Positions 1-24,684 of a stretch of 24,684 nucleotides of DNA are shown here, in pieces. This stretch comes from a virus (taxonomy: Duplodnaviria > Caudoviricetes). The stretch lies in the IMG/VR virus record IMGVR_UViG_3300008255_000458, positions 1-24,684 of that record. One strand, written 5' to 3'. Positions within the stretch are counted from its first letter, which is position 1, and each line of letters opens with the position of its first letter. Under the pieces are notes generated by a model. The model worked only from the letters and a program-made list of their open reading frames with translations. It was not told where the DNA came from and ran no database searches. Made by a program: the position numbers and the translations under genes.

Positions 1-28
1 GCCCCGGCGGTGTCCGCCCGCAGGCTAT

Positions 29-324
29 CCCCTGTCCTGTCCCTGGCGTCCGGGCTAGGTTGGCAGGTTGGCGCGCAGGTACTGATTCAGCCGCGTGATT
101 GCCTGCCGCTTGGCCTTTGCCTTGGAGAAGAGATGCCACTGGCTGGCCGCGATGACCGTTTCGCCCCGCAGAAATTCAACCATGTGATAAGTCAGCATCC
201 CGTCGCGCGCAGTAGCCGCCTTGGAAGGGACATAACGGGTACTGCCCTTGGCCGTGATGTCCAGTTTAATTGTCGCCATGTTCAAATCACCTCTACAATA
301 GATTTTCTCACCCCTGTCCTGTCC
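29..324. repeat. 14-bp direct repeat CCCCTGTCCTGTCC at 29-42 and 311-324, flanking the 55..279 gene
   Basis: Exact match read from the sequence. Confidence 0.8.
55..279 (-). CDS. Small basic hypothetical protein (74 aa, MATIKLDITAKG...), first long ORF of a new transcription unit downstream of the lysis cassette
   Basis: GAGGTG SD upstream of the ATG at 279; ORF track 55..285 trimmed to this start. Confidence 0.65.
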   Translation of the reverse strand: MATIKLDITAKGSTRYVPSKAATARDGMLTYHMVEFLRGETVIAASQWHLFSKAKAKRQAITRLNQYLRANLPT

Positions 325-379
325 TACAACCCCAGTTCATGCAGCCCCGGATAGCCACCCGGCGCGGTCGCCCAGCCGA

Positions 380-427
380 TCAGCCAGCCATGATCCCGAA
401 CCGCGCAATCCTTCTCTCGCTTGTCAT
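380..427 (-). CDS. Possible 15-aa leader peptide MTSERRIARFGIMAG
   Basis: GAGGTG SD 6 nt before the ATG, immediately downstream of a sigma70-like promoter; ends at TGA 380-382. Confidence 0.35.
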   Translation of the reverse strand: MTSERRIARFGIMAG

Positions 428-460
428 TTCCATCACCTCTGCTCTAGTTGAGCTATAAAG

Positions 461-489
461 ATTGTATCACGCCGGAATCACTTTGTAAA
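461..489 (-). promoter_or_regulatory. Sigma70-type promoter TTTACA-17nt-TACAAT with extended -10 TG
   Basis: Minus strand reads TTTACA aagtgattccggcgtga TACAAT. Confidence 0.7.
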
Positions 490-493
490 GCAT

Positions 494-517
494 ATTTAGG
501 TTAAATTCTGGTTAAAT
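494..517. promoter_or_regulatory. Candidate operator: GGTTAAAT direct repeat with 11-bp period plus ATTTA-GGT-TAAAT palindrome
   Basis: Repeats at 499-506 and 510-517 and palindrome at 494-506, directly upstream of the -35 box. Confidence 0.45.
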
Positions 518-528
518 CTCGCGGGCAT

Positions 529-557
529 AGAAAAGCCCCGGTTGGCGAGACCGGGGC
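529..557 (-). terminator. Rho-independent terminator ending the late/lysis operon
   Basis: GCCCCGG-tctcgccaa-CCGGGGC-TTTTCT after the endolysin stop. Confidence 0.8.
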
Positions 558-597
558 CACATCAGGGGAGGGATGTTGCTGCTGGGGCAGCCTGTTG

Positions 598-1257
598 TTA
601 TGGCTCGCGCGCGAGCTGGTCGAACGGCGGCAGCTTCCGCAGCACCTTCATGGCGCGTTGCGTAGCCGCTGGCAGGTTCGGAAATTCAGGATCATCGAAC
701 ATCGCGGCGATGTGGTTGAACAGCGGTTGGAAATCCGGCGCTGGAGTGGCGGCAGTCAGGGTTGCGACCTGTTGCCTGAACCAGTTCATCGCCGTGTAAC
801 TGCCATCGGCCAGCCGTTCCGGGCGAATGTCCAGATGAGGTATGCAGCACACGTCCCAACGATCTTGCGGTTTGCCGTGGATGGAATCCCATTCCTCATG
901 ACCGATCAGTCCGGCGGTAGTTGGCGGAATGCCATACTTCCAGCAAAGGTCAGCGCACAGGTGTATCGCTGACTCGACGCTGGCTTTCGTGATAGCGTGC
1001 TGGCCGTAACGTCCGTTGATCGCGTTGGCCCACGTCGCATCAGCCATTCCGCACATGCTCACGCCGATGTTGAAGCTGTTTGCGCGCTTCACGTGTTTCG
1101 CGTATTTGCCAGTTCGCACCGGCGGCAGGTTCGCTTCAGGCGGATACATGCCGGGCAGTACATTGCCGCGTCCGTCGATCACGTAATGGTAATGCTGCAA
1201 ATCGTCCGCGTTCGGCGTATGACGGCCTGCTGTCCAATGTAGCGTTATGTATTTCAT
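598..1257 (-). CDS. Endolysin, N-acetylmuramoyl-L-alanine amidase (Amidase_2-like)
   Basis: Motifs ITLHWTAG, YHYVIDG, AKHVKRANSFNIGVSMCG and IGHE; last gene of the lysis cassette. Confidence 0.85.
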   Translation of the reverse strand: MKYITLHWTAGRHTPNADDLQHYHYVIDGRGNVLPGMYPPEANLPPVRTGKYAKHVKRANSFNIGVSMCGMADATWANAINGRYGQHAITKASVESAIHLCADLCWKYGIPPTTAGLIGHEEWDSIHGKPQDRWDVCCIPHLDIRPERLADGSYTAMNWFRQQVATLTAATPAPDFQPLFNHIAAMFDDPEFPNLPAATQRAMKVLRKLPPFDQLAREP

Positions 1258-1574
1258 CGGCCTTGTTTCATCAGGATTACTGCGCGTTCGATCAGGAACG
1301 TGATGAACAGGTCGCGGCCAGCGCGGTTGAACTCTTTGTAAATCTGCTTCAGCTCAGTTTCAACCCACGCGAATTTCTGCGGCCCGGACTTCGGTTCAGT
1401 CAACAGCCGTTCCGCCTCTTTCACCAACGGCAATGCAATCCGCTCGATCAGTTTATCCAGTGCGTGTTGCGCTTCGAGAATGATCTGATCTGCGAAGTCA
1501 TCCGCGTCGATCTGCTTGGTCAGTTTCTTGACCGCACGTTCGATTTCTTTCCAGCCTTTTGATAGCCAACTCAT
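1254..1574 (-). CDS. LL-H-type holin-like soluble domain (106 aa, MSWLSKGWKE...)
   Basis: LVKEAE...SGPQKF..V...LIERAV..MK pattern; ATGA overlaps on both sides; start moved from 1781 to 1574. Confidence 0.6.
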   Translation of the reverse strand: MSWLSKGWKEIERAVKKLTKQIDADDFADQIILEAQHALDKLIERIALPLVKEAERLLTEPKSGPQKFAWVETELKQIYKEFNRAGRDLFITFLIERAVILMKQGR

Positions 1575-1852
1575 TGATTTGTAACCTCCGGGGGATTCGG
1601 TGTGAATATGTCGATGATCAGTTTCAGCGTGACGGCTTTGCCAAATCCGTTCGCTGCGTCCTGATACCAATCGCCGGTGTCTACCAGCAATCCGGTTGCA
1701 TCGCCGACGCCACCGCTGATCGTAGTCATTACAGCCGTCGCCAGATACCGCACGTCGAACGGCCTGCGATCCTGAGACCACTTGTAACCGTAGCGCAGCA
1801 CCGTGATAAACACCGTGCCAGCGATCCAGCCAATGAATGATCCACCTGTCAT
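1571..1852 (-). CDS. Small membrane protein, putative holin transmembrane subunit
   Basis: 93 aa with hydrophobic segments (FIGWIAGTVFITVL; YLATAVMTTISGGV); GGAGG SD; upstream of the endolysin. Confidence 0.55.
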   Translation of the reverse strand: MTGGSFIGWIAGTVFITVLRYGYKWSQDRRPFDVRYLATAVMTTISGGVGDATGLLVDTGDWYQDAANGFGKAVTLKLIIDIFTPNPPEVTNQ

Positions 1853-1862
1853 GTTGAACCTC

Positions 1863-2519
1863 CTAGCTCAGAATGAATTCTGCGTGCGCTGCAACCACCG
1901 CCGATGCCGCGCCTTTCGCCTGAATCTCGATGTCAGTCAGCGCAGCCAGTGCAGCCATATCGCCGAACTCCAACGTCGCGTTCTGCCGGTACACGTGCGT
2001 CAGCAACAGCTCTTCCCACACGCCGCCATCCGGTCGCGCCAGCACGCGCACGCTGACGATGGTATCTGTCGGCGAGCTGATGTGCAGGCGGTTCAACCGC
2101 GCGGTTGAATTCAGCCCCAGCGTTGCAAATCCGCTATGGCTGATGTTCGCGCCCGCGAGTGCCTTCGCGTGAATTTTCCCTTGCGTTTGCGGCACGCCGC
2201 TGGTCACGGTGTCATCTTCGTAGATGTACACGTCGCCAGCGTTTACGGTCGTGCCGACGTTCTTTACGCCGAACACGCGCAGGAATGAATTGGTCAACGC
2301 GGTTTCAGTTTGCCCGACCGCCGTGACCGTTTCGCTGAGTTGCACGCCGCCTGCGCCTAAACCCCAGACGAAGTAATCCTGCGTATCGCCAGCGTCGCTG
2401 CTGCTGATCTTCATCACGGCGGCGGCGGATTGATACGTGTGCGCATCGCCCTCATCCCACAGGGTTTCGAACGATGTTGAAACGTCGGCGTTATTGCCGA
2501 AGATGTGTAAGCGTGCCAC
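1863..2519 (-). CDS. Conserved phage beta-rich protein, probably virion-associated
   Basis: FGNNADV..FETLWD.G..SSS..DT..GL..RVF..NAGD pattern, recognised from uncharacterised phage proteins; AAGGAGG SD with GTG start. Confidence 0.6.
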   Translation of the reverse strand: MARLHIFGNNADVSTSFETLWDEGDAHTYQSAAAVMKISSSDAGDTQDYFVWGLGAGGVQLSETVTAVGQTETALTNSFLRVFGVKNVGTTVNAGDVYIYEDDTVTSGVPQTQGKIHAKALAGANISHSGFATLGLNSTARLNRLHISSPTDTIVSVRVLARPDGGVWEELLLTHVYRQNATLEFGDMAALAALTDIEIQAKGAASAVVAAHAEFILS

Positions 2520-2536
2520 AGCGGGCCTCCTTTATG

Positions 2537-2884
2537 TTATACACCGAGTGAACCTTTGCCGAGCCATCCGAGGATCAGCATCAGCAACATTACGATGATG
2601 GTGATGGCGGTAGCGGCGCGACGGTCTGCGCCAGCCAGCCGCCGGTCGTTATCCGCCGATTCTTTGTTATTTACCTTTTCCAACTTTTCGCCGATGTGCG
2701 TGAATCCGTCAGTCATAGCTTGCCGCATATCGCGCATGGTTTGATCGACGTGCTTGAACTCTGTTTCAATCACAAGCACCCTCGCGCCGATCCGGTTGAT
2801 CTCCTCCCACTGCCGACTGCTGGTCTCTTTAAGAGTTTTGACTTCGCCTTGAAAATTCCGATGATCTCCATTTCCTTCGGTCAC
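2537..2884 (-). CDS. Coiled-coil protein with C-terminal TM helix (XhlA/hemolysin-like lysis accessory)
   Basis: Heptad-like region followed by AITIIVMLLMLILGWLG; AAGGAGG SD before the GTG at 2884. Confidence 0.55.
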   Translation of the reverse strand: MTEGNGDHRNFQGEVKTLKETSSRQWEEINRIGARVLVIETEFKHVDQTMRDMRQAMTDGFTHIGEKLEKVNNKESADNDRRLAGADRRAATAITIIVMLLMLILGWLGKGSLGV

Positions 2885-2901
2885 GTTGCCGATCCTCCTT
2901 T

Positions 2902-4269
2902 TTAGCCTGTGAATATTTGCCGCCACGTCGATGTGGTTTCGGCCACGAGAATCAAACAGCGGTTCGCGGCAATCGTGGTAGTGCCGGGCGAACCTGCGCC
3001 GTCAATCTGATCAGTACCTGCGCCGCTGATCGTGATCGTAATAGGGTTAGCGTCTGTGCGTTTGAATACGATGAACTGGCCCACATTACCGGCCAGCGAC
3101 GGCAGAGTAATTGTGTAGCTGGAAAACACGCCCGAGCAGTTCACATAGCCGGTGTAGTCATCTACAGCATCCGTGCCGGTGATAACGTCTACGATCACGC
3201 GATGCGGTAACCCTGCGAGAAAGTTACCGGGAACGATAGCTTTATCTGTTGCGCTGGCGGCGGTTGCTTCCGCGTCGGTGGCAGTTTCCAGTATACCTTT
3301 GTTAGTGGTACTGGCATCTTCGGCGCTGACAGTGATTGTGCTGCCAGCCCCGGCATCAGTCAGGTCTATCCCCTCACCGGCGGTCAACACCCGTTCGTTA
3401 GTCAGGGTTCCGTTGGTGGTCAGGGTAACATATGTAGCATCAGTCGGAGCGCCGCTGCCGCCTGCACCTAACGGCCCTGTTTCTGCGCCTGCATCATCTT
3501 TGTAGTACAGGCCGTCAGTCTTAAAATAATAGCGCCACTCGCCGGTCGCAGGGTTGGCCGGGGCGTTGCCCTCGGTCATGTTTCCGAAAGCCGCTGCGCC
3601 CGAAGTAGGATCATTGCTGCGCGCCGTGATACTAACTCCGTCGAACTGACCGCCATAACTCTGCTCGTTGGCCGACCCCGTGCCGCCCGCCACCCCAATA
3701 CCCAGCCCGGAGGCCGCATTGACATTCCCCACAATCCCGTAACTGTTGAAGCTGCCGTTGGTTGATTGCGTTTCCCCAAACACCGCCGCACCAATGGCGG
3801 AAGCGCCGGTTATATACCCCGCGACCCCGTATGCCCCAATCCCAGTGTTGGTGTTTGTGCCCTTCAGCAGCGCATCACTGGACTCGCTACCGGAAGCGGC
3901 TACTTTATCCCCCGCCGTCGCCGGACTCAGTACCGTCCCTGTACGAGTCCACAGCTCCGTAGGCAAATCCGCCGTCTGCAAATACGCCAGCGTCACACTG
4001 CCATCGGCGTTGTCTGTCAGTGAACCGTTGGGGACGATGATTGTGTCAACTGCCGCCACGTTGGGGCTTGAGTCCGTTTCACGCACTCTCAGCGATACGC
4101 CCGCGCCTGTGCCGTTCGTCGCGTCCGCATACACGATGCTGCCCGTGCTGATGCTGCTGATGCGCGGCGTGATCCGGCGCGTCCGTTTGTCTATCAACGC
4201 CAGCATATGCGCTGCATCCAGCGCAGGTCTTCGTAGGTTGTCTTCGATATTCCAATAACCGCCACTCAT
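2902..4269 (-). CDS. Tail fibre / receptor-binding protein (455 aa)
   Basis: G/A/T/S-rich; fibre-type motifs LTNERVLTAGEGI, ASTTNKGILETATDAE and ITLPS...GQFIVFKRTD...ITISG...IDG; follows the hub gene. Confidence 0.75.
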   Translation of the reverse strand: MSGGYWNIEDNLRRPALDAAHMLALIDKRTRRITPRISSISTGSIVYADATNGTGAGVSLRVRETDSSPNVAAVDTIIVPNGSLTDNADGSVTLAYLQTADLPTELWTRTGTVLSPATAGDKVAASGSESSDALLKGTNTNTGIGAYGVAGYITGASAIGAAVFGETQSTNGSFNSYGIVGNVNAASGLGIGVAGGTGSANEQSYGGQFDGVSITARSNDPTSGAAAFGNMTEGNAPANPATGEWRYYFKTDGLYYKDDAGAETGPLGAGGSGAPTDATYVTLTTNGTLTNERVLTAGEGIDLTDAGAGSTITVSAEDASTTNKGILETATDAEATAASATDKAIVPGNFLAGLPHRVIVDVITGTDAVDDYTGYVNCSGVFSSYTITLPSLAGNVGQFIVFKRTDANPITITISGAGTDQIDGAGSPGTTTIAANRCLILVAETTSTWRQIFTG

Positions 4270-6575
4270 TGCAGCACGCTCGCATCGTCATCTAACAGCG
4301 TCAACGTATACTCTGTACTGACCGGCGTAATCACAATGTCCATAGCGCGCAGCACGCCGGTATAACTGTCAGGCGTTACTGTAATCGTTTCGCCAAGCTC
4401 CGGTTTGTCCCCCTCGGCAATCACGCCTTTGTACAGATATGTTTTCTGTTGAAACATCGGCGCGCTGTGCAACAGCTTCGCCCGCGCAATGCTGATCGCC
4501 GCACCTTCACTCGACGGCCCTATGTCTATGTCCAACACCTTCGCGCTGCCTGCACTGGTACTCGCTTTCAATCCGCCGCGCACTTTCTCATGATATGCAG
4601 GCGCATAGTAATACAGCGGATCGCCTTGCTCGGTGTCGCTCGTTTGTACCAACACGTAACTCGCCACGTCGCCCTGAATCACAAGATCATGCACGACGGC
4701 CCAATAGTAATCACCGTCGCGTTTCGGGCCAGCCATGTATCTGAACATCACGCGCACGGCGTTTACGCTGGTCAACAGGAACTGCGAAAACTCCACCATG
4801 TCCGGCACGCCTTCGCTGGCTGGCAATCCGTGAATCTCGCAACCTAAATCCTGCCACGTCCCGCTGTTCGTAGAGCTGTTGTAATCGGTGCAGCCTTGCA
4901 AATAAACCTGATACGTGAAATCCGCCGCCGCCGTGGTGCGGTTCCATCCTTCAATCGCGCGATAGTTATTCACGCGGATGCTGATGGAGTCCAGTTTGAT
5001 CGCTGGCGGAGTCGTGCCAGCACCGAACCAGAATTGACAGAACTCAAAGTCGGTTGTCGGATCGTGCTGAATTTCCGCGTGCAGCTTCTGCGCCGGGTCG
5101 CCGGTAATCAACATGTCAACGCCGAAGTTGCCACGGCCCGCATCTGTATTTTCCGTCCGCGTGTCATTGCCCCAACTACTGCCGTCCGCTGTCACGCGAT
5201 ACCACGCGTCCGGTTTCGCTCCGGTCGCTGCGCAGCCAACATGCGAACTGTATGCAGGGTCAACGCGGTTAATCGCCTGATCGTCAGTGTATTTGACTCG
5301 CACCGCCGAATACACTTCATCAACGGTGGATTCAGTTTCAATTACGGATACTTCCGCCAACGTCAATACAGCCGCCGCGTTCGCTGGAATCCCCAACCGC
5401 CATTTGCCGGTAGTGTGATCGAACCAAAGTTCAACCTCATCTTCCAGCCCTACGCTCGCTATCAAATCCTGAGCGGCCTGTAATGCGTATTGCGATTTAT
5501 CTTCATCGTGATCGTAGCGCGTGATGTTGAGTCCGGTTCCGGGGAAGTTCAAATCGCCGGATACAAAGCCAGCTCCGCCGTCGCCTTTATCGGCAGTCAG
5601 AAAATACGTTACTACATCATCCAAGCTGACCGTAGTGCTGCCAGCGTCTAGCGTAGCATCATCATCGTAGCGTTTGTGTGTGCAGGTGTATGTACCGCTG
5701 GCAGTGCCGGGAAGTACGAAGCAACCGAGCCGCGTCTGTGCGGTGTATTGCGAACCGAAGCGCAACGGCACAGAGTCCTGCAACATCTTGAATGCGCTTG
5801 GCGCGATTTGCTTGGCTATCTTTTCATACACGGTGGCCGCGCCGCCTGTATGTGCTGCGGCCAGTGTACCGAGTTGCGCGCGCGCCGTGCAGTTGCAAAC
5901 GTACTTGCCGCCAGCGCCGGTGTCATCATAGCCGTCATAGTACAGCCATTCGCTGTCGATCTTCACGAATCCGCGCGGCCCGAATCCGGCGTTGCTGGTG
6001 CTGAGTACAATGTCGAACGGCGGTGTAGCCACGTCTGTGATCGAAGTATCCAGCGTATCGCTGTTGCTGCTGGCATCGCCGATGTAACACTTCGCGCCAG
6101 TCACGTCACCCGGATCAGGCCAGAGCGTATCGCCTTGGAAACTGCCGTAATCCGCAGTGGCTTTCAACGGCAGGTCAGTTACTTCCACGGCAGACGTGCT
6201 GACGCTCCAAACGTCTGCGCCGTCTTTACGCGCTATCACATGAGCCGCAACCCATTCAGGCCCGTCAATAATGACTTCCAGAAATTCGCCCTCAGAGAAT
6301 GATTTGCGACGCGGTTTGCCTGTTACTACTCCGGTGAACCATTGCGTGCTGTCGCGTTTGAATACGGCGGTGCTGAACAGTTGCAGCGGATTCGCCGTGT
6401 CGTTCGTCTCCAGTCCATACACGCTGGCGATGTTGTATCGCACGTACACTACAAGCTGGCTGATCGTCTTGAATGCTTGCCGACTCGCGGCGTATGCAAC
6501 CGGCACATCCGCACTCAACCCGCCGCTGCCGGTGTAATTCTGTTTCGGATTTGTGAATGTGACTGACCAACTCAT
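4266..6575 (-). CDS. Tail tip / baseplate hub protein with inserted domains (769 aa)
   Basis: Position after the Dit-like gene; hub-like N- and C-termini (YSAVRVKY, PELGETITV); KIDSEWLYY...RAQLGTLAAAH insert. Confidence 0.65.
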   Translation of the reverse strand: MSWSVTFTNPKQNYTGSGGLSADVPVAYAASRQAFKTISQLVVYVRYNIASVYGLETNDTANPLQLFSTAVFKRDSTQWFTGVVTGKPRRKSFSEGEFLEVIIDGPEWVAAHVIARKDGADVWSVSTSAVEVTDLPLKATADYGSFQGDTLWPDPGDVTGAKCYIGDASSNSDTLDTSITDVATPPFDIVLSTSNAGFGPRGFVKIDSEWLYYDGYDDTGAGGKYVCNCTARAQLGTLAAAHTGGAATVYEKIAKQIAPSAFKMLQDSVPLRFGSQYTAQTRLGCFVLPGTASGTYTCTHKRYDDDATLDAGSTTVSLDDVVTYFLTADKGDGGAGFVSGDLNFPGTGLNITRYDHDEDKSQYALQAAQDLIASVGLEDEVELWFDHTTGKWRLGIPANAAAVLTLAEVSVIETESTVDEVYSAVRVKYTDDQAINRVDPAYSSHVGCAATGAKPDAWYRVTADGSSWGNDTRTENTDAGRGNFGVDMLITGDPAQKLHAEIQHDPTTDFEFCQFWFGAGTTPPAIKLDSISIRVNNYRAIEGWNRTTAAADFTYQVYLQGCTDYNSSTNSGTWQDLGCEIHGLPASEGVPDMVEFSQFLLTSVNAVRVMFRYMAGPKRDGDYYWAVVHDLVIQGDVASYVLVQTSDTEQGDPLYYYAPAYHEKVRGGLKASTSAGSAKVLDIDIGPSSEGAAISIARAKLLHSAPMFQQKTYLYKGVIAEGDKPELGETITVTPDSYTGVLRAMDIVITPVSTEYTLTLLDDDASVLQ

Positions 6576-6802
6576 CGTTTTAGACCCTTGACAATATCAG
6601 GCGGCACTTCCATCTCAACATTGTATCCATGTTTAGCAAAGATGTTCTTGATTGCCACCGGCATCATTTCGAGCATGTATGCACGCTGCGCGGAAGTTGA
6701 TTCCGAGTCGGCAACCGTCCGGTTGCATTCGTCGCCGAACGCAATAAGATCATCGCGCAATGCTTCTATGTTAACTTTCATTGTCAATTCAAGTGTCGTC
6801 AT
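6572..6802 (-). CDS. Small hypothetical protein (76 aa) inserted in the tail module
   Basis: GGAG SD; ATGA coupling with the hub gene. Confidence 0.6.
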   Translation of the reverse strand: MTTLELTMKVNIEALRDDLIAFGDECNRTVADSESTSAQRAYMLEMMPVAIKNIFAKHGYNVEMEVPPDIVKGLKR

Positions 6803-6815
6803 AATTCAAACTCCA

Positions 6816-7643
6816 TTACATCATCGCCGTCGCTGTATCGATTTGAAATTCCAGTGTGAACTCGCCGGGTCGCATCTTGCCGTACGCAGGCCATGCGGTC
6901 GGCGTCATGCCGGTCAGATAACCAGCGTATGATTTATAGAAGCTGTCCAGTTGCGGATCAGGCGTAGCCGTTTGCGCTTCGTCAATAATGTCCAGCTTCA
7001 CTTTGTTGCGGATCAGCCACGCCAGCAGGTTCAACGTCTCCAGTTCACTGCCGCTGCTGTCCGTGTTCAACGCTTTGAATGTGCATTCAACGCTGATCGT
7101 GTATGGCCCGGTGTATGTAACGTCGCTCGCATAGAGCGTGCCGTTGATGTCACGGTGAAACAAGTCCGGGTTAGCCGGTACAGGCAAACCAAGCGGTGGA
7201 TGCAGCGTCACGTTCAACAGGAACGAATAGAACTTCGCCGTGGTAGAAACACTGGCGGCTGATATGCGAATCCAAAATGCAGACTGACCATCCTCAGTGT
7301 TCGCAGCCCAGTTCGCCAGCGTACCCCACGCTACATAGCCGTGATTCTCAAAACCGTTCGTGTCGTCAAGTATCGGCGTGAATGTTGACCAGCCCGCGCC
7401 GCTCCAGTATTCCCATGTCAACGCGCCGTAATCGCCAGCCGTGTGCATCCTGAATCCAATCTTTTGAAACGCCGCAGCCGCACCCCAATACATGAAGTCG
7501 CTGGTATCGGCCATCATGTCCTGTTGCGTCCCTACGCGCGTCAGGGCTTCGGTGTCGTAATTGTCATAGGTTGCACCGTTGTATCGGCGGCAATACAGGA
7601 ACTGCCCCGTCTGTTCGGTCAGTGTGATTTCGTTTGTTGCCAT
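6816..7643 (-). CDS. Distal-tail-like protein with an inserted Trp-rich jelly-roll/CBM-like domain (275 aa)
   Basis: Directly follows the tape measure gene (TGATG overlap); DFMYWG..WEYWSG.GW..DDTNGF..FWIRI module. Confidence 0.55.
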   Translation of the reverse strand: MATNEITLTEQTGQFLYCRRYNGATYDNYDTEALTRVGTQQDMMADTSDFMYWGAAAAFQKIGFRMHTAGDYGALTWEYWSGAGWSTFTPILDDTNGFENHGYVAWGTLANWAANTEDGQSAFWIRISAASVSTTAKFYSFLLNVTLHPPLGLPVPANPDLFHRDINGTLYASDVTYTGPYTISVECTFKALNTDSSGSELETLNLLAWLIRNKVKLDIIDEAQTATPDPQLDSFYKSYAGYLTGMTPTAWPAYGKMRPGEFTLEFQIDTATAMM

Positions 7644-9955
7644 CAGATTGCCACCCGCCGCAGTTGCATTGCGAGATTGCCGCCGCCGCGCAGTTGCGCC
7701 GTGATCTGATCAGTGCGCGATCCTGCTGAACTCAGCAATCCGCGCTGTACTGCTTTCAACAATTCAGTCGCTACATCGCCGGTATTCACCTGATACACGT
7801 ATTGCGCCGTCTGCGGCGTCTGCCCGTCTCGCGCTTTGCGACCGCCGCCGAACGCCTTGCCGATCAATCCGCTGACTGCCGCGCCGAGGAATCCGCCGAG
7901 GATGCCGCCGATAGGCCCGCTGCCTGCGAACGCATTGCTCATCAGGTCAGCAATAGGCCGCGCGATGGATTGACCGAGGCTGCTCCAATCGTTCGTTTCG
8001 ATGCCACGCCATACAGCCGCACCCATGCTCTGCCATTGCTGCACGTTGAACACGCCTTGTTTCTGTTGCGCCTTCTCTGCGGCTTGCGTAGCGCCGCCGC
8101 CTGCGCGTGACCCTACTGTCCATCCGAGCGATGCGCCGGGAAGTCCGCTGTTTGAGCTACCGCCACCTGACGGTTTCCAGCCACTTCAGCTAGTCCCCGC
8201 GCCGGTCGTAGCGCAGCTCTGTTCGTATCGTTGACCGTCTGGCCCTGTTTTGTATTCTGTTTTGGAACCGCCAGCGCCACCCCAATTCAATCCGCTGCCG
8301 GTAACTTGGAACGTGTCTGCGTTGAATCCGCCTAGCCCCGCTTGCGCCGCTTCAGTAAATGCACCCCAGCCGCTGGCCGCTGAATCTGCCGCGCCGCTGA
8401 TTGCAGCGTTGACGTTGTTAAACGCCGCCGCCAGCGCGTTGACCTCCTCTGACAATATGCTGACCGGATCAACCATGTCTCGCCATGTTTGCGGATTTGC
8501 CGATGCGTTCCAGCGTTCGAACGCGAGACGGCTGGCCTCCATTGCCAGTTTGCCTTTATCGGCCCAGTCTATGAAGTTCTGCCATTCTTTACTCAGCCCA
8601 CCGACTTTCTCAGCAGCCTCTTTCGCAGCACCGCCGCTTTTGTCCAACGCATCCGTAGTTTCCCCCATCTTCGACGGAGCTACCGCGTATTCCTCATTCA
8701 TCGCGCGCAGGTTTTCGGCAGTTTCACCCGCCGCCGAAACAAACTGCATCATCTGTTTCTCTACTTCAATCTGAGCGTCAAGCACGCCGCCAATGGCTGA
8801 TTCCGTATCTCCCATTAACTGAATGTTTTTAATAGCCCATGATCCCAGACCGCTGGTATCAATGCCACCGAATGAAATAAACCCAAGTCCCTGCACACCT
8901 CCGCCGCCGGGCAGTGACGCAAACGCAGACTTGATAACCGCCAACCATATATTCAGTGCCGTGGTTGCAATGCTAATTGCATTGCTGATCCCGTCCAACA
9001 TCGCTTTGATTCCCAACGTCACACCTAGCCCAATCGACTGAATCGCCAGCGCCACGCCTTGCACAATCAACTTGAATGCGGTAGCCGTACGCGATACAGC
9101 CAATACCACGTTGCTGACGAACGCGGCCATTGATTCCAAAATGTCCGCGATGTTGCTGGTCTGCACTTTCTTGTTATCGTCGCTGGCTTGCGACCAGCCG
9201 AACAGCGCATCTTTCACAAGACCGATCAATAACGTAGTAGCTTTAATCCCCTCGATCACACGCGGATTCTGCGTAATCCATGCGCCGATGCCTTCTTTCA
9301 AATCACCCCAAGCGTTTTTCAGTTGTTTGATTGAACCTTCGAACGTCATGGTTTCAGCTTTCGCTATCGCCATACCCGCTTTCGTAGCTTCGAGAATCTG
9401 GTTTAACTGTTCCTGTTGCGTCCCTGTTTTGTCTACCTGAATGCCGTAGCGCATCATCAGCGACGTAGTGCTGACCAGCTCTTTGCCGATGATCCGCGCC
9501 GCAGCCGTTGCGTCCGTTCCCATCACGTTCGCAAATTGAATCGTCGCTTGTGTAGCTTGAATCAACGGCCCTTCACTGAGTCCAGTCAGAGCTTCGATCT
9601 GCGCGGCAATGCCGATAGTTACTTCATCGCCGATGGTTGTAACGGCCTGCATCGAACTGGCGAAATCCCGAATCCGCGCTGACGCTTCAGCCGTGAAGTT
9701 GCCATGCGCTTGCAATGATGCATTGAGCCGCGATACGGCGCGTTCCTCCTCTTGCGCCGCCGCCATACTGCTTCGCATGAATCCGGCCAGAGCGCGGATT
9801 GTCAGACCCGCAGCGGCAATTCCAAGCAGTCGTTTCGCAGTAGTGGCGAGTGGATTGTTCGCAGCCGCGGCACTCGTGCCGATCGCCTTGATCGGCCCGG
9901 TCGCTTTGTCAACGACCTTTAATACGACTTCCAGAATTTCCTGTTCGTTAGCCAT
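7643..9955 (-). CDS. Tail tape measure protein, 770 aa if the single in-frame TGA at 8186-8188 is read through (probably as selenocysteine); 589 aa if it terminates there
   Basis: TMP N-terminus (LEVVLKVVDKATGPI; FASSMQAVTTIGDE; GSIKQLKNAWGDLKEGIG). ORFs 8186..9955 and 7643..8053 are in the same frame and separated only by one TGA. The C-terminal part has TMP-like GGILGGFLGAAV and DGQTPQTAQYVYQVN. Confidence 0.8.
8155..8185 (-). promoter_or_regulatory. SECIS-like hairpin downstream of the in-frame UGA
   Basis: UGA-AGUGGCUGGAA(11 nt)-ACCGUC-AGGU-GGCGGU-AGCU: 6-bp upper stem, AGGU apical loop, GGCU/AGCU lower stem. Confidence 0.65.
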
Positions 9956-10325
9956 GATACTTCGCTAGGTTCTGCTTCGCCTGCTCTTTGTCCTGCTCCA
10001 TCTTCTCCATCTGCATCTTCGCAAATTCGCTGTCCATGATGCGCATCGCTTCTACATACACGAACGGCTGATCCTCAATCCCGCCGCTGCGTAACAGATG
10101 ACCCGCCTTGTAATGGCCGTAAAGTTTGCCGCACGTAAACGCGAAGTCGCTGACCTCCAACCACGGGCAATGATGGTACGTGTCATAGACCCACGCTTCA
10201 TCGCCAAACTCATTGATGACCTCCAAACGAGGATTCAGTTTTATTCCGCCGGGCTGTCCGCAGGCGCATTCGCTTTCGACTCCCCGGCAATCGAGTCCGA
10301 TGCTGGAGAGTCGGCAGTAAAAACG
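9948..10325 (-). CDS. Tail assembly chaperone GT extension, expressed by -1 frameshift
   Basis: The -1 frame opens just after a TGA at the C GTT TTT site and reads FYCRLSSIGLDCRGVESECACGQP...HCPW...YKAGHLLRSGGIEDQP. Confidence 0.7.
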   Translation of the reverse strand, partial: RFYCRLSSIGLDCRGVESECACGQPGGIKLNPRLEVINEFGDEAWVYDTYHHCPWLEVSDFAFTCGKLYGHYKAGHLLRSGGIEDQPFVYVEAMRIMDSEFAKMQMEKMEQDKEQAKQNLAKYHG

Positions 10326-10771
10326 AGGTCAGCAGATTGCGCCTCCGTCACGCCGTTGACCACGGCTGTTACCAACTGCGTCAACTGTCCATAGAGCAAT
10401 CCCGGCACTAGCTTCATCGTCTTTTCGCTGACCTTCTCAACGCCGTCCTCAGTCACGAACTCCAGCTTGAATGGAACCATCTCGCCGCTGCGTATGCGAC
10501 CCTCTACACCTTCGACGTCTTTCCACAACCGCCGCAGTAATTCATACTGATACGATTCGGCTGCATCATCATCGAACGTGTTCACTTCGCGCTTGCCTTT
10601 CTTTTCCTTGCGCCAGAACTTCATGTTCAACCGCGTAGCTTCGCGCGCCGTAATGTTCGCCATCAACACGCGCACGCCTTCCAGCGGCCACGGCTGATCC
10701 TGCTCCAACAATTCAGGTCGCGGGAATTCATGCCACGCCTGATCCAATCCCTCTAATGCAATCTCGAACAC
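10241..10771 (-). CDS. Tail assembly chaperone G (176 aa)
   Basis: Lies between the tail tube and TMP genes; AGGAGG SD; slippery site near the 3' end. Confidence 0.7.
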   Translation of the reverse strand: MFEIALEGLDQAWHEFPRPELLEQDQPWPLEGVRVLMANITAREATRLNMKFWRKEKKGKREVNTFDDDAAESYQYELLRRLWKDVEGVEGRIRSGEMVPFKLEFVTEDGVEKVSEKTMKLVPGLLYGQLTQLVTAVVNGVTEAQSADLVFTADSPASDSIAGESKANAPADSPAE

Positions 10772-10790
10772 AATAATTCCTCCTGATGGT

Positions 10791-11699
10791 TTAGGTAAAT
10801 GTGAACTTCAACAGCTCACTGGTATCGTATCCCATGTCGGCGGTCAGCCGATGATACGCGGTCTTGTTCACCCATTCCACCGCCGGGGCCGCGTTCAGAT
10901 AGAACGTGCCGGTAATGGTCAGGATGTTGCCAGCCGATGCGCCATACACCATGCTCAATGCCAGCGTCGTGCCGCTCGTGTAGTCGGTGTAATAATTCTC
11001 CGTGCTGAATGCTGGAATCTCCGCCAGCAGGCTCAGCGTCGGCGTGCTATCCACGAGATCAGGCAGATCAACGCCGGTGGTACTGCTACCGGTCAGTCGA
11101 TCATTCGGACTGTTGCTCTCGTTGTTTAGAGCAATGTCAAACTCGCGGATGTGCAGGGAGTCACTTGCCAGCGTGCCGGTCAGGTCACGTCCGATGATCG
11201 GCACGGCTTTCGTTCCGAGCGTATCACTGCCAGTCGCTTCAGTCGGTGCGGTGTATTGACCCCAGCCGCTCCACGCTGCAATCAACGGCGCTCCTACACG
11301 TCCGCGAAACACCGCGTCCAGCAAACAGTTCGTACTCGGTTGTTTCAGTCCGTTGCCGATGAACTGTGAGAGCGCCGCGATCTTCGTAGTCGCGTGCGTC
11401 AGACTCCATGTGTAGGTAACGCTCGTGCTGACTACGACGGCTTCTGCCATGCCTGCCGCCGCGAACAGCGTGCCTTCCGGTGGCGCTGTGCCAGCCGCGC
11501 CACTGCCAGCGATTTGCGATTCGAATCCCGGTTCTGTCCAAATCTTGCCAGCACGCGGAATGTCCCGCGTGGCAATCGGACGGTTGATGTTGTTATCGTA
11601 GCTTTCGCTGACGATCCAGTCCGGCTTGATGTTTTGTACAGCGAGCAGGTTCGTTCCGTCTTCAACCCGCGTCTGTGTGTCAAACCACGGTGCAGCCAT
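10791..11699 (-). CDS. Major tail tube protein (302 aa)
   Basis: GSGAAGTAPP..LFAAAGM..SVTYT and GASAGNILTIT motifs typical of siphovirus tube proteins; position. Confidence 0.75.
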   Translation of the reverse strand: MAAPWFDTQTRVEDGTNLLAVQNIKPDWIVSESYDNNINRPIATRDIPRAGKIWTEPGFESQIAGSGAAGTAPPEGTLFAAAGMAEAVVVSTSVTYTWSLTHATTKIAALSQFIGNGLKQPSTNCLLDAVFRGRVGAPLIAAWSGWGQYTAPTEATGSDTLGTKAVPIIGRDLTGTLASDSLHIREFDIALNNESNSPNDRLTGSSTTGVDLPDLVDSTPTLSLLAEIPAFSTENYYTDYTSGTTLALSMVYGASAGNILTITGTFYLNAAPAVEWVNKTAYHRLTADMGYDTSELLKFTFT

Positions 11700-11920
11700 T
11701 AGCCGTCACACTCCTTGTCGTATTCGGCGGCGAGTGTCGCATACAGCGCACGCGCTTCGCCGTTCCCGCGACGGAATAACGTCCATAGACGCAACCGCCG
11801 CTGTTCATCATTCAACATCCGCCATTCCTGTTCACCGCATCGCGGCGGGCAAGGCCATTTCTCTTCCTTCTTTGGCGGTTTCTCCGCGCGCGTCTCGCGG
11901 TTCAATGCGTCTTTGTTCAT
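11699..11920 (-). CDS. Small hypothetical protein (73 aa), WPxPPR paralogue 2
   Basis: Translationally coupled on both sides; similar to the upstream gene. Confidence 0.65.
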   Translation of the reverse strand: MNKDALNRETRAEKPPKKEEKWPCPPRCGEQEWRMLNDEQRRLRLWTLFRRGNGEARALYATLAAEYDKECDG

Positions 11921-12168
11921 CGCTCACCTCGCGCTGCTTTCCACGCTTTGTATTCGACGCGATACAGCTTGATCGTGTCAGCGCGGCGGCGTTCGAAGTG
12001 CGAATGCACGATTGCCAACTTCGCATCATCGTCGGCTCTTGACCACGTTGCCGCGTCGGTTCGCGGCGGCAGCGGCCATGCCACAACCGGCGCTGGCGCT
12101 TCCACCGGCGGCGATGTTTCCACCGCTTCAACCGGCGCTGCCTTCGGCTTGCTTCGTTTCATTGCCAT
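11917..12168 (-). CDS. Small hypothetical protein (83 aa), WPxPPR paralogue 1
   Basis: GGAG SD before the ATG at 12168; trimmed from ORF 11917..12243. Confidence 0.65.
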   Translation of the reverse strand: MAMKRSKPKAAPVEAVETSPPVEAPAPVVAWPLPPRTDAATWSRADDDAKLAIVHSHFERRRADTIKLYRVEYKAWKAARGER

Positions 12169-12170
12169 GA

Positions 12171-12647
12171 TTACGTCTCCTGTCTGTAAGTAATGGTTAT
12201 CACTCGCCCACGCGAATGTAGGTCTTTGTGAATCTCTGGCCACAGGAACGGATGCCCTGCGCGCAGATGTTCAGTTTTCAGGATCGTTGCAATGCCAGCT
12301 ACTTTCAGTTGATCGGCGCCAGCAAGGAACGTTTGCTTGATAATCGAATCCTCAATGTCGCGGCCAGTCTGTAACACACTCTTGCCGCTCAGTCCATCTT
12401 TCAGAACCCAGATCAGGCCCAGCTCGAACGTGATGTCTCGCCCCGGTGTTATCCATTCGTCAACCAAGTCCGGCCCTTCAATGCACATCATGAATGGCAT
12501 GCGGCTGCGAACCTGTTCGCCGGGTAACACTGGCCCATCATAGACACGCGTCGGATCACCGTCCGTCAGACCGTCGAACTCAGTCACGTTCGCTTCGATC
12601 CACTTGCGGAACTGCGTTATCGCCGTATGTCGCGTCTGATCAGCCAT
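12171..12647 (-). CDS. Putative tail terminator / tail completion protein (158 aa)
   Basis: Position before the tail tube; RVYDGP..MPF..I motif and C-terminal beta strand ITITYRQ. Confidence 0.55.
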   Translation of the reverse strand: MADQTRHTAITQFRKWIEANVTEFDGLTDGDPTRVYDGPVLPGEQVRSRMPFMMCIEGPDLVDEWITPGRDITFELGLIWVLKDGLSGKSVLQTGRDIEDSIIKQTFLAGADQLKVAGIATILKTEHLRAGHPFLWPEIHKDLHSRGRVITITYRQET

Positions 12648-12650
12648 TGA

Positions 12651-13775
12651 TTAATCCGCTGCGTTCAGGTAAACCGTAACATCCTCGACGGCGGAAGTAT
12701 CGGAGGCGTCGGTGGTTCCGCCCCAATCGAGTTTCACCGCGAAGGCGTTTGTGCCGGTTGTGTCGAAACTGGAGAAGGTCTCCATGTCGCCGCCGGTCAG
12801 GATGGCCGGAGCCACGGGCGCCCCCGTTTCATCAATCACAGTGAAATGATATGTGGCGATGCCGGTGCCGGAAGCGCCGGTAACGCGAACCTTCACCGTA
12901 CCGCGCAGCGTGATACTGGTGGCCTGATCGATTGCCACATCGCCGGTCGCGCCAATCAACTGCAACCCGGCATACACATTCACGGCCAGCGTCTCTGTGC
13001 CCGGTACGGCGGGCGTGGCGGAAACAACAACCACATAATCAATCACGTTACCCGCTTCGAGGTTCGCATCGCCAAAATCCGTGGCGATGGTTTCAGGATC
13101 ATCCGCGCTGGCCGGCATGACAACCGTTTCAGCCGCAGTCGCGCCCGTATGTGCGGCAGACGCAGCGGTCGCGGAATACATCAACCGCTGTGCTGGCCGC
13201 TGAGTAATCGCGCCCGTGGTGCTGACCGTCCAAAAGTTGCCCGCCGTGGTCGGCAGTGCGTTCGGCGCGGTGTACTCGATGTCAGCGGCGAGTGTAGCCG
13301 GGGCAGTGAAACTGACGGTGTTTGTACCGCCACCGGAGCCTTCAAGTAACGCCAGAGTACCGCCGCCTGTACCAGCGCCGAGTTTCAGCACCTGCGCGTT
13401 TGTCGTGCCAACGTAAGTCGCAAACAAAGTATCTTCGGTCAGGATACCCGCCGTACCGACCAGCGGAACGGAGTTCGCCGTCAGGCCGGTATCGCCTGCG
13501 CCGGTGTCGATCCATGCCAACGCGCCGCTGCCATCCGTCTTGAGTACCTGTCCAGCGTCGCCGTCATTGGCAGGTAACGTGTATGCCACATCTGCGGACT
13601 GCGCAACCGTCGAGATGGTAGACCAGTTTGAACTCCCATCGCTCAGGCCAATCAACCCTTTGTGGTTTGCATCTCCGCGATACAGATCGCGGACTGTTTG
13701 CCCGATAGCCGGAGTTGCAACCAGCATCATTGCCAGCATCAACCACCCGGCTATCTGCGCTCGTGTGAGTTTCAT
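12651..13775 (-). CDS. Fibre-like protein with an N-terminal Sec-type signal peptide (374 aa)
   Basis: MKLTRAQIAGWLMLAMMLVATPAIG|Q followed by the YTLPANDGDAGQVLKTDGSGALAW fibre motif; ATGA coupling and AGAGGT SD. Confidence 0.6.
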   Translation of the reverse strand: MKLTRAQIAGWLMLAMMLVATPAIGQTVRDLYRGDANHKGLIGLSDGSSNWSTISTVAQSADVAYTLPANDGDAGQVLKTDGSGALAWIDTGAGDTGLTANSVPLVGTAGILTEDTLFATYVGTTNAQVLKLGAGTGGGTLALLEGSGGGTNTVSFTAPATLAADIEYTAPNALPTTAGNFWTVSTTGAITQRPAQRLMYSATAASAAHTGATAAETVVMPASADDPETIATDFGDANLEAGNVIDYVVVVSATPAVPGTETLAVNVYAGLQLIGATGDVAIDQATSITLRGTVKVRVTGASGTGIATYHFTVIDETGAPVAPAILTGGDMETFSSFDTTGTNAFAVKLDWGGTTDASDTSAVEDVTVYLNAAD

Positions 13776-14188
13776 TGTGTACCTCTTTTGAATCCGATGA
13801 TTTTCTTCATACGCTTAACGGTGTCTCTCACAGTCTCGCGCAACGGTGTAGTCAGGAATAACCGAGCCGTGATATGACGTGTACCCCATTCAAGGAATCG
13901 GCCATACGTCGTTCGATCAATCGCCTGTTTCGGATGTTGACCCGGCGTGACGCGCAGGCCCGCATAGTAGCCGTTGCCTTCAGTGCGCGCAAATCCTTCG
14001 ATGCCACGGCGCAGATGGCCGGTCGGCGCGCCTAACACGCTGCTGTAGAATCCCAGCGCTCGCGTCCGTGCGCGCACTGGGACATCATTCATCACGTCCG
14101 CAATCGCGTCGCTCGTGGTATTGCGCACGCCGTTGATCGTATCAGCCAGCGCACCGGCAAACTGTTCAGGTGTCACGCGGCGCGCCAT
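13772..14188 (-). CDS. HK97 gp10-like neck/tail-joining protein (138 aa)
   Basis: APTGHLRRGI...YGRFLEWGTRHITARLFL motif. Confidence 0.75.
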   Translation of the reverse strand: MARRVTPEQFAGALADTINGVRNTTSDAIADVMNDVPVRARTRALGFYSSVLGAPTGHLRRGIEGFARTEGNGYYAGLRVTPGQHPKQAIDRTTYGRFLEWGTRHITARLFLTTPLRETVRDTVKRMKKIIGFKRGTQ

Positions 14189-15081
14189 CAGTACGCCCTC
14201 CGATGTTGATCCAGAATCAATCGCGCTGCATCCGGTATGCCTTTCTCATACCGCTCATACTGCGCACTGAATGGATCGACGCTTTGCCCGGACTTTCCGA
14301 AACGTCCTTCGCCTTGTTTGCTCTGTTGCCAGCCATACGCGGCCAGCATCATCACGGCCATTTCCAAATCCTGCGGCACTGTACCGAGTTGGCTGGATAC
14401 AACGTAATCAATCCGCGTCGCGGTGATCGGCGTTGGAGCCATCGTAGCACCGGTGTTGTTCGACGTGAAAGTATCAGCATCCAGATTGTTCGCGTCTAAC
14501 GTGCCGCTGGTGATCGGCGCGGTGATTGAATCATCCGCCGCGCTCGCAGCCGTCACAGTCAACGTAGCGCCGGTGTTCGCTTGCGTAAGCACGTCGCCAA
14601 CCGCAGGCGCGGTCGTTAATGAACTGATCAGCATCCGCACTGTTTCGCTGGCCCAGCCGGTAGTTGTGTATCCGGCAACGTAAGTCAGACGGATGTTGTA
14701 ATGATCGTCCTCGTCGCCGCTGCCGCGCAACCCGCTGGGCCATGCACCGTAGGTCGCGTTCGATTCCTGATCGAGCGCCGGATAATACAACGTCAGGCCG
14801 TCAATGATTTCCGCATAACTGGCGGTCTCAGCCGTGTATGCTGAACCGTCCCAGATGGTCATGCTGGTCAACGATGTAACCGGATACTCACGCGGATACA
14901 ATTTGCGACTGCCAGTGCCGACGTGTTTCTCATTGCTCACTGTGGCCGATTCAAGGTGTCTGCCTGTATATGCCTCCGCCTGAGCGGTAGCGCCAATCAG
15001 AAACGCTTTCAACGCTTCGTCATACACGCTGCCACTCAGGTTGAGGAAGGCTTTGAGCAAACCCAATCGCGCCAGTGCCAT
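14188..15081 (-). CDS. Head-tail connector (gp6/gp15-like) with an inserted domain (297 aa)
   Basis: LKAFLNL..YDEAL..I..AT..AEAYTGR, EYPVTS, NIRLTYVAGY and VPQDLEMAVMMLAA motifs. Confidence 0.75.
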   Translation of the reverse strand: MALARLGLLKAFLNLSGSVYDEALKAFLIGATAQAEAYTGRHLESATVSNEKHVGTGSRKLYPREYPVTSLTSMTIWDGSAYTAETASYAEIIDGLTLYYPALDQESNATYGAWPSGLRGSGDEDDHYNIRLTYVAGYTTTGWASETVRMLISSLTTAPAVGDVLTQANTGATLTVTAASAADDSITAPITSGTLDANNLDADTFTSNNTGATMAPTPITATRIDYVVSSQLGTVPQDLEMAVMMLAAYGWQQSKQGEGRFGKSGQSVDPFSAQYERYEKGIPDAARLILDQHRRAY

Positions 15082-15083
15082 GA

Positions 15084-15521
15084 CTAGCTCACGCTCGTTT
15101 CGAAGTGCTTAATGGCGATAGCGCCAATCGGCGTACCATTCGTGTGCGTGCCGGTCACGTCATCTTCCAGCCGGTAGTACCGATAGTCCGCGTCCGGCGT
15201 GACGTGCAGGATGTGAACCACGCCGTCCTCTGCCGGATCATCGACCACGATGGTAGCCGCGCTGAGCGTGCCGCTGGCGTTGCTCAGTTCACTGGCGCTG
15301 CAATCCACCGGCGATGTGAACGCGCTGTCGATTGCTTTCTGAATGGTAAACGTGTGATACACGCTGCCACTCAGAGTGTCCAGCGATTCGCCGATGTTGA
15401 TGACGAACGTGATGCCGCTGCAACCTGCCGAGTCGATGGCCGCGCCTAACCCTTCGCTGTCTTGTGTGACAACAAACGGCTCCAGCGCAACCTCGATGGC
15501 GTTGAGATTAAATTCGTGCAT
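15084..15521 (-). CDS. Putative head decoration protein (145 aa)
   Basis: Immediately after the major capsid gene; GGAGG SD before the ATG at 15521; acidic and beta-rich, with YRYYRL. Confidence 0.55.
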   Translation of the reverse strand: MHEFNLNAIEVALEPFVVTQDSEGLGAAIDSAGCSGITFVINIGESLDTLSGSVYHTFTIQKAIDSAFTSPVDCSASELSNASGTLSAATIVVDDPAEDGVVHILHVTPDADYRYYRLEDDVTGTHTNGTPIGAIAIKHFETSVS

Positions 15522-15561
15522 TGTTGTAAACCTCCAAAGGTTCACGCCATCCGGCGTGTTA

Positions 15562-16809
15562 TTACACTACAAGCAGGCGACCCGCTTCCGCCTGAATCAC
15601 ATCGCCGCCGACGCGCCAGTACCAATCCAGCTCCACATCCGGTTTCGCCGAATAGATGTCGCGGATCATGTACATGCCCGGTTTCACGACGATCCGATAG
15701 AACGCCTGCCAGTCAGCCAGCGCCAGCGGAATGTTCGCGTTCGTTCCGTCATCCGCCATGTCTTCGAGAATGACGAATGGCTGGCCAGCGATGCGGCTGA
15801 ATGCGCCTTCGCGGAAACCGTCTTGGAACAGATAGCGGTTGCTGTCGTCTTTGAATAGCACGACCTTGCGCAGCACGTTGCTGTTCATGGCGAACGTCGC
15901 GTTGGCGCGATAGCGTGCGCTTAACCCCGACTGATCCGCGCCGCCCTTCCCATAGAGCAGCTTGTAGAAGTCATCGGGGTCGATCACGTCCGTTGCCGCA
16001 TCCGTGCCGGTGACGAACGGTACATCGCCGGGGATGGTGAATCCGCGCGGTTTGGCTGCACCGTTGCCGGTGACGAACGCCGTGCCGATCAGCACGTCAA
16101 GCGCTTCAGCCGCGTCGAGTCTGATCTCCTCTTCCAGATAGCCCACGTCCGCGAGCATCCGGTTTGTGACCTGACACGCGGCAGCGGCGGCGTGCGGAGT
16201 GATCGTCACTGTGGTGTACTTGCTGCTGGTCTCAGTCGGACGTTCCGATTCGCCGACCCAATAGCCGGTCATGCCGGAACTGCGGACGCGTTTTTCCCAC
16301 CATGCGCTGCCTGCGGCCAGCGTGGTCACGCGGGCCAGTTGCATCACCGGCGAATTCTCCACGACATCCTTGATGATGCCCGCTTCGGTTTCGCCGTCAA
16401 GCAACGCGCCACCTTCAGCCCAGTTCGTGCCGGTCAGTGTGCGCTTCTGCAAATCCTGAATTTCGCTGCGATGATAGAAGTCCGCAGCATTCGGGGCGTT
16501 GAGACCGCCGCCGACGAATGCCATGAATGCGTCGTGATGTTCACTGCTGACCTGCCCGCCCGTCACGCCGTGGCCGATGCGTCCGGCCAGTTCATCGTAA
16601 CGCTCTTCCAGTTTGTCGCGATGTTCGGCATCCACCCGCGCCTGCGCTTCGAGCGCCTGAATGGACTTCTGCGTTTCAGCAAGATCAGCGACGGCGCGAT
16701 TCAGCGCCTCTTCGTTGTTGCCGGACTTGTCGCGAATTTCCACGATCGCCGTGCTGATGTCTCCAAAACTCTGTTTCAAATCTTGGAGGATTTGTTCTGT
16801 TTCTGGCAT
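15562..16809 (-). CDS. HK97-fold major capsid protein with N-terminal delta (scaffold) domain (415 aa)
   Basis: Coiled-coil N-terminus; WVGESERPTET, FVTGNGAAKPRG, YRANATFAMN, KDDSNRYLF and RVGGDV motifs. Confidence 0.92.
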   Translation of the reverse strand: MPETEQILQDLKQSFGDISTAIVEIRDKSGNNEEALNRAVADLAETQKSIQALEAQARVDAEHRDKLEERYDELAGRIGHGVTGGQVSSEHHDAFMAFVGGGLNAPNAADFYHRSEIQDLQKRTLTGTNWAEGGALLDGETEAGIIKDVVENSPVMQLARVTTLAAGSAWWEKRVRSSGMTGYWVGESERPTETSSKYTTVTITPHAAAAACQVTNRMLADVGYLEEEIRLDAAEALDVLIGTAFVTGNGAAKPRGFTIPGDVPFVTGTDAATDVIDPDDFYKLLYGKGGADQSGLSARYRANATFAMNSNVLRKVVLFKDDSNRYLFQDGFREGAFSRIAGQPFVILEDMADDGTNANIPLALADWQAFYRIVVKPGMYMIRDIYSAKPDVELDWYWRVGGDVIQAEAGRLLVV

Positions 16810-16814
16810 CGGTG

Positions 16815-17537
16815 TTACCTCTCCGATAGTTTTCTTACAACTTCAAGTGCCTGATCACGAACGCTAATCAACAGCGCCATGTCGAGACTCGGTTGCAATG
16901 AAGTGTCATCAGACGGCTTCACCGTTACTTCAGTGGCGGCTTGACGGGCAGCTTGCCATTGGTCAAGTGCCGGAGTATGTACTCCCAATTCTAACATGAA
17001 GTCTACCATCGCGTCATAGTTCGCGCGGACTTCGCGAGCAGTCGCATTCGGCGCGGCCTGAAAGTCTGGCGGCGTGATGCTGTACTCAAAGAGTTTCAAT
17101 TCGGTTATCTCAGTTGGTTCACTTGCGCCGCTATCGCTGTCCTTTGCCGCTTTCCATTTGATCGGCTTGAATCCGATGCTCAATCCAGCAGGGCGTTTCA
17201 ATTCGGCGGCCAGCTTGATGAAGCTGTATGTGGCGAGCGACTTCGCGTTATCGCGGATGTTCAATCCGCCTTGCACGTAATAGCCGTGTTCCTGTTCCTC
17301 AGCGGCCAGCCCCATGCCGACCGGCAGCTCAAACGGATCGTGCATGTACAGGATCGGCACTTTGCCGCCGTTGGCGCGATGCGTTTGTTTGAATGCACCC
17401 GGCTTGACGATCTCGTTATAGCTCGGAACCAGTTCGTTGAACATCGCGGCGTATCCTTCGAACACGCCCAGATCATCGCGGTTTTCGATGTCGCCCAGTT
17501 TGAGCTTGGCAGTGAAATAATGTTTCATCTCGCTCAT
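16815..17537 (-). CDS. HK97-family prohead protease (240 aa)
   Basis: FEGYAAMFN, PGAF, PILYMHD, GLSIGF and LFEYSI motifs. Confidence 0.9.
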   Translation of the reverse strand: MSEMKHYFTAKLKLGDIENRDDLGVFEGYAAMFNELVPSYNEIVKPGAFKQTHRANGGKVPILYMHDPFELPVGMGLAAEEQEHGYYVQGGLNIRDNAKSLATYSFIKLAAELKRPAGLSIGFKPIKWKAAKDSDSGASEPTEITELKLFEYSITPPDFQAAPNATAREVRANYDAMVDFMLELGVHTPALDQWQAARQAATEVTVKPSDDTSLQPSLDMALLISVRDQALEVVRKLSER

Positions 17538-19702
17538 ACGGCCTCCATGTCGTCAAGTAATCCGGCTGTCACGCACCTGCAATTTATATCTTCGCTTGCC
17601 ACGCCGCTCAATCCCGGCCCTGGCGATGGTATGCCCTCCAGATCGAACTCGCCATCCAGCGGTCGAACCTGTCCATCCAGCCCTTCGTATGACGGATGGC
17701 GTTCGCCGCCGTCGCGTGCCGTGATCCATTCCATGCGTAACGTCTTGCCGGTCGCTTCAGTGAATTGCGCATACCCTTCTTTCGTAGCCAGTGTATCCGC
17801 GCGTCCGACTTCCGTTCGCGCTATCGCCTCAGCCCGCGCAGCAGTAATGCCGCCTTTCTCATTCACGTTGAAGTAATCCTGAATCGCCTCTTTGACACTC
17901 AACTCGCCGCCTTGCGCTTCGTTGATGACGCGGTTGATCTGTTCCGCTGTCGCCTCGTTTATCAACCTGCTGCGCTTGGCGAGGTCTTTTGTCAGGAATG
18001 TAGTGAACAGCGGACGGCTCTGGTCAATAAGCAGGCTCTGCCCTAAGTTTTCCACTGCGGCCAACGCCATGCCTGCAAGCATTTCGCGGAACAGCGTCTC
18101 AAACAAGTCAACGAAAACCTCCGCCTCTTCCTCGTCGTTCAATAGATCGGCGGCGCTCACTGCGCGAGTTGCCATGTATCCCTTTCGCGCCAACCGTTCC
18201 ATGATGCGCTCTTGCTGGCCTGACCAGTATTCAGCCAACGTGCTGCGCATCTTCCGTTCCCACTTCACGCGCTTGGCTTCGCGGCGTTTCACTTCGGCAG
18301 CACGCAACTCCAGCGTCGGATACATGCTGCGCGGATGGAATACCGGGTCAGCGCGGCGCTGCATCCGTTCCTCATCCTCCATCGGCGGCTCTTCGGCTGG
18401 CGGTTCAGGTTCGGGCGCTTCCTCCACCGGCTCATCCACCGGCGGGCGCAATGCAGCCGTCGCAATCTCGATGTATGTAAGCTCGCCGATGGGCCGTTCA
18501 AGCGGTTGCAGCCCTTGCCGTTCACGCGCTTCGTTTACGGTCAGCCAATCGCTCAGCGCAATCTCTTTCGCCACGTCCGCGCTGTTTTCCTGCAACGCCG
18601 GGATGTCTCGTGTATCCAGCGTCAACGTGATTGAATCATCGCGCATCCACTGGCGCAACTTCCATTGCAGCTCTGACGCGAATTGCTTCATGTGTGGCAA
18701 TACCGCGTTTACGTAAAACCATTCATCAGCGGCGGCGGCGTTGGCAAACGTACTCGCTCCCATATCGCCCACGAGGATGCTCGGTACATTCATCACGGCG
18801 CAAATCCTGCGTAACATCGTCAGATCGCCGCTGACCCAATCCATGTCCTTCGGCGAGAATCCCATCATCTGCAAATCCAGCGTATCGGCGTTGACCACGG
18901 CCACACGGCCAATGTTCTGCGTCCCTGATACCTGCCGCTCAATCTCCGTGCGAACCTTGTCCCGCTCTTGCTCTTTGCTGTATTTGCTGCCGGTGATCCG
19001 CGCAATCGCGCTAGGCATCCCGCTCCGCTGCAACAGCGTCTTGTTCCATCGCTGGCCGAGGTTGCTGGTGTCAATCGCATACGCTGCGGATTCCAGCGGC
19101 GAATGCGGAGTCAGTTCGCCCGTCGGATGTTCAGCCCGGATATACAGCATTTCTTCCGGCGAGATGATTTCCTTGCTGCCCTTGCCATCGTTGTATTCGT
19201 AGCCGGTCACGTCCCACTTGCCGAGCGTCAATCGCACATAATCAGGACGGCGCAATCGCAGCGCCATCGTAACCGGTATGCGAGTACCGCCAAGAAACGG
19301 TTTCGCCAATACGTTGAATCCTTGCACGAACGCAGCACCCGCGAGATGATATTGCAACACCTCCAGCATGATGAAGCTGGCGTAGCCCTGCTGCGGATTC
19401 GGACGTTGCAACAGCGCAGCGAGTATCGCCTGATCCGGCGTGAACTCTTCCGGCGGGATGATGCTGCCATTCACGATCTCGCTGTCCGGTTCGGCCAGCC
19501 TGATGCCGACTGACCCGCAACCTTGCCCGAACTTGTTCAGACAGGCGGCGAGTACAGGGTTCATTTGCCAGCCTTCACGCACGAAGTCAGTGAATCGCCA
19601 TGCCGATGTAGTTTCTAAATCCAGTCCCCAACTGATGATTTCAGACAGTGAAGCGCGAGTGGCAAGCTGCCATCCAGCTCTGAATCTGTTCAACCAGTTC
19701 AA
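17534..19702 (-). CDS. HK97-type portal protein fused to a Mu gpF / SPP1 gp7-like head morphogenesis domain (722 aa)
   Basis: Portal motifs LLQRPNP, SPLESA, SPKDMD, NVPSILVG and LTVNEARERQGL; then a P/E linker; then RAEAIARTE, EWITARD and EDINCRC. Confidence 0.88.
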   Translation of the reverse strand: MNWLNRFRAGWQLATRASLSEIISWGLDLETTSAWRFTDFVREGWQMNPVLAACLNKFGQGCGSVGIRLAEPDSEIVNGSIIPPEEFTPDQAILAALLQRPNPQQGYASFIMLEVLQYHLAGAAFVQGFNVLAKPFLGGTRIPVTMALRLRRPDYVRLTLGKWDVTGYEYNDGKGSKEIISPEEMLYIRAEHPTGELTPHSPLESAAYAIDTSNLGQRWNKTLLQRSGMPSAIARITGSKYSKEQERDKVRTEIERQVSGTQNIGRVAVVNADTLDLQMMGFSPKDMDWVSGDLTMLRRICAVMNVPSILVGDMGASTFANAAAADEWFYVNAVLPHMKQFASELQWKLRQWMRDDSITLTLDTRDIPALQENSADVAKEIALSDWLTVNEARERQGLQPLERPIGELTYIEIATAALRPPVDEPVEEAPEPEPPAEEPPMEDEERMQRRADPVFHPRSMYPTLELRAAEVKRREAKRVKWERKMRSTLAEYWSGQQERIMERLARKGYMATRAVSAADLLNDEEEAEVFVDLFETLFREMLAGMALAAVENLGQSLLIDQSRPLFTTFLTKDLAKRSRLINEATAEQINRVINEAQGGELSVKEAIQDYFNVNEKGGITAARAEAIARTEVGRADTLATKEGYAQFTEATGKTLRMEWITARDGGERHPSYEGLDGQVRPLDGEFDLEGIPSPGPGLSGVASEDINCRCVTAGLLDDMEAV

Positions 19703-19749
19703 ATCATCTATGACCCTACCGCCCGGTTTAGCCTGCGGACGGCTGCTGA

Positions 19750-19776
19750 ATTATAACACGATGCAAAGAAAGTCAA
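19750..19776 (-). promoter_or_regulatory. Promoter upstream of the portal gene (TTGACT-15nt-TATAAT, extended -10 TG)
   Basis: Minus strand reads TTGACT ttctttgcatcgtgt TATAAT; the spacer is short. Confidence 0.6.
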
Positions 19777-19796
19777 GCGCGGTTTTTACGCCGCGC
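19765..19796 (-). terminator. Terminator-like hairpin after TerL
   Basis: GCGCGG-cgtaaaaa-CCGCGC followed by TTGACTTTCTTT. Confidence 0.5.
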
Positions 19797-19834
19797 CTGA
19801 TCTTTGAATGAGGAGGGATGGAATCCCACTTGTA

Positions 19835-21361
19835 TTATATCACCCACGCGGACTCCGTGCCAATCACGCCGACACATAGATAGCGGGTGCTGTCAACGCC
19901 GTGATCCGCGATCTTCTTGACCCGCTCCGCCTCATCGTCTTTATACATGTAGCCGATCATCTGTTCAATCAACTTCACGCAACGCGGATGAATCCACATG
20001 CCATCGTCACGGTTCAACACCTCGCGCACTGTCTGAATCCCGTCAGCAACCGCGTTGAGTTTGCCGCCGCTGGAAGTAGTGGCTGAGTTCCAAAGTTCCA
20101 GTTGATCGAACGTAGCGCCATCGCCAGCCGCGCTCGGATCACGATAGATCAATTCCAGATCAGCCGCCGCGTCAAGTCCGTGGTCAGCGAACCATTGAAT
20201 CAACTGCACTCCCAGATCATACGCCGTGACCTTCTCTGGACAAAGTTCATCGTATATGCGGAATTGGTCGCCGTTCCAGACTTGCCCGATCACGATAAAC
20301 GGATGGTTGAATCCAGCATCGTAGCCGCAGACGATCGGCACGTCAGGCAACAGATCGAACTCACGAACGTGTTTGCTGATGCTAAACATCGGATAGATCG
20401 CGCCGGTGTGTGTGACAAACGCATCATTCGGTTCACGCGGAAATTCCTGACTCATGCGGCGCGGGTCTTGCATCTTCGCCAACGTCTCGCTGTACCAGGC
20501 TTCATCGCGGTCAGGCCGCGTGTCGTACGGCATGAACACATTGCGGAATCCTGACGCGCCTTTCTCGCCTTCGATCCACAGGCGATGATGCTCGCTGCCC
20601 GGCCCGTTGCCGGTGCTGACCGGCACGACCTGACCGCCGGTATCCGCTGCCACACCTACAACCGCTGTAAGTACCTGCCCCGGATTTTCGTAGAACGCAA
20701 ACTCTTCGAGTCGCACGCGCTTGGCTGCGATGGAGCGAGATGCGCCGGAAGTTGCCACGTATGATTCAACCAGTGATACCGCGCCGGTGTCTGGATTCAA
20801 CAGGCCGAATTGCGATTTGCTCTGATACCCGATAGCTGGCCGTTTGCGCATCAGGAACGGCGGCTGATGATCCAGCACCATGCGGATACGGGCGATGTGC
20901 GCGAACGAATACGGCTCAGTTTGCGCGATGATACCGAGCCGGATGTTATCCATGAACATGATATCGCCAGCGTCAATGTCTTCGAACAGCCAACTCACGC
21001 CGAGCTGTCGCGCTTTGAGTACGTTGATGTCTTCGCCTGCCGCGTATGCCGCTGCCACGTCGAGCTGCCCCGGCCAGCCCCGCACACCCGGCCAGAGGAT
21101 CAACGGTTGCAGGTTATGTGATTTACCGATGGAGTCCAGATACGCGATGATGCCATCGCCAGCGAACTCCGTGCCGGTTCGCTCATCGCGGATGTATCCG
21201 TAATGTTGCAGCCAATACAGGCGATCATCCATGCAGAGCGTGAATTCCAAATCCCACATCTCCGCGTCGGTCAGCGCAGCAAGTTGCTCCGGTGTCACCT
21301 GCTCGAGCTGGTCAATGAATGGCACTGGCAGATTATACCGCCATAGCAAACGGCCCGGCAT
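19835..21361 (-). CDS. terL: Terminase large subunit (possible leaderless start at GTG 21325)
   Basis: Walker A VLKARQLGVSW, Walker B RVRLEEFAF, coupling motif STGNG, nuclease motifs GYDAGFNHP and DHGVDSTRY. Confidence 0.92.
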   Translation of the reverse strand: MPGRLLWRYNLPVPFIDQLEQVTPEQLAALTDAEMWDLEFTLCMDDRLYWLQHYGYIRDERTGTEFAGDGIIAYLDSIGKSHNLQPLILWPGVRGWPGQLDVAAAYAAGEDINVLKARQLGVSWLFEDIDAGDIMFMDNIRLGIIAQTEPYSFAHIARIRMVLDHQPPFLMRKRPAIGYQSKSQFGLLNPDTGAVSLVESYVATSGASRSIAAKRVRLEEFAFYENPGQVLTAVVGVAADTGGQVVPVSTGNGPGSEHHRLWIEGEKGASGFRNVFMPYDTRPDRDEAWYSETLAKMQDPRRMSQEFPREPNDAFVTHTGAIYPMFSISKHVREFDLLPDVPIVCGYDAGFNHPFIVIGQVWNGDQFRIYDELCPEKVTAYDLGVQLIQWFADHGLDAAADLELIYRDPSAAGDGATFDQLELWNSATTSSGGKLNAVADGIQTVREVLNRDDGMWIHPRCVKLIEQMIGYMYKDDEAERVKKIADHGVDSTRYLCVGVIGTESAWVI

Positions 21362-21375
21362 CTAACAACCGGGCC
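21345..21375 (-). terminator. Terminator-like hairpin after the acidic gene
   Basis: GGCCCGG-10 nt-CCGGGCC-GTTTGCT. Confidence 0.5.
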
Positions 21376-21396
21376 TGCTGAATATGGGCAGTCAGA

Positions 21397-21687
21397 TTAT
21401 ACCACTAACCGGCGTTCCGTCTCTTCTTGCATAGCCCACCAATGCTCTGGTACTACCATGTCCAAGAAACAGTCACACTCCCACTTGGCTTTCCATCTCG
21501 CTTCCCATCTGGCGTCATCCCAGTCATCACAATAGTCCCCATCCCAGCCGTCATCGTAATCCCAGGTGTCCGGCAAGCCGGTCAGGTCATTCACGACATC
21601 TTGCGCACGGCAGCGGGTATTGTCGTCATACAGGAAATCCGGCGCTCGTAGCAGGTGTTCGCATAATGCCAGAGTCCACTCGTCCAT
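21397..21687 (-). CDS. Asp/Trp-rich small protein (96 aa), moron-like, between TerS and TerL
   Basis: GGAG SD; its own upstream TATAAT and a downstream hairpin. Confidence 0.6.
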   Translation of the reverse strand: MDEWTLALCEHLLRAPDFLYDDNTRCRAQDVVNDLTGLPDTWDYDDGWDGDYCDDWDDARWEARWKAKWECDCFLDMVVPEHWWAMQEETERRLVV

Positions 21688-21699
21688 ATCATCTCCATG

Positions 21700-21790
21700 G
21701 GGAAGGGGCTGGCGGAACCCAATTAGCTGCTGTGGAAGTTTCCGCTATGCCACAGGTCACGTTGTCAGCCCTGCAAGATCGCTGGTTACA
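21700..21790 (-). ncRNA. Candidate pseudoknotted 5' leader RNA
   Basis: Stems GGGCUG/CAGCCC and CUGUGG/CCACAG, with loop GCGGAA pairing to downstream UUCCGC. Confidence 0.4.
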
Positions 21791-21803
21791 TGTAGATTAT
21801 ACC

Positions 21804-21836
21804 AAAAACCCCGGCGCTAGGGGAGTAATGCCGGGG
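21804..21836 (-). terminator. Rho-independent terminator
   Basis: CCCCGGC-14 nt-GCCGGGG-TTTTT, immediately followed by GGTATAAT. Confidence 0.7.
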
Positions 21837-21854
21837 CAGGTTAGTGTGGAAAAT

Positions 21855-21962
21855 ACGGGTAGGCTAGGTTGAATCTGTTACATACCTGATACAGTTACAG
21901 CCGCGCTCTGTATCATTTCCAGCGCGGGTATGCCACTCGCGCCAGTGCTGGCCGCGACCCGT
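21855..21962 (-). ncRNA. Candidate structured RNA with an H-type pseudoknot
   Basis: S1 CCGCGCU/AGCGCGG, S2 UGAUACAG/CUGUAUCA, an upstream hairpin, and a closing ACGGGU/ACCCGU helix. Confidence 0.45.
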
Positions 21963-22028
21963 TGTATCAATTAAAATCGCCTTCATTTCATTTTAACTTT
22001 TCGGCCAAAAATCAAGATACGGAAATAA

Positions 22029-22643
22029 CTACCCTGCATCTTCCTCCCCTACGACTCTCCCAGCGGTCTCTATCACTGTCAGGCCCAGCTTGTCAGCGAT
22101 GCGCTGGCGGATCGCGGTGGTATCGCTGGCAATCGTCACGAGGTGGTCTATGCCGATCTTCACGTTATCGAGACCGAGCAGGGTGCGGTATGCACGTTGC
22201 AGTGCTTCCTCGGATTTAACCAAGTTCAGCACTTCCTTGCTGGATACATCAGCTCCGAATATCCCTTCTAGTAACGCCGCAGTGTCAGCATGCCCTTGCT
22301 CGGACGCTTCGCCGATCGCTTGCATGATGGCCTCTTTGCCCATCTGCTGAAGACTGAAAAGCTTTTCCAATTCATGCCCGATGACAGCAGCAGCCATCTC
22401 CATTCGTTCGTGAGAATCCTGAGCATACTTGTGAATCCGCGTCTCGCGTTGCAACACCAGCGCTTTAGCCAGTTTGGATTCATCACGGCTGACGTGCTGA
22501 TCCCATTCTTCCAAGGCTCGCCAGTCTCGGACAGTGGCGCGGTTGACACTGAACTCCTTGGCAGTGTATGAATCATTGCAACCGCAGGCGCGCCAAAATT
22601 CGTATTCGACTTGTCGCTTAATGCGTTTTAGCGATGATGGCAT
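22029..22643 (-). CDS. terS: Terminase small subunit (204 aa)
   Basis: N-terminal HTH (YTAKEFSVNRATVRDWRALEEWD) followed by a helical region; upstream of TerL. Confidence 0.7.
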   Translation of the reverse strand: MPSSLKRIKRQVEYEFWRACGCNDSYTAKEFSVNRATVRDWRALEEWDQHVSRDESKLAKALVLQRETRIHKYAQDSHERMEMAAAVIGHELEKLFSLQQMGKEAIMQAIGEASEQGHADTAALLEGIFGADVSSKEVLNLVKSEEALQRAYRTLLGLDNVKIGIDHLVTIASDTTAIRQRIADKLGLTVIETAGRVVGEEDAG

Positions 22644-22679
22644 GTTGTGTTACCTGCTGATACCTAAGAATCATAGAAA

Positions 22680-22967
22680 TTATACCGCGTCGGCATCGGC
22701 GAGTTTGCATATCAGGTCAATCAGTGCGAGTTGGGGGGTGTCGCCTACTCCCTTCATGGCCGGTTGCATATGCTCATAGTCCGGTGTGTAAAGCGCATAC
22801 CAGCCGGTGTGGTTCATGGCGACGAACACAGGGGAGTCACCCGGCCACTTCGCCTGAATCCACGCTATCAGGTCATCCGAGCTGGGCAGCTTCACCGACG
22901 ACGCGGACGGCTCCGGGGGAGTGTATCCGGCAGCAAGCAGGCGGGCTAGGGTGTCATGTTCAATCAT
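22680..22967 (-). CDS. Phage hypothetical protein (95 aa), possibly ABA-sandwich-like
   Basis: LPSSDDLIAWI...W...GDTPQLALIDL pattern; GGAGG SD with ATGA coupling. Confidence 0.55.
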   Translation of the reverse strand: MIEHDTLARLLAAGYTPPEPSASSVKLPSSDDLIAWIQAKWPGDSPVFVAMNHTGWYALYTPDYEHMQPAMKGVGDTPQLALIDLICKLADADAV

Positions 22968-23053
22968 TCCGTTTCCTCCAAGGGTTTCAGCACGGGGTTC
23001 GCCAGCTCCGCCTCCAGCGCGGTGATTGCGGCGAGTAGTTGTTCAGTGGTCAT
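22964..23053 (-). CDS. 29-aa microprotein MTTEQLLAAITALEAELANPVLKPLEETE
   Basis: AAGGAGG SD; fills the gap between neighbours and couples to the next gene. Confidence 0.5.
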   Translation of the reverse strand: MTTEQLLAAITALEAELANPVLKPLEETE

Positions 23054-23249
23054 GCTGAACCTCCTTGGGGATTGCTGCCAGGGCCTCGCGTTTCCGCGTG
23101 TACCAGCGACCGTATCCAGTGCAGGGGCAGGGTATGTCCCCGGCCTCGTCCGTCCGTCCGACATACCACTTCTTGCCGGGCTTCCAGTCGATACTCGCAA
23201 ACACCGTGCCATCCGGGAATCGCTTGTAGATTTTCCGCTCAGGCGTCAT
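23043..23249 (-). CDS. Hypothetical protein (68 aa, MTPERKIYK...)
   Basis: AAGGAG SD; ATGA overlap. Confidence 0.55.
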   Translation of the reverse strand: MTPERKIYKRFPDGTVFASIDWKPGKKWYVGRTDEAGDIPCPCTGYGRWYTRKREALAAIPKEVQHDH

Positions 23250-23476
23250 CTTTCGCTCCTTCGGGGCAGCAGAGCCGCCAGTGCCGTCACCGTGAGACTG
23301 TCTACCCGCGCCCGGAATCGGGAACACCGGCTTTCGTGCATCCCAGTGGCAAGCCGTCCACATACGCATTGGTACATTTGCAAATCACTCTGCTCGTTCT
23401 CGATTCTCATGCGGGTCCTCATCCACTCACCAAAGTGATTGTCGTATAGGTATTGCATCTTTTCAGATTTGGTCAT
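23246..23476 (-). CDS. Hypothetical protein (76 aa) with a CxC...H...C motif
   Basis: AAGGAG SD; QCVCGRLATGMHESRC. Confidence 0.6.
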   Translation of the reverse strand: MTKSEKMQYLYDNHFGEWMRTRMRIENEQSDLQMYQCVCGRLATGMHESRCSRFRARVDSLTVTALAALLPRRSER

Positions 23477-23479
23477 CGT

Positions 23480-23710
23480 TCACTCCTTGTACTTGTCGGG
23501 TGTATACCATTGCCATCTGGGGCGCTCAGGGAGTTTGGCCGGTGGCAAAGAGATGCCCTTGCTGGGCCAGTATTTCGCCTCGCACAACGCCCCGCATCGC
23601 GGACACCGTTCGCCCTGATCGTCATAGATAGCCCAGCAATGATTGCAGCGGAAGAGCTGTCGCCCCATTGCGTATGACAGTGCCTGACACGCATCCGTTG
23701 TGTAGATCAT
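23480..23710 (-). CDS. Zinc-ribbon protein (76 aa)
   Basis: FRCNHC...RCPRCG; start lies within a boundary repeat. Confidence 0.6.
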   Translation of the reverse strand: MIYTTDACQALSYAMGRQLFRCNHCWAIYDDQGERCPRCGALCEAKYWPSKGISLPPAKLPERPRWQWYTPDKYKE

Positions 23711-23983
23711 TCCTTCACTCCTTTGTGGCGGCTTCCCACTGCGGCCAGCAATGCGAGATACAGCAAGTCCCACGCGCCGTGCTTCTTTCGGTGGAATCCA
23801 ATCACGCGCCCCGTCTTCCATGTCTCTGCGGGGCGTCCCCATTTGCTCAGGGCAAAGTTGTAGTCGCAAACCTCTGGTGTGCCCGTCCCATCATTTGCGA
23901 TTTCAGCCGTTCCTAGATGCTTGGTCAAGCCTGTCCGCGTGGATACCAGTTCAACGGTGACTCGGATCATTCCTTCACTCCTT
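23705..23983. repeat. 19-bp perfect direct repeat (minus strand AAGGAGTGAAGGAATGATC) at 23705-23723 and 23965-23983
   Basis: Exact match; contains SD, stop and start. Confidence 0.85.
23707..23970 (-). CDS. Phage hypothetical protein (87 aa, MIRVTVELVS...IANDGTG...AWDLL)
   Basis: Start lies within a boundary repeat; ATGA coupling. Confidence 0.65.
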   Translation of the reverse strand: MIRVTVELVSTRTGLTKHLGTAEIANDGTGTPEVCDYNFALSKWGRPAETWKTGRVIGFHRKKHGAWDLLYLALLAAVGSRHKGVKE

Positions 23984-24239
23984 CGGGCGTTACGCCCAGC
24001 GCATCGCAAAGGTGCGCGACTTCGGTTTGCAGGGCGCACAGTACGCCCTCATCGCATGGCAGGCAACCGGATAGCCGATAGCCCGCCTCTGCCTTCGCCA
24101 GCCTGTCCAGCAGGCCATCGACGTAGGCGAGCAGCGCCTCTCGAATTTCATCGTCCGTATACGTCGCGGCGGGCCGCCCGGCGCGGATGCTGGTAGCCCA
24201 CTTCCGCAGGGCAGCAGGCATGTCGGGGGTGTAGCTCAT
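23967..24239 (-). CDS. Hypothetical protein (90 aa)
   Basis: GAGGAG SD; ATGA coupling. Confidence 0.6.
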   Translation of the reverse strand: MSYTPDMPAALRKWATSIRAGRPAATYTDDEIREALLAYVDGLLDRLAKAEAGYRLSGCLPCDEGVLCALQTEVAHLCDALGVTPEGVKE

Positions 24240-24581
24240 ACATTCTCCTCGCCCTGTTCGGGCTGCAATTCGGGTTCGACGTGTGGAAGATCGGCGGGCC
24301 AGCCGGGGAATAGTTCTGCGAATGTTTCGGAATCAATCCACATACCGCCGGTCATTTCATAGCCAGCGCCTGACTCGCGCCAATTCCCCTGTTCAAGAAC
24401 CTCACGCAATCCTTGCACCAGCATTTTGGCTACATATGCTTCTGTGTTGCCTTTGCAGTCGGGACATTCAACCCACTGCCCGCTCGTCACATCGCCATTG
24501 TTGTAGCAGCGTCCGGGGTAATCCGGATCGCAGGTATTGCAGGTATAGTTGCTCATACATTCTCCTTGCCCTGTTCGGGCT
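24234..24581. repeat. 31-bp direct repeat with 1 mismatch (minus strand AGCCCGAACAGGGCRAGGAGAATGTATGAGC) at 24234-24264 and 24551-24581
   Basis: Read directly; contains gene end, SD and start. Confidence 0.85.
24236..24556 (-). CDS. Hypothetical protein with a zinc-finger (CNTC...CPDCKG), 106 aa
   Basis: AAGGAG SD; DnaJ-like Cys pattern. Confidence 0.6.
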   Translation of the reverse strand: MSNYTCNTCDPDYPGRCYNNGDVTSGQWVECPDCKGNTEAYVAKMLVQGLREVLEQGNWRESGAGYEMTGGMWIDSETFAELFPGWPADLPHVEPELQPEQGEENV

Positions 24582-24684
24582 TCCGCTGATACGTTACGCC
24601 ATTCACGGTGATCTCGTCGGGGCAGCCGTGTGCAACAGGGGCAACATCAATCCCGGTGATTTCTTTGAAAATCGCCGCGTCAAA
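24553..24684 (-). CDS. 3' end of a gene cut by the window edge (FDAAIFKEITGIDV...), resembling the C-terminus of phage pentapeptide-repeat proteins
   Basis: Open frame of 44 codons ending in a TGA that overlaps the next ATG. Confidence 0.55.
   Translation of the reverse strand, partial: FDAAIFKEITGIDVAPVAHGCPDEITVNGVTYQRKPEQGKENV

Follow-up and report, generated by a model that had tools for sequence, protein, structure and literature searches.

A likely selenocysteine codon in the tape measure gene of a groundwater phage and some of its relatives

An interrupted tape measure gene

The window, that is, the whole stretch of 24,684 nucleotides that was analysed, is an entire virus record (a 24.7-kb contig), and the runs holding this contig are aquifer and groundwater metagenomes, with no RNA run listed among them. 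Its minus strand encodes a siphophage-like morphogenesis module, with terminase, portal, protease, major head protein, head-tail proteins and tube, and an amidase is encoded further down the same module. The features around the tape measure protein (TMP) gene are given in Table 1.

Table 1. Features of the tape measure region in the window
Feature	Position	Strand	Basis or remark
Likely tail hub/tip protein (by position only), 769 aa	4266..6575	-	Served as anchor for finding relatives
Gene after TMP, Dit-like (by position only), 275 aa	6816..7643	-	ATG overlaps TMP stop
C-terminal part of the TMP, following the UGA, 180 aa	7643..8185	-	phrog_973; homology to C-termini of fused TMPs
bSECIS-like hairpin: 6-bp stem +12..17, AGGU loop +18..21	8159..8174	-	Geometry matches fdhF of E. 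coli and the selD site of G001
In-frame TGA, codon 590, likely selenocysteine	8186..8188	-	TGA at same place in L002, L026, L090
Cys581, predicted partner of recoded residue (Cys-x8-Sec)	8213..8215	-	Aligned with first Cys of homologues' Cys pair
Tape measure protein, pre-UGA part, 589 aa, single Cys at 581	8189..9955	-	Gene position between tail chaperones and Dit-like gene
Pair of tail assembly chaperones (G- and T-type) with a likely -1 frameshift around 10325-10319	9948..10771	-	Overlapping open -1 frame
Tail tube protein	10791..11699	-	PF18906, E 1.5e-5, below family cut-off; aligns with relatives

The TMP was assigned as a long gene between the tail tube and chaperone genes on one side and the Dit and hub genes on the other, the latter two labels being given from position only. 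The sole profile match within this TMP was to phrog_973, a TMP family, in the C-terminal part (E 0.004); no match was obtained in HMM profile searches with the whole protein or with its pre-UGA part. Among the homologous proteins and loci described below, P0028, an N-terminal homologue of the pre-UGA part, matches the TMP family phrog_167, TMP PHROGs are also matched by P0004, P0008 and L010, and the TIGR01760 cut-off is passed by L002, L026 and L090. The C-terminal part consists of a Gly/Ser linker, a DW helix and glycine-rich hydrophobic helices. The family search with the 275-aa Dit-like protein found no match, and homologues of its gene lie in the same place in L002, L010 and L026; family searches with the 769-aa hub-like protein gave nothing informative.

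The initial annotation had described the TMP ORF and the ORF behind it as one reading frame broken by a single TGA, and this is what lies at the locus. Positions 9955 to 7643 of the minus strand hold 770 codons and a stop, with one internal TGA at 8188-8186, and the terminal TGA overlaps the next ATG as described. The codon score of 7646-8053 is coding-like (0.21, with other genes at 0.02-0.24), and the in-frame UGA has an open coding frame on both sides, as expected of a selenoprotein gene. The lone Cys of the 589-aa part sits 9 codons before the TGA; this Cys, absent from the initial annotation, is the strongest clue at the locus.

That the TGA results from a sequencing error, a recent nonsense mutation or a genome-wide reassignment (code 4 or 25) is highly improbable. 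The window is a low-depth metagenome contig (depth about 10), which would favor an error, but three distant phages have a TGA at the matching position, and a second run and a second assembly largely rule out an assembly error. Runs X1 (the probable source, depth 9.8) and X3 (contig 8037-8491, depth 3.1) agree with 0 differences, the comparison being of contigs and not of raw reads; these are the 2 runs out of 7 that span codon 590, the other 5 not reaching it. The second assembly, L012, also carries the TGA. Genome-wide recoding is ruled out as well, for TGA ends 13 other genes and the long genes of the window other than the TMP have no internal TGA. The claim that TGA is an ordinary stop in this phage held: among 32 ORFs picked by hand, 14 have TGA as their stop, which overlaps a downstream ATG in 13 cases, the internal TGA of the TMP being the only one that does not.

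Homologues and relatives with Cys or TGA

Residues 480-770 were searched against 1.84 billion protein representatives, which returned 27 matches, the window's own protein included. The initial annotation had pointed to the aligned residue in homologues as a place to look for TGA or Cys, and this residue is not random. In five proteins the TGA aligns with the second Cys of a pair just upstream of the C-domain (Cx4C in P0004, P0008 and P0011; Cx9C in P0018 and P0028), and the only Cys of the window's pre-UGA part falls on or beside the first; in 4 of the 5 the pair is the sole Cys of the protein. These Cys-Cys homologues are known as proteins only. The full-length matches P0017, P0019 and P0021 have no Cys, and P0029-P0032, which are related at the N-terminus, lack both Cys and the C-domain.

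At the DNA level, relatives were found via scans with P0007 and P0042 and via alignments of neighboring genes. Eight distinct phages, the window included, have DNA for the TMP C-domain. Left out of this count were L011 and L014-L022, in which tblastn found no C-part, L027-L029, which are low-complexity or other proteins without relation to the family, the likely spurious P0012 and P0020, and the duplicates L012/L013, L091/L092/L097-L099, L093/L100 and L094. In all 8 phages the chaperone pair shows a T-run and an open -1 frame that overlaps. The TMP is split in 4 of them, each time at a TGA, with the motif C-x8-U in the window, C-x6-U in L002 and C-x4-U in both L026 and L090. In the three relatives 858-924 residues precede the TGA, and a Cys lies 7 (L002), 5 (L026) or 5 (L090) codons before it, at position 918 of 924, 889 of 893 and 854 of 858, respectively, compared with 581 of 589 in the window. 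It is the sole Cys of the pre-UGA part in L002 and L026, and L090 has a second at 585. The chance product for this placement at the three non-window loci is 2e-6. Both the UGA and a SECIS-like hairpin are kept in these homologous genes, as would be expected of a selenoprotein family.

The remaining four phages with DNA (L010, L089, L095 and L096) have a fused TMP with neither Cys motif nor UGA; the motif is thus optional in the phage group. The tree of the hub protein groups L002, L026 and L090 in a single clade (100/99) with the window apart, so that the four sites may represent only two independent lineages. The tree of the C-domain, mostly weakly supported, intermingles UGA, Cys-Cys and motif-less forms. 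No relative was found in viral contigs by single-protein scans with the C-part, the tube and the Dit-like protein, nor among INPHARED phages by tblastn, and alignment A2 proved too variable for use in a scan.

One could imagine a true gene split, in which a 589-aa TMP terminates at the UGA and the C-terminal part is made from an internal start, mimicking the proteolytic release of a tip plug. Indeed, 14 of the 27 matches are called as proteins of 100-156 aa that cover only the part behind the TGA, several of them on short contigs, so that they may be fragments; in-frame starts exist at 8053, 8044 and 8026; and C-terminal TMP fragments are cleaved off in DT57C (accessible part of PMC10713586). 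Nevertheless, all 4 split loci with DNA are in frame and interrupted by TGA in particular, the linker stays open for at least 34 codons before any start, and a split would leave the pairing of Cys and TGA unexplained. The Shine-Dalgarno (SD) sequences also speak against it, although to a lesser extent than the initial annotation had supposed: the four in-frame starts tested do score weakly (-1.5 to -3.0 kcal), yet a weak score (-0.4 kcal) is also found for the start of the gene itself, so the lack of a clear SD says little. Overall, a gene split appears very unlikely, and the short C-terminal ORFs among the matches would rather indicate that gene callers split these tape measure genes.

The hairpin behind the TGA

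The initial annotation had also placed a hairpin 11 nt past the UGA. Its 6-bp stem (8174-8169 with 8164-8159) and AGGU loop (8168-8165) were recovered in folds of 99, 59, 41 and 29 nt, with a shifted register in the 121-nt fold, whereas the proposed lower GGCU/AGCU stem forms in the 40-nt fold only. The noted likeness to E. coli fdhF is genuine, the fdhF record having AGGU at +18..21 too. Taken alone, the stability of the window hairpin is unremarkable (z of -2.2 for 29 nt, -1.2 for 41 nt, and about 0, up to +0.4, on longer pieces).

The bSECIS consensus, as set out in the accessible part of PMC13188914, has a loop of 3-9 nt, a stem of 4-16 bp, a G in the first two loop positions, a distance of 16-37 nt from the UGA and an MFE <= -7.5; it was scored with our own script, not with bSECISearch. 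The window site falls within it (loop AGGU, 17 nt, 6 bp, -12.5 kcal), as do L026, L090, fdhF, the selD site of genome bin G001 and a second in-frame TGA of L002, 54 codons on from the first and also with a G-loop hairpin. The first L002 site fails in the MFE fold and shows a 5-bp stem and GGGC loop at the same offset. Of the Cys-adjacent sites, then, 3/4 pass the MFE version and 4/4 a direct hairpin test. All four TMP sites (window, L002, L026 and L090) have a stem of 5-7 bp and a G-loop starting 17-18 nt after the UGA, the offset being 18 in fdhF and 17 in G001 selD. The stem sequences are of three kinds (window/L002; L026; L090) while the loop position is constant, which bears out the conservation that the initial annotation had asked for. 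With the stems aligned by hand from the loop outward, a register that favors structure, 23/24 pairs hold and both sides have changed at three positions.

These figures have to be set against their background. The loose consensus is satisfied by 950/3433 coding-strand TGAs, and is weak evidence alone for that reason; with the loop restricted to 16-18 nt, 162/3433 pass. The strict direct test, whose threshold was fixed after the sites had been seen, is passed by 61/3433 coding-strand TGAs and, within the four TMP genes, by 17/569, 12/904, 22/873 and 32/838 of the in-frame codon positions. Among 5000 synonymous redraws for each of the four sites, 241, 501, 26 and 127 were as stable as the real hairpin, and 11-19% of redraws with the peptide fixed passed the strict test, indicating that the peptide itself predisposes to a hairpin. 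Rfam gave no match at the hairpin site, and inspection of the window, C362, G402 and G403 uncovered no other UGA-plus-hairpin site in a real gene. A DNA pattern of TGA plus the window/L002 hairpin was tried as a family finder; it returned 58 loci, none of them TMP-like (0/58), and so is uninformative alone.

A UGA followed by A is a leaky context. In Q-beta the UGA is read through by a near-cognate tRNA, with no SECIS and no Cys partner. The window UGA is itself followed by A, and two TMP lengths could be useful; one may therefore ask whether a near-cognate tRNA (e.g., for Trp) simply leaks through, as in the Q-beta coat gene, with the hairpin serving only to balance short against long TMP, whichever residue is inserted. 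This is quite unlikely, as the three relatives carry G after the UGA and indifference to the residue leaves both the Cys 5-9 codons upstream and the aligned Cys of the homologues unexplained.

Decoding, proposed role and known systems

The L002 contig lies in G001, a Dissulfurispiraceae genome bin in which SelB and a TGA-bearing SelD score over cut-off and tRNA-Sec does not. By its ORFs the contig looks phage-only, with no visible host flank or spacer match, and the two parts of it that were compared match nothing else in the bin; the link between L002 and G001 is therefore one of binning alone. The C-part profile was found in 1 of 401 genomes of this phylum, namely G001. The window DNA gave 8 matches in the same 401 genomes, one of them phage-to-phage and seven short, and as the seven have no repeat array nearby, no host was assigned to the window by spacers within this phylum. 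No tRNA gene was found in the window or contig C362, and no tRNA-Sec in the phage records of the three relatives.

UCA-anticodon Cys-tRNAs occur in some anaerobes, and the UGA might accordingly be read as cysteine, by such a tRNA or by a SelB-like host route, restoring a Cys-Cys pair. The aligned residue of the homologues is Cys, and a SelB-type hairpin would look identical. Against this, neither the window nor C362 encodes any tRNA, G403 has one of unclear type, and the geometry matches that of ordinary selenocysteine (Sec) sites. We consider cysteine unlikely.

The fact that the TGA recurs in a second run, that homologues carry TGA or Cys at the same position and that the hairpin geometry recurs with different sequences supports the selenocysteine TMP proposed by the initial annotation. 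The frame, the TGA, the hairpin geometry and the pairing of Cys with TGA in relatives are plain observations, and the feature is real and conserved. From these sequence features, the UGA is likely a selenocysteine codon read via host SelB and Sec-tRNA, which would yield a 770-aa TMP with a Cys581-x8-Sec590 pair; we put the probability of this reading at roughly 80%. By analogy with fdhF, the G-loop of the hairpin would recruit SelB-GTP-Sec-tRNA, and a fraction of the ribosomes would insert Sec. Recoding of E. coli fdhF reaches 30-40% and needs selenium, RF2 terminating the rest (accessible part of PMC4513850). If recoding is likewise partial here, both the 589-aa and the 770-aa forms would be made.

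An AlphaFold model of 235 aa, with U read as C, suggests what the pair might do. Although the whole model is poor (pTM 0.30) and Foldseek found no match to it at E <= 0.001, a three-strand patch over model residues 31-60 has a pLDDT of about 92. Strands are predicted at 41-49 and 52-55, and C46 and C55 lie at equal distances on either side of a two-residue turn, a placement with the predicted geometry of a cross-strand bond; the cross-strand pairing was taken from strand limits and not from coordinates, and the local confidence may be raised by the presence of a Cys pair. Cys581 and Sec590 would then lie opposite each other across a two-residue beta-turn and staple the beta-hairpin by a selenenylsulfide, and relatives with a Cys pair would have a disulfide at the same place. 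A selenenylsulfide forms and persists under more reducing conditions than a disulfide. Such a staple is favored, a metal site built from several chains being a possible alternative.

In DT57C, and also in T5, lambda and 80alpha, a C-terminal TMP fragment forms a trimer in the tail tip (accessible part of PMC10713586). By analogy with these siphophages, the part behind the UGA may provide the C-terminal plug of the tail tip, and recoded chains alone may seed tails, which would then need a host that inserts Sec, in line with the gating proposed in the initial annotation. With a tail-tip domain behind the UGA, the amount of full-length TMP and of infectious tails could be set by how much selenium the host has and by its capacity for Sec insertion. 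This wider picture of a phage family with selenium in its virion, held as a Cys-Sec staple, is tentative, and we rate it at somewhat under even odds. The motif-less relatives show that the staple is dispensable for building tails in this group. If true, the wider picture would represent the first family of selenoproteins in phages and a checkpoint by which a nutrient controls virion assembly, and the 21st amino acid would gain a structural role and a place in phages. Host range and burst would also be tied to the Sec trait of the host, for which the motif would be a sequence marker.

To our knowledge, the selenoproteins described in prokaryotes are encoded by cells, and most of them are redox enzymes. 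We found no report of a phage selenoprotein, of TMP readthrough to Sec or of a siphophage TMP with an internal Sec codon in a literature that largely excluded subscription papers. The words "phage" and "virus" are absent from the main text of PMC13188914, PMC13326102 and PMC12013277 (a 2026 review and two selenoprotein resources), whose supplements could list phage-derived entries. NCBIfam selenoprotein models gave no match to the TMP.

The site shares with bacterial selenoprotein genes such as fdhF and selD the in-frame UGA, the stem from +12, the G-loop at +18 and Cys-containing homologues. Unlike these, it lies in a phage-encoded structural tail protein and not in a redox enzyme, and its motif is C-x4-8-U and not the usual redox motif CxxU/UxxC (accessible part of PMC13188914). 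The viral selenoproteins described in the accessible part of PMC8310308 are poxvirus glutathione peroxidases (e.g., of fowlpox), for which a virus likewise uses host Sec machinery for its own UGA; those are captured cellular enzymes of eukaryotic viruses with a eukaryotic SECIS, whereas here a bacterial SECIS lies in the phage's own virion gene. The same source mentions Q-beta coat/A1, where a phage UGA also gives short and long virion proteins. In stop-codon-recoded phages (TAG=Gln, TGA=Trp) late structural genes similarly need a stop read as sense (accessible part of PMC9523058; cf. 10.1101/2021.08.26.457843), but many genes are concerned there, compared with one site per TMP here (two in L002) and TGA still a stop elsewhere. 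Siphophage TMPs (TP901 type; DT57C/T5, lambda and 80alpha) share the gene position, the size and the conserved C-terminal segment; the known ones release their C-terminal plug by proteolysis (accessible part of PMC10713586). Most likely, then, the decoding system is the known bacterial one, and the novelty lies in a phage using it for a virion protein.

Stop codon use and UGA codons within genes

Stop codons were tallied in 32 hand-picked ORFs of the window. TGA stops were found in 14 of these, 13 of them within ATGA or TGATG overlaps; the stop of the remaining 18 is TAA or TAG. This near-restriction of TGA to overlaps could mean that free-standing UGA stops are avoided in a selenocysteine-using host. 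No internal UGA was found in the fused portal gene of the window. In L002, a relative phage with the same tape-measure family, the second in-frame TGA of the tape-measure gene is followed by a G-loop hairpin at a distance of 15-16 nt, with no Cys adjoining it; a tape measure protein with two selenocysteines is possible in this phage.

Other genes and a repeated translation-start cassette

The 22 bases preceding the ORFs that start at 24239 and 24556 differ at one position only and form a repeated translation-start cassette. The 374-aa protein has a hydrophobic, signal-peptide-like N-terminus and gave no match in Pfam, PHROG or NCBIfam. The N-terminal domain of the 275-aa protein encoded after the tape-measure gene, called Dit-like by its position, was also found inside unrelated long repeat-rich proteins (L014-L022 in our search for relatives).

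Coordinates of features in the window and in related phages
Feature	Record	Position	Strand	Remark
Near-identical upstream regions	window	24236-24260 and 24556-24580
374-aa protein	window	12651-13775	minus	Cys-free; between neck and tail-terminator genes
Portal fused to Mu gpF-like head morphogenesis domain	window	17534-19702	minus
Likely -1 frameshift site, tail chaperone pair	window	10325-10319	minus	overlapping open -1 frame and T-run
tRNA-like gene	G403, locus L106	6584-6659		ambiguous four-base anticodon call
Second in-frame TGA, tape-measure gene	L002	7971-7973

Probable frameshifting in the tail chaperone pair

In 8 of 8 phages, the window among them, the last part of the G gene shares its sequence with an open -1 frame and carries a T-run. 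The heptamer of the window is less canonical than that of most relatives. Its chaperone pair is likely expressed by -1 frameshifting, and two recoding events would then sit directly next to each other in the tail operon.
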